A stretch of 35,913 nucleotides of DNA from a virus: positions 1 to 35,913 of the IMG/VR virus record IMGVR_UViG_3300045988_052978; one strand, 5' to 3'. Positions 1 to 35,913 of the stretch are shown here, piece by piece. Each line of letters starts with the position of its first letter. Within the stretch, counting starts at the first letter, position 1. A model generated the notes under the pieces. The model saw only the letters and a program-made list of their open reading frames with translations, did not search any database and had not been told where the DNA came from. Both the position numbers and the translations under genes were made by a program.

Positions 1-119
1 AGCCGGGATTCCTTGGTGTGAGAACCCGTCAGGAGCTCCTGATATCTCGCGCTTACTTCCTGCATCGCTCACCTCTCGATCAGCGGGAATGTGATCCCGC
101 TCCACCAGTCCGCGCTCGG
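1..119. repeat. Left copy of the exact 119-bp terminal overlap (identical to 35795-35913); circular-assembly junction
   Basis: The string agccgggattccttggtgtgagaaccc...ccagtccgcgctcgg occurs at both window ends, offset 35,794 bp. It lies inside coding sequence: the 5' end of CDS 35146..35859 and the 3' end of CDS 69..437. Confidence 0.95.
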
Positions 120-437
120 CTTTGACAGAAGAAAGGTGGCCGGGTTGTTGTTGGAGTACATCGTCACGCCGGGGCGGAATCCGTACATGGGATCGTAGTA
201 GTCCACCGTCACATATTCCGGCAGAATGGCGTTCAGCACCGTCATGGCCTCGGCGTCATTCAGCGGCCGGCAGGTGATGTCCAGCCGGATCTTCGTCGCC
301 ACCCTTCCGCGGTGCATGGTGGCATCCATGGTGCGCCCGGCGTCCGGTGCCTCCGCGTCGGTGCGCTGCCACTTGACGCCCTGCGGCGCGATGTACGGGA
401 TGAAGTCGATCCCGCCGATCTTCAGCTGCATCTTCAT
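69..437 (-). CDS. Tail component directly downstream of the tape measure (distal-tail-protein position)
   Basis: 122-aa ORF. After circular closure its stop lies 3 nt from the start of the next tail gene (35859 = window position 65). The call rests on synteny after the tape measure. No diagnostic motif was recognised. Confidence 0.6.
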   Translation of the reverse strand: MKMQLKIGGIDFIPYIAPQGVKWQRTDAEAPDAGRTMDATMHRGRVATKIRLDITCRPLNDAEAMTVLNAILPEYVTVDYYDPMYGFRPGVTMYSNNNPATFLLSKPSADWWSGITFPLIER

Positions 438-450
438 GTCCGGCCCCTCC

Positions 451-2610
451 TTATCCGTTCAATCTGGCGCTGTTGCGCTGCTGCTGGGCGATGAGTCTGC
501 CCAGGTCCAGGTCGCCGCCGCGGCCTTCCTGCTCCCGCATGGCGGTGATGATCTGCTGCGCCACCGCGTAGATGGCCGTGATCACGCCGTCGTTGGCGTC
601 ACTCACGCCCATCCGGATGCCGCTCACGATCTGGTCGCTGTTGGCCACACCCACGTGGCTGCCAAAGCGGCCCACCATCTCGGCGCTGCCGTTCTCGTTG
701 GCCCAGAACAGGCCCGCCGACTGCATCACGCCGCCCTCCGCGAAGTGCGGCGCCAGAAATGCCGACCCGAATTTCCCAACCTTGCCCCATGTGCTGCTGC
801 CGCCCTTGCCGGATGTGTTGAACATCGACGACAGGCCGAAGAACTGCCGCACGGTGGCGATGGCGTTCTGTATTTTCGCAACGGCGCTCTGCACCTTGTT
901 GACGATCGTCTGGATCTCGTTGACGATGGGTGCCTTGATGTTGTTCGCAAACCAACCCGGAATGTCGCTGATGAAATCCTCCAGCCCCTGGAGGGTCATT
1001 TGTAGGGCGTGGCACACGTCATCCACGAGCACCCGCAGGCTGTCAAACTTCTCCATCAGCTTTCCGGTGTTGCCGATCATACTGAAAGCCTTTATGCCGA
1101 AGAAATCTCCGATCCCCCCGATGGCGTTGTAAAGGCTTGTGGTATCTACCGTCTTCCCGCTGAGGAAGTCGTCGACGCCGGCGATTGCGTCCCGCAACGA
1201 ATCAAGACCCTTCGCAAACCAGTCCAGCGAATTTGGAATAGCCACCTCTGCCGCCCAAATGGTCAGCGGCTCCAGTATCTCATCATAGACAGGCCCCAAG
1301 GACACCTTGATCGTGTCACCCAGCGCCTTCGCCGATTCCTTCAGCCGCCCCCAAGCGGCCTCCAGTCTGGAAAAGTCCATCTTGTCCACGGTTGCCTTCA
1401 GCCGCCGCAGGATCTTCTCCAGCGCCGTGCTGCTCTCCCCGGCCTCCTCGGCGGCGTCCCAGTCGATGCCGGTAAAGCCGCCGCCCACGTCGCCCAGGCC
1501 GCCCGTGCCGCTTCCGCCGCCGCTGGCAGCATCTGTGGCCGTACTGGGATCGGTCAGCAGGTTCAGCTCGTCGATGCCCAGGGAGCTCAGCTTCCGGGCC
1601 GCCTTGGCGGCCTTCTCCGTGTTCTTGGCCGCGCCGCCCATAGCGTCGGACAGGTTGTCGCCCGCGTCGGCGGCGTCGTTGATGCCGCTGGCCGCCGCGC
1701 CGATGCCGCCCCCGGCCGCCGCCACCGTCTTAGTCTTCATGCCAAACACGTTGGCAATGGCCTGGGCCACCCGTCCGGCCCACGCCGCGATTCGCTGCAG
1801 CGCCGCCGCTACCGTGTTCAGCAGCGGTAGAAATGCCGTGGCGATGGTCATCACCGCCTTGCCGAACTGCTCCTGAATGTCGCCCAGGGCGAATTTCACC
1901 TGCTGCAGGCGGCCTGCCGGCGTCTGCGCCAGCGCTCGGTTCATGCCGCCCACGGATTCCTCCACCACCTGGGCCAGCACCGCGGCCCGCTGGGCCTCGT
2001 CGCCGTATTTCAGGATAGCCTCCTGAGCCGCTGTGAAGGAATAGCCGTACCGGCTCAGCGCGCCGGTCTGGCCGTTCATCACCTTGCCCAGCATAGTGGC
2101 GATGTTGGCGGCGTTCTCGCTGCTGGCCGCCATGCCGTACTGCTGGGCCAGCATGTCGTTCATCACCGGCAGCAGCATCTCCAGCGAGTCGCTCAGCCCC
2201 AAGTAGGTAGCCAGCTCCACCGCGCCCGCCTTCGTCACCTCCGCGTCGATCACGCCCAGACGCTGCTGGGCGTCCGCCAGATCCAGCACGCTGCGCCACT
2301 GCTCTTTGGTGGCCCCCATGGTGTTTTTCATCACCTGGGCCAGCGCCGCGTTGTTTTCCTGCACCTCGTTAAAGGCCGCCGCCGCGTTCTTGGCGGCGCT
2401 TACAATGCCCGCCAGGCTTACGGCGATGCCCGCCGCCCCCAGCACCTTGTTCATGCCGCTGATAGCGCTGTTCAGCTTGCTGGTGGATCGGTTGATGGCG
2501 CTCATCATGCTGCCCATGGACTGGCTGGCCTTCTTCGACTGCGTCGTCACCGCCGAAAAATCCGCGCCCACGCGCAGCATCAGATTTTTGATAACGCCTA
2601 TCGCGTCCAC
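451..2610 (-). CDS. Tail tape measure protein
   Basis: 719 aa, Ala/Gly/Leu-rich and helical. It has a Gly-rich central stretch (GGGSGTGGLGDVGGG). It lies between the G/T chaperones and the tail tip genes. GTG start preceded by GAGAGGAGG. Confidence 0.9.
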   Translation of the reverse strand: MDAIGVIKNLMLRVGADFSAVTTQSKKASQSMGSMMSAINRSTSKLNSAISGMNKVLGAAGIAVSLAGIVSAAKNAAAAFNEVQENNAALAQVMKNTMGATKEQWRSVLDLADAQQRLGVIDAEVTKAGAVELATYLGLSDSLEMLLPVMNDMLAQQYGMAASSENAANIATMLGKVMNGQTGALSRYGYSFTAAQEAILKYGDEAQRAAVLAQVVEESVGGMNRALAQTPAGRLQQVKFALGDIQEQFGKAVMTIATAFLPLLNTVAAALQRIAAWAGRVAQAIANVFGMKTKTVAAAGGGIGAAASGINDAADAGDNLSDAMGGAAKNTEKAAKAARKLSSLGIDELNLLTDPSTATDAASGGGSGTGGLGDVGGGFTGIDWDAAEEAGESSTALEKILRRLKATVDKMDFSRLEAAWGRLKESAKALGDTIKVSLGPVYDEILEPLTIWAAEVAIPNSLDWFAKGLDSLRDAIAGVDDFLSGKTVDTTSLYNAIGGIGDFFGIKAFSMIGNTGKLMEKFDSLRVLVDDVCHALQMTLQGLEDFISDIPGWFANNIKAPIVNEIQTIVNKVQSAVAKIQNAIATVRQFFGLSSMFNTSGKGGSSTWGKVGKFGSAFLAPHFAEGGVMQSAGLFWANENGSAEMVGRFGSHVGVANSDQIVSGIRMGVSDANDGVITAIYAVAQQIITAMREQEGRGGDLDLGRLIAQQQRNSARLNG

Positions 2611-2629
2611 CTCCTCTCTATCTTACTTG

Positions 2630-2698
2630 CCTCCCCCGTGTAAGGGGAGGTGGCACGGCAAAGCCGTGACGGAGGGGTTGTCGGCGGCTATACCGCCG
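2630..2698 (-). other. Three consecutive GC-rich stem-loops in the 129-nt spacer between chaperone T and the tape measure
   Basis: cctcccc-N7-ggggagg (2630-2650), cacggc-aaa-gccgtg (2654-2668) and cggcgg-ctata-ccgccg (2682-2698). Confidence 0.5.
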
Positions 2699-2739
2699 TA
2701 GTATCCATCTTGTCTTTGAAGGCACGCCTCACCCCGCCG

Positions 2740-3024
2740 CTATTCCTCGCCCCCGCCAAACATCCGGTTCAGCGCCGCCACCTGGCGGTACAGGGCGTCA
2801 TCGTCCATGTCCCCGCCCTTTTCACGGCCTCCGTGGCGGGGGAAAAGGGTCTCCAGCGCCGGAGCATGCTTGGCAAACAAACATGCCCGCAGCACCATGG
2901 CCGCGCTGTAGATGTTGGCCTCTGTCAGCTCCTGCTCCTGCCGCCGCAGCTGCCCCGTCGCCCGCACATACACATTCAGCTCCCGGACGGTCATGCGCTC
3001 CCACTCCGCGGGAGACAGGCCCAC
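2740..3024 (-). CDS. Tail assembly chaperone, T segment (probably made only as a G-T fusion by -1 frameshift)
   Basis: This frame is -1 relative to ORF 3039..3383 and stays open upstream to 3081-3083, past the G stop. It occupies the canonical position between the major tail protein and the tape measure. Confidence 0.65.
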   Translation of the reverse strand: MGLSPAEWERMTVRELNVYVRATGQLRRQEQELTEANIYSAAMVLRACLFAKHAPALETLFPRHGGREKGGDMDDDALYRQVAALNRMFGGGEE

Positions 3025-3038
3025 TTGGGCGGCCAGAC

Positions 3039-3383
3039 TCAGGCTTCCTTCCCAGTTCCAGCCGCCGCCGGAGGGTTTTCCTTCTCATCGCCAGGCGCTT
3101 CCCCGGCGTCTTCGCCGTCATGTACTGCCTCGCCCACAGCCTCCACGGCCTTGGCGTAGATCTCCAACACTGGCAGCTTATCCAGCATGTCCTCCACCTG
3201 ACCGGGCGTCAGGCTATCGTCTTGCGCCGCCAACATGCAGTACACCGCCGTAGTCATCAGATCATAGCGCTGTACGGCCTGCTGCATTTCCGGCACGCTG
3301 ACCTTCGTCAGCGCGCTGAATTGCCGCATGGCCTTGTGGCTGAATTTCAGCTCCCGGGGCTTATCCAGATTCAAAATGACCAT
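3039..3383 (-). CDS. Tail assembly chaperone G
   Basis: 114 aa with an acidic C-terminus. It lies immediately after the major tail gene and is paired with an overlapping -1 frame ORF. Confidence 0.7.
   Translation of the reverse strand: MVILNLDKPRELKFSHKAMRQFSALTKVSVPEMQQAVQRYDLMTTAVYCMLAAQDDSLTPGQVEDMLDKLPVLEIYAKAVEAVGEAVHDGEDAGEAPGDEKENPPAAAGTGKEA
3072..3078 (-). other. Candidate -1 programmed frameshift heptamer A AAC CCT (X XXY YYZ)
   Basis: On the minus strand the G frame reads GAA AAC CCT. Slipping back one nt gives AAA CCC and joins the open T frame. The site lies inside the 45-nt window where both frames are open. Confidence 0.45.
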
Positions 3384-3395
3384 TGCCGCCCCTCC

Positions 3396-3827
3396 TTACA
3401 CGCTGGTTGTAGCCGCCAGCGTGGGCTTGCCGCTGACCTTCAGCGTCGCGTCAAAGGTGATGGCGTCGTCCACGTCCGCAGCGGTGGTGAACTTGGTCAC
3501 GCCCGCCTTAAAGCTCCACGTCTTGCCGATCTTGGCGGGGAACACGATCTCGCAGTCCACCACGTCGCCGCTCTCCAGCAGCTCATACATGCGGGTCTGT
3601 CCCTCGTCCTCGCCGTCCACATAGCCGCTCACGGTCACCTCGCCGCCGTCCTTGAAGCCCGGCAGATACTCCCGGTAGCCGTCCGTGTTGCCCATGTCGG
3701 TCACTTCCACCTCGTCGGCGCTGGCGTCAATACCGCTGACGGATTTCAGGCCGCCCACCCCCACCTTGGTGTTGCCGGTCTTGGCGGCGATCTTCAGTTT
3801 GGTTCCTACGCTTCTGCTCTTTGCCAT
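3396..3827 (-). CDS. Major tail protein (TP901-1/phi13-like size and position)
   Basis: 143 aa, starting MAKSRSVGTKLKI. Beta-rich sequence. It lies between the tail terminator and the chaperones. Confidence 0.8.
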   Translation of the reverse strand: MAKSRSVGTKLKIAAKTGNTKVGVGGLKSVSGIDASADEVEVTDMGNTDGYREYLPGFKDGGEVTVSGYVDGEDEGQTRMYELLESGDVVDCEIVFPAKIGKTWSFKAGVTKFTTAADVDDAITFDATLKVSGKPTLAATTSV

Positions 3828-3830
3828 GGT

Positions 3831-4217
3831 TTAATCTCCTTCCTGATAGTCGATCCGCAGCACATATGCCCTGCGGAATTTGTTCACTTCCATTTCCTTA
3901 ATGTCCGGGCTCTGCTGGGTGATCCGGGCCCGCTCGATGTACACGCCCCCGGCCTGGATGCCCCGCAGCCGCTTCATGGCGGCGGCGGCCAGCGCGGCGG
4001 TGGCCGTCATGGCGGCGTAGCTGCCGGCCACGATGTGGACCTCCACCTCCGCCGTCTCCAGCCTCGTGCTGCCCTCCAGCACGTCCTCCTCGCTCCACGT
4101 CCGGACCCGGTAGAAGGCGAACAGCGGCTCATCCCGCAGCGCCTCCGCCGTGTACACGTGACCGGAAAGCCCCCTCACGCCCTCCAGCGCCGTCTTGATG
4201 ATCTGCTCAGGACCCAT
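3831..4217 (-). CDS. Tail terminator / tail completion protein (start trimmed to MGPEQ)
   Basis: The ATG at 4217 overlaps the upstream stop (4207). The 128-aa product sits in the conserved slot before the major tail protein. The upstream 38 codons of the track ORF overlap the previous gene. Confidence 0.6.
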   Translation of the reverse strand: MGPEQIIKTALEGVRGLSGHVYTAEALRDEPLFAFYRVRTWSEEDVLEGSTRLETAEVEVHIVAGSYAAMTATAALAAAAMKRLRGIQAGGVYIERARITQQSPDIKEMEVNKFRRAYVLRIDYQEGD

Positions 4218-4761
4218 GTTGCTTCGTCCACTCCTTCTGAATCGCTTCGTTGAATTTCTTGGCCATCTCAGCCTTGACCGGCTCCCGCATAGCCTCGCCC
4301 TCGTCCCGCATGAAGTGATAGCCGGGAACATAGCTGAGGCCGTTCCCCTCGCTTCGGGTCAGAAAGCCATATTCCATGCTGGCGGGGTAGTAGGCGTGGT
4401 CGGACTTGCCGCCCGCCTCACCGGGATTCTGAATGGGCCGCTGGAGGTACTTGTTCCACGTAGGATCAAAAATCACCTCATAGACCTTCTTGCCCTTGTA
4501 GCGGCTTTTCTCTCGCTTGGTGGTCAAAGCCTTCTTCATAAGGCCGGTGTCCACCGGCATTTTGCCGCTTTTGCGAATGGCGCGCGCGGTCAGCGTCGAA
4601 CCTCGCCGCGCTGCCGCCGTCACGACCTTCGCCGGAAGCTTCCCCATGGCGTCAAAGGTCTTCTTAGCCTCCTTCAGGTCCTTCATGTCTACGGTAACGC
4701 CGTATTTTCCGTAAACCGATCTTTGGACCGCAGCCACGCGGGCCGCCCACTTATTCGCCAC
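4207..4761 (-). CDS. HK97 gp10-like head-tail joining protein
   Basis: 184 aa, in the position after the head-tail adaptor. The basic N-terminal half and motifs such as PVDTG/YYPASMEYG resemble the gp10 family. Confidence 0.65.
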   Translation of the reverse strand: MANKWAARVAAVQRSVYGKYGVTVDMKDLKEAKKTFDAMGKLPAKVVTAAARRGSTLTARAIRKSGKMPVDTGLMKKALTTKREKSRYKGKKVYEVIFDPTWNKYLQRPIQNPGEAGGKSDHAYYPASMEYGFLTRSEGNGLSYVPGYHFMRDEGEAMREPVKAEMAKKFNEAIQKEWTKQHGS

Positions 4762-5092
4762 CGTTCACCTCCTGCACCATCAGCAGCAGGCTCTCGTGCC
4801 GCTCCTCCCAGTCGATCACCGACTGGATATAGAGCTTCCGGCCCTCCAGCAGCAGCCGCATCCCCGGCTTGATGCCGCCCCGGTAGCGCATCCGCACCTT
4901 GTGGCTCACCTCGCTCTGGGCCTGCTCCGCGACATAAAATTCCTTCCCGCTGATGGGATCCACCGCCGCCCACACAATGCACACGTTGCGCCAGTTTTTG
5001 TCGTCAGCCCACCGGATGTCTCCGTAGCCGTCGGCTTCTCCCACGTACCGTTGCACCACCACACGGTGCCGCAGCTTTCCCGCGTCCAGCAT
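4751..5092 (-). CDS. Head-tail adaptor / head closure protein (SPP1 gp16-like)
   Basis: Start at MLDAGKLRHRV, preceded by GGAAAGGAG. Typical LRHRV...V......G motif, about 113 aa, in the expected synteny. Confidence 0.7.
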   Translation of the reverse strand: MLDAGKLRHRVVVQRYVGEADGYGDIRWADDKNWRNVCIVWAAVDPISGKEFYVAEQAQSEVSHKVRMRYRGGIKPGMRLLLEGRKLYIQSVIDWEERHESLLLMVQEVNGGE

Positions 5093-5108
5093 TGCTATCT
5101 CCTTTCCC

Positions 5109-5125
5109 GTGCCCAACTTGAGCAC
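5109..5125 (-). repeat. Dyad hairpin H1: gtgcccaacttgagcac (GTGCCC-N5-GGGCAC family)
   Basis: Imperfect 17-bp palindrome. On minus-strand RNA it forms a 7-bp stem with one G-U pair. It lies 17 nt upstream of the adaptor start codon. Its flanks (tttccc...cgat..tttaccc) are shared with H3. Confidence 0.7.
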
Positions 5126-5174
5126 CGATCTCGTTTACCCGCGGCCCTCCGTGCGAGCGCCGCACCCCTTTGTA

Positions 5175-5194
5175 GGGTGGGGCAAACCCCACCC
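5175..5194 (-). other. 8-bp GC hairpin gggtgggg-caaa-ccccaccc
   Basis: Perfect inverted repeat in the connector-adaptor spacer. Confidence 0.6.
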
Positions 5195-5200
5195 GCCGCC

Positions 5201-5217
5201 GTGCCCGATTCGGGCAC
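5201..5217. repeat. Dyad hairpin H2: gtgcccgattcgggcac (perfect 7+3+7 palindrome)
   Basis: Perfect palindrome, 48 nt downstream of the connector gene stop. Confidence 0.75.
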
Positions 5218-5226
5218 AAACCAGAC

Positions 5227-5260
5227 AACGCCGGAGCCGCCCCACGGCAGCCCCGGCGTT
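5227..5260 (-). terminator. Long stem-loop just after the connector gene stop; weak terminator/attenuator candidate
   Basis: On minus RNA, AACGCCGGGGCUGCC-GUGG-GGCGGCUCCGGCGUU forms 15 bp including two G-U pairs. The same positions are A-C mismatches on plus RNA. It is followed by GUCUGGUUUGU. Confidence 0.4.
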
Positions 5261-5264
5261 CCTC

Positions 5265-5558
5265 TCAGGACTGCGTGGGTCTCGTCAGCTTCAGCTGGGT
5301 GATGATGGGCCGGATGCCCAGCGGCAGCGCCGCCTCCGTGCCCACCGCGTCCCGGTGGTCGTAGTAGTGCAGCGTCAGGGCCCACAGCGCCAAATCGTAG
5401 CGGGCAGCCCTCGCGCTGCCGCCCTCGCCCCGCTCTGCGCCCGCGGCGGACAAATACTCCGCCGCCGCGTCATACAGCTGGCCGATCAGCTCGTCATCCT
5501 CGTTGCCGTCCACCCGCATATAGGCCTTACACGCGGCGATCTGCAATTCCGTCGCCAT
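5265..5558 (-). CDS. Head-tail connector (gp6-like, DNA-packaging/QLRG-type) protein
   Basis: 97 aa. The motif YMRVDGNEDDELIGQLYDAAAEYL is typical of gp6-like connectors. It lies immediately after the capsid gene. Confidence 0.75.
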   Translation of the reverse strand: MATELQIAACKAYMRVDGNEDDELIGQLYDAAAEYLSAAGAERGEGGSARAARYDLALWALTLHYYDHRDAVGTEAALPLGIRPIITQLKLTRPTQS

Positions 5559-5571
5559 CTACGCCACCCGA

Positions 5572-6780
5572 TCAGCCGCCGGTAGCGGTCAGGGTCACCA
5601 CGGTGGCCGCCTGGTCCACGCACAGGTTGCCGCCGGCCATCACCTCGCCGCGCACGGCCAGCAGGCCTTCGGCGAACTTGTAGTCCTTGCTGACCTCCAC
5701 CGTGTAGTTGCCGAACAGGCCCAGCAGATAGGCGCTCAGGTCCACATACACCATGGTCTGGATGGCCTTGGCGCCCTTGGTGGCGGTGCTCAGCGCCGTC
5801 AGCTTATCCACCAGAATGTAGTTCACGATCAGGCCGCCGTCCTTGATGGTGCCGGTGTTGCCAAAGGTGGCGGGGTCGGGGGTGATCTCATACACGGCCC
5901 GCTTCTCGTTGGTGCCGCGGATGTCGCCCAAGGCGATCAGGTCGGCCTTGTTCAGCAGCAGAAAACCCGCGCCGGTGGTCTCGCTGCCGCCCGCACCCAG
6001 CACCAGCTTTCGCAGGAAGTCCGCGCCGATGGTGGCGGCGGACACGGTCATGGTCTTGGTGATGGCTTCATTCTTGGTGTTCACGGCGTTGGTCAGGCCG
6101 TAGAAGGTGCTGCCGTCGCCCAGGGCGATCAGTTCCACCACCTTGCGCAGCAGCGCCTTCAGCGCCAGCGCCTGCACCTTGGCCAGATAGTTCACCGGCG
6201 TCAGATTCTCGATGTGGCGGGACACATAGGCCAGCGTCTCTACCAGCACCGGCTTCACGGACGCCACGCGGAACACGGGGTCGCTGGCGGTGGGGGCGGT
6301 ACCGTCGGTGCCCACGGCGGCGGCGGGATCGGTCTTCACGTAGGGCTCGTCCCACTGGGCGCAGCCGTTCAGATCCATCACCGTCACGTGGTCGATCACG
6401 GCGGACACCACTGTGTTGTTGTCGTGGATGGTGGTTCCCACGCGGGTGGGCTTGGCCAGCGTGTCGCTGCCGATCAGGGTGCTGTTCAGCGCCCGGCGCA
6501 CCGCGATGTTGTCCATCACGATCTTCTGGCCGGAGCGCAGAGCGTTCACCTGGTTTTCCACAGCGGCAGCTTTTGCGCTGTCCTCCGCGCCCATGCCCTC
6601 CAGGGCGTTCTTCTCCTGTTCCCGCAGGAGATTCTGGATGGGGGCCATCTGGGCGTTCAGCTCGTCCACGGCCTTCATCTCCTTGTCGTAGGCCTCGCGG
6701 TCGCCCTTGTTCAGGGCGTCCTCGGCGGCCTGCAGGTGGCGGCTGCGGTCCGCAGCCAGAGAGATCAGCTTTTCCTTCAT
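5572..6780 (-). CDS. Major capsid protein, HK97 family, with N-terminal delta (scaffold-like) domain
   Basis: The start MKEKLISL is preceded by GGAGGT. It has a coiled-coil N-terminus of about 100 aa followed by an HK97-like body. It follows the ClpP-type protease. Confidence 0.9.
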   Translation of the reverse strand: MKEKLISLAADRSRHLQAAEDALNKGDREAYDKEMKAVDELNAQMAPIQNLLREQEKNALEGMGAEDSAKAAAVENQVNALRSGQKIVMDNIAVRRALNSTLIGSDTLAKPTRVGTTIHDNNTVVSAVIDHVTVMDLNGCAQWDEPYVKTDPAAAVGTDGTAPTASDPVFRVASVKPVLVETLAYVSRHIENLTPVNYLAKVQALALKALLRKVVELIALGDGSTFYGLTNAVNTKNEAITKTMTVSAATIGADFLRKLVLGAGGSETTGAGFLLLNKADLIALGDIRGTNEKRAVYEITPDPATFGNTGTIKDGGLIVNYILVDKLTALSTATKGAKAIQTMVYVDLSAYLLGLFGNYTVEVSKDYKFAEGLLAVRGEVMAGGNLCVDQAATVVTLTATGG

Positions 6781-6785
6781 GTTCG

Positions 6786-7574
6786 TTACCTCCAAATTCT
6801 GTTTTTCTCAATGTTCAGGCGGGCTTCCATTTGCCAGCCGCTATGATCTTCGGGGCCCTGCCCCGTGGGGATCGTGCTTTCGGGCGCTCCGGACACCGGG
6901 TGGCCCTCTGCCGCCGCCCGCTTACCGCTGCGCACCTCATCTTCGTACCGCTTCACCAGCGCCGCCGTGTCCTGCAGGCCCACGCCGTTGGTCACGTTGG
7001 CCGGTGTCACCGTGGCGGGCAACGCGCCCTCGGCGCTCTCGCCTTCCGCCAGCATGATCTCGTCGGCAAAGCCCAGGGCCACCGCGTCCTGTGCCGGCAG
7101 CCACGTCTCCTCACTCATCAGCTGGGCGATCCTGGCCCGCCCGCACTTGCCGCCGCACCGCAGCTCGTAGGCATTCAGGATGCTCTCCTTCACGCTGTCC
7201 AGGTATCGGGCCATTTCCCGCAGCCCTGCGGCATTGCCGCCTGTTCTGATATACGGGTCGTGGATCATCACCTGACCCACCGGGCTCACCCGCCTTGTCT
7301 GGCAGCCCATCAGGATGGTGCTGGCGGCACTGGCCGCCACACCCTGCACCTCCGCCACCGTGGGGTGGCCGCAGCTGCGAAGCACGGAATAGATCTCAAA
7401 CCCGGAATAGCACATGCCGCCGGGGCTGTTGATCTCCAGCACCAGCTCCTCGCCCTCCGCCAGCTGGCCGATGGCCGCCCGCAGGTCGCTTGGTGCGAAG
7501 CTGGGAATTTCAAACCAGTCGTAGATCCACTTGTCGCCGTCGTCTACGATCTGGCCGCTGCATTGGATCCTCAT
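6786..7574 (-). CDS. Prohead maturation protease, ClpP (S14) family
   Basis: ClpP-like motifs INSPGG and SAASTILMG...VMIHDP. It lies between the portal and capsid genes. Confidence 0.9.
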   Translation of the reverse strand: MRIQCSGQIVDDGDKWIYDWFEIPSFAPSDLRAAIGQLAEGEELVLEINSPGGMCYSGFEIYSVLRSCGHPTVAEVQGVAASAASTILMGCQTRRVSPVGQVMIHDPYIRTGGNAAGLREMARYLDSVKESILNAYELRCGGKCGRARIAQLMSEETWLPAQDAVALGFADEIMLAEGESAEGALPATVTPANVTNGVGLQDTAALVKRYEDEVRSGKRAAAEGHPVSGAPESTIPTGQGPEDHSGWQMEARLNIEKNRIWR

Positions 7575-8857
7575 GTGTTACCGCCTCCGTTTTTCTGATT
7601 TCTCTGAATAGAGAGCTCCTTCCAGATCGAAAGGGGCACATAGTTCAGCGACGCCAGATACTCGTCGCCGCCTTCCACCTGGGGCATGTCCTCCAGCTCC
7701 CGGATGTCGTTCACGTTGAAGGCGCCAGCCTCCCGCATGTCCCGGTACCACTTGGCGCGGCTGGCGCTGTCGCCCCGCAGCTCTGCCATCATGTTTAGCC
7801 GGACCTCCAGTCCGTCGTCCCGTTCCCACTTGGGCAGCAGCTTATAGGTCAGCTCCTGCTCCCAGGCGGTCACAATGGGCTGCAGCGTGCCGGTGGCGTA
7901 CTCGATGGCGTTTTGCTCGTTGCTGTTGTAGCTCTGCTTGCCCTCCTGGAGTTTGTAGAGCGGAACCCCGAAGAACCGGGCGATGTCCCGGATGCTCAGC
8001 TCCGCGTTTTCCACAAACTGGGCGTCCCGCTGGCTGATGGACAGGGGGTGGTATTTCAGCCCGTTGTCCAGCACCGCCACCCGGTTGGCGTTGGTGGGGC
8101 CCGCGTGGCGCTTTTCCCACTCTTCCCGGACCTTGTCCTTGATGCTGACCTTCCGCACGGTGCCGTCGGCCTGGGGCTCCTCCACGTATCCGCCAATGTC
8201 GGTGTCCGTCTCCAGCACGCCGCCGGGCTGGCCGCCGTTGCGGTAGTAGGCGGCGTTGTAGGCCTGGGCCGCCCTGCTTCCGGCGATCACCTCGCTGGCC
8301 CGCTCCAGCACGCTCACGCCGCTCCACCCGTTTCGGGAATAGGACGTCACGTGAACCATGTCCATCCGGTTTACCTTCTGGTGAATGCGGCCCGTATAGG
8401 GGTCTGTCACCTGGTACCACAGCTCCCCGGAGGTGTCCAGCCAGGGCCGCACCGCGTCCCACGGCAGGCCGATCAGCCGCTTCGGCCGCAGGGAAGCGCC
8501 GTCCCGCAGGATCCACATACACCCGTTGCCGCCCAGCAGCGCCCCGGCTTCCGCCACCTTCCTGGCGTCAAAGGCCGACTGCCAGGGGCTGCTCCTCAGG
8601 TTGAGGATCTCCAGCAGCGGATGCTCCACCCGCTGCTTGCTGTTCCGGTCAAACACGAAGGCCGGCAGCTTGGCAATGTCGCCGCTCAGCACCTCCACGC
8701 ACCGGGCCACGGCGCTCAGCTTCATGGCCGCCGGGGCCGAGGTGTCGATGTAGCTCCCGGAGCCCAGCCCCACGCTCTCCACCGTCACCACGTTCTTCGG
8801 GGGCTGCGGCCTTCCGCCTGCCAGCGCCCGCACGCCCCGCATAAAGGCGTTAGCCAT
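7571..8857 (-). CDS. Portal protein (HK97 family)
   Basis: 428 aa, downstream of the large terminase. Its length and conserved segments (e.g. YRNGGQPGGVL, FGVPLYKL) fit phage portal proteins. Confidence 0.9.
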   Translation of the reverse strand: MANAFMRGVRALAGGRPQPPKNVVTVESVGLGSGSYIDTSAPAAMKLSAVARCVEVLSGDIAKLPAFVFDRNSKQRVEHPLLEILNLRSSPWQSAFDARKVAEAGALLGGNGCMWILRDGASLRPKRLIGLPWDAVRPWLDTSGELWYQVTDPYTGRIHQKVNRMDMVHVTSYSRNGWSGVSVLERASEVIAGSRAAQAYNAAYYRNGGQPGGVLETDTDIGGYVEEPQADGTVRKVSIKDKVREEWEKRHAGPTNANRVAVLDNGLKYHPLSISQRDAQFVENAELSIRDIARFFGVPLYKLQEGKQSYNSNEQNAIEYATGTLQPIVTAWEQELTYKLLPKWERDDGLEVRLNMMAELRGDSASRAKWYRDMREAGAFNVNDIRELEDMPQVEGGDEYLASLNYVPLSIWKELSIQRNQKNGGGNT

Positions 8858-9023
8858 CGCGTCCGCCCTCCTCTCCGCCCAGGGCGTTCACTACGCCCAG
8901 CGCCGCCAACTCCACTCCCAGGGCGATCACGCCCGCCGGGAGGTAGATCAGCGCCACGCCCGCCGCCGTCAGCAGCAGTCCCGCCGTCAGCAGCGCCAGC
9001 GCCATCCAGTCCTGTCTCTTCAT
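8850..9023 (-). CDS. Small membrane protein (57 aa), not in the ORF track
   Basis: Read by hand: GGAGG-N7-ATG, giving MKRQDWMALALLTAGLLLTAAGVALIYLPAGVIALGVELAALGVVNALGGEEGGRDG. Two hydrophobic helices. The stop overlaps the portal start (ATGGCTAA). Confidence 0.55.
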   Translation of the reverse strand: MKRQDWMALALLTAGLLLTAAGVALIYLPAGVIALGVELAALGVVNALGGEEGGRDG

Positions 9024-9032
9024 CCTGACCTC

Positions 9033-10847
9033 CTACATGCTCCACCCGCCCTGGCGGATGCGGTCCGCCAGCGTGGGGTTATTTCGCCGCAGCAGCGCCA
9101 GCGTCAGCGCGTTCATGGCCGCCGCCACCGGGTCGATGCGTTCTGTGTCGCCCTTGTGTTTCTTACTCAAGCGGCTGTCGCCGTTGCCGTTTACGGTCTC
9201 CACCGCGTTAGCCAGGCACCACATGGCCAGCGGGCTCTCCTCCATTACCAGCTTCCCCTGGGCCAGCAAGTCCCGGAAGCCCTTCACCGCCAGGTTCTGC
9301 CCGCTGCATGACTGGAAAATCTCCACGCAGAAGTCCTCATTATTCCGCCGCTGGTTCATGGCGATGGCCAGATCGGTAGCGTTGTGGCCGTCGTAGCCCA
9401 CCTGGGTCACCTTCCAGCCGTGATCTTTCTCCCCAGCCACGATCCACTCGTCCACGAAGGCGTTTTCCGTCACCGCGCCGGGCGTCAGCGTCACATAGCC
9501 GCCCTTGGCCCACGCTGTATAGGGGACGCGGTCGGTGTGCTCGTGGCGCTGCGCGCCCTCCTCCGGCATGAACGCCTGCATTTTGATGCCCACCCGGTCG
9601 TCCGGCAGCAGCCACACCGCTGCCGCGCCGCTCAGGTCGATGCGCTTTCCCAGGTCAAAGCCGCACCAGCACTCCCGCCCGTCCGTCAGCGCCGCGAAGT
9701 CATCGCGGCTCACCTGGGCGCGTCTCGCCGCCGCCAGCAGGTTCTCGTCCAGATAGCGGTTCACCGCGCCGGTCTGCCACTTGTCCATCCGCCTGGTCAA
9801 AAAATTGCGAATTTTGTACGGGTCGTTGAAGGCATACGCCGTGGTGTACTCGCTGCGAATTTCATCCAGCAAATACTTGGCATACTCGCTGCCGTACCGC
9901 AGGCACGGATTGGCCTTGGCCCAGCAGGCCTCGTTGTGGGGGTCGTCCCCGTCGTCGATCTCCCGGATCATCACGAAGTAGGTCTCGTCCATGGGGATAT
10001 CTCCCCGCAGCATGGCCTTCAGGTTCTCCTCTTCGGCGTAGCAGGGCTTGCGCTGGGCATCGTCCCCCGCCGTGGTAATGGCGTCCAGCAACGCTTGGGG
10101 CCGCTTGCCGAAGCCGGACTTGCCCACGTCGTAGATTTCCGAGGTGGGGTGGGCGTGGTATTCGTCCACCACGAAGTAGCTGGGGGCGGCGGAGTCCTTA
10201 TTTTTGGTGTCCTTGCTCAGGGCCCGCATAAAGCCGCCCCGCGTCAGATGCACCACCGGGTTGCTCCGGGGTATCTTCAGCCGCTTCCGGATGTTGGGGC
10301 TGGCCTGGGCGATCTTTTTCGCGTCGCCAAACACTCGCATGGCCTGCCCCCGGTCCACGGCGGCACATTCCACCTCCGGTTCCATCTCAAACCTGGCCAG
10401 CTCCGGGTGATAAGGCGGATAGATCACGTCGGCGCACATGTGATAGAGGCACTGCCCGGATTTCTCCGTGCTCTTGTAGTTGCCCCGCGCCCGCTTGTTG
10501 TAGCTGACCTTGAAGCGCCGCGCTCCCGTGTCCTTCTGCACCCAGCCGTAGAGGTTGGCCAGGTCAAACACCTGCCAGGGCTCCAGCGTGATGGGCTTTC
10601 CCGCCGCCACGCCCCGCACCTGGATGCACTGGCCGAACCACCGCAGAATGCGATCGGCCCGCGTCACATCGAACACATAGGGGAAATCCTTCTTCCCCTG
10701 CCGCTTCAAATCGTCCAGGAACCGCTGGCAGGCCAGCCGCTCATACAGGCAGCACTGCTCCTTCAGCCGCCCCCGCACCACCTGCTTGGCATACACCGCG
10801 GCGGCGTGGTGCTGCCCCGTCTGGCGTTCCGGCCGTGCCGCGCCCAC
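9033..10847 (-). CDS. terL: Terminase large subunit
   Basis: 604 aa, with an ATPase N-domain and a nuclease C-domain of the expected size. It lies downstream of terS. GTG start preceded by AAGGAGGG. Confidence 0.93.
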   Translation of the reverse strand: MGAARPERQTGQHHAAAVYAKQVVRGRLKEQCCLYERLACQRFLDDLKRQGKKDFPYVFDVTRADRILRWFGQCIQVRGVAAGKPITLEPWQVFDLANLYGWVQKDTGARRFKVSYNKRARGNYKSTEKSGQCLYHMCADVIYPPYHPELARFEMEPEVECAAVDRGQAMRVFGDAKKIAQASPNIRKRLKIPRSNPVVHLTRGGFMRALSKDTKNKDSAAPSYFVVDEYHAHPTSEIYDVGKSGFGKRPQALLDAITTAGDDAQRKPCYAEEENLKAMLRGDIPMDETYFVMIREIDDGDDPHNEACWAKANPCLRYGSEYAKYLLDEIRSEYTTAYAFNDPYKIRNFLTRRMDKWQTGAVNRYLDENLLAAARRAQVSRDDFAALTDGRECWCGFDLGKRIDLSGAAAVWLLPDDRVGIKMQAFMPEEGAQRHEHTDRVPYTAWAKGGYVTLTPGAVTENAFVDEWIVAGEKDHGWKVTQVGYDGHNATDLAIAMNQRRNNEDFCVEIFQSCSGQNLAVKGFRDLLAQGKLVMEESPLAMWCLANAVETVNGNGDSRLSKKHKGDTERIDPVAAAMNALTLALLRRNNPTLADRIRQGGWSM

Positions 10848-10865
10848 TGTGCATCCCTCCTTGCA

Positions 10866-10942
10866 AAAACAAAAAGAGCCAGGGCCAACAACCGCGCATC
10901 CTCTGCGCTGTCATCGGCCCCGGCTCTCTAAGCACTGGCCCT
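10866..10942 (-). terminator. 77-bp terminator-like element, copy A (between terS and terL)
   Basis: Minus RNA reads AGAGCCGGGGCC-29 nt (inner GCGCA-N5-UGCGC)-GGCCCUGGCUCU-UUUUUGUUUUU. It is 72/77 identical to 12396-12472. It ends 18 nt before the terL start. Confidence 0.6.
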
Positions 10943-10958
10943 AAAGCTTATATTTCCC

Positions 10959-10975
10959 GTGCCCAATTCGGGCAC
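10959..10975 (-). repeat. Dyad hairpin H3: gtgcccaattcgggcac
   Basis: Lies 4 nt after the terS stop. It forms a 7-bp stem with a G-U pair on minus RNA. Its flanks are shared with H1. Confidence 0.7.
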
Positions 10976-10979
10976 CGAT

Positions 10980-11438
10980 TTACCCATACAGATCCGCGTC
11001 CGGATCCACCTCCACGGCCGCCGCCCGCTTCCGGGCCAGCTGGGCCCGCCCCGCAGGCGTCAGCCCCAGATCCTTGGCATAGCTCAGAATGGACTTCTCC
11101 AGCTTCTGCAGCTCCGTGGAGAGGGCCGTCGCGTCCTTCGGCTCGATGCCCTTGACCCGGCTAGCCTTCTGGAGTTTATCCCGCCGGGAAAGCATAGCGC
11201 AGTAGATGGCCATGACCTCCGTGTCCAGGCTGTCCAGCAGCAGCACGTTGTCCATGCGCCCTAAGATCGCCGCCCAGTACCGCCGCGCCGCGCTGTCGCC
11301 CTTCAGGAGGGAGGGCGGCTTGTCGGGCGACAGCTCCACATGGGTCAGCAGCTCGCCCTCGGCCTCCGCCCTGGCGGCCGTCTCCGCCAGCGTCAGATGC
11401 TTTGTCATGTTGTCCAGCACCTTCCCAGGCGTCGCCAT
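10980..11438 (-). CDS. terS: Terminase small subunit (P27-like)
   Basis: 152 aa. The pattern YWAAILGRM...LDTEVMAIYC...LGLTPAGRAQLARK resembles P27-family small terminases. It sits upstream of terL. Confidence 0.8.
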   Translation of the reverse strand: MATPGKVLDNMTKHLTLAETAARAEAEGELLTHVELSPDKPPSLLKGDSAARRYWAAILGRMDNVLLLDSLDTEVMAIYCAMLSRRDKLQKASRVKGIEPKDATALSTELQKLEKSILSYAKDLGLTPAGRAQLARKRAAAVEVDPDADLYG

Positions 11439-11975
11439 AGTCTCACATCCTCTCCCTGGCGGCCTCCGCCGCTTACTCCGTAGGGGCGGACGATTCTGTC
11501 CGCCCGCGCTGCGCCTTCGCAGCGCCTTGACCTGTTCCGCTGCGTTCCCGCCGCGCCTTCCCTCGGCGGGAGTCTGCCGGACGGCCGTCCCCGGCCGCCG
11601 GCAAATGAAAGGAGGATACTTCCGGCCGAACTGCCCAGGCCCCGAACCACGGCCAAACTGCCAGGCCCCGAACCCTGGTCAGACTGCCCGGTTTCGCGCC
11701 CGGTCAGCCGCCCGGCACACTCCCGCCGTCATATTTCCGTCCTGGGCCAGACGGCCTACGTCAATACGCCGCGTGGCACGCAGCCCTTCGGCCGCCCAGC
11801 CCCAAACCCCCATGAGGGAATTTTTTCTATGCACGAGGGGAAGCGGGGCATCCACAGGGGTCACGCGAAATTTTGAAAGCCCCGGGGCGGGTCGAGGCCT
11901 GTGGCCTCCGCCCGCACGCGCCCACTGCGACGCGTTCCCGTACCCGACCGCGCGCCGCCGCGCAGGCGACGCTGG
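11439..11975. other. 537-nt non-coding region between HNH and terS; probable cos / terminase recognition region
   Basis: No credible ORF is present; only Arg/Pro/Ala-rich shadow frames. It contains several short hairpins, e.g. ggcggac-N6-gtccgcc, gcgctgc-N5-gcagcgc and gaggcc-tgt-ggcctc. It also contains a tandem 24-25-bp repeat. Its position matches the cos sites of HNH-dependent HK97-like phages. Confidence 0.5.
11624..11674. repeat. Tandem 24-25-bp direct repeat ggcc(g/a)aactgcc(c)aggccccgaacc x2
   Basis: Copies at 11624-11648 and 11651-11674. A third partial box, agactgcccgg, follows at about 11681. Confidence 0.8.
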
Positions 11976-12368
11976 TCACCGAGAAGCCGCCCAGTTTTCG
12001 TGCTTCTGCATCAGCTGCTCCCGCGCCGTCTTCTGGTCGTGGTGTCGCTTGCAGAGGCTCTGCAGGTTCGATGGCTCCACGAATTTCGCCCAGTCACCGC
12101 GGTGCGGTTCGATGTGATCCACCACCGTGGCGCGGGTCCGGCCGCGAGGGTCGCCCGCGTCGTATGCCTGCGCGCACACGCGGCAGAACGGCTCCCGCAG
12201 GAGCTGCGCCGGACGAAGACTGTCCTTCCAGACCGGCAGGTTGTACCAAGCGTGATAGTCCTCGCTGACGCGGCGCTGGTGCCTGGGCCTGTGCTTATCG
12301 CACCAGCCATCCCGCGTCAGCTCCGAGCATCCGGCATGCCGGCACGGCCGTAACGGTCTACCCGCCAT
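11976..12368 (-). CDS. HNH endonuclease (packaging-associated)
   Basis: Cys-rich N-terminus (CRHAGC...WCDKH). HNH core DHIEPH...NLQSLCKRHHDQKT. It is adjacent to the terminase genes. Confidence 0.9.
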   Translation of the reverse strand: MAGRPLRPCRHAGCSELTRDGWCDKHRPRHQRRVSEDYHAWYNLPVWKDSLRPAQLLREPFCRVCAQAYDAGDPRGRTRATVVDHIEPHRGDWAKFVEPSNLQSLCKRHHDQKTAREQLMQKHENWAASR

Positions 12369-12395
12369 GGGCTATCACCTCCACGGTCAACGGGC

Positions 12396-12472
12396 AAAAC
12401 AAAAAGAGCCGAGACCAACAACCGCGCATACTCTGCGCTGTCATCGGCCCCGGCTCTCAAAGCACTGGCCCT
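12396..12472 (-). terminator. 77-bp terminator-like element, copy B (upstream of HNH; overlaps the last 10 codons of the Zn-ribbon gene)
   Basis: Ungapped alignment to 10866-10942 at offset 1530, with 5 mismatches. The 3' arm GGUCUCGGCUCU keeps pairing through two G-U pairs. It is followed by UUUUUGUUUU, 27 nt before the HNH start. Confidence 0.6.
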
Positions 12473-12647
12473 CATCCATGTCCACGATGTACTCCCGCTT
12501 GCAGTCATGGCAGAATGCTACGATCCGCCACGCCACGGCGTCCTTGGGTACCTGGATCACTTTCTTGTTCCGGCAGCCAGCGGTTGGGCACCGCAGGTAG
12601 CCGTTCTTCACTGTCAACATTCTACCATGCTTTTCTTCAATTCGCAA
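12441..12647 (-). CDS. Small zinc-ribbon protein
   Basis: 68 aa with CPTAGC...CHDC. TTG start 10 nt after AAAGGAG; an alternative ATG lies at 12620. It is the first gene after an AT-rich intergenic island. Confidence 0.6.
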   Translation of the reverse strand: MRIEEKHGRMLTVKNGYLRCPTAGCRNKKVIQVPKDAVAWRIVAFCHDCKREYIVDMDEGQCFESRGR

Positions 12648-12712
12648 GCCCTATTCGCTCCTTTCGTCATTTGCTGAACTATATTTCAAGTCTTATTCTA
12701 AGAATCAAGCGC

Positions 12713-13486
12713 TTACTTCCGCCTGGCCTTCCGCTCCGCATCAATGGCGTCCAGCGTGGGCCGCAGCGGATCCTGCTTGATGTACCATCCGTAGTAGTAA
12801 TCCCCAAACTGATTATACACATGATTGCCGCCCTTGCAGCGCGGGTAGTCCGGAAACGAGATCTCGCCGCTGCTGTCTTCCCACCGCTCAGGCGGCGGCA
12901 GCTGCGCCGTCAGGCTGCGGCTGGCCACCCATGTGCGGGCGTCGATGGGGATCACCACGCCGTCGGTGCGCTCCTTGCAATAGTACTTCGCCGTGCGCCG
13001 GTAGGTGTCATACGGCCCCAGCAACAGGGGCTTACCCTCCACGAAGCCGTTGGTCCACAGCTCCTCCATGGCCAGCGGCGGAAAGTCGCTGTACCGCACC
13101 GTCAGGTGGATGTGGTAGCGGTGGTCGCCGTGCTTACCCTCGATCAGATAAACGTAGTCGAAGGGCCGCCCTCGCCACCGCTTCAGCTTGTAGAGGAACC
13201 GCCGCCAGGCCTTCCGCACCTCCTTGAAGGTAGGCGGCAGACAGTCGTCGGCAAAGGTCAGCGTGTAGCTTTGGCCGTCGAAGCCAAACAGCGCCAGCAG
13301 CAGCTCCAGCCGATCCACGCGGCTGCGGCACACGCTGGAGTCCCGCGGCGGGCGGAGAATTCTGTTCTTCTCCGCCCGATCATGAGGGCTGTCCAGCCTG
13401 CTGAGCTTTGGCCGGATGGCGCGGGACTCCTTCACCAGCGGGCCCGCTACCTGTCGGCAGCACTGCCACCGCAGGTCCTCACTCAT
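12713..13486 (-). CDS. HUH-superfamily Rep-like endonuclease (rolling-circle initiator/relaxase-like)
   Basis: All three HUH motifs are present in order: YTLTFAD (motif I), HRYHIHLTV (HUH, motif II) and RTAKYYCKE (catalytic Tyr, motif III). The start is trimmed to the ATG at 13486, which overlaps the upstream stop. Confidence 0.65.
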   Translation of the reverse strand: MSEDLRWQCCRQVAGPLVKESRAIRPKLSRLDSPHDRAEKNRILRPPRDSSVCRSRVDRLELLLALFGFDGQSYTLTFADDCLPPTFKEVRKAWRRFLYKLKRWRGRPFDYVYLIEGKHGDHRYHIHLTVRYSDFPPLAMEELWTNGFVEGKPLLLGPYDTYRRTAKYYCKERTDGVVIPIDARTWVASRSLTAQLPPPERWEDSSGEISFPDYPRCKGGNHVYNQFGDYYYGWYIKQDPLRPTLDAIDAERKARRK

Positions 13487-13703
13487 GAGCCACCTCGCCA
13501 TACAGGGCATAGCGGAGGATGTTGGCCTCCCGCCGAAGTCCCTTCGGCCCATACCAGGCACCGCCGGAGAACGCCGCCAACCAGCAAACCAAGTCACCGC
13601 GATACGAGGCGCGATGCGTCTGCACATCGTGTGCGATCCAGGCAACATCATCTCTGCTGTACCCGCATGCCATCAGCAGCTTAACGTATCGTTTTCGGGT
13701 CAT
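13479..13703 (-). CDS. Small protein, paralog 2 of a tandem pair (MTRKRYVKLLMACGYSRD...)
   Basis: 74 aa. Its N-terminal 18 residues are nearly identical to those of the upstream gene. Confidence 0.6.
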   Translation of the reverse strand: MTRKRYVKLLMACGYSRDDVAWIAHDVQTHRASYRGDLVCWLAAFSGGAWYGPKGLRREANILRYALYGEVAHE

Positions 13704-13969
13704 TTCTCACCCTCCTTTCCGGCCGCTGCCAGCGCGGACAAAATGTCCTGCACTGTGCGGCGAAGCCACGGATCAACGGCCCTCCATGTGCTTACAAGCC
13801 TGGCGCACACGTCGCGGAGCGCGCCCCTGGCCCGAAGGTATGGCTCCAGAGCCGCAAATGCGCGGGCATATTTGCCATACTTGAAAAGGTCGATGGCCGC
13901 CCGGGCCTGCGCTAGATTGCGGGTATAGCCGAATGACATCAACAGCTTAATGTATCGCTTTCTGGTCAT
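13700..13969 (-). CDS. Small protein, paralog 1 of a tandem pair (MTRKRYIKLLMSFGYTRN...)
   Basis: 89 aa, with an ATGA overlap to the next gene and a shared N-terminal motif. Confidence 0.6.
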   Translation of the reverse strand: MTRKRYIKLLMSFGYTRNLAQARAAIDLFKYGKYARAFAALEPYLRARGALRDVCARLVSTWRAVDPWLRRTVQDILSALAAAGKEGEK

Positions 13970-14121
13970 CCGACCACCTTCCTCTCCAGAATCACCTGCC
14001 GATACTCCTCCAAAAGATCAACCATCATGTCGATGTTGCCCTCCCGAAGATCGCCCTTCACCCGAAGATCACAGAGATCGTTAATTTGCTTGATTTTTGC
14101 CATCGCTTCACAGACTGTCAT
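13966..14121 (-). CDS. Small protein (51 aa), not in the ORF track
   Basis: Read by hand: AAGGAGGAGCGAAA-ATG, giving MTVCEAMAKIKQINDLCDLRVKGDLREGNIDMMVDLLEEYRQVILERKVVG. The stop overlaps the next start (ATGA). Confidence 0.5.
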   Translation of the reverse strand: MTVCEAMAKIKQINDLCDLRVKGDLREGNIDMMVDLLEEYRQVILERKVVG

Positions 14122-14329
14122 TTCGCTCCTCCTTTGCCGCGATCTCCGACCGGATCACCTGCTCGATGGCCCGGCAACTGTCACGATACATGCAGACCAC
14201 GGCACAGTCGTCAGCATGCGTTTCCGCCTTGTCGAACAAGGGGACACACCACAGCGTCGAGCGCCGCTCGGCCGTAGGCGCAAAGTGGCCGCACTTATGA
14301 CAATAGCTTTCAACTTCCAAAGTGATCAT
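14108..14329 (-). CDS. Small Cys-rich protein (start trimmed to MITLEV)
   Basis: The ATG at 14329 overlaps the upstream stop (ATGA). It carries CHKC plus further Cys residues. The upstream 45 codons of the track ORF overlap the previous gene. Confidence 0.55.
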   Translation of the reverse strand: MITLEVESYCHKCGHFAPTAERRSTLWCVPLFDKAETHADDCAVVCMYRDSCRAIEQVIRSEIAAKEERNDSL

Positions 14330-14661
14330 TTTCCACCAAACACTTTCTCCGGATACCGCACCTCCCAGGGCTGGAAGGCGCTGCCCATGATGCGCGCCAG
14401 CTCCCGGTCGATACAGCCCTTGGTATAATCCATATTCGCGTCGCCCTTGGCGTTCTCCAGACACAGAGAGGCGTAGGCCTCAAAGGTTTCCCGGTACTTC
14501 TCCAGAAACTCCGTGGCCCGCTTCTCGCCAAAGCCGAAATCCTGTCCCAGCGTGATCAGCGCCATGTCCTCGCACTGCTGAATGGTGAACAGCCGCTGCA
14601 GGTGCATGTTCTGCCGCTGGTTCTCCTGTACCTTCCGCAGGAAGCCGCTCTGCTTACCCAT
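14326..14661 (-). CDS. Hypothetical early protein
   Basis: 111-aa ORF with high GC3. No motif recognised. Confidence 0.6.
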   Translation of the reverse strand: MGKQSGFLRKVQENQRQNMHLQRLFTIQQCEDMALITLGQDFGFGEKRATEFLEKYRETFEAYASLCLENAKGDANMDYTKGCIDRELARIMGSAFQPWEVRYPEKVFGGK

Positions 14662-14693
14662 CGCACGTCACCTCTGGCGCATCCGGCAGCAGG

Positions 14694-15194
14694 CTATTCA
14701 CTCTGTCTGCCATCTTCGTTTCCTCCTTCCAGCTTATCCAGTGCGGCGGCCACCTGCCGCCACATTTCGATTGGGAATCGCTCCCGGTCGCACATCCGGG
14801 TTAGCTTGTCGGCGTTCACGTCGCCGCCGCACAGGGCCGCCAGACGGCCCATGCAGCCCGGGCCCCACTTGGAGCGATAGGCCACCAGCCGGTCGGCGGT
14901 GTCCCGCTTGAACCGGGCCGCCTCCGACGCGCCGGAGGGCCGGGCGGTCTCACGCGCAGCGCTCACCGTACCCCCCCCTTCCGGCGTGCCCGACTTGGGC
15001 TCGTTGCGGCCCTCCGCGCCAGGAGCACCCTTCAAGCCGATGTCCACAATACCTTTGCCGGCGCTCCGCAGGGCACGCTGGGCCAGCACCAGCAGCTCGA
15101 TCAGATCATAGCCCTGATGGCACACCTCCACGCGTTTCTTCAGGTAGTCCGCCAGCGCGGCGCACTGGTCGTGGGTCAAATCAATCGCCGTCAC
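14694..15194 (-). CDS. Hypothetical early protein with a Gly/Pro-rich linker
   Basis: 166 aa. The GTG start follows a G8 run that acts as the RBS. The CDS contains an internal G8 run and a degenerate copy of the dyad hairpin. Confidence 0.55.
   Translation of the reverse strand: MTAIDLTHDQCAALADYLKKRVEVCHQGYDLIELLVLAQRALRSAGKGIVDIGLKGAPGAEGRNEPKSGTPEGGGTVSAARETARPSGASEAARFKRDTADRLVAYRSKWGPGCMGRLAALCGGDVNADKLTRMCDRERFPIEMWRQVAAALDKLEGGNEDGRQSE
14971..14978 (-). repeat. G8 homopolymer inside CDS 14694..15194 (C8 on the plus strand)
   Basis: The codons GAA GGG GGG GGT encode EGGG. Length inferred from the track translations. Confidence 0.8.
14986..15002. repeat. Degenerate intragenic copy of the dyad hairpin: gtgcccgacttgggctc
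   Basis: 16/17 match to H5 (28799-28815). It lies inside a CDS. Confidence 0.5.
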
Positions 15195-15475
15195 GCTGCC
15201 GCCCCCCCCTCAAGCACACGCTTGATCACTTCATCCGCACCGGGAACCATGTCGACGCTGACACATTTGGACACGCGCGAGGTGTCCCAAACGGGAGAGC
15301 TGCTGCCAATAAGCGCAGTCACGGAGCCGCGGAACACCGCCGCGCCCAAAGCGTCCCGGCCTTCCAGGCCGCGGTAGATGGCAGCGATCGCGCGGACGGC
15401 ATCAATAGCAATGTCGATCGCGGTTCCATGGACTTCCTGATGGACATGTTCATCGTCAACTGTAAGCTTAATCAT
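15191..15475 (-). CDS. Hypothetical early protein
   Basis: 94 aa, overlapping its neighbours by 4-8 nt in operon style. Confidence 0.55.
   Translation of the reverse strand: MIKLTVDDEHVHQEVHGTAIDIAIDAVRAIAAIYRGLEGRDALGAAVFRGSVTALIGSSSPVWDTSRVSKCVSVDMVPGADEVIKRVLEGGAAA
15202..15209 (-). repeat. G8 homopolymer at the junction of CDS 15191..15475 and CDS 14694..15194
   Basis: The run encodes GG in the upstream gene. It also forms the GAGGGGGGGG Shine-Dalgarno-like tract 7 nt before the downstream GTG. Confidence 0.75.
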
Positions 15476-16991
15476 CGTTCTCCTCCTTTTCCACCTCCGG
15501 CAGCCGAAGCCACCGGATCACTGTCATGCCGATCTTCTTATCCAGATTTTTGAACATCCACGCGCCGCCCAGCCAGCGCAGGAAGCAGCGCACGGGCTTC
15601 CCACCGTCGCCGGGATCTACATCGGCGACGACTTCACATTCCTCAGGCGGCGTCAGACCGCCGGGCATCCACGACGCCAGCACCACCTGGCCTGGCTCCG
15701 CGGACGCGGGCCGCAGCTGATCCGTCAGCCCCAGCAGGTAGTCGGTGGAGCAGTGCAGCGTCTGCGCCATGCTGGTCAAGTCCTTCGTCCGGTACGGAAT
15801 GATCTCGCTCAGCCCGTAGTTGCTCATGTCCTCCGGGATGTCGCCCTGCAAGATTTTCCTCAACACCCCAACTTTGGCCAGAGACGAGTAGGCGGATTCC
15901 CACTTCGTGTCGTCGTCCATCCCCGCTGCGTCGGCAGCCCGGACGATCCGCGCCGCGTCCGCCATAGCCTTCTGCACGGCTTTGCTGCGGGCCTTGGCGG
16001 CCTCCCGCTCCTCGCTGTCCTTCTGCTTGGCCTTGGCCTTTTCGTAGACGGCGCGGGCCTTGGCGCACATCTCCGCGCACGCCGCGCCGCATGCGCTGCC
16101 GTCCACCCTATGAGCACCGCCCGCACTGCACTCTACGCAGCACTTGCCGCCGCTGCAGCGCTCCCAGTTGTAGCAGGTCAGGTTATGTTTCAGGAATTTA
16201 TCCCGCTGAGTACAAACCCCGCCGTCCGGACACTTTAGGCCGATGACGTCATAGCAAAACCCCGTTTTCATTTTTGCACCGATTTCTCGAATATTGCTGG
16301 CCGTGGGCGTTTTCTTGGGGCAGACCCGCTTGATCCGCTCCTGCACGGCCTGCGGCAGACCGGCCAGCGCGTCGGCGGTGTCCTCCGGCAGGTCGCCGGC
16401 GTCCCACAGGGGCTTGTAGCAGGGGGCCAGATGCGCCTCGATCTTCTTCAGCCGCCCCAGCTTGGCCCGCTTGATGTTGCAGGCCTCCGCCACATGGTCG
16501 ATCATGCGCCCGGGGAACTCATAGCCCTGCTCCTTCAGCTGGTAGAATATCTCCTCCAGCCGCGCGGCCTGCTTGCCGATCTCCGCATTGGTCAGCACGC
16601 GGGTGTGGGCGTTGGCGAAGATCAGCTGCATCTCGTAGACCAGGGCGTTCCCGCCCGTCTTCCGGATGCACGGCACCTGCCGGAATCGCTCCTTGCCCTC
16701 GTCCACCAGCAGCTGCAGCGCCGCCCTGCGCCGGTGGCCGGAGATCAGCACCACATGGCCGTCCTCGCCGGGCCGCACCAGCAGTGGCTGCTGCAGGCCC
16801 ACCGTCTCGATGTCGCCGGCCAGATCGGGGATGTCCCTCAGCTCGTAGAAATTGCTGGGGTCGCTGTCGATCAGGTCAATGTCGATGTACTCGATCTGGT
16901 CGCGGCCCTCCGTTCCCGATTCGGGAACATCGCGCGCCAGCGCCCGGGTCAGTTCGCCCAAGTCAAACTTTTTCGAGGCTTTACCGGCCAT
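15468..16991 (-). CDS. ParB/Srx-domain protein with Cys-rich middle and HTH/DUF551-like C-terminal parts
   Basis: ParB N-domain motifs IDLIDSDPSNFYE...LQQPLLVRP...ISGHRRRAA. The start MAGKASKK is preceded by GGAGGTGA. A Cys cluster (CTQ..C..C..CC.EC) is present. Confidence 0.8.
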   Translation of the reverse strand: MAGKASKKFDLGELTRALARDVPESGTEGRDQIEYIDIDLIDSDPSNFYELRDIPDLAGDIETVGLQQPLLVRPGEDGHVVLISGHRRRAALQLLVDEGKERFRQVPCIRKTGGNALVYEMQLIFANAHTRVLTNAEIGKQAARLEEIFYQLKEQGYEFPGRMIDHVAEACNIKRAKLGRLKKIEAHLAPCYKPLWDAGDLPEDTADALAGLPQAVQERIKRVCPKKTPTASNIREIGAKMKTGFCYDVIGLKCPDGGVCTQRDKFLKHNLTCYNWERCSGGKCCVECSAGGAHRVDGSACGAACAEMCAKARAVYEKAKAKQKDSEEREAAKARSKAVQKAMADAARIVRAADAAGMDDDTKWESAYSSLAKVGVLRKILQGDIPEDMSNYGLSEIIPYRTKDLTSMAQTLHCSTDYLLGLTDQLRPASAEPGQVVLASWMPGGLTPPEECEVVADVDPGDGGKPVRCFLRWLGGAWMFKNLDKKIGMTVIRWLRLPEVEKEENDD

Positions 16992-17187
16992 CCGGATCAC
17001 CTCCGCCCATCTTCGCGCCATTCTCCACAAAGTTGCAGACCCTGGTCGCACAAGAGATGCACAGCTGCTTTTCCGCGGAGAACGATGACTTAAAGGCCAC
17101 GACGCCGTAGTGATTAAAATCCATGCTCACGCCATCGACTTCGTAGTCGATCTCACGCCCGCACATATCGCAGAACACTTTGACCAT
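16981..17187 (-). CDS. Small zinc-ribbon protein between parA and the ParB-like gene
   Basis: 68 aa, [12 protein letters not shown]...CISCATRV (two CxxC pairs). The start overlaps the parA stop by 1 nt. Confidence 0.55.
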   Translation of the reverse strand: MVKVFCDMCGREIDYEVDGVSMDFNHYGVVAFKSSFSAEKQLCISCATRVCNFVENGAKMGGGDPDGR

Positions 17188-17978
17188 CAGCCTGCCACCT
17201 CCTCGCCCAGATACTCCTTGACCCACGCCCGGTAGTCCTGCGCCGCATTGCTGCGGGGACTGTACTCGTCCAGCGGCTGCTGAGCCATGGTGGAGCCGTC
17301 TACGGGGCTCGACCACCGGATCACCGTGTCGAACACCTTCAGGCCCGGCGCGTTCCGCAGCACCTTCTCGCCCGTCAGCACGGCGTTATCTTTTCGCCAC
17401 TGGGTGATCAGCACGCCGTCAATGGCGTCGCTGCCCGCCGTCCGCATAGAGCGCAGCTGTGCCCGGAGCTTGGCCACGCCCCGCAGGGAAAAGCCGTCCA
17501 CCTTGGTGGTCACCACCACGCCCTCCGCGGCGTTCAGGGCGGCCACGCTGCCGGCGCTGAAGCCGGGCGGGCAGTCAAAGATCATGTAATCCACGCCATC
17601 TTCCGCTGCCGCATCCCGGAAGTCCTCAAACGGCTTGATGGACACGCTCTGCCCCGCCTTGATGGCGGCGATGTCCAGAGCGTACAAGGACGAGTCGGCC
17701 GGCAGCAGCGACACCAGACCGTCGCTGCCCAGCGGGATCACGTTGTCGCTCCACAGCGGCTCAGCGCCGCCCATCAGCAGGTCGGTCACCGTAATGCCGC
17801 CATCCTCCAGCGCGTCCAGCGCCGCCTCCTGCAGGTAGAACTCCGTCAGATTGGCCTGACCGTCGCAGTCCACCAGCACCACCGACTTACCGGCCCGCCG
17901 CAGCACGTCGGCCAAATTGAGGGCCGTGACCGTCTTACCCACGCCGCCCTTCAGGTTCATGATCGCTATTGTTCTCAT
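17187..17978 (-). CDS. parA: ParA/Soj-family partition ATPase
   Basis: Deviant Walker [11 protein letters not shown], followed by [12 protein letters not shown]. 263 aa. Confidence 0.9.
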
Positions 17979-18180
17979 TCAGCATCGTCCTTCTTTCCGC
18001 CCGGGTGAGCCATATGCTCTCCCGGTATGTATAATTTTTCGTGCGCCGCTCCACCACCGCGAAGCGCAGCTCCGGATGGATCCACGCCACCCAGCCCGGC
18101 ACGGGCTTGCTCTTGATCTCGCCCGTCACGCCGGCGCGGTTGCAGTACGGCACAAACATGATCTTGTCGCCGATTTCCAT
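17935..18180 (-). CDS. Hypothetical protein ([17 protein letters not shown]...)
   Basis: The start is preceded by TTGAGGAGGTGTCCG. GC3 is very high in this frame. Its RBS and first 12 codons are duplicated at 18716-18766. Confidence 0.6.
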
Positions 18181-18634
18181 CGGACACCTCCTCAATTCGC
18201 CCCGCCAGCCGTTCCAGCTTGTATTGGCGGTACTTGTCCACAGTTCCCTTGCAGTCAAACAGAATCACCAACTGCTGAAGCATGATCTGCACGTCGGCGA
18301 CCTCCTCTGCAATGGCTTCCACGTTGTCCCGGCCACGACAGCGCTTGCAGAGTTCTTTTGCCAGTTCGCTCATTTCCTCGATGGCCATTGTCATCTGCGC
18401 CCTTTCCCCGAATGCCTCCAGCGCTGCACGGCAGATTTTGTCACCAGACCCCCCATTGGCCCACCGCAGCGCTTCTATCTCCCGCTGCTGGTTCTCGATC
18501 AGGTCGGCGGCGGCCGGAGCCAATACTTTACGACACGGTTCACGGCTTATCTCGTTCATTGGGCAATCTTCTTCGCAGTCTCGCCCCGGTTTTGCACAGC
18601 ACCGCAGCGCGGTCACGATCTCATCTCTTGTCAT
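17975..18634 (-). CDS. Cys-rich + MazG-like NTP pyrophosphohydrolase domain protein; its 3' third reads out of frame across the next gene
   Basis: The start MTRDEIV follows AAGGAG. The MazG-like helix pair is [12 protein letters not shown]...[16 protein letters not shown]. No stop occurs before 17975. From about 18180 downward GC3 drops while the other frame looks coding. Confidence 0.55.
18145..18195 (-). repeat. 51-bp direct repeat, copy 1 (RBS + first 12 codons of gene 17935..18180)
   Basis: gtacggcacaaacatgatcttgtcgccgatttccatcggacacctcctcaa; 50/51 identical to 18716-18766. Confidence 0.9.
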
Positions 18635-18697
18635 GTCATTACTCCTTTTATCCAGGAAATTCTTCAAAAATGCACGTCTGGAACGCCGCCTGCATAT

Positions 18698-18751
18698 TTA
18701 CCCGCCGTGCAAGGCGTACGGCACAAACATGATCTCGTCGCCGATTTCCAT
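18698..18751 (-). pseudogene. Truncated 17-codon duplicate of the 5' end of gene 17935..18180
   Basis: MEIGDEIMFVPYALHGG followed by a stop. It has the same RBS as the full gene, directly after the dnaB stop. Confidence 0.7.
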
Positions 18752-18766
18752 CGGACACCTCCTCAA
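18716..18766 (-). repeat. 51-bp direct repeat, copy 2
   Basis: Offset 571 bp from copy 1, with one mismatch (18736 c versus 18165 t). It overlaps the dnaB stop codon. Confidence 0.9.
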
Positions 18767-20166
18767 AACGGCATGTCACCGTCGTCTTTGATCTCTGTCA
18801 GCTTGACCTGACCGGGAACGGGGTCCGTGCGCTTCCCGGCGTTCTTGGCCTTCTTCGCCTTGGCTTTCTCAGCAAAGTGCCGCATGACGGCCTGGCCGTT
18901 CGGCCCGGCCATAATGGCCATCCGCTGCTTGGCACCGTCGAAGTGCATCAGCCAGCTCTTCAGCGGGCCTTCCTTCTGCTTGGCCAGCTTCAGGATGCGG
19001 GATTCCTCCGGGTCCACCTCCACGCCGTCGATCTCCGTTCCCGGCTTGGGCTTGTACAGCAGCAAGATGATGTCAGCGTCCTGCTCCAGCTGGCCGGTCT
19101 CCTTCAGGTCGTGCATGGTCGGCTCCCGCCACTTGGACTGCTTATCCGGGCGGGACAGCTGCGCCAGCTCCACCACCAGTGTGCCGCTGGACTGGGCGAA
19201 CATGTGCATGGATCGGCTCACCGCCGCCATGGCCTGCGTCTGCCCCAGCCGGGGATCCGTCTCCGGCACGATCAGCTGGACATAGTCCACAAAGACGATG
19301 TCGAAGCCATAGGACCTGCTGATAGCCTGAATCTGAGAGGCGGTCATGCCGCCGCCCCGAAGAAGCACCAGATTGCGGCTCGTAAAGTCCTGTCCGCCCT
19401 CGGCCACCCGGTACCAGTCGCTCTCCCGCAGCTGGTACCGCTTGATGGCCGTAAAGTCCACGTCGATAGCGCCGGACACCAGACGCACGGCCAGCTTCTT
19501 GGGCTTGGTCTCCAGGCTGAAAAAGCCCACCTTGTAGCGCTTGGCCATGTGATAAGCCATCTGCAGCGCCAGCAGCGTCTTGCCGCTGGAAGGCTCACCG
19601 CCCACAACGATGACGTCGCCCAGCTCCGTAAAGGTGCTCTCGTCCACCTCACGAATGCCGTAGCTGACGTACTCCACCTTCTCGTCGGTGTCCTGTGTCG
19701 ACATGAAGTAGCGGTAGGCGTCCGCCATTGTCCACGCCTCAATGCCGCGCCCTGCCGATAGCATCTCACCCAGTGCGGCGATCTTGCCCCGGCAGCCCTC
19801 CAGCGTGGGCTCTGCCATCAGGTCGTGGGCCATGTCCCGGATGCGTGTCAAAACGGCCTGCTCGTGCATAATGGCGGCATATTCCCTCCAGTTGGCGGTG
19901 GTGGGCACGACCTCCATCAGCTTCATCAACCGATCAGTATACTCCGCCCCCAGCTGGTTCCGGAGCGTCACCGGGTCTATCGGCTTGTCCTCCAGCAGCA
20001 GCGCACGAGCCGCCTGATAGATCCTGCGGTTGGCAGCATTGCCAATGTCCGCCACATCCACCGCCGCCAGAATAGATGGCGCCAACCGTTCGTCCAGCAG
20101 CAGCGCGCCGATGACGGCGTTCTCCGCCTCCAGCCAGAGCTGGGCGGACATCTTCACATCAGACAT
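18763..20166 (-). CDS. dnaB: Replicative DNA helicase, DnaB family
   Basis: 467 aa. It has a DnaB N-terminal domain (AENAVIGALLLD) and a Walker A motif, GGEPSSGKT. The C-terminus is RecA-like. Confidence 0.92.
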   Translation of the reverse strand: MSDVKMSAQLWLEAENAVIGALLLDERLAPSILAAVDVADIGNAANRRIYQAARALLLEDKPIDPVTLRNQLGAEYTDRLMKLMEVVPTTANWREYAAIMHEQAVLTRIRDMAHDLMAEPTLEGCRGKIAALGEMLSAGRGIEAWTMADAYRYFMSTQDTDEKVEYVSYGIREVDESTFTELGDVIVVGGEPSSGKTLLALQMAYHMAKRYKVGFFSLETKPKKLAVRLVSGAIDVDFTAIKRYQLRESDWYRVAEGGQDFTSRNLVLLRGGGMTASQIQAISRSYGFDIVFVDYVQLIVPETDPRLGQTQAMAAVSRSMHMFAQSSGTLVVELAQLSRPDKQSKWREPTMHDLKETGQLEQDADIILLLYKPKPGTEIDGVEVDPEESRILKLAKQKEGPLKSWLMHFDGAKQRMAIMAGPNGQAVMRHFAEKAKAKKAKNAGKRTDPVPGQVKLTEIKDDGDMPF

Positions 20167-20960
20167 CCGTCACCCCCCAGCCGGAATCGCGGCTTTTCGT
20201 CGTCGGTGGGGCCCTTGGCCGTCTGCGTCGCCTGCGGCACCTCCGGCATCTCCAGCACCCCGCCGTTGCGGCGGATGCTGTTGAGCCACACGGACACCGT
20301 CTTGACGCCGTAGCCCCTGGCGTACTGGTCATCATACTTGAGCTTCAACTGCAGCCAGCGGCCCATGTCGCGGATCAGCTCCGGAGAAGGCTTCAGTGCG
20401 TTCCATGCGCGGCGGGCCTCGCCCTTGTCGCCCTTGCTGGTTTTGGTCACAGAGCCGTCCGAGTTGGTCTTCTCGATCACGGGGTAGAAATCCCACAGGC
20501 CCTCGAACCGTTCCGGCTCCCATTCCGCCTTTTGGCCACGCTTCCCCCTTTGGGGGGTAAGGGGGGTATTATTCACTGTATTATTCAACATATTATAGAC
20601 TCCGCAATTTTGCGGAGACCCCCTCCGCAATTTTGCGGAGACCCCCTCCGCAATTTTGCGGACACCCCCCACAGCCACACCGGCGTAGATGCGCCGCTCG
20701 GTACCGCCGCCGCAGGGCGCCATCTCCACCTCGATGTGACCGGCGTCCCGCAGGGCGGAGACCAGCCGGGTCACTGACTTGGTGGCCCAGCCGAACAGCT
20801 GGGCAAAGTACTCGTTGGAGGCCCAGCAGTAGCCCTCGTTGTTGCACAGGGCCGTGATCTCGCCGTAGAGCAGCTTGGCGTTGGCGGGGAGGTCATCGTC
20901 ATAGCGCACGTCGGCCGGGATCACCGCCCAGTACGCCGGACGCTCTAAATTTTCTGCCAT
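20154..20960 (-). CDS. Replication initiator / replisome organiser with N-terminal winged-HTH; the origin lies inside the gene
   Basis: N-terminal motif YGEITAL...GYCWASNEYFAQLFGWATKSVTRLVSALRDAGHI. The iteron array lies in the linker. The gene precedes dnaB with a 13-nt overlap. Confidence 0.75.
   Translation of the reverse strand: MAENLERPAYWAVIPADVRYDDDLPANAKLLYGEITALCNNEGYCWASNEYFAQLFGWATKSVTRLVSALRDAGHIEVEMAPCGGGTERRIYAGVAVGGVRKIAEGVSAKLRRGSPQNCGVYNMLNNTVNNTPLTPQRGKRGQKAEWEPERFEGLWDFYPVIEKTNSDGSVTKTSKGDKGEARRAWNALKPSPELIRDMGRWLQLKLKYDDQYARGYGVKTVSVWLNSIRRNGGVLEMPEVPQATQTAKGPTDDEKPRFRLGGDGCLM
20567..20599. other. AT-rich segment next to the iterons (candidate DNA unwinding element)
   Basis: tattattcactgtattattcaacatattataga has 6 G/C in 33 nt, within an otherwise GC-rich gene. 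Confidence 0.55.
20600..20668. repeat. Origin iterons: 3 tandem 23-bp repeats ctccgcaattttgcgga(g/c)acccc
   Basis: Copies at 20600-22, 20623-45 and 20646-68, with one mismatch. Each holds the dyad ccgcaa-tt-ttgcgg. Because 23 is not a multiple of 3, each copy is read in a different frame. Confidence 0.85.
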
Positions 20961-20976
20961 TTTCCCAAATTCCCCC

Positions 20977-21005
20977 TTGCCAGTTCAAGTAATTTCTGCT
21001 ACAAT
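20977..21005 (+). promoter_or_regulatory. Plus-strand sigma-70-like promoter TTGCCA-N17-TACAAT
   Basis: -35 at 20977-82, a 17-nt spacer, and -10 at 21000-05. It points away from the initiator gene, into the intergenic region. Confidence 0.5.
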
Positions 21006-21011
21006 ATTAGT

Positions 21012-21081
21012 GTTCTCATTCGGCAGATTTGATCTGCCCTGACCGCTTTTCGGTGCCAGCCGAAAGGCGGTCTTTCTTTTT
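21012..21081 (+). ncRNA. Candidate ~70-nt antisense sRNA (lambda oop-like position)
   Basis: The promoter above is followed by hairpin ggcagat-ttg-atctgcc (21022-38). An intrinsic terminator follows at 21041-81. There is no plus-strand ORF here. Confidence 0.5.
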
Positions 21082-21168
21082 GCCCAGCGATTCCGCCAGC
21101 GTGACCGTCGCCGAAGCCATCGTCCACGCGCCCACGACAACCGCCGCGTAAAGGATGAAGTCACCCAC
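21016..21168 (-). CDS. Small membrane protein (50 aa), alternative frame to track ORF 20985..21170
   Basis: AGGAGG-N8-GTG, giving MGDFILYAAVVVGAWTMASATVTLAESLGKKKDRLSAGTEKRSGQIKSAE. GC3 is about 72%, versus about 52% for the listed Arg/Trp-rich frame. Confidence 0.45.
   Translation of the reverse strand: MGDFILYAAVVVGAWTMASATVTLAESLGKKKDRLSAGTEKRSGQIKSAE
21041..21081 (+). terminator. Rho-independent terminator, plus strand only
   Basis: gaccgcttttcgg-tgccag-ccgaaaggcggtc forms a 13-bp stem with one G-U pair, followed by tttcttttt. On the minus strand there is an A-C mismatch and no U-tract. Confidence 0.7.
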
Positions 21169-21220
21169 ACGTCTCACCTCCTTTCACATGCTCCTTCCTT
21201 CCGCCCTCTGGCGGCTGTTT

Positions 21221-21469
21221 TCATGCCGAGATGAACTGCATCACCTCGTCCGCACTGAACCGCAGGTGCCGGTTCAGGAGCCGAACGTCGGCTACCGTCC
21301 ACCCGCCGGTGTTCATCTTGGTGCTCATGGTGGACTCGTTCATCCCGATTTTCCGGGCCAGCGCTGCCTGAGACGGGATGTCCCGCTCCGCGCACTTCAT
21401 CCGGATCATGCGGCTCTGCTTTTTGGCCCGCTCCTGGCCTTCGTCCCGGATCAAATTGACCTTCGGCAT
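21221..21469 (-). CDS. HTH DNA-binding protein (start trimmed to MPKVNL)
   Basis: GGAGGAGGTGTAACC-ATG. HTH segment IPSQAALARKIGMNESTMSTKMN. 82 aa. Confidence 0.65.
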   Translation of the reverse strand: MPKVNLIRDEGQERAKKQSRMIRMKCAERDIPSQAALARKIGMNESTMSTKMNTGGWTVADVRLLNRHLRFSADEVMQFISA

Positions 21470-21471
21470 GG

Positions 21472-21924
21472 TTACACCTCCTCCGTATACATCAGGGCCA
21501 GCGCGGCCTTGACGATCTCGCCTAATTCCGCCGTGATGGACAAAAACTCCGGCCACTCTTCATCATCGATCACGCCGTCCTCGGCGATCTCCAGCAACCG
21601 GTCGTCCCGGTGGCCGTCGGCAAACCGCATGATCCGCCGCACCAGCTTGATGACGTCCGTCGGAAACCGCTCCGGCCGGGCCTCCCGCACACACTCAGGA
21701 AGCAGGTTGCCGAACAGCTGAAGGTGCTGTAGTCCCAGAAACTGGGTGTTGTAGACGATGCACATGCGGGCCACCACGTCGCCCGCGGGGACGCGCTCGC
21801 CGCCCTCATAGGCCCGCAAACTGGTCAGGCTCACCGCCAGCCGTTCCGCGGCCGCCTCCTGCGTCAGACCTGCCGATTTTCGGGCGGTCTGGTAGATGTT
21901 TCTGCTGTTATCCTGCATGGACAA
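21472..21924 (-). CDS. XRE-family HTH regulator with a C-terminal helical domain
   Basis: N-terminal motif ARKSAGLTQEAAAERLAVSLTSLRAYEGGERVP. 150 aa. Confidence 0.75.
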   Translation of the reverse strand: MSMQDNSRNIYQTARKSAGLTQEAAAERLAVSLTSLRAYEGGERVPAGDVVARMCIVYNTQFLGLQHLQLFGNLLPECVREARPERFPTDVIKLVRRIMRFADGHRDDRLLEIAEDGVIDDEEWPEFLSITAELGEIVKAALALMYTEEV

Positions 21925-21965
21925 ACAACCCTCCTTCCGCTATGCTTGACCTAGGCGCTGGGGCG

Positions 21966-22238
21966 TTACTGCGCCAACCTGAATACCGAGTAGCAGCGGT
22001 TTCCATCGTCGTCAAGAACGTCTTCGACCTTGCAAAGATGAGACAGCGCCTCACTCATTGGAGACCCGTAGGTTCCGCGCTCCCATAACCTGGAAGCCTC
22101 TGCCATTTTCCAGAAGCAGCCGACTTCGATACCGGCGTTGGGGCCAAGAAAAGAACAATACTTTCTAAATTTCGCTTTGATAAAATTCTCGCACCAGTCG
22201 ACCTTGATGTCGACCTTGACGGCCTTCTTTGGCGCCAT
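21966..22238 (-). CDS. Hypothetical early protein
   Basis: 90 aa, with RBS AAGGAGG. G+C is lower than in the structural genes. Confidence 0.55.
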   Translation of the reverse strand: MAPKKAVKVDIKVDWCENFIKAKFRKYCSFLGPNAGIEVGCFWKMAEASRLWERGTYGSPMSEALSHLCKVEDVLDDDGNRCYSVFRLAQ

Positions 22239-22263
22239 TTTGGATACCTCCTTGTCGTATTAC

Positions 22264-22488
22264 TCAGGCGCTGGCGGAACCCACCAGCTCATCCAGCGAG
22301 CAGCCCAGCGCCTTGGCCAGCGCTACCGCCGTCACCAGCGACGGCACCTTGAGGCCGCTCTCGAACCGGTTGATGGCCGCCGCCGTCACATCGCACTGGC
22401 GGCCCAGCTCTGACTGGCTCAGGCCCTTGGCCTCACGCCGCCACCGGATGTTGTTGCTTAGTTGCACAATATCACCACCTTTAACCAT
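22264..22488 (-). CDS. Cro-like XRE HTH regulator (probable true start GTG at 22467)
   Basis: HTH segment GLSQSELGRQCDVTAAAINRFESG. The ATG at 22488 lacks an RBS, whereas AAAGGTGGTG-N5 precedes the GTG at 22467. It is the first gene of the minus-strand early operon. Confidence 0.75.
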   Translation of the reverse strand: MVKGGDIVQLSNNIRWRREAKGLSQSELGRQCDVTAAAINRFESGLKVPSLVTAVALAKALGCSLDELVGSASA

Positions 22489-22494
22489 GGTTAA
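22481..22494. promoter_or_regulatory. Perfect 14-bp palindrome ttaaccatggttaa abutting a -35 box
   Basis: Self-complementary. It covers the ATG at 22488 and ends 1 nt before the TTGACA at 22496. Confidence 0.45.
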
Positions 22495-22495
22495 C

Positions 22496-22524
22496 TTGAC
22501 AGGGCGCGAAACGGGTGGTACGAT
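22496..22524 (+). promoter_or_regulatory. Plus-strand promoter TTGACA-N17-TACGAT inside the Cro-gene leader (PRE-like orientation)
   Basis: Consensus -35 and a 17-nt spacer. The -10 overlaps the left arm of the 12-bp inverted repeat. Confidence 0.45.
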
Positions 22525-22568
22525 GGGAAAGAGAAAAAAATCAAAAGAAAACCATACGTACCACCCGT
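22511..22568. promoter_or_regulatory. Perfect 12-bp inverted repeat acgggtggtacg ... cgtaccacccgt separated by a 34-nt A-rich spacer
   Basis: Arms at 22511-22 and 22557-68. It could be a paired operator. Alternatively, on minus RNA it is a 12-bp leader hairpin followed by UUUCG, just upstream of the Cro-like gene. Confidence 0.6.
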
Positions 22569-22718
22569 GTCTGCGCGCCGGCGTCACCCGGCAGCACAGG
22601 GGCGTTTGCCTCCATGCCTTTGCTTCTGGCTATGTGTGCGATAAAAGAGAGGGTCAGACTTCCAAGACATACTATGGGAGGACATTCCCGCGGGCCTGTC
22701 CGCCCGGGGGATGATTGG

Positions 22719-22748
22719 ATTATAAAACCAACTAAACCAACTTGTCAA
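22719..22748 (-). promoter_or_regulatory. Minus-strand early promoter TTGACA-N18-TATAAT (both hexamers consensus)
   Basis: -35 is the complement of 22743-48 and -10 is the complement of 22719-24. It would give a leader of about 220 nt before the Cro-like gene. Confidence 0.6.
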
Positions 22749-22773
22749 TACAAATTTGCGAACTTTACCAACT
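22725..22773. repeat. Candidate operator boxes: aaaccaact x2 in tandem (22725-42) plus accaact at 22767-73
   Basis: The tandem pair exactly fills the spacer of the minus-strand promoter. The third box lies in the spacer of the divergent plus-strand promoter. Confidence 0.5.
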
Positions 22774-22784
22774 TCTGATAGACT
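22756..22784 (+). promoter_or_regulatory. Plus-strand promoter TTGCGA-N17-TAGACT for the CI-like gene
   Basis: It lies back-to-back with the minus-strand promoter, with 7 bp between the -35 boxes. It sits 25 nt upstream of the ATG at 22809 (RBS GAGGAA). Confidence 0.45.
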
Positions 22785-22808
22785 GCACAAATTATGTGAG
22801 GAAATTTT

Positions 22809-23153
22809 ATGGCTTTTTACAAAAATTTTGTTTCGCTTTGCAATTCGGTGGGGAAATCGCCGACAGCGGTCATTCTGGAAATTGGTCTCGAAAGATCGTC
22901 CGTAACTCGCTGGAAGAAGGGTGGACTGCCGTCCGATGCCACTGCGCTTCGCATAGCGAATTACTTCAAAATAACAGCGGAAGAACTGATGAAAGATGAA
23001 AACCACCCCGCCGATGGCGAGGTGGTTGAGGAACGGGTTACGCCTGCGGAGCAGTATCTGCTGCGCCTGTTTCGGCTTGTGCCGAAAGAACAGCAGGAGA
23101 CTGTTCTGATGGGGGTAGAGCTGACACTACGTAGTCAAGGATTACTGAAATAG
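22809..23153 (+). CDS. CI-like XRE HTH repressor
   Basis: HTH segment SPTAVILEIGLERSSVTRWKKGGLPS. 114 aa. It is divergent from the Cro-like gene and is the first gene of the integrase-containing plus-strand module. Confidence 0.75.
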   Translation: MAFYKNFVSLCNSVGKSPTAVILEIGLERSSVTRWKKGGLPSDATALRIANYFKITAEELMKDENHPADGEVVEERVTPAEQYLLRLFRLVPKEQQETVLMGVELTLRSQGLLK

Positions 23154-23219
23154 CCACCTCAAGAGCGGCGGCGGGATCGCTGGAACTGCGGATCATCTGG
23201 AGCAAGCGGCTTTCTGGCG

Positions 23220-23249
23220 TTGACATGATATGTATCCTCCGTCCATAAT
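23220..23249 (+). promoter_or_regulatory. Promoter TTGACA-N18-CATAAT upstream of the HIRAN-TM2 gene
   Basis: -35 at 23220-25 and -10 at 23244-49, about 45-50 nt upstream of the ATGs at 23294/23300. Confidence 0.45.
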
Positions 23250-23293
23250 TTATCGCTCACTGGCTGGGGCCAGAAAAAGATACACAGGGAGAG

Positions 23294-24178
23294 ATGAGGA
23301 TGGAATATAACTACTATGTGGCGGGAACATCCTATCGCGAAGCGAATCTGGAGCGCATGCTCAGCCGAAACCCTGATTTTGACGCTCCAAAGTCGTACAT
23401 CCTAGACCACTACGGCGAAGATGACCACATCTACCGCTATCACCGCTACTACACTTCCGATATCAAGTTTACACCAGAGCCGACGAATCCGCACGACCCA
23501 AACGCGATCCGCATTGATGTGGACGGAAATTTTGTAGGCTACGTCAAGCGTGGCAGCACCGGAAGAATACGCAACCTGCTGAACACACCCGGCGCGTCTG
23601 TCCGCGCTGAGGTCTACGGCGGGCCGTATCGTTATGTTTACGTCGATGACTACGGCAATACGAATGCGCTGTATGGCGACTCGCCTTTTGGCTGCATGTA
23701 TACGTTCACCGTGCCGGGAAGCGGGCCACAGGGTCAATACGTGGACGCTGATCCGGGACGAGCTCCCGCAAGGTATTGCCGCCATTGCGGCGCACGGATC
23801 GAAGCTGGCGCCAAGTTCTGCACCAACTGCGGACAGCCCTTGCCCGCCGAAACGCGGACAGCCGCGAAGTATTGTCGCAGCTGCGGTCGCCAGCTGCATA
23901 TTAACGCGGACTACTGTCCTATCTGCGGCCAGTCCACCCACCAGCAGCCAGACGGTGCTACCAACAATGCAGCCTACGCGCCGCCCGGCAGAAAGCGGAT
24001 CGACAAGTGGGCCGCGTTCGTCCTCTGCCTTCTCTTTGGCGGTCTCGGCGTCCACCGCTTCTATGAGGGCAAAGTCGGCACAGGCATCCTCTGGCTCTTC
24101 ACCGCTGGCCTATTCGGTGTCGGCTGGGTGATTGACCTGATCATCATCCTCACCAAGCCTAATCCGTACTATGTCTAG
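23294..24178 (+). CDS. HIRAN domain - double zinc ribbon - TM2 domain membrane protein
   Basis: HIRAN motifs: [10 protein letters not shown] and [25 protein letters not shown]. Zinc ribbons: [20 protein letters not shown] and [22 protein letters not shown]2 domain: [37 protein letters not shown]. The ATG at 23300 may be the true start. Confidence 0.8.
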
Positions 24179-24181
24179 CCC

Positions 24182-24198
24182 GTGCCCAACTTGAGCAC
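24182..24198. repeat. Dyad hairpin H4: gtgcccaacttgagcac
   Basis: Identical to H1, including the flanking ggg on the minus strand. It lies 3 nt after the HIRAN-TM2 stop codon. Confidence 0.7.
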
Positions 24199-24213
24199 GA
24201 AATGATTTGATAA

Positions 24214-24245
24214 GGCCCCGCCGTCTCCGCAACGCCGGCGGGGCC
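24214..24245. terminator. 10-bp GC hairpin ggccccgccg-N12-cggcggggcc; possible terminator lacking a clean U-tract
   Basis: Perfect inverted repeat downstream of the HIRAN-TM2 gene. The flanks are only moderately T-rich, and only on the minus strand. Confidence 0.35.
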
Positions 24246-24318
24246 ATGCATCCGGCCCGCGCCACCATCGCTTGCCGGGTGCACGTCCAGCGTAGCAATT
24301 TTCGGTCGGGTAGGTCAA

Positions 24319-24364
24319 GCCCGAATCTTGGCTTTCGACAGGGCTCGACGGCCAAGATTCGGGC
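24319..24364 (+). promoter_or_regulatory. Perfect 14-bp inverted repeat gcccgaatcttggc-N18-gccaagattcgggc in the leader of the membrane HTH gene
   Basis: Arms at 24319-32 and 24351-64. It ends 34 nt before the ATG at 24399. Confidence 0.55.
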
Positions 24365-24398
24365 CGGGCCGACCCAGAAAGGGGTCGAAGGAGAGGAA

Positions 24399-24947
24399 AT
24401 GGTACAAAAGTTGCAAGAAAAATGCCGAGAGGCGCGAGACCGTCTCGGCTACACCAATCAGGACATCGCCGATGCAACAGGCATCCCTTTGTCCAGCGTC
24501 AAGAACTTTTTCGCGGCCACCAGCAAGGTACCCGGCCTCGTTTACGCCGGGCTGATTTGCAAATTTCTGGGCGTCTCTATCGACGAGTGCCTTTGCATTA
24601 CGTCCGCCGAGGACGCCGAAGCGCGGCTGCGGCGGCAGCTGAAAGAGGATCATATAAATAGCGAAAACCAGCGGCTGACCGAAGTCAACAGCCTGCGGAA
24701 AGAATTGGACAAAAGTCGCCTGTCGACGATCCTTGTCCTGTCCTTTCTGTGTGCCGTCCTCTCGGTGACGCTGATTTTCTATATCGTGATGGATTTCCGC
24801 ATCAAGGACGCGGGTCTCATCCAGAGTGGCCAGGTGGGCGCCGGCGCGTGGGGCATCATCGCCCTGGTAGCCATCGCCTTCGGCGTCATGTCCTCCGCGC
24901 TGTTCTCCGCCCTGCGCTACGCCCGCCGCATCGCCTCGGAGGAGTAG
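24399..24947 (+). CDS. Membrane-tethered XRE HTH protein (HTH + coiled coil + 2 TM helices)
   Basis: The start MVQKLQEK follows AAGGAGAGGAA. HTH segment GYTNQDIADATGIPLSSVKNFF. TM segments LSTILVLSFLCAVLSVTLIFYIV and AGAWGIIALVAIAFGVMSSALF. Confidence 0.7.
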   Translation: MVQKLQEKCREARDRLGYTNQDIADATGIPLSSVKNFFAATSKVPGLVYAGLICKFLGVSIDECLCITSAEDAEARLRRQLKEDHINSENQRLTEVNSLRKELDKSRLSTILVLSFLCAVLSVTLIFYIVMDFRIKDAGLIQSGQVGAGAWGIIALVAIAFGVMSSALFSALRYARRIASEE

Positions 24948-24955
24948 GGGGGGGG
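24947..24955 (+). repeat. G9 homopolymer between the stop of the HTH-TM gene and the integrase GTG start
   Basis: The sequence taGGGGGGGGGagagacGTG. The run is the only Shine-Dalgarno-like sequence for the integrase. Confidence 0.85.
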
Positions 24956-24961
24956 AGAGAC

Positions 24962-25990
24962 GTGAAAATACCAAAGGCCACGAAGCTGCCCTCCGGCAAC
25001 TGGAATATCAACATGATGGTCGACCGCCAGCGGATATCCATCACCGCCGCCACCAGGAAAGAGGTGGAGCGCCAGGCCGCCGCCATCAAAGGCGGCGCGA
25101 AGCTGGCACCCAAAAACAGTTTGACGGTGGGCGAGGCTATCGACAAGTATATCGAGAGCAAGGACGCCGTCCTGTCCCCGTCCACGGTGGCCGGGTACAG
25201 GCGTATCCGGGCTAACGCCCTCCAGGACTTGATGCCCCGCCCCGTGGACAGCCTGACGGCTCAAGACGTGCAGCGGTCTATCAACCTCATGGCGCGGGAT
25301 AAGTCCCCTAAAACGGTGCGCAACGCTCACGGCCTCCTGAGCGCCGCCATGGCGGTGTACCGACCCGACCTGGTACTCAGGACGACCATGCCGCAAAAGC
25401 AGCGCTACGACATCGCCATCCCGTCGGACGACGATGTGGCCGCTATCATGCGCTCCGCTCAAGGCGAACCGGCAGAGCTGCCCATCCTGCTGGCCATCTG
25501 GCTGGGCCTGCGCATGTCCGAGATCCTCGGCCTCAAGTGGTCGGACGTGGACGGTGGCGTGCTGCACATCCGCCGCGCCCTGGTTGACGAGGGCGAGAAG
25601 ACCACCAAGACCTACGCATCTCAGCGCGATCTGCTGATCCCGGACTACATCGCGGAGCTGCTGGCCCGCGCTCCTCACGACGGGGAACGCATCGTGATCT
25701 ACACCCGCCGCGGGCTTTACGTCCGCTTCCAGGCCATCTGCCTCCGTGCCGGCGTCCAGCACTACCGATTCCACGACCTGCGCCATATTAACGCCTCTGT
25801 TATGCTGGCGCTGAACGTGCCCAATAAGTACTCGCAGGAGCGCCTGGGCCACGCCACGGACAACATGCTGCAAACAGTCTATCAGCACACGATGGCCGCC
25901 CAGCAACTCGCCGTCGCCGCCAAGCTGGACGACTACTTCAACGCAAAATTACAGACGGAATTACAAATGGAAAATCGAGAAACGCAGTAA
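24962..25990 (+). CDS. int: Tyrosine recombinase / phage integrase
   Basis: 342 aa from the GTG. It has an N-terminal SAM-like core-binding region. Catalytic-domain motifs LGLRMSEIL, HDLRH and LGHATDNMLQTVYQH are present. Confidence 0.9.
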   Translation: MKIPKATKLPSGNWNINMMVDRQRISITAATRKEVERQAAAIKGGAKLAPKNSLTVGEAIDKYIESKDAVLSPSTVAGYRRIRANALQDLMPRPVDSLTAQDVQRSINLMARDKSPKTVRNAHGLLSAAMAVYRPDLVLRTTMPQKQRYDIAIPSDDDVAAIMRSAQGEPAELPILLAIWLGLRMSEILGLKWSDVDGGVLHIRRALVDEGEKTTKTYASQRDLLIPDYIAELLARAPHDGERIVIYTRRGLYVRFQAICLRAGVQHYRFHDLRHINASVMLALNVPNKYSQERLGHATDNMLQTVYQHTMAAQQLAVAAKLDDYFNAKLQTELQMENRETQ

Positions 25991-26016
25991 TATCAACGAT
26001 TATAGCCGGATTTACA

Positions 26017-26044
26017 CGGGGTTCGAATCCCCGACGGGGCACCA
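26017..26044 (+). other. 3' end of a tRNA (T-arm, acceptor 3' strand, discriminator, CCA) = probable attP core
   Basis: cgggg-ttcgaat-ccccg then acggggc-a-cca. There is no matching 5' acceptor strand (gccccgt) or anticodon arm upstream, so it is a fragment. It lies 27 nt after the integrase stop. Confidence 0.75.
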
Positions 26045-26050
26045 AACGAG

Positions 26051-26086
26051 AAAACCGAGGAACTATGCGGGTTCCTCGGTTTTCTT
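26051..26086 (+). terminator. Rho-independent terminator after the tRNA fragment
   Basis: aaaaccgaggaac-tatgcgg-gttcctcggtttt forms a 13-bp stem, followed by ctt. Confidence 0.75.
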
Positions 26087-26199
26087 GCATTTATGCGGCC
26101 TAGGGGGATTTGCGGCATAGGTCGGCTATGCCGATTTTAAGCCGACCATTTGCAACTTTGGCGCAAAAATTACATATGGATTACAGACGGCAGGGGAGA

Positions 26200-26511
26200 C
26201 TACGCACCACGGTACATCCCCTGCAAGGTCTTGACTTCCGCCGCCTTGTCGATCTGCTTCTGGTGCAGATAGTCATAGACGGCTTTCATGCCCTCGGGCG
26301 GCTCGCCCTTTTCCTGCCGGTACTTCTCGATCAGCTTCGCCACCTCGGTGTGCAAGATGGTCATGTGCTGCGTCTCTGCGGCGGAGAGATCGAAGAACAC
26401 CTTCGACAGGTTGGGGTGGGTGTCCTTGTACTCCAGCGCACACTTGGCGTACTTGTGCGCATCGGCGATCTCGTCGTCAACCATCTCACATAGCATCTGG
26501 ATCAGCTTCAT
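26200..26511 (-). CDS. Hypothetical all-helical protein (four-helix-bundle/ferritin-like guess)
   Basis: 103 aa with RBS AAAGGAGG. The pattern ADAHKYAKCALEYKD...LSAAETQHMTILH suggests a helical bundle. No firm family assignment. Confidence 0.55.
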   Translation of the reverse strand: MKLIQMLCEMVDDEIADAHKYAKCALEYKDTHPNLSKVFFDLSAAETQHMTILHTEVAKLIEKYRQEKGEPPEGMKAVYDYLHQKQIDKAAEVKTLQGMYRGA

Positions 26512-26671
26512 GGGCGTCCTCCTTTCCCACGCTTTCCTCCGGGAGCGCGGCCCCGGCGACCTTCTTCAGGGCGCCGATCGCCGCGTTGCCCACTTGGTTG
26601 CCGATGCTGCGGCCGGTCTCCGTGGAGACCATCGCGCCCAGCAGCATCCCGACTAGCAACTGCAGCATCAT
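26486..26671 (-). CDS. Small membrane/Gly-zipper-like protein
   Basis: Start at MMLQLLVGMLLGAMV, after GAGGTGG. About 61 aa. It overlaps the next gene by 26 nt. Confidence 0.45.
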   Translation of the reverse strand: MMLQLLVGMLLGAMVSTETGRSIGNQVGNAAIGALKKVAGAALPEESVGKEDAHEADPDAM

Positions 26672-26678
26672 GACCACC

Positions 26679-27095
26679 TCACGCGGTCTTGACCCGCAGC
26701 GCCACATTGTTGACGGTAGCGCCGCCGCCAGACAGCACCAGCGTCAGAGACGCACCGGCTACGCAGCATGCCTGCCGCACGGAGGCCGGGAAGCCCAGAA
26801 CGACTTCGTCACCGGCCGCGGTGGCCGTGGCGGTAGCGGTGGCGCCGGGATAGGCCACGCCGTCCTTGTACAGCGTCGCCGTGACAGCGCCCGCCGCCGT
26901 GGGTGCCAGCGTGATGGACACATCCACGTCATAGATGCCGTCGCAGCCGCGGCCGCCGAAGATGTTGACGGCGTTGCCGTTCAGGCGGACGTCACAGCCA
27001 TGCTGCCGGATCGTGCTGCCCAGAGGGATCACACCACCCTCGGCAACAGTGACAGGCGTCTGCATGGCGGCGTACAGGATAGATTTACAAGCCAT
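26679..27095 (-). CDS. C1q/TNF-like jelly-roll protein resembling the BclA C-terminal domain (no collagen stalk)
   Basis: 138 aa, with alternating beta-strand pattern. Motifs GIYDVDVSITLAPTAAGAVTATLYKDGVAYPGA and ASLTLVLSGGGATVNNVALRVK recall exosporium BclA-CTD. Call made by eye only. Confidence 0.4.
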   Translation of the reverse strand: MACKSILYAAMQTPVTVAEGGVIPLGSTIRQHGCDVRLNGNAVNIFGGRGCDGIYDVDVSITLAPTAAGAVTATLYKDGVAYPGATATATATAAGDEVVLGFPASVRQACCVAGASLTLVLSGGGATVNNVALRVKTA

Positions 27096-27117
27096 ACTTT
27101 ACTCCTTCCTAATGGTC

Positions 27118-27139
27118 GGGCGGGGCTATAGCCCCGCCC
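27118..27139. other. 9-bp GC hairpin gggcggggc-tata-gccccgccc
   Basis: Perfect palindrome in the 75-nt spacer between two accessory genes. No U-tract. Confidence 0.6.
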
Positions 27140-27170
27140 GTTAGCCCCAAGCAGGGCCTTGCGTTTGCGC

Positions 27171-27707
27171 TTACAGGGTGCTGCCGTTGCAGCTGCCGCA
27201 GGTCGCGGGGATCACCTGACCGGCGCCGGTGGCCGCCACGCCGTACAGCGCAGGCTTGGTCAGCATACGACCCTCAATGGCATCCAGGCGGCGGTCAACG
27301 CCGCAGCAGAATGCAGACAGCTTCTCGCTCAGAGCATCGGTCTGCTTCTTGGTGAAGATACCGTTTTTGAGGCTCTGGTTCTCCATCTTCAGGTCGAAGA
27401 TGGTTTCCTGCAGACGCTGCTCATAGATGCGGCTGGCCTGGCTGGTGATGGCCTCGGTGCTGGCGTTGATCGCCATGCGGGTGTCGTTGCTCTGCTGCTC
27501 GATCAGGTACTGGGTGTGGGCGGCGTCGATGATCTCCTGCTTCTCCACCTGGCAGTTGCTGACGCGGCTGCAGCCGTTGTCGGGCATCATGACAGGCATG
27601 TTGTTGCCGCGGCCCCAACCGCCAAAGCCATTGCCGAAGATGGCGAAGATCACGATGATCACGAACAACACCGCGATCCAGCTCATACCGGAACTACGAT
27701 CGTCCAT
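27171..27707 (-). CDS. Membrane-anchored coiled-coil protein with a Cys-rich C-terminus
   Basis: TM segment WIAVLFVIIVIFAIF, followed by GNGFGGWG. A long helical region follows. The C-terminus is ATCGSCNGSTL. Confidence 0.6.
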   Translation of the reverse strand: MDDRSSGMSWIAVLFVIIVIFAIFGNGFGGWGRGNNMPVMMPDNGCSRVSNCQVEKQEIIDAAHTQYLIEQQSNDTRMAINASTEAITSQASRIYEQRLQETIFDLKMENQSLKNGIFTKKQTDALSEKLSAFCCGVDRRLDAIEGRMLTKPALYGVAATGAGQVIPATCGSCNGSTL

Positions 27708-27746
27708 ACTACGCCCTCCTTTCTCAAAAAATTTTTATTCCAACGG

Positions 27747-28091
27747 CTACTTAAGCCGGGGGAATTTCGCGGCGCCCTCCGCTTTCGCGTTCTGAGGGCG
27801 CTGTGAGCCGTTTTGCGTACCCCCAACGATTCTATCGGCGTCTGCCTTCAACGCCTCAGGTGTCGTTCCCAGCAGGCCACAGATGGCCCTTGCCTGCATG
27901 GTCTTGCCGTAGCGCTGAAAAATGCTGTTCACGATACCGGAATCGATGCCCAGGCGGCGGGCCGTGCTCTGGCAGTCCTCCAGCGTGTCAGCCGTTCCGT
28001 TGATTTCTTTTTTCGCCCGCTGTACTGCGCTCTGCAGGTTGACTCCGGGAAACATCTTCCCGATAGACGCCAGGATCTGCTCCATTCCCAT
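27747..28091 (-). CDS. Hypothetical protein
   Basis: 114 aa, with RBS AGGAG 10 nt upstream. GC3 is high within the 104-nt overlap with the upstream gene. Confidence 0.55.
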   Translation of the reverse strand: MGMEQILASIGKMFPGVNLQSAVQRAKKEINGTADTLEDCQSTARRLGIDSGIVNSIFQRYGKTMQARAICGLLGTTPEALKADADRIVGGTQNGSQRPQNAKAEGAAKFPRLK

Positions 28092-28392
28092 TTTCCTTCA
28101 TCTCCTTGATCTGGGCCGTCAGACCCTTGATGATATCGGACATGTCAGCCATGGCGGTCTGCATCTCGCTCATGAGCTGCTCCTGCGTCTTGGGTGGGGT
28201 GATGATCCCCAGCTCCACCAGCTTGTCATAGTACTGCTGCGTGGTGCCCTCCAGCTCCGCGTAGGCCGCGCAGGTCTTGCCGATCAGCTGCTGCTTGTTG
28301 CCAAAGTAGTCCGCCTGCCAGATGTCTCCTCCGTCGACAAGGCACATCAGACAGGGGCTGCCGGAATATCCGGCGATTGCGAATTCATTCAC
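27988..28392 (-). CDS. Hypothetical protein (start trimmed to the GTG at 28392)
   Basis: AAGGAGG-N8-GTG. The last ~34 codons overlap the next gene in a low-GC3 frame. Confidence 0.5.
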   Translation of the reverse strand: MNEFAIAGYSGSPCLMCLVDGGDIWQADYFGNKQQLIGKTCAAYAELEGTTQQYYDKLVELGIITPPKTQEQLMSEMQTAMADMSDIIKGLTAQIKEMKENGNGADPGVYREDVSRSQPAERSTAGEKRNQRNG

Positions 28393-28420
28393 GGGCCGCA
28401 CCTCCTTGTTGACTAAATTG

Positions 28421-28471
28421 TAAAACAAAAAAGACCCAACAAAGGGCCTGAAAAGGGTCCCCGTTGGGTCT
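28421..28471 (-). terminator. Rho-independent terminator after the sigma-r4-like gene
   Basis: Minus RNA reads AGACCCAAC-22 nt-GUUGGGUCU, followed by UUUUUGUUUUA. Confidence 0.6.
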
Positions 28472-28476
28472 TTCTT

Positions 28477-28728
28477 TCACTTGTTATTAACGGCGTCCGC
28501 GATCTTGCGGTAGCCCCTGCGCCTGCACTTCTTTACGTATTCCTGCGACGCGAAAAGCCGGTCGGCTACCTGCTGGCGGGACTTCCCCCGCACGTCGCAC
28601 TCGATGATACAGAACGCCTCGTCTTCCGGCAGCTCCAGGCCGGCGATGAAACTCACCGCCCGCTGGGGCGCCATAGACTGTAGTTTCGCGCGGATAGCTC
28701 GATGTGTCGGATTCATGCTGATTCCCAC
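28477..28728 (-). CDS. Small sigma-70 region-4-like HTH protein
   Basis: The segment CDVRGKSRQQVADRLFASQEYVKKCRRRGYRKIADAV resembles a sigma region 4 / YlxM-like HTH. 79-83 aa (ATG at 28716 or GTG at 28728). No clear RBS. Confidence 0.5.
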   Translation of the reverse strand: MGISMNPTHRAIRAKLQSMAPQRAVSFIAGLELPEDEAFCIIECDVRGKSRQQVADRLFASQEYVKKCRRRGYRKIADAVNNK

Positions 28729-28733
28729 GCCGT

Positions 28734-28751
28734 GAGCTTGCGGAGCTTGCG
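28734..28751. repeat. Tandem 9-bp repeat gagcttgcg x2
   Basis: Copies at 28734-42 and 28743-51, in the spacer between the endolysin and the sigma-r4-like gene. Confidence 0.7.
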
Positions 28752-28798
28752 CGGAGACGGAGGGCGGCGGATCGTAGCCTCACGCCTCGCTCAGATTT

Positions 28799-28815
28799 GT
28801 GCCCGACTTGGGCAC
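28799..28815. repeat. Dyad hairpin H5: gtgcccgacttgggcac
   Basis: It begins at the endolysin stop codon. It forms a 7-bp stem with a G-U pair on plus RNA, or 6 bp on minus RNA. Confidence 0.7.
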
Positions 28816-29690
28816 TACTTTCCCAACAACTTACCCCACGTGCCGTTACCGGCGATACCGTCAGCGCCAAGAGAATATTTGGTCTGGAACTTCTTCAGCG
28901 CCGCCTCCGTGCCTGCGCCGAAGTCGCCGTCGGTACCGGCGCTGCCGCAGCTGAAGCCGTTGGCGATCAGCGCCGCTTGCAGGGTTTTCACATCGTTGCC
29001 CTCCATGCCTCGGGACAGCTGCCGAACCTTGACGGTGACGGTCTTTTCGACCACCGGCGCGGCGGGCTGTGTGGTGGGCACAACCGTGACGCCGCTCATG
29101 GCTCTCTTCACATCCTGCCGGAAGCCCGCCATCGTGTAGCCGATGCCAAGCCCCGTCCACAGGTGTTCCGGGTCAACGTGACCGGAGCCGATGCCCCGCT
29201 TGCCGCACTCATAATGAGACAGGATCACGCCGTCCTTCAGCGGGTCAAGGTTATACTTCTTGCACAGCATGGCAAATAACTCCACGGCGGCCTTATAAGC
29301 CGTCTCGCACTGCTTGAACGCCTTGTCCTTGTCTGTAATGGTGAACTTGGCCCCGGTGGTGTACTTGATGGCGGAGGGTTCGCACATCTCCACGCCCACG
29401 TGGGTGTTGTTGGCGGAGCCGCCCACGTGCCATGCCCGGAAGTTCCACGGCAGACACTGGTACACCGCGCCGGAGTTGGCATCAATGAACGCGTGGACGC
29501 AGGCCCGGTCATAGCTGGGGCTGTTCCACTTCTTGGTGAACACCTGCGCCGACGGCTGGGCACAGCCTACAGAGTGCAGTACAAGCCCTTGAGGGCCGCG
29601 CCGCTGGAACGTGGTGTACCGGTCGTCGGCGTTGGCAATGTTGGCATGATAGCAGGGGTTCAGCGTTAGGAAGTTCTCAATCAGCTGCAT
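28815..29690 (-). CDS. Endolysin: N-acetylmuramoyl-L-alanine amidase (Amidase_2/PGRP) + PG_binding_1 domain
   Basis: Amidase motifs LHSVGC...AWHVGGSANNTHVGVEMCEP...SHYE. The C-terminal segment GNDVKTLQAALIANGFSCGSAGTDGDFGAGTEAALKKFQ is a typical PG-binding repeat. Confidence 0.9.
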   Translation of the reverse strand: MQLIENFLTLNPCYHANIANADDRYTTFQRRGPQGLVLHSVGCAQPSAQVFTKKWNSPSYDRACVHAFIDANSGAVYQCLPWNFRAWHVGGSANNTHVGVEMCEPSAIKYTTGAKFTITDKDKAFKQCETAYKAAVELFAMLCKKYNLDPLKDGVILSHYECGKRGIGSGHVDPEHLWTGLGIGYTMAGFRQDVKRAMSGVTVVPTTQPAAPVVEKTVTVKVRQLSRGMEGNDVKTLQAALIANGFSCGSAGTDGDFGAGTEAALKKFQTKYSLGADGIAGNGTWGKLLGK

Positions 29691-30027
29691 CCGTTTTCAC
29701 CTCGCCGTTGACCACCTTCGCCGCAGCGCAGATCTTGTCGATCATGTCGCTGACCTTCTGTCTGGCGGCGTCATCGTAATCGTAGTTGACGCTCTTGGCG
29801 GCCTGCTCTACCTTTTGCATAACCCACGCTTTGCGGGCCGCGCCGTCGGCAAACAGGTCCTCCGCGTCCGTCATCAGTGTCAGGACGATATCCACGATCT
29901 GCGGCCAGTTCTTCTCCTTTACGGCGGTCTGCACCGCCGCTACCAGACGGGCCACCACAGGGATGCACACCGCCAGACCGCCCAGAATGGCCGCAATCAG
30001 TTCTACCCAATACATAGCATTATTCAT
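29677..30027 (-). CDS. Holin (LL-H-like: one N-terminal TM helix plus a helical cytoplasmic domain)
   Basis: TM segment WVELIAAILGGLAVCIPVVARLV, followed by ...GAARKAWVMQKVEQAAK. It lies immediately upstream of the endolysin, with a 14-nt overlap. Confidence 0.7.
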   Translation of the reverse strand: MNNAMYWVELIAAILGGLAVCIPVVARLVAAVQTAVKEKNWPQIVDIVLTLMTDAEDLFADGAARKAWVMQKVEQAAKSVNYDYDDAARQKVSDMIDKICAAAKVVNGEVKTDAAD

Positions 30028-30304
30028 CGTTCAATTCCTTTCCGACTTCTCCGAAGTCTTTCCGTTTTTCAAACAGTGCCTTTGTGCAATACACCAGCAC
30101 CACGCCGATGATCTCCGTGATAGCCGCGGTGCTGAGTGATTCCGCGATGTTGATGATCTCGCCGCTTTCCACCGGCCGCAGCGCCGCCAGGAACGCCAGC
30201 GCGTAGCTGCACCACACCCAGAGCAGGCCGTTCAGCAGGCACAGCCACAGGATTTTCTTCGTGGTGGGCGTCCTGCGCTTTTTTTTCACCCGCTTTCCGC
30301 TCAT
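30020..30304 (-). CDS. Two-TM membrane protein (possible second holin component)
   Basis: The start MSGKRVKKKRR shares an ATGA overlap with the upstream stop. TM segments ILWLCLLNGLLWVWCSYALAFL and AAITEIIGVVLVY. Confidence 0.55.
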   Translation of the reverse strand: MSGKRVKKKRRTPTTKKILWLCLLNGLLWVWCSYALAFLAALRPVESGEIINIAESLSTAAITEIIGVVLVYCTKALFEKRKDFGEVGKELNDE

Positions 30305-30849
30305 GGCTCCACCCAGTTCAGAGAGCTGGCGACGCATAGCTTGTTGTAGTCAACCAAGCTCACCGTCTCGCTCCAGTTGTCCAGCACCAGCAGGAACTTT
30401 GCCCGCTGGTACTCCTCCACGCCCACCAGCACCACGCTGTGGTCGTGGTAGTAGCCCCGGCCATCGTCCCACAGGTTGAGGACGGCGGGAATGCCCCGTT
30501 CCGCCAGCTTGCGGGCCGTCAGCCAGTTCCAGCCCACCACCTTGCCGTAGGCGCTGCGGGGCGTTCCCGGCTCGTGCAGCACCCGTAGAAGCTCCTTGGT
30601 GATAGCCTTGACTGTCAGAGGATTCGTGCCCTTCCTGTCACCGTCATAGCCATGCTTGGTGGCGATGTGCTCAATGGTGCCGTACCACCGTGCCCCGTAG
30701 ATGCAGGCCAGCGAGGTCAGCGTACAGTCCAGCTCCTTGCCGTAGTTCTTTTGCAGCAGCCCGTCCAGCGGGATCAGCTTCCGGTAAGTCTGCTTCCCCC
30801 GCTTGGGGTACTCCATTTCCAGCCAACTGTAGTCCAGTCTGTGGGTCAT
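30301..30849 (-). CDS. Papain-fold (C39-like) cysteine peptidase domain protein
   Basis: ELDCTLTSLACIYGARWYG resembles the C39 nucleophile motif. HDHSVVLVGVEE...LLVLDNW resembles the His and Asp/Asn motifs. 182 aa. Confidence 0.5.
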   Translation of the reverse strand: MTHRLDYSWLEMEYPKRGKQTYRKLIPLDGLLQKNYGKELDCTLTSLACIYGARWYGTIEHIATKHGYDGDRKGTNPLTVKAITKELLRVLHEPGTPRSAYGKVVGWNWLTARKLAERGIPAVLNLWDDGRGYYHDHSVVLVGVEEYQRAKFLLVLDNWSETVSLVDYNKLCVASSLNWVEP

Positions 30850-31160
30850 GCCGGTTCCCCCTTTCGGATGGGCAGGCGGCGCACCTCTTCCATCACGCGC
30901 TTGGCGCTGCCGTTGCCACCCATTTTCTCATACGGCGCGTAGAGGTAGTCGTTTAGGTTTTCGTACTCATCCTGCGTAATGTGCCCCCGCTGCACATACA
31001 CCATACCCAGATGCACGATCCGGTCATGAGCCAGCCCTACCAGCATCTTCCGCTCTGCGTCGTTTTTGTCGGCCCGTTTGGCTACCAGCGCCCACAGGCC
31101 GCCGCTGGTCAGCGCGGCCACCACGATGGCACTGATGGCCGGAATAACATACTGCCACAT
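30846..31160 (-). CDS. Single-TM membrane protein (start trimmed to MWQYVIPA)
   Basis: TM segment VIPAISAIVVAALTSGGLWALV. The ATG at 31160 lies 1 nt after the upstream stop. Confidence 0.55.
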   Translation of the reverse strand: MWQYVIPAISAIVVAALTSGGLWALVAKRADKNDAERKMLVGLAHDRIVHLGMVYVQRGHITQDEYENLNDYLYAPYEKMGGNGSAKRVMEEVRRLPIRKGEPA

Positions 31161-31161
31161 A

Positions 31162-31566
31162 TCAGACCTCCTCCCATCCATATACACCCGGCTCCCACAC
31201 GTTGTTGTCACAGATGCTGCGCCATGTTTTGCCGCCGTGTGTCACCTTGTCGCCTGTCATGTAGGGGTTGGTGCTGTCTGGCCGCTGCCACGCGGGGATG
31301 ACGGCGGGGTCGGGGATCAGCACCTGTGCCCACAGGCTGGGCGCGTCCGCCGGGTTCCAGCCTGACTGCGATGTGTGGGCCTGTAGGCACTTGTAGACGT
31401 ATCCCCCATACAGCCGCCGGTCTCCCGCGGCATAGGCCGCCCCCTCGCCGTCCCACGGGCGGTAGAGCAGCGGCGCTGCCGCCGCCTGTGCGTCCGTCAG
31501 CACCACCGCTGCGGCATCCATACTGGCCCGAATGGCCTGGGCCTGCGCCATAATGTCAGTCCTCAT
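31162..31566 (-). CDS. Carbohydrate-binding protein with two CBM5/12-like repeats
   Basis: Motifs YAAGDRRLYGGYVYKCLQAHTSQSGWNPADAPSLWAQV and YMTGDKVTHGGKTWRSICDNNVWEPG. An alternative start lies at 31551. Confidence 0.6.
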   Translation of the reverse strand: MRTDIMAQAQAIRASMDAAAVVLTDAQAAAAPLLYRPWDGEGAAYAAGDRRLYGGYVYKCLQAHTSQSGWNPADAPSLWAQVLIPDPAVIPAWQRPDSTNPYMTGDKVTHGGKTWRSICDNNVWEPGVYGWEEV

Positions 31567-31792
31567 CTGTCACCACCCCTAACGTCTGCAAAGCCGCCTT
31601 GTACTGCTCAATTTCTTCCTGGGCGGTCAGCACCTCCACGCCATCCCGCCAGAACTTTCCTTCACTATACGTGTCCCCGATGCCCACCGGGCGGTCATGG
31701 AGCGCCACCGCACCGGGGAAATCCCCGGCGTTGGTCTCTCGCAGAACAATGACGTTGGTCACCGTTCCGTCTGTCACGATTGCGTATCTCAT
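31556..31792 (-). CDS. Small hypothetical tail-region protein
   Basis: 78 aa, with an ATGA-type overlap to its neighbours. Confidence 0.5.
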   Translation of the reverse strand: MRYAIVTDGTVTNVIVLRETNAGDFPGAVALHDRPVGIGDTYSEGKFWRDGVEVLTAQEEIEQYKAALQTLGVVTDED

Positions 31793-32520
31793 GCCGCCAC
31801 CTCCTTGTGCTGCCGGATGACCACAATGCCGTCGGCCGGAGCAATGTTATAAGCACCGCCGTTGCCGGAGTTGGGTACGGTGGCGGTCAGGTTATCGCCG
31901 CCGCCGGAAGCATATAGGTCGCCGTCTGCTTCGCCAAATTCACGTGTGGTGGTACCCTGGCCCTTGCCGCCAGCAGTTGTAGCAGTCGTACCATCGCCCC
32001 CATCCGTACCACCAGCGGCGGTACTGTAGTTGGCATGTACCCCACTGACATTCAGACCACCGCCGCCAGAGCCACCGTCTGCGCCCGGCTGCTTGGATGT
32101 GTTATATCCTCTCTTAGAGCCCTTTCCTCCCAGTGCAGATGCGGCAAACGCCGATGTTGTGCCACCATCCGTACCGTTCAAACTACCTTCAGTAATGTTT
32201 TTGCCCGCCGCGCCTACCACGATGGAATAGGTGGTATTGGCCGTCAGCACCACAGACCGCACGGTGGTGGTGTAGCCTGCGCCACCACCGCCGCAGAGTA
32301 CATAGTTTCTTCCTCCGCCGCCACCTACCAAAAATGCATCAATCACCATGTCTTTCAATGGCGTGAACGGGCCGCTGGACAGAAACTTGATGCGCCAGTC
32401 TCCTCCGCCGTCGTCCAGCACCTGATACGTGCCGTCGCCGCCCGACCAGTTGAAATCCTCGCCGATGATGGGCACGGAAATGGCGCTGCCGCCCACAAAA
32501 ATACCCTCTGTCTGGATCAT
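31789..32520 (-). CDS. Glycine-rich domain protein (start trimmed to MIQTEGIF)
   Basis: The ATG at 32520 overlaps the fibre gene stop (ATGA). Runs LVGGGGGRNYVLCGGGGAGY and ADGGSGGGG are present. The 70-codon upstream extension in the track overlaps the fibre gene. Confidence 0.65.
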   Translation of the reverse strand: MIQTEGIFVGGSAISVPIIGEDFNWSGGDGTYQVLDDGGGDWRIKFLSSGPFTPLKDMVIDAFLVGGGGGRNYVLCGGGGAGYTTTVRSVVLTANTTYSIVVGAAGKNITEGSLNGTDGGTTSAFAASALGGKGSKRGYNTSKQPGADGGSGGGGLNVSGVHANYSTAAGGTDGGDGTTATTAGGKGQGTTTREFGEADGDLYASGGGDNLTATVPNSGNGGAYNIAPADGIVVIRQHKEVAA

Positions 32521-34151
32521 ACCATCACCACCTCCACCGGAATATCGACCGCGGGCACAGCGCCCGCCGCCTTGACCGTCAGCGAACCCGCCGCCTGCGC
32601 CGTCACACGGGGCTGCGCCGCGCCCCACGCGGCGAACTGCTCGTCGGTGGCGCTCTGGGCGATCCGCAGGCTGCCGTTGGCGGTCGCCGTCACGCCGGAG
32701 ACGGCCAGCGTCTGCACGCCATTGCTCCACCCCGCCGCCGTCAGCGTGGCGGCTTTTGACACAGACTTGTCGGCCTTGTCCTCCACCAGCTTGTACACGC
32801 TGTTCAGCGCCTTGGGGGTGACGGCCTTGTCGGTGTCGGTGCGCTCGTAGCTGTCCACCAGATAAGTGATGCCCTTGCTGCCGGTGCTGGCGCTGGGCAG
32901 GCTCATCGCACCCAGCGTGTCCGTGTCCGTAAAGCCCAGGTATTTGCCCTTGGCCCCGGTGATCTTGTCCTGCTTGTTGCCCACCTCGGCCAGATCGGTG
33001 TTGAACTGCGTCTCCGTGCCAGTGTAGCCGCCGTCCTGGGCGGATTCGTAGGCGCTCTTGCCGTCCGCGCCGGGAGTACCCGGTGCGCCGTCCTCACCCT
33101 GAGCCTGCACCCCGGTGTCCGTGGTCCCGATCCACCAGTGGCCATTGGCCCCGATGTTGGGCGTGATGCCGTCCTCGCCTTTGATGAGCAGTCCCGCCCC
33201 GCTGGCGGGCCACGCCGTGCCGCTCCAGAAATAGAGCCGCCCGTCCGCGTCCACCAGATAGGTCTTGCCCATGTCGGCGGCGGTCAGCGTGGGCAGGTCG
33301 GCATAGGTGGGCACCGAGCCGTCGATCTTCAACCCGTCGCCCTTGTCGCCCTTGGCGTTTACGCCGGTATCCATGTCGCCCACGTACCAGTGTCCGTTGT
33401 CCCCGATGTGGGGTGCGGTTCCCTGGGGACCGGTGGGGCCGGCGTTGCCATTCCAGATGGTTTTCTCTATGGTGTTCACCTGGGAAGCCGCGCCGGTCGC
33501 GTCGTACACCGTCTCCGTGATAGTCAGCTTCACGCCGCCGTTGGGGTGTTCGTCTGTCCCCGGCACAGCGGCGGACGTGACCGTCACATCGCTGCCGTGG
33601 GTGCCCGTGTCACCTCTGGCCACAACGCCCGTATCGGTGTCGCCTACCCACCAGTGGCCGTTGCTGCCGATGGTGGGAGAATCGCCCTGAGGGCCTACCA
33701 GGCTTGCCATAAAGTCAAACCGTACATTGTAACCGTTGTCCGTAGGGGTGATATTGCTGATGACCCACATATCGCCGTAGCTGTTGAGGATGAGGTCGCC
33801 GACCGCCCAATCCTCCGGCATGGGGTTAGCGCTGGGGAAAGACATGATCAGGTAATCGCCGGGTGAGCCACGCCCTCCCAGATCATACGCGTGGATCATG
33901 TGCCCGTTCTTGCCCCGCAGGTCTCCCGTGGTCAGCGTCGTGCCGTCCGTGGTCACGATGGTCACCTTGCCGGTGTCCTCGTCGTAGGCGAAGCTCTTCA
34001 CGCCGCCGTGGCCGTCCAGCCACGTCATCAGGGACGCTTTCAGCAGCTGCCCCGTCAGCTTCTTGGCCGCCCCGGCCTGCTCCAACACGAACAGGTCGGT
34101 AACGCCCATGGCCGTCACCTCCGGCAGCTGGCCGATAGATCTGTCAGCCAT
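32517..34151 (-). CDS. Tail fibre / receptor-binding protein with short collagen-like triplets
   Basis: 544 aa. Three copies of G-x-y triplets + IG.NGHW(W/Y).G..DTGV.A.G. Fibre motif GSKGITYLVDSYERTDTDKAVTPKALNSVY. The C-terminal domain is Ig-like and Ala/Thr-rich. Confidence 0.8.
   Translation of the reverse strand: MADRSIGQLPEVTAMGVTDLFVLEQAGAAKKLTGQLLKASLMTWLDGHGGVKSFAYDEDTGKVTIVTTDGTTLTTGDLRGKNGHMIHAYDLGGRGSPGDYLIMSFPSANPMPEDWAVGDLILNSYGDMWVISNITPTDNGYNVRFDFMASLVGPQGDSPTIGSNGHWWVGDTDTGVVARGDTGTHGSDVTVTSAAVPGTDEHPNGGVKLTITETVYDATGAASQVNTIEKTIWNGNAGPTGPQGTAPHIGDNGHWYVGDMDTGVNAKGDKGDGLKIDGSVPTYADLPTLTAADMGKTYLVDADGRLYFWSGTAWPASGAGLLIKGEDGITPNIGANGHWWIGTTDTGVQAQGEDGAPGTPGADGKSAYESAQDGGYTGTETQFNTDLAEVGNKQDKITGAKGKYLGFTDTDTLGAMSLPSASTGSKGITYLVDSYERTDTDKAVTPKALNSVYKLVEDKADKSVSKAATLTAAGWSNGVQTLAVSGVTATANGSLRIAQSATDEQFAAWGAAQPRVTAQAAGSLTVKAAGAVPAVDIPVEVVMV
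33060..33695 (-). repeat. Three intragenic repeats of the collagen-like/IGxNGHWWxGxxDTGV module
   Basis: Fibre residues 153-182, 238-273 and 325-364. Confidence 0.75.
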
Positions 34152-34308
34152 CTTCCGTCACCTCCGTTTCCTCCGTCGCCGTCGCTAGCAGGCCGTCCAG
34201 CACCTGCATGCACCCCAGCAGCAAGTCAAGATTGCCGCTGCCGTGTACCTCGATCCGATCCAGCGCCAGCCGGACGGATTGGATGGTGTTTCTTTCGGTT
34301 GTTTTCAT
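34144..34308 (-). CDS. Small protein (54 aa), not in the ORF track
   Basis: Read by hand: AAGGAGGACTCC-ATG, giving MKTTERNTIQSVRLALDRIEVHGSGNLDLLLGCMQVLDGLLATATEETEVTEDG. It overlaps the fibre start by 8 nt. Confidence 0.55.
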   Translation of the reverse strand: MKTTERNTIQSVRLALDRIEVHGSGNLDLLLGCMQVLDGLLATATEETEVTEDG

Positions 34309-34319
34309 GGAGTCCTCCT

Positions 34320-35186
34320 TTATTCGTGGCCCAATACATACAGAAGGTGGTAAGAGCCGTCTTTTCCGAGGTAATTGATCGTCTTCCCGGAAAAATAGAA
34401 GCCGCCAACCTTTAGCGAAAGTGTCGCCACGCTGGAAGAATCTACCGTGCCGCTGTAGACGCTGCCGGTAAACAGTTTTTCGATGTTCGCCACGCGGCTC
34501 TTGATGCCGTTAATGGTCGCACCGTTGATCTCGCAGTAGTTGGCCTCCAGGTAGCTGGTGGTGATCTGGTTGCTCTCCAACGAGGATATCCGCGCCACGG
34601 CGGCGTTCAGGTCAGAGATACTGGCCTTATTTGCCACCAGACTGTCGATCTGTGCCACCTGCGTGTTCAGCGCCCCGATGTCCGCGGTGTTTCCGGCAAT
34701 ATCCGCCGTGTTCTGCGCCGTCTGCTTCTTCTGTCGCACGGCGTCCCGCTCCTGAGCGGACAGATACGGATACTCGTTGTCGATCTCCTCCTCCGCCGGA
34801 GCGCTCACCGTCGCCCGGAACAGCCGGGAAAACGTGGTCGTCTTGGCGTGTATCCCGCCGTAGATGCCGCCCACGGTCACGCCGTCGCCCAGCTCCGCCG
34901 CCGGGTCTAGCAACGCGTCAGCGGCCTCGTAGGGCTGATAGCGGTAGTTCTTAACCGCCGCCAGAATATTCGCCGCCAGCGTGTCGCCCTTAGTGGTGGG
35001 CAACAGCGGCACGTTGACCGTCAGCTCCCGCCCCGTATCGTCGCCGGACGTGTAGCTGTTGGTGCCGTCCGTCACTGTCACCTTGCTGTAGGGCTGCAGC
35101 TTGTCCGCCTCTGTCAGACTGGACGCACTGTTTCCTACAAAAATTTTACCCGACAAGAATCCTGTCACCTCCAAACGTGATGGCAT
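34320..35186 (-). CDS. Tail tip/baseplate protein with a central coiled coil
   Basis: 288 aa. The heptad-like segment is NTADIAGNTADIGALNTQVAQIDSLVANKASISDLNAAVARISSLESN. The start is uncertain, as it overlaps the upstream gene by 41 nt. Confidence 0.65.
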   Translation of the reverse strand: MPSRLEVTGFLSGKIFVGNSASSLTEADKLQPYSKVTVTDGTNSYTSGDDTGRELTVNVPLLPTTKGDTLAANILAAVKNYRYQPYEAADALLDPAAELGDGVTVGGIYGGIHAKTTTFSRLFRATVSAPAEEEIDNEYPYLSAQERDAVRQKKQTAQNTADIAGNTADIGALNTQVAQIDSLVANKASISDLNAAVARISSLESNQITTSYLEANYCEINGATINGIKSRVANIEKLFTGSVYSGTVDSSSVATLSLKVGGFYFSGKTINYLGKDGSYHLLYVLGHE

Positions 35187-35859
35187 TGCCTCCGTTGTCC
35201 ACCAGATAATTGGTCTCCTTCGGCAGACTGTTCAGCAGCACCAGCCGCAGCTTGCCCACCGGCGTCATGCACCAGTTGCCGCCGTACCACCCGGCGATGG
35301 CCTGTAGCAGCTCCCGGCAGGTGTAGTTTCTGGGATTTGTCACCTTGTAGTTCTTGCCGCTGGCGGAAAAGAAGCTGTCCGTCTCGCTGTCCAGCGTGAT
35401 CCCGACTTGGGTACAGACCCGGTTGACGATGGCGATATCCGTCACGCCGCCGCTGGCCACGCTGCCGGTGTACCACTGTTCCGTGGCCAGCATCTTGTCA
35501 TAGCCGTGCAGCGTCAGCACGCCGGTCTGCTTGTTGTAGCTCCGCTTGTCCACGTTGTACACGCCCTGGGCCACCCATTCGCTGGGCTCGCCGGAATCGC
35601 CCACAAGCCGCACCTGCGGTCTTAATTCAGCCATTCTGGCCACGCTGGAGGAGAGCACCCCCAGCAGCTGCACGGATATCTCCCCGGCCACCGCCCCGCC
35701 CACCGTGGGGGTGTCCCCCGCGAATAGGGCGATGGCGGTTTTCAGAGAGCCTTTAATAATGGTGCTTTCTCCGTAGGCTGTGCCATCCACCAGCAGCCGG
35801 GATTCCTTGGTGTGAGAACCCGTCAGGAGCTCCTGATATCTCGCGCTTACTTCCTGCAT
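35146..35859 (-). CDS. Tail-tip protein (Tal-like N-terminal-type module)
   Basis: 237 aa. It is the second gene after the tape measure once the circle is closed. Its first 65 nt are also present at window positions 1-65. Confidence 0.6.
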   Translation of the reverse strand: MQEVSARYQELLTGSHTKESRLLVDGTAYGESTIIKGSLKTAIALFAGDTPTVGGAVAGEISVQLLGVLSSSVARMAELRPQVRLVGDSGEPSEWVAQGVYNVDKRSYNKQTGVLTLHGYDKMLATEQWYTGSVASGGVTDIAIVNRVCTQVGITLDSETDSFFSASGKNYKVTNPRNYTCRELLQAIAGWYGGNWCMTPVGKLRLVLLNSLPKETNYLVDNGGNAITFGGDRILVG

Positions 35860-35913
35860 CGCTCACCTCTCGATCAGCGGGAATGTGATCCCGCTCCACC
35901 AGTCCGCGCTCGG
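35795..35913. repeat. Right copy of the 119-bp terminal overlap
   Basis: Identical to 1-119. Confidence 0.95.

Follow-up and report, generated by a model that had tools for sequence, protein, structure and literature searches.

A probable late-gene switch of promoter, zinc-ribbon gene and long-hairpin terminator in phages of gut Clostridia

Late-gene control is well understood in the lambdoid phages of E. coli and for the RinA/ArpU-type activators of some Firmicutes. For the temperate phages that abound in gut Clostridia, next to nothing about it has been described to our knowledge. The window analyzed here (the whole stretch of 35,913 nt) is a complete 35.9-kb phage of gut Clostridia, and it raises the question of how late transcription is arranged when two near-identical terminator-like hairpins, copies A and B, stand directly ahead of packaging genes. 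From sequence comparison we consider it fairly probable that both copies are intrinsic terminators, copy B being the founding one and working in an antitermination-type late switch, and copy A a conversion copy. The unit that copy B closes, made up of a promoter, a zinc-ribbon gene and the terminator, is widespread and previously undescribed, and probably switches on the late genes.

Positions 10866–10942 and 12396–12472 align without gaps at an offset of 1530, with 72 of 77 positions identical, and a 27-nt core of the repeat occurs exactly twice in the window (expected 0). Copy A ends 18 nt before the terL GTG (10847) and copy B 27 nt before the HNH ATG (12368). The last ~10 codons of the Zn-ribbon ORF (stop codon at 12441–12443) lie within copy B. 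The alignment, the distances and this overlap are as a sequence-only reading of the same DNA had described them. That reading had also raised the danger of an assembly artefact, which is removed for copy A because two ENA metagenome assemblies, made independently, agree exactly at its junction with terL. No Rfam family matched either copy at its gathering threshold, nor at E≤1. The surrounding features are collected in Table 1; downstream of copy B the gene order is HNH, cos, terS, terL and then the virion genes. A DUF3800-VIII gene was considered as a general part of the system and set aside, occurring only in the window and one relative (L008) among 16 sources.

Table 1. Features at and around the terminator-like elements of the window
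Feature	Position	Strand	Remarks
P_int, sigma-A-type extended -10 promoter (predicted)	12619..12647	-	TTGCGA-17-TGgTAGAAT
Zn-ribbon gene, Cys_rich_KTR (PF14205)	12441..12647	-	68 aa from TTG start; stop inside the 5′ arm of Term B
Term B (copy B)	12396..12472	-	5′ flank AGGGCCAGTGCTTTG 12472–12458; hairpin 12457–12405; U-tract TTTTGTTTT 12404–12396
HNH endonuclease gene	11976..12368	-	First gene past Term B; preceded by conserved GGAGGTGATAGCCC
HNH-terS spacer, probable cos region	11439..11975	-	ORF-free; no sigma-A-like promoter
terS (Terminase_4)	10980..11438	-	
HP1 palindrome/hairpin GTGCCCGAATTGGGCAC	10959..10975	-	Separates the terS stop from Term A; present 5 times genome-wide
Term A (copy A)	10865..10942	-	Flank AGGGCCAGTGCTTAG 10942–10928; hairpin 10927–10875; U-tract TTTTGTTTTT 10874–10865
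terL	9033..10847	-	GTG start, preceded by RBS AAGGAGG
Element C, third and diverged family member	5210..5274	-	AACGCCGGGGCTGCC-GTGG-GGCGGCTCCGGCGTT; poor U-tract; head/tail gene boundary

On minus-strand RNA both copies form an outer stem of 18–19 bp and an inner 5-bp GCGCA/UGCGC stem (23–24 bp in total), with free energies of −50.4 and −51.2 kcal/mol and z-scores of −6.6 and −7.9; folded as plus-strand RNA they reach only about −31 kcal/mol. Directly 3′ of each hairpin is UUUUGUUUU, the U-tract TTTTGTTTT being common to both. Each copy thus combines a stable GC-rich stem-loop on the sense strand with a U-tract immediately 3′ of the stem, as intrinsic terminators do. A standard terminator scan, restricted in the stems and loops it accepts, missed both hairpins; in the custom long-hairpin scan that replaced it, copies A and B were the strongest terminator-like sites of the genome. 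The copies, named Term A and Term B, would act as Rho-independent terminators on the sense RNA of the minus strand, as members of one family of very long hairpins confined to a group of temperate phages.

The five differences between the copies comprise one in the 5′ flank, which makes the TAG of copy A, one in the loop and three in the 3′ arm, and all three of the latter are G-C/G-U exchanges opposite a G. The exchanges had been noted before and offered as an argument for selection on RNA. This argument is weak by itself and we dropped it: the pair-preserving pattern has P=0.008 if all substitutions are taken as equally likely and P=0.23 if only transitions are allowed.

The relatives provide a stronger test of RNA selection. 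Elements of the copy B type are present in more than 90 viral contigs and in prophages of Clostridia; the phages are temperate and their hosts are gut Clostridia (Oscillospiraceae, Lachnospiraceae). A pattern scan of genome contigs was swamped by chance matches in GC-rich genomes, and of 15 loci checked by covariance model only 6, all from Clostridia, were confirmed. Under covariance model R1 Term B scores 79.9 bits and Term A 83 bits. A long hairpin with a T-run, orthologous to Term B, lies between the Zn-ribbon gene and HNH in 18 of the 21 relatives with an HNH upstream region; the inner stems of these 18 are unrelated in sequence, and compensatory changes occur at 5 of 12 outer-stem pairs (19 sequences). 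Over 73 distinct rows the paired cells amount to 97.8% (24–44% in slid controls), and double-change cells number 99 against 24.8 in shuffles, none of 500 shuffles reaching the observed count. Of 54 unique elements, 53 fold more stably as sense than as antisense RNA, the mean difference being 10.9 kcal/mol, and the mean number of G-U pairs per element is 5.1 on the sense strand against 0.7 on the other. G-U pairs confined to the sense strand, along with covarying stems, show that selection acts on the RNA and not on the DNA, and the earlier proposal of a minus-strand RNA structure of intrinsic-terminator type holds for the family as a whole.

Stems in this family run to 23–28 bp and −40 to −53 kcal/mol, with a T-run immediately 3′ in essentially every member. 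The Zn-ribbon stop codon falls within the 5′ arm, ~15 nt in and at a fixed distance, in 54 of 56 elements; the HNH start follows the element by 7–27 nt, and the RBS of the next gene lies within ~10–25 nt. A conserved 15-nt 5′ flank, GGCCAGNGCNNNGAG, accompanies the hairpin at coding and non-coding copies alike. Repeated conversion or common descent would account for this conservation just as well as a function of the flank. Copy A and element C have no ORF running into them, nor do the second copies of the relatives L087, L011 and L067; these are the non-coding members. Under R1 element C scores 20.1 bits (E 0.004). In L011 and L087 the second copies occupy the same head/tail gene boundary as element C; in all three phages it lies behind a small gene located next after the probable capsid gene.

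The origin of the pair is seen by comparison with the nearest relative, L005 (TerL 98%), whose copy B is 100% identical over 101 nt. At its terS-terL site, within orthologous flanks, L005 has a different, homologous terminator, and L006–L008 likewise have a diverged terminator there. The terS-terL spacer is restricted to the small subclade of the window; in more distant relatives the terS and terL genes overlap, and most relatives carry copy B alone. As read from these sequences, copy A is a recent gene conversion, by copy B, of an older paralogous terminator, with a tract of at most 77 nt, because the nearest relative still has the diverged paralog at that site. The terS-terL spacer first held this diverged paralog, which the copy B tract later overwrote, and it is this overwriting that accounts for the near-identity of A and B. 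The terminator between terS and terL is missing from most relatives and is therefore not essential to the design; bracketing of the HNH-cos-terS block, which the sequence-only reading had emphasized, is not a conserved arrangement. The pair offers a clean natural example of gene conversion homogenizing two regulatory RNA elements inside one phage genome.

We examined the promoters that might serve the late genes. P_int is near consensus and ranks second among the promoter sites of the genome's minus strand. The TTG of its -35 doubles as the start codon of the Zn-ribbon ORF, and the promoter lies within the first 10 codons. When relatives are aligned, the TTG and TG-TA-A--T are invariant and the sequence between is variable; TTGnnn-17-TGnTAnnnT is kept while the encoded amino acids differ (HGKL, SDTI, CDKI, SVRL). 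P_int was recovered at 48 of 56 and at 62 of 71 distinct loci, and its spacer is 17 nt at every one. Strict promoter matches in the 71 loci (678 kb) number 62 at the P_int site and 11 elsewhere on the sense strand, and only one lies downstream of the terminator. In the window we found no other good sigma-70-like site ahead of the late genes, nor a sigma-A promoter in the stretch from the terS stop to Term A, and the HNH-terS spacer has no promoter-like site in 13 of 14 phages. These scans cover sigma-A-type motifs, so that a non-sigma-A or activator-dependent promoter would escape them. In sum of position, P_int (12647–12619) stands closely upstream of a terminator whose U-tract ends at 12396, the late operon follows, and no other late promoter of sigma-A type comes after; Term B must therefore be passed by late transcription. 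The elements lie directly before late and packaging genes, as had been claimed, with no room for a promoter between, which makes readthrough or antitermination the natural inference.

A regulator was sought in the Zn-ribbon protein and its neighbors. The protein family comprises at least 524 clusters. An hmmscan of 11 members against Pfam-A gave, among its top families, only Cys_rich_KTR together with weak generic zinc ribbons and a weak Elf1-like match, and the Com family was not among the 25 most-matched families. PHROG 6417 (“translational regulator”) matched 8 of the 11 weakly. A PDB profile search gave nothing significant, and the AlphaFold model (pLDDT 76.7) found no Foldseek match at E<1. 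Neither a CAT-PRD nor a Mu Com family appeared among the top families of the Pfam scan of the 11 members, and the PDB held no relative. The protein does not fall in the Q family of antiterminators, matching Cys_rich_KTR only, and no homolog of Q, RinA, ArpU or a sigma factor appeared among the early genes tested. The literature on PF14205 held nothing informative on function.

We infer termination at these elements, and with it a need for antitermination. Copy B closes a unit of ~250 bp that holds an RBS and TTG start, the embedded P_int, an ORF leader of ~150 nt and the terminator. Most likely, late transcription from P_int would pass Term B by regulated antitermination, as at lambda PR′-tR′, and the Zn-ribbon protein is the leading candidate for the antitermination factor. 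The same unit adjoins distant Zn-ribbon homologs as well. A bolder version of this mechanism, which we regard as tentative and rather doubtful, makes the unit a self-contained late switch of a new type and the Zn-ribbon protein a new class of antiterminator for passing giant terminators marked by the flank. Polymerase started at P_int would then pass Term B and, in phages that have them, further copies such as Term A and element C, all marked by GGCCAGNGCNNNGAG; the Zn-ribbon protein would bind the RNA flank or modify the polymerase at the promoter, and the dispersed HP1 hairpins may belong to the same regulon. The protein itself would come from early transcripts only, because the late promoter sits inside its first codons. 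Such a compact unit, with a promoter in a zinc-ribbon ORF, a giant terminator holding the stop codon and the late operon behind it, may be the late control point of these phages, and it would give a plausible role to the uncharacterized Pfam family PF14205. A direct test of the unit is within reach, since a cultured, inducible phage carries it with the promoter box TGgTAAACT, Cormatin in Flavonifractor plautii YL31; we found no transcript data for Cormatin in the literature.

Other explanations do without a dedicated antiterminator. The elements might be constitutive, partly leaky attenuators that stop a fixed fraction of transcripts, late genes being expressed from the readthrough; they would end the early operon, insulate the late genes of the prophage and set dosage (HNH low, terS above terL, head above tail at element C). 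The failure to detect a known antiterminator gene is in keeping with this, as are the degenerate U-tract of element C, which suits a weak attenuator, and the position of family members at classic dosage boundaries (one, shared by the window with L011 and L087, follows the small gene behind the probable capsid gene, and another separates terS from terL). If so, the terminators would be a useful annotation and little more. We think this unlikely: hairpins of −40 to −50 kcal/mol with 8–9 U are expected to terminate very efficiently, the genes of all the abundant virion proteins come after two such sites and have no other sigma-A promoter, and a strong, constitutive-looking promoter right before a terminator is hard to explain without regulation. 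Attenuation could instead be coupled to translation, a ribosome at the Zn-ribbon stop masking the 5′ arm so that early transcripts read into HNH and the late genes, while untranslated P_int transcripts, having no start codon, terminate to give a ~215-nt RNA. The fixed placement of the stop codon in the 5′ arm speaks for such coupling, and transcripts from P_int would indeed be without the TTG start; L011 has no in-frame start codon past the predicted transcription start site. It is nonetheless distinctly unlikely, as it leaves the conserved promoter without a role and does not suit the five non-coding members named above, which no ORF enters. In Bacillus subtilis transcription is reported to run uncoupled from translation, and such uncoupling, if valid in Clostridia, would also disfavor it.

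A post-transcriptional role can be considered too, the hairpins being RNase III-type processing sites or 3′/5′ stabilizers that divide the long late transcript into parts of unequal stability, with the U-tract secondary. The stem lengths, 23–28 bp, fall among those of RNase III substrates, the elements adjoin ribosome-binding sites, and several relatives can pair the 5′ flank with sequence after the U-tract (GGCCAG/TTGGCC, GCCGGAG/CTCCGGT, GGCCAGCGC/GCGCTGAGCC), a lower helix possible in readthrough RNA only. This helix is not consistently present, however, and a T-run right after the stem is the hallmark of intrinsic termination, whereas processing has no need of one; we judge this role very unlikely. 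Finally, the copies had been suggested, as direct repeats, to mediate deletion or exchange of the HNH-cos-terS cassette, and DNA-level recombination substrates of the PeSL kind might equally capture it. Conversion between the two sites did occur, the element is duplicated in tandem in L016, and HNH genes of differing types stand, from phage to phage, behind one conserved junction of terminator and GGAGGTGATAGCCC, for which reason the unit may be a module boundary for mosaic exchange. As the purpose of the elements this is nevertheless highly improbable. Selection on the RNA, seen in the sense-only G-U pairing and the covariation, argues against it, as does the single copy in most relatives, and A and B share no more than 28 nt of unbroken identity. 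The bracketed genes are essential and the block is conserved and syntenic in all relatives, among which no deletion or exchange variant was found; loss of the 1530 bp would take cos, HNH and terS with it and leave a genome that could not be packaged. The near-identity of the copies reflects conversion and does not mark the borders of a cassette.

We return to regulated antitermination, the reading we prefer, in comparing the unit with known systems. Like canonical Rho-independent terminators, the elements have a GC-rich stem-loop and U-tract on the sense strand and stand at operon ends or dosage boundaries; T-phi of T7 is an intra-operon attenuator after the capsid gene. They differ in their unusually long and stable stems, in the conserved flank, kept even at non-coding copies, and in the closeness of the next gene's RBS (within about 10–25 nt). 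The PeSLs of T4-type phages are mobile regulatory cassettes, each a promoter-early stem-loop. With these our elements share repeated regulatory stem-loop units at module junctions and recombination between copies, but only one copy here has a promoter, selection is visible at the RNA level, and what lies between the copies is core packaging genes and not variable, exchangeable cargo, and most genomes have a single copy. To the RAT-terminator systems of BglG/LicT, and to Com, the zinc-finger translational activator of phage Mu, the likeness would lie in a conserved stretch of RNA on the 5′ side of a terminator, here the flank whose conservation conversion or descent may explain equally well, and in the small zinc-ribbon gene beside it. 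Unlike in BglG/LicT, there is no CAT/PRD protein and no alternative antiterminator structure was found; unlike in Mu, no Com family appears among the top 25 Pfam families, and RNA binding here is purely hypothetical.

The closest parallel is with lambda. The lambdoid late switch consists of the constitutive promoter PR′, the terminator tR′ and the antiterminator Q, and yields a short terminated RNA of 6S/StxS type (PMC7547250). The phage unit departs from this scheme in that no Q-family protein was found, and in that its promoter is embedded in the very gene of the candidate regulator, whose stop codon the terminator holds. The candidate is moreover a 67-aa Cys_rich_KTR zinc ribbon with no relatives of known function, and the hosts are Clostridia. 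Lambda Q also binds zinc, and the unit here, at the end of the early operon, adjoins the gene of a small zinc-binding protein. As at PR′-tR′, a strong, constitutive-looking promoter is followed within ~200 nt by a strong terminator of predicted intrinsic type and then by a long late operon with no other promoter of sigma-A type, and as in lambda this operon crosses cos into terS and terL.

At 35.9 kb, the window is a complete viral record that has terminal repeats, and re-deriving its minus-strand gene order (replication initiator, 68-aa zinc-ribbon ORF, HNH, an ORF-free spacer, terS, terL, portal) upheld the gene calls of the sequence-only reading. Alignment confirmed its gapless direct repeat as well: copy A, in the terS-terL spacer, and copy B, before HNH, are identical at 72 of 77 positions at an offset of 1530 bp, and a 27-nt core (expected count in the window, 0) occurs only in these two. 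As minus-strand RNA both form an outer stem of 18-19 bp and, beyond a one-nucleotide symmetric break, an inner GCGCA/UGCGC stem of 5 bp, with TTTTGTTTT directly after the hairpin. Fold energies are -50.4 and -51.2 kcal/mol (z-scores -6.6 and -7.9), and only about -31 kcal/mol for plus-strand RNA; the two copies rank top by far on the coding strand in our genome-wide scan of the window for hairpins preceding T-runs. The five differences between the copies had been described correctly. Three G-C/G-U exchanges among them, from which RNA selection had been argued, are present but as stand-alone evidence are weak (P = 0.23, transitions only).

Coordinates of the terminator family, its promoter and other features
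Feature	Location	Position (strand)
Terminator-like copy A	window	10866-10942 (-); element 10865-10942
Terminator-like copy B	window	12396-12472 (-)
Element C, weak third family member, position equivalent to L011/L087 copies	window	5210-5274 (-)
Tandem terminator pair before HNH	related locus L016	2172-2348
Extra copies, after small gene(s) following probable capsid gene	related loci L011, L087	
Bidirectional terminator	window	28414-28488
P_int promoter	window	12619-12647 (-)
Zn-ribbon ORF	window	12441-12647 (-)
GGAGGTGATAGCCC	window	12369-12382 (-)
GACTTGAAATATAG	window	12676-12692 (-)
HP1 hairpins	window	5109-5125, 5201-5217, 10959-10975, 24182-24198, 28799-28815
Head-tail operon spacer	window	5093-5264
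DUF3800-VIII RNA match	window	11741-11805 (-)
DUF3800-VIII RNA match	related locus L008	3108-3173
26-bp tandem repeat	window	11635-11686
Putative integrase ORF	window	24749-25990
tRNA 3'-end-like piece	window	about 26016-26044 (+)

The order Zn-ribbon, HNH, terS, terL is kept in TerL relatives from IMG/VR, and 18 of the 21 relatives having the HNH upstream region carry a long hairpin with a T-run in the interval from the Zn-ribbon gene to HNH. The outer stem (AGCCGGRGCC...) is alike in sequence across relatives; the inner stem and loop show no such likeness, yet are paired every time. RNAalifold on 19 elements gave 12 outer pairs; five of these carry compensatory changes, and G-U pairs are frequent. 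A covariance model trained on these elements recovered a single element from almost all related loci. Among its 73 distinct rows 97.8% of cells are paired, against only 24-44% in slid controls, and 99 double-change cells were observed vs 24.8 in shuffles (0/500 reaching the observed number). The sense fold is better than the antisense in 53 of 54 unique elements (mean gap 10.9 kcal/mol), and G-U pairs per element average 5.1 sense vs 0.7 antisense. Covariation and this sense-strand bias of folding and G-U thus show that the element is under selection as a sense-strand RNA hairpin, bearing out the earlier claim of a minus-strand RNA structure.

The 5' flank and stem pattern GCCAGTGCNNNGAGNGCCNGNGCC matched 91 viral contigs, yielding 56 distinct elements; 48 of them are preceded by the strict promoter pattern TTGnnn-17-TGnTAnnnT, whose end lies 137-146 nt upstream. 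This promoter, P_int, is of sigma-A type and embedded in the Zn-ribbon ORF. When 12 relatives were aligned, TTG and TG-TA-A--T were invariant and the 17-nt spacer (ORF codons 2-8) unconserved; the -10 box is kept although the encoded residues differ (HGKL, SDTI, CDKI, SVRL), and information content is maximal exactly at the two promoter boxes. In 678 kb from 71 distinct loci, 62 matches to the strict pattern fall at the P_int position, 11 elsewhere on the sense strand and one downstream of the terminator. Among sigma-70-like sites of the window minus strand P_int ranks second, behind one in the lysogeny switch region, and the late genes of the window have no further good site ahead of them. 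Even a loose pattern detects no promoter-like site in the HNH-terS spacers of 13 of 14 phages. The conserved motif GACTTGAAATATAG, common to many relatives and placed some 45 nt ahead of the Zn-ribbon start, may be a second promoter element or regulator site.

HNH starts 7-27 nt past the element, usually with GGAGGTGATAGCCC in front, just ahead of this first late gene (conserved in 42/56 elements). Distance and sequence persist ahead of HNH genes of another type, and GGAGGTGATAGCCC seems to be a junction at which modules are swapped in mosaic exchange. The unit of P_int, Zn-ribbon gene and terminator is found in the cultured Flavonifractor phage Cormatin (where the GACTTGAAATATAG motif reads CTTGAAATCTAG) and also beside Zn-ribbon homologues of just 40-44% identity; model-confirmed prophage copies occur in Intestinimonas, Oscillibacter, Oscillospiraceae, Lachnospiraceae and Clostridiales genomes.

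Copy A has a narrower history. A terS-terL spacer, with a small hairpin (HP1) and a terminator in it, exists only in the window and four related loci (L005-L008); every other relative has the two genes overlapping, terS stop with terL start. In L005, whose TerL is 98% identical, copy B matches that of the window at 100% over 101 nt; the L005 spacer terminator differs in sequence (GAGCGCCGGTGCCATTCCCC...) but sits between flanks that are orthologous on either side, and L006-L008 agree with this arrangement. Window copy A is therefore a recent conversion from copy B, replacing at most 77 nt, with tract ends inside short stretches already common to both paralogues. Two independent ENA assemblies agree exactly at the junction of copy A with terL, so copy A is real and not the assembly artefact against which the duplication was to be checked. 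Bracketing by the repeats, as described earlier, is a lineage-specific accident of gene conversion. Further family members are sporadic. Non-coding copies retain the 5' flank motif, which may be functional, or the copies may be repeatedly converted. In the L016 pair the first terminator overlaps the Zn-ribbon stop, and the second is non-coding yet retains the GGCCAGCGC flank. A bidirectional terminator (hairpin between A- and T-runs) close to where the minus-strand late operon ends scores weakly with the family model (13.9 bits).

HP1 (GTGYYC-N5-GRRCAC) occurs five times in the window vs 0.02 expected, and in 77 of 123 related loci at 1-5 copies each, always intergenic and often 1-6 nt ahead of a Shine-Dalgarno sequence. 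Within a genome the stem variant is always the same, either GTGCCC or GTGTCC, and imperfect copies have sense-strand G-U in 12 and A-C in 2; HP1 could serve as the target of a genome-specific factor that binds RNA or DNA. A 172-nt spacer within the head-tail operon holds the diverged element C, HP1, two more GC hairpins and a second HP1 just before the RBS, in that order, and the L011/L087 family members lie at a similar gene boundary.

The HNH-terS spacer, the probable cos region, has an Rfam DUF3800-VIII RNA match (46 bits, above the gathering score), found among 15 relatives only in L008; this family has no known function (PMC5737381). The 26-bp tandem repeat of this spacer (CCAGGCCCCGAACC...) and the k-mers CCCTCCCCCC and GAAAAATTCCC, common to relatives' spacers, are probably cos or terminase-binding features. 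Just past an ORF that is a putative integrase by position, a tRNA 3'-end-like piece (GGTTCGAATCCCC...CACCA), with no complete tRNA present, precedes a terminator and is probably an attP core matching a host tRNA gene.

By every sequence criterion the conserved hairpin and U-tract are a predicted intrinsic terminator, which no Rfam family covers; RNase III-type processing of the hairpin seems improbable. A role in recombination at the DNA level, for an element selected as sense RNA whose copy A was converted, we regard as very improbable. In 54/56 elements the stop codon of the upstream ORF falls, at a fixed distance, within the 5' arm; masking of the arm by ribosomes is conceivable there though unlikely. 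The -35 TTG of P_int doubles as the Zn-ribbon start codon (RBS 8-10 nt upstream), and P_int transcripts are therefore unable to encode the Zn-ribbon protein. Leaky attenuation is somewhat less doubtful than these three, and still unlikely.

The proposal of termination relieved by antitermination is partly supported, and its setting proves to be broader and conserved. The analysis shows the anatomy of a sense-RNA terminator, a promoter conserved about 215 nt ahead of it and the absence of any other sigma-A-type promoter ahead of or inside the late genes; readthrough is the inferred part, in that late transcription would have to pass copy B and, in the window, copy A and element C. The Cys_rich_KTR zinc ribbon is the candidate factor by position and strict linkage. 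PF14205 is matched by 11/11 Zn-ribbon relatives, and the family comprises at least 524 clusters of 66-68 aa, all unnamed. Family, PDB and fold searches linked the protein to nothing in transcription, yielding only weak Elf1-like and PHROG 'translational regulator' matches and nothing related in PDB or by fold. No known late regulator turned up among the remaining early ORFs tested. The closest working model for the layout of P_int and its terminator is lambda PR'-tR', an always-active promoter whose transcripts are terminated until an antiterminator acts (PMC7547250).

Follow-up and report, generated by a model that had tools for sequence, protein, structure and literature searches.

The sequence analysed here (the window, 35,913 nucleotides, IMG/VR record IMGVR_UViG_3300045988_052978) is the complete circular 35.8-kb genome of a temperate siphophage. 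The host is probably Vescimonas, a gut bacterium of the Oscillospiraceae. The lysogeny block lies on the plus strand in the order small HTH gene, HIRAN-TM2 gene, HTH-TM gene and integrase. The small HTH gene (22809-23153, +; 114 aa) is of the repressor type, with weak HTH_3, RstR and DicA-like matches. It is divergent from a Cro-like HTH gene at 22264-22467 (-), and a divergent promoter with 12/12 matches is found at 22748-22719 (-). The gene is strongly allelic among sister phages (24-100% identity), and no peptidase S24 match was detected in this repressor candidate in the Pfam scan. The HTH-TM gene (24399-24947, +) encodes a protein of 182 aa with an HTH_3 match of 29 bits and two transmembrane helices. 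It is followed by a tyrosine integrase of 342 aa with a GTG start (24962-25990, +; Phage_integrase, 53.9 bits), whose homologs are also 342 aa long. In the integrated copies L004 and L009, host genes come straight after the integrase. The first-pass annotation had placed the HIRAN-TM2 gene between the repressor and the integrase, and this position is confirmed by the repressor-type HTH and integrase genes on its two sides, with the HTH-TM gene also intervening.

The HIRAN-TM2 gene (23300-24178, +) encodes a protein of 292 aa, as supported by the ORF call, Pfam and homologs. With a second possible start, the ATG at 23294, the product would have 294 aa (ORF 23294-24178, +), and both the 294-aa and the 292-aa forms are on record. 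The ATG at 23300 is the likelier start because homologs begin with MEYN and because this ATG is preceded, at 7-8 nt, by a GGGAGAG ribosome-binding site. The three parts originally recognized in the protein, namely HIRAN, two zinc ribbons and TM2, are all upheld by Pfam, and the HIRAN fold also by AF2 and Foldseek. The HIRAN domain (aa 3-143; 23300-23722, +), predicted to be cytoplasmic, matches PF08797 over aa 55-109 with 35.3 bits against a gathering score of 24.7. A helical insert within it, at aa 16-39, is characteristic of the phage subtype. The AF2 model of the N-terminal domain (aa 1-143) is confident, with pLDDT values of 85-95. In the Foldseek search against the PDB, all of the 16 best matches were HIRAN structures (HLTF and Lp_0118), with probabilities of 0.92-1.00 (15/16 at least 0.99); the E-value of only about 1e-3 and the TM-score of 0.43 are explained by the helical insert and the use of a full-length query.

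The zinc ribbons, matched by Zn_Ribbon_1 (46.8 bits) and DZR (41.1 bits) over aa 161-212, are formed by C162/C165/C176/C179 (23777-23830, +) and C194/C197/C208/C211 (23873-23926, +). Ribbon 1 is missing from several family members, the cysteines of ribbon 2 show at least 90% conservation across the family, and the number of ribbons per member is 0, 1 or 2. The TM2 domain (24002-24154, +) matches PF05154 with 62.4 bits against a gathering score of 27.9 (aa 237-283). Its two transmembrane helices were located at aa 238-257 and 264-287 by AF2 and hydropathy, and AF2 confidence is low across this part. The HRFYEGK loop between the helices and the C-terminal tail LTKPNPYYV are invariant in the family, and mean pairwise identity reaches 79% in the TM2 part against 53% in the HIRAN part. 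A basic flank, GRKRIDK, directly precedes the first helix, and no N-terminal hydrophobic segment is present. Together with the eight zinc-binding cysteines and the two helices, these features predict a cytoplasmic location for both the HIRAN domain and the zinc ribbons. NCBIfam has no model that matches the protein or its counterparts from streptococci and Roseburia, and the PHROGs search matched only families of unknown function. Among isolated phages, neither a full-length relative nor DNA similarity to the locus was found.

The gene was at first assigned its own promoter. A sigma-70-like motif, TTGACA-N18-CATAAT, is indeed present at 23220-23249 (+) with 11/12 matches; such sites number 5 in the region against 2.1 expected. 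The motif is identical in L003, L010 and L098, and it is not clearly retained in two other allele families. It also coincides with the 5' end of a small divergent ORF (23038-23226, -), which is conserved and has 62 aa here and 50-62 aa elsewhere: the -35 hexamer overlaps the ATG of this ORF, and the spacer contains its GGAGG ribosome-binding site. The GGAGG-N6-8-ATG arrangement and a related N-terminal peptide occur in 3/3 intergenic allele families, and the small antisense ORF was predicted by gene finders in L007, L008 and L011. The motif is a candidate promoter of the HIRAN-TM2 gene.

A similar correction applies to the 3' end of the gene, where two hairpins had been described. Both exist (24181-24199 and 24215-24246), but they are not a simple terminator. 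No T-run follows either hairpin and neither was flagged in the terminator scan, leaving an intrinsic terminator unsupported. A conserved structured element of 220 nt (24179-24398, +) comprises several helices, of which these hairpins form the first two. This element has 84% column identity over 10 loci of differing cargo, an MFE z-score of -4.5, 95% of cells paired and 7 compensated pairs (0/500 shuffles), with no match in Rfam. It serves as the leader to the HTH-TM gene and marks where the cargo slot ends downstream.

Comparison of sister phages reveals the HIRAN-TM2 gene as accessory cargo of the "moron" type in a variable slot. HIRAN-zinc ribbon-TM2 (HZT) alleles are only 42-49% identical where the flanking genes are 96-100% identical, and other sister phages carry different cargo in the same slot, including a match to the PADLOC candidate PDC-S48 (E 2.5e-33). 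In L101, the same HIRAN-zinc-ribbon head is joined to an unrelated, non-TM2 two-helix anchor. The gene of L013, considered at one point a natural split, carries a single in-frame TAG and is a nonsense allele. The base composition is also distinct, with a GC content of 0.577 and a GC3 of 0.683 against 0.84-0.91 for GC3 in the structural genes, in agreement with the earlier remark that the gene is less GC-rich than these. Its description as moron-like is borne out by the lower GC, the variable presence between conserved flanks and the promoter-like motif. Defence or exclusion, the function class first proposed, continues to be the most plausible one, given the PADLOC defence candidate in the same slot of sister phages. 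In Firmicutes phages, the slot between repressor and integrase is where Sie genes sit. The HTH-TM gene, with 71-100% identity irrespective of the upstream cargo, belongs to the conserved backbone of the lysogeny block and is not a partner of the cargo. An obligatory partnership of HTH-TM with HIRAN-TM2 was rejected, as the former is conserved under any cargo and is missing in L011 and L013.

The putative DNA-binding pocket of the HIRAN domain, compared with HLTF at N91, D94, the stacking residues Y72/Y93 and the H110/K113 region, is partly conserved. In the HMMER alignment, aa 57-107 of the window protein align with the HLTF stretch covering N90-K113 (HLTF residues are given in our own numbering of this alignment). 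N65 and D68 correspond to HLTF N91 and D94; within the close family N65, Y83 and K85 do not vary, and D68 is conserved to at least 90%. When 146 diverse representatives are compared, the only columns free of variation are a glycine of beta-1 and the N, D and A of an N-P-x-D-x-N-A motif. At the position of the HLTF stacking residue Y93 the close family has H, Y or S, and the equivalents of HLTF R71/Y72 are insecurely aligned because of the helical insert. HIRAN domains bind the 3' ends of ssDNA, and the domain is needed for an antiviral restriction of HIV-1 (PMC6511057).

An exhaustive phmmer search recovered 1,066 cluster representatives of this HIRAN subtype, which is present in many phage lineages. 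Among the 150 best of them, 133 (89%) have a transmembrane segment, which may precede or follow the HIRAN domain; some members, that of S. pyogenes included, lack one. PF08797 was matched by 146/146 subtype representatives, and no enzymatic domain was found among these 146. Membrane-tethered HIRAN proteins are thus a large prophage family, whose pneumococcal member has already been named thaL, and the architecture is less unusual than initially assessed. The pneumococcal and S. pyogenes prophage proteins were matched in tblastn with E-values from 4e-9 to 2e-8. The high proportion of transmembrane segments, the anchor swap in L101, the N-terminal hairpin of ThaL and the lack of an enzymatic domain indicate that the tether is a selected feature. 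TM2 had been regarded as a specific module; the unrelated anchor of L101 and the ThaL-type N-terminal hairpin speak against this, and to judge from these sequences TM2 probably serves as an anchor that can be swapped for others, not as a dedicated effector.

The exchange of anchors also bears on an abortive infection mechanism, in which HIRAN would sense free 3' ends on phage DNA as it enters or replicates and the TM2 hairpins would oligomerise into a pore, killing the cell by depolarisation before phage release. Conservation in the protein is highest in the TM2 domain and its tail, the absence of enzymatic effectors in the family implies that the membrane part could be the effector, and the nonsense allele in L013 is as expected of a costly gene. 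A sensor fused to a small transmembrane effector is, moreover, a known defence design. However, the anchor can be exchanged for a non-TM2 helix pair or for ThaL-type N-terminal hairpins, chromosomes of Clostridia very commonly encode zinc-ribbon-TM2 proteins that lack any sensor domain, and oligomerisation is a conjecture about a region that AF2 models with low confidence. We consider this mechanism unlikely. A much slimmer chance is given to a lysogenic conversion gene conferring a host benefit unrelated to DNA, e.g., in envelope or stress physiology via TM2. TM2 genes occur in many contexts, including beside stress-related genes (PMC3861447), but such a function would leave unexplained both the invariant HIRAN pocket motif and the repeated occurrence of DNA-handling heads (HIRAN, and FtsK-gamma plus Mrr nuclease) on anchors in lysogeny modules.

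A survey of genomic neighbourhoods, of the kind suggested in the first-pass annotation, was run on the HIRAN subtype and revealed a marked linkage to recombinases. Of 45 dereplicated viral loci, 22 have a tyrosine or serine recombinase on the same strand and no more than 1.5 kb away, where about 14% would be expected (P ~3e-8). All 12 examined gene-carrying loci of the lineage have the gene in the lysogeny module, the L013 nonsense allele counted, and the same position was found in S. pneumoniae IPP45, S. pyogenes 315.3, L014, L108 and L109. This tight linkage would be expected if the protein belonged to the lysis-lysogeny or recombination machinery, either as a 3'-end damage sensor feeding a switch with the HTH-TM regulator or as an accessory factor of integration and excision. 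The repressor candidate, having no S24 match, may need another sensor for induction, and eukaryotic HIRAN is a reader of forks and damage (PMC6511057). Nevertheless, the linkage extends to tyrosine and serine recombinases, whose mechanisms are unrelated, and so points to a shared position and not a shared mechanism. Furthermore, unrelated cargo or a 48%-identical HZT occurs beside Cro, HTH-TM and integrase genes that are 96-100% identical, one allele (L013) is a nonsense allele, and the streptococcal versions adjoin genes annotated as cI-like repressors. A role in this machinery is accordingly regarded as improbable.

A role in transformation has to be weighed as well. The protein might act as an anti-transformation ("anti-curing") factor, keeping homologous recombination from deleting the prophage. 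Imported ssDNA passes ComEC with the 3' end first, and the membrane location fits this idea; we know of no natural competence in Vescimonas or Oscillospiraceae, the inferred host, and the HIRAN subtype is spread over many phage lineages, both of which count against it. The capacity of HIRAN to bind 3' ends of ssDNA (PMC6511057) and the appearance of thaL in a 2025 study on the arms race between transformation and prophages argue in its favor, but that study only names the gene (PMC12637031). This function is given a small probability.

The explanation favored here, with a probability close to but below one half, is that a prophage-expressed, non-enzymatic protein excludes incoming DNA by capping 3' DNA ends on the inner side of the membrane. 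The C-terminal two-helix TM2 hairpin would hold the protein in the cytoplasmic membrane, and the HIRAN head would hold on to 3'-OH ends, on DNA that is single-stranded or frayed, through the pocket residues that do so in HLTF and are kept here. The tether would restrict HIRAN activity to the inner membrane face, where foreign DNA arrives in linear form with its ends exposed; neither the host chromosome nor the integrated prophage would present free ends there. Capture and capping of the 3' end of incoming phage DNA could block circularisation, ligation or priming, or could expose the DNA to host exonucleases. The predicted outcome is superinfection exclusion or defence exerted in the absence of an enzymatic effector, with TM2 as an exchangeable anchor and the zinc ribbons as either a variable spacer or a module that assists binding. 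The domain identities, pocket motif, tether, position in the lysogeny module and cargo variability are observed, as are the family-wide tether and recombinase linkage; cytoplasmic topology, expression in lysogens, DNA-end binding and an exclusion phenotype are predicted properties of the window protein. In the literature, thaL is only named, and no functional study of HIRAN or TM2 phage proteins, nor any linking TM2 or HIRAN to exclusion, was found. Against the capping model, the 79% identity of TM2 exceeds the need of a passive anchor and hints at a specific membrane function or partner. Other points against it are the variable Y93 position and the insecurely aligned R71/Y72 equivalents, the members that lack a transmembrane segment, the absence of matches to known defence families other than through the HIRAN domain, and the coincidence of the promoter motif with the start of the antisense ORF.

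The model may apply beyond this phage. ThaL-like proteins, with more than 1,000 sequence clusters, almost all of them in prophage lysogeny modules, might be a widespread effector-less system against DNA entry that discriminates self from non-self by geometry, a proposal that we advance tentatively. A membrane-confined 3'-capper would meet only entering linear DNA, i.e., phage DNA and perhaps transforming ssDNA, and would never come upon resident genomes, whether circular or integrated. In this scheme, the window protein would represent the TM2/zinc-ribbon variant in gut Oscillospiraceae phages. If this is true, prophages possess a new and very common exclusion mechanism in which a free 3' end is recognised at the entry point, and foreign DNA is distinguished with no nuclease, kinase or signalling module. 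A function would be provided for two abundant "unknown" modules of gut phages, the TM2 proteins and the phage HIRAN proteins, and the mechanism would help to account for superinfection dynamics and the host range of phages, both among streptococci and in the gut microbiome. There may be consequences as well for the resistance of prophages to chromosomal curing by transformation, and the same DNA-end reader would be used against viruses by bacteria and by humans (HLTF against HIV-1). The ThaL-like family is directly testable because pneumococcal thaL is a tractable member in an established lysogen system.

Several known systems share part of these features. The HIRAN domain of HLTF (PDB 4s0n, 4xzf, 5bnh) has the fold and the N-P-x-D-x-N-A pocket motif in common with the window protein. 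In HLTF, which is nuclear, HIRAN is coupled to an SNF2 translocase and a RING ligase, whereas the HIRAN domain of the window protein has a helical insert of 25-40 aa and is accompanied by nothing but zinc ribbons and a membrane anchor. The HIRAN-dependent restriction of HIV-1 by HLTF is a precedent for antiviral 3'-end binding (PMC6511057).

Among the defence candidates in PADLOC, PDC-M03 also has a HIRAN domain, and a weak PDC-M03B match was obtained (E 3e-4). PDC-M03 comprises two genes, a HipA-family kinase and a HIRAN protein as predicted antitoxin. The window gene has no adjacent kinase, its neighbours being HTH, HTH-TM and integrase genes, and has a membrane anchor instead. A known PADLOC defence system was thus discarded, the only matches being the weak ones to PDC-M03B via HIRAN, with no HipA partner. 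The C-terminal half of the protein (aa ~150-294) is homologous, with 40-55% identity, to zinc-ribbon-TM2 proteins annotated as "NINE protein" or "TM2 domain-containing protein", which lack the HIRAN head and of which many copies come from bacterial genome assemblies. One of these, orf32 of Roseburia phage Shimadzu, is a TM2 protein between repressor and integrase, the same slot as that of the window gene. In a scan of species-representative genomes with TM2 patterns, the best 80 matches listed were zinc-ribbon-TM2 proteins, with no full-length fusion among them. Elsewhere, a fusion of FtsK-gamma, Mrr nuclease and TM2 comes after an ImmR/ImmA pair.

The superinfection-exclusion proteins Sie2009 of lactococcal phages and Ltp of S. 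thermophilus TP-J34 are small, membrane-associated proteins of Gram-positive temperate siphophages. They are encoded between repressor and integrase, are expressed from the prophage and act at DNA entry. The window protein resembles them in the repressor-integrase position and in membrane association, and expression in lysogens is predicted. No sequence or domain similarity between them was detected with Pfam and PHROGs. To our knowledge, proteins of the Sie2009/Ltp type act from the outer face of the membrane or on the tape measure protein, and none has a DNA-end-binding domain.

The pneumococcal ThaL, represented by IPP45_00002, has the same insert-containing HIRAN subtype, with 31% identity over aa 6-118 (E 4e-9). 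The order of its parts is reversed, with a basic N-terminus, a transmembrane hairpin and then HIRAN, whereas in the window protein HIRAN is followed by the zinc ribbons and TM2. The ThaL anchor is not TM2 and is unrelated to that of the window protein, zinc ribbons are missing, and the host is Streptococcus instead of Oscillospiraceae. Both proteins, however, combine HIRAN with a two-helix membrane tether and no enzymatic domain, and both genes lie between repressor and integrase on the same strand.

The first and last 119 bp (1-119 and 35795-35913) form an exact direct repeat, which marks the assembly as circular and complete, at about 35.8 kb (about 35,794 bp when only unique sequence is counted). 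The lytic genes, including tape measure, major head, portal, large terminase, ParB-like, DnaB, endolysin and tail fibre, all lie on the minus strand. The lysogeny module occupies positions 22809 to 25990 on the plus strand and comprises, in order, a small repressor-type HTH gene (22809-23153, 114 aa), the HIRAN-TM2 gene, the HTH-TM gene (24399-24947, 182 aa) and a tyrosine integrase. The position between repressor and integrase recorded in the first-pass annotation is thus confirmed, with the HTH-TM gene also intervening before the integrase. The gene for a Cro-like HTH runs in the divergent direction, behind a promoter with 12/12 consensus matches. HTH-TM, an XRE-type HTH followed by two C-terminal transmembrane helices, is conserved at 71-100% across the phage lineage and weakly matches the RstR-like and CapH-like families; this architecture would make it a transcription regulator anchored in the membrane. 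Where the phage is integrated, host genes directly follow the integrase, and one of the flanking genes encodes a MATE transporter with the same sequence as a protein of Vescimonas sp. (Oscillospiraceae). Just past the integrase/att region, a 138-aa ORF (26679-27095, minus strand) shows a weak, sub-cut-off match (19 bits) to a BclA C-terminal domain and is kept as a gene of 133-134 aa in sister phages.

The HIRAN-TM2 ORF spans 23294-24178 on the plus strand (294 aa). Translation probably starts at the second ATG (23300), giving 292 aa, because homologs begin with MEYN and that codon is preceded, at a distance of 7-8 nt, by the ribosome-binding site GGGAGAG; both forms are present in database records. 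The exact protein is recorded under automatic labels only, as DAN95654.1 "TM2 domain [Caudoviricetes sp.]" and, in 76 contigs, as an IMG "restriction system protein". All three parts previously read from the sequence score above the Pfam gathering thresholds: HIRAN at aa 55-109 (35.3 bits, gathering score 24.7), zinc ribbons at aa 161-212 (Zn_Ribbon_1 46.8 bits, DZR 41.1 bits; cysteines C162/165/176/179 and C194/197/208/211) and TM2 at aa 237-283 (62.4 bits, gathering score 27.9). AlphaFold2, supplied with a 23-sequence family alignment, modelled the N-terminal domain (aa 1-143) at pLDDT 85-95 and two C-terminal helices (238-257, 264-287). The Foldseek comparison with the full-length query returned HIRAN structures, of HLTF and Lactobacillus Lp_0118, as all of its best 16 PDB matches, with probabilities of 0.92-1.00 (at least 0.99 in 15 of the 16) and a steep fall after them. 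Their E-values are modest, about 1e-3, owing to the full-length query and a helical insert (aa 16-39) in the domain. HMMER aligned aa 57-107 to the HLTF segment holding N90-K113. The head is predicted to be cytoplasmic, since the protein has no signal sequence, eight zinc-binding cysteines and a basic flank before the first transmembrane helix.

Several lines of evidence support the HIRAN-TM2 gene as moron-type accessory cargo: divergence out of step with its flanks, alternative cargo, lower GC3 and a nonsense allele. The gene is syntenic, in the same slot, in 12/12 gene-carrying lineage loci examined, a count that includes the nonsense allele. In one sister locus (L008), Cro and HTH-TM are 100% and the integrase 96% identical to the window, whereas HIRAN-TM2 reaches only 48%; in another (L010) the small HTH is at 100% and the integrase at 96%, against 49% for a HIRAN-TM2 allele with a 150-aa N-terminal extension. 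Mean pairwise identity is 79% for TM2, 53% for HIRAN and 45% for the linker and zinc ribbons. Alleles carry 0, 1 or 2 zinc ribbons, some with DUF4236 or other N-terminal extensions, and module shuffling is visible among them. Only 3/9 IMG/VR relatives gathered via the conserved HTH-TM gene carry a HIRAN gene; the rest hold different cargo. Alternative cargo comprises a DUF4236-TM protein, a small zinc-ribbon protein, a DUF2513 protein and TerB-like+BRCT proteins, and the block of L011 and L013 also contains a DEDDh exonuclease+BRCT protein, a match to the PADLOC candidate PDC-S48 (E 2.5e-33). Cassette shuffling is further supported by a HIRAN cargo (L101:1537-2391) and an unrelated BRCT cargo (L104:3333-4286 and L105:3381-4313) that share their first 20 residues (MRHLKFSEFQEYQQFTKPAE) exactly. 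GC3 is 0.68 in the HIRAN-TM2 ORF against 0.84-0.91 in the backbone, in line with the lower GC noted earlier. The nonsense allele (L013:5001-5870) has one in-frame TAG between a 202-aa HIRAN-zinc-ribbon ORF and a 68-aa TM2 ORF. The slot flanked by the small HTH and HTH-TM genes, corresponding to 23154-24398 of the window, is a cargo hot spot in related loci (L097, L099, L102, L104, L105, L011, L013), and several of the hot-spot proteins have DNA-end or DNA-damage themes.

Both edges of the slot read differently from the first-pass annotation. The two hairpins placed at the end of the gene exist, but a role as simple terminator is not supported: they have no T-run, were not flagged by the terminator scan, and form the first helices of a conserved, structured non-coding element of 220 nt (24179-24398, plus strand) between the cargo gene and HTH-TM. 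This element shows 84% column identity over ten loci, irrespective of the upstream cargo, and folds far better than shuffles (MFE z = -4.5), 95% of cells being paired and 7 pairs compensated (0/500 shuffles); no match was found in Rfam. It marks where the cargo slot ends downstream, as a conserved boundary for recombination, and it constitutes the HTH-TM leader; it may regulate HTH-TM and int, as a leader or an attenuator. Upstream, the proposed promoter stands as a motif with 11/12 consensus matches, but it coincides with the start of a conserved divergent small ORF (23038-23226, minus strand; 62 aa in this genome and 50-62 aa in related ones), and neither of the two remaining allele families of this intergenic region clearly keeps it. 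The ATG of the small ORF is overlapped by the -35 hexamer of the motif, and the motif's spacer contains the canonical GGAGG ribosome-binding site of that ORF. In 3/3 intergenic allele families the ribosome-binding site and the start are kept, together with an N-terminal peptide of about 30 aa, and the tail of the ORF is antisense to the 3' end of the small HTH gene. The ORF may encode a small protein with a regulatory role, or its transcript may be an antisense RNA of the switch.

The architecture, first regarded as unusual, is not a one-off. An exhaustive phmmer search of 1.84 billion cluster representatives, with the HIRAN part as query, found 1,066 relatives at E <= 1e-3, of which 482 reach E <= 1e-10. 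Among the best 150 of the 1,066, 133 have a strong hydrophobic segment, located N-terminal of HIRAN in 92 and C-terminal in 41; the 17 that have none include some fragments. The family TM2 profile is matched by 11 of these 150. In 146 representatives, Pfam detected no enzymatic domain, only HIRAN, TM2 (9), DUF4236 (9) and zinc ribbons, and no columns are invariant except the glycine of beta-1 and three positions of the motif N-P-x-D-x-N-A (its N, D and A), which correspond to HLTF N91, D94 and A97 in the HMMER alignment (residue numbering used here). No curated family or defence catalogue covering the protein was found in PADLOC, PHROGs or NCBIfam. The protein is, by these comparisons, a TM2/zinc-ribbon variant of a very large membrane-tethered HIRAN family in prophage lysogeny modules. 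In L101, the same HIRAN-zinc-ribbon head is carried by a different two-helix anchor, not TM2. Abortive infection with TM2 as a pore would agree with the high conservation of TM2, but the membrane anchors are swappable, and this explanation is considered rather unlikely.

A neighbourhood survey covered 45 dereplicated IMG/VR loci. In 22/45 the nearest large ORF is a same-strand recombinase within 1.5 kb, against about 14% expected from random placement (binomial P about 3e-8). These are 15 tyrosine and 7 serine recombinases by local HMM, or 14 and 7 by Pfam; many of the other nearest neighbours are endolysins, marking the opposite side of the att junction. That the protein takes part in lysis-lysogeny switching or recombination is improbable, as the cargo is variable and linkage extends to tyrosine and serine recombinases alike.

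The analysis shows a HIRAN domain with the conserved pocket motif and a membrane tether, which most family members have in one form or another; the gene is accessory, sits in the lysogeny module and has no enzymatic partner. The best-supported reading, although a tentative one, is 3'-end capping of incoming DNA at the inner membrane face. A 3'-end-capping HIRAN held there would meet incoming linear DNA, and would not meet the integrated prophage or the chromosome. Occupation of the 3'-OH could block cos-end ligation or priming; alternatively, the 3' end could be held within reach of host exonucleases. A block on transforming ssDNA, whose 3' end enters first, is as improbable as the switch or recombination role, and a conversion function unrelated to DNA is more improbable still. 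The capping mechanism offers a concrete, testable hypothesis on a widespread gene class, for which a tractable pneumococcal model exists.

The membrane-tethered HIRAN family has been given a name once already: its pneumococcal prophage member, ThaL, was named from annotation only (2025, PMC12637031). In streptococcal prophages the same HIRAN subtype is located between a cI-like repressor and the integrase, and three further unrelated phages share this placement. The order of parts differs in the S. pneumoniae protein IPP45_00002, in which a basic N-terminus and a transmembrane hairpin precede HIRAN. TM2 proteins with other heads are found in this kind of slot too: orf32 of Roseburia phage Shimadzu is encoded between repressor and integrase. 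A fusion of FtsK-gamma (DNA-binding), Mrr-type restriction endonuclease and TM2 (L106:2438-3469) directly follows an HTH/Peptidase_M78 (ImmR/ImmA-like) pair, a further case in which a lysogeny-type module encodes a DNA-handling head anchored by TM2.
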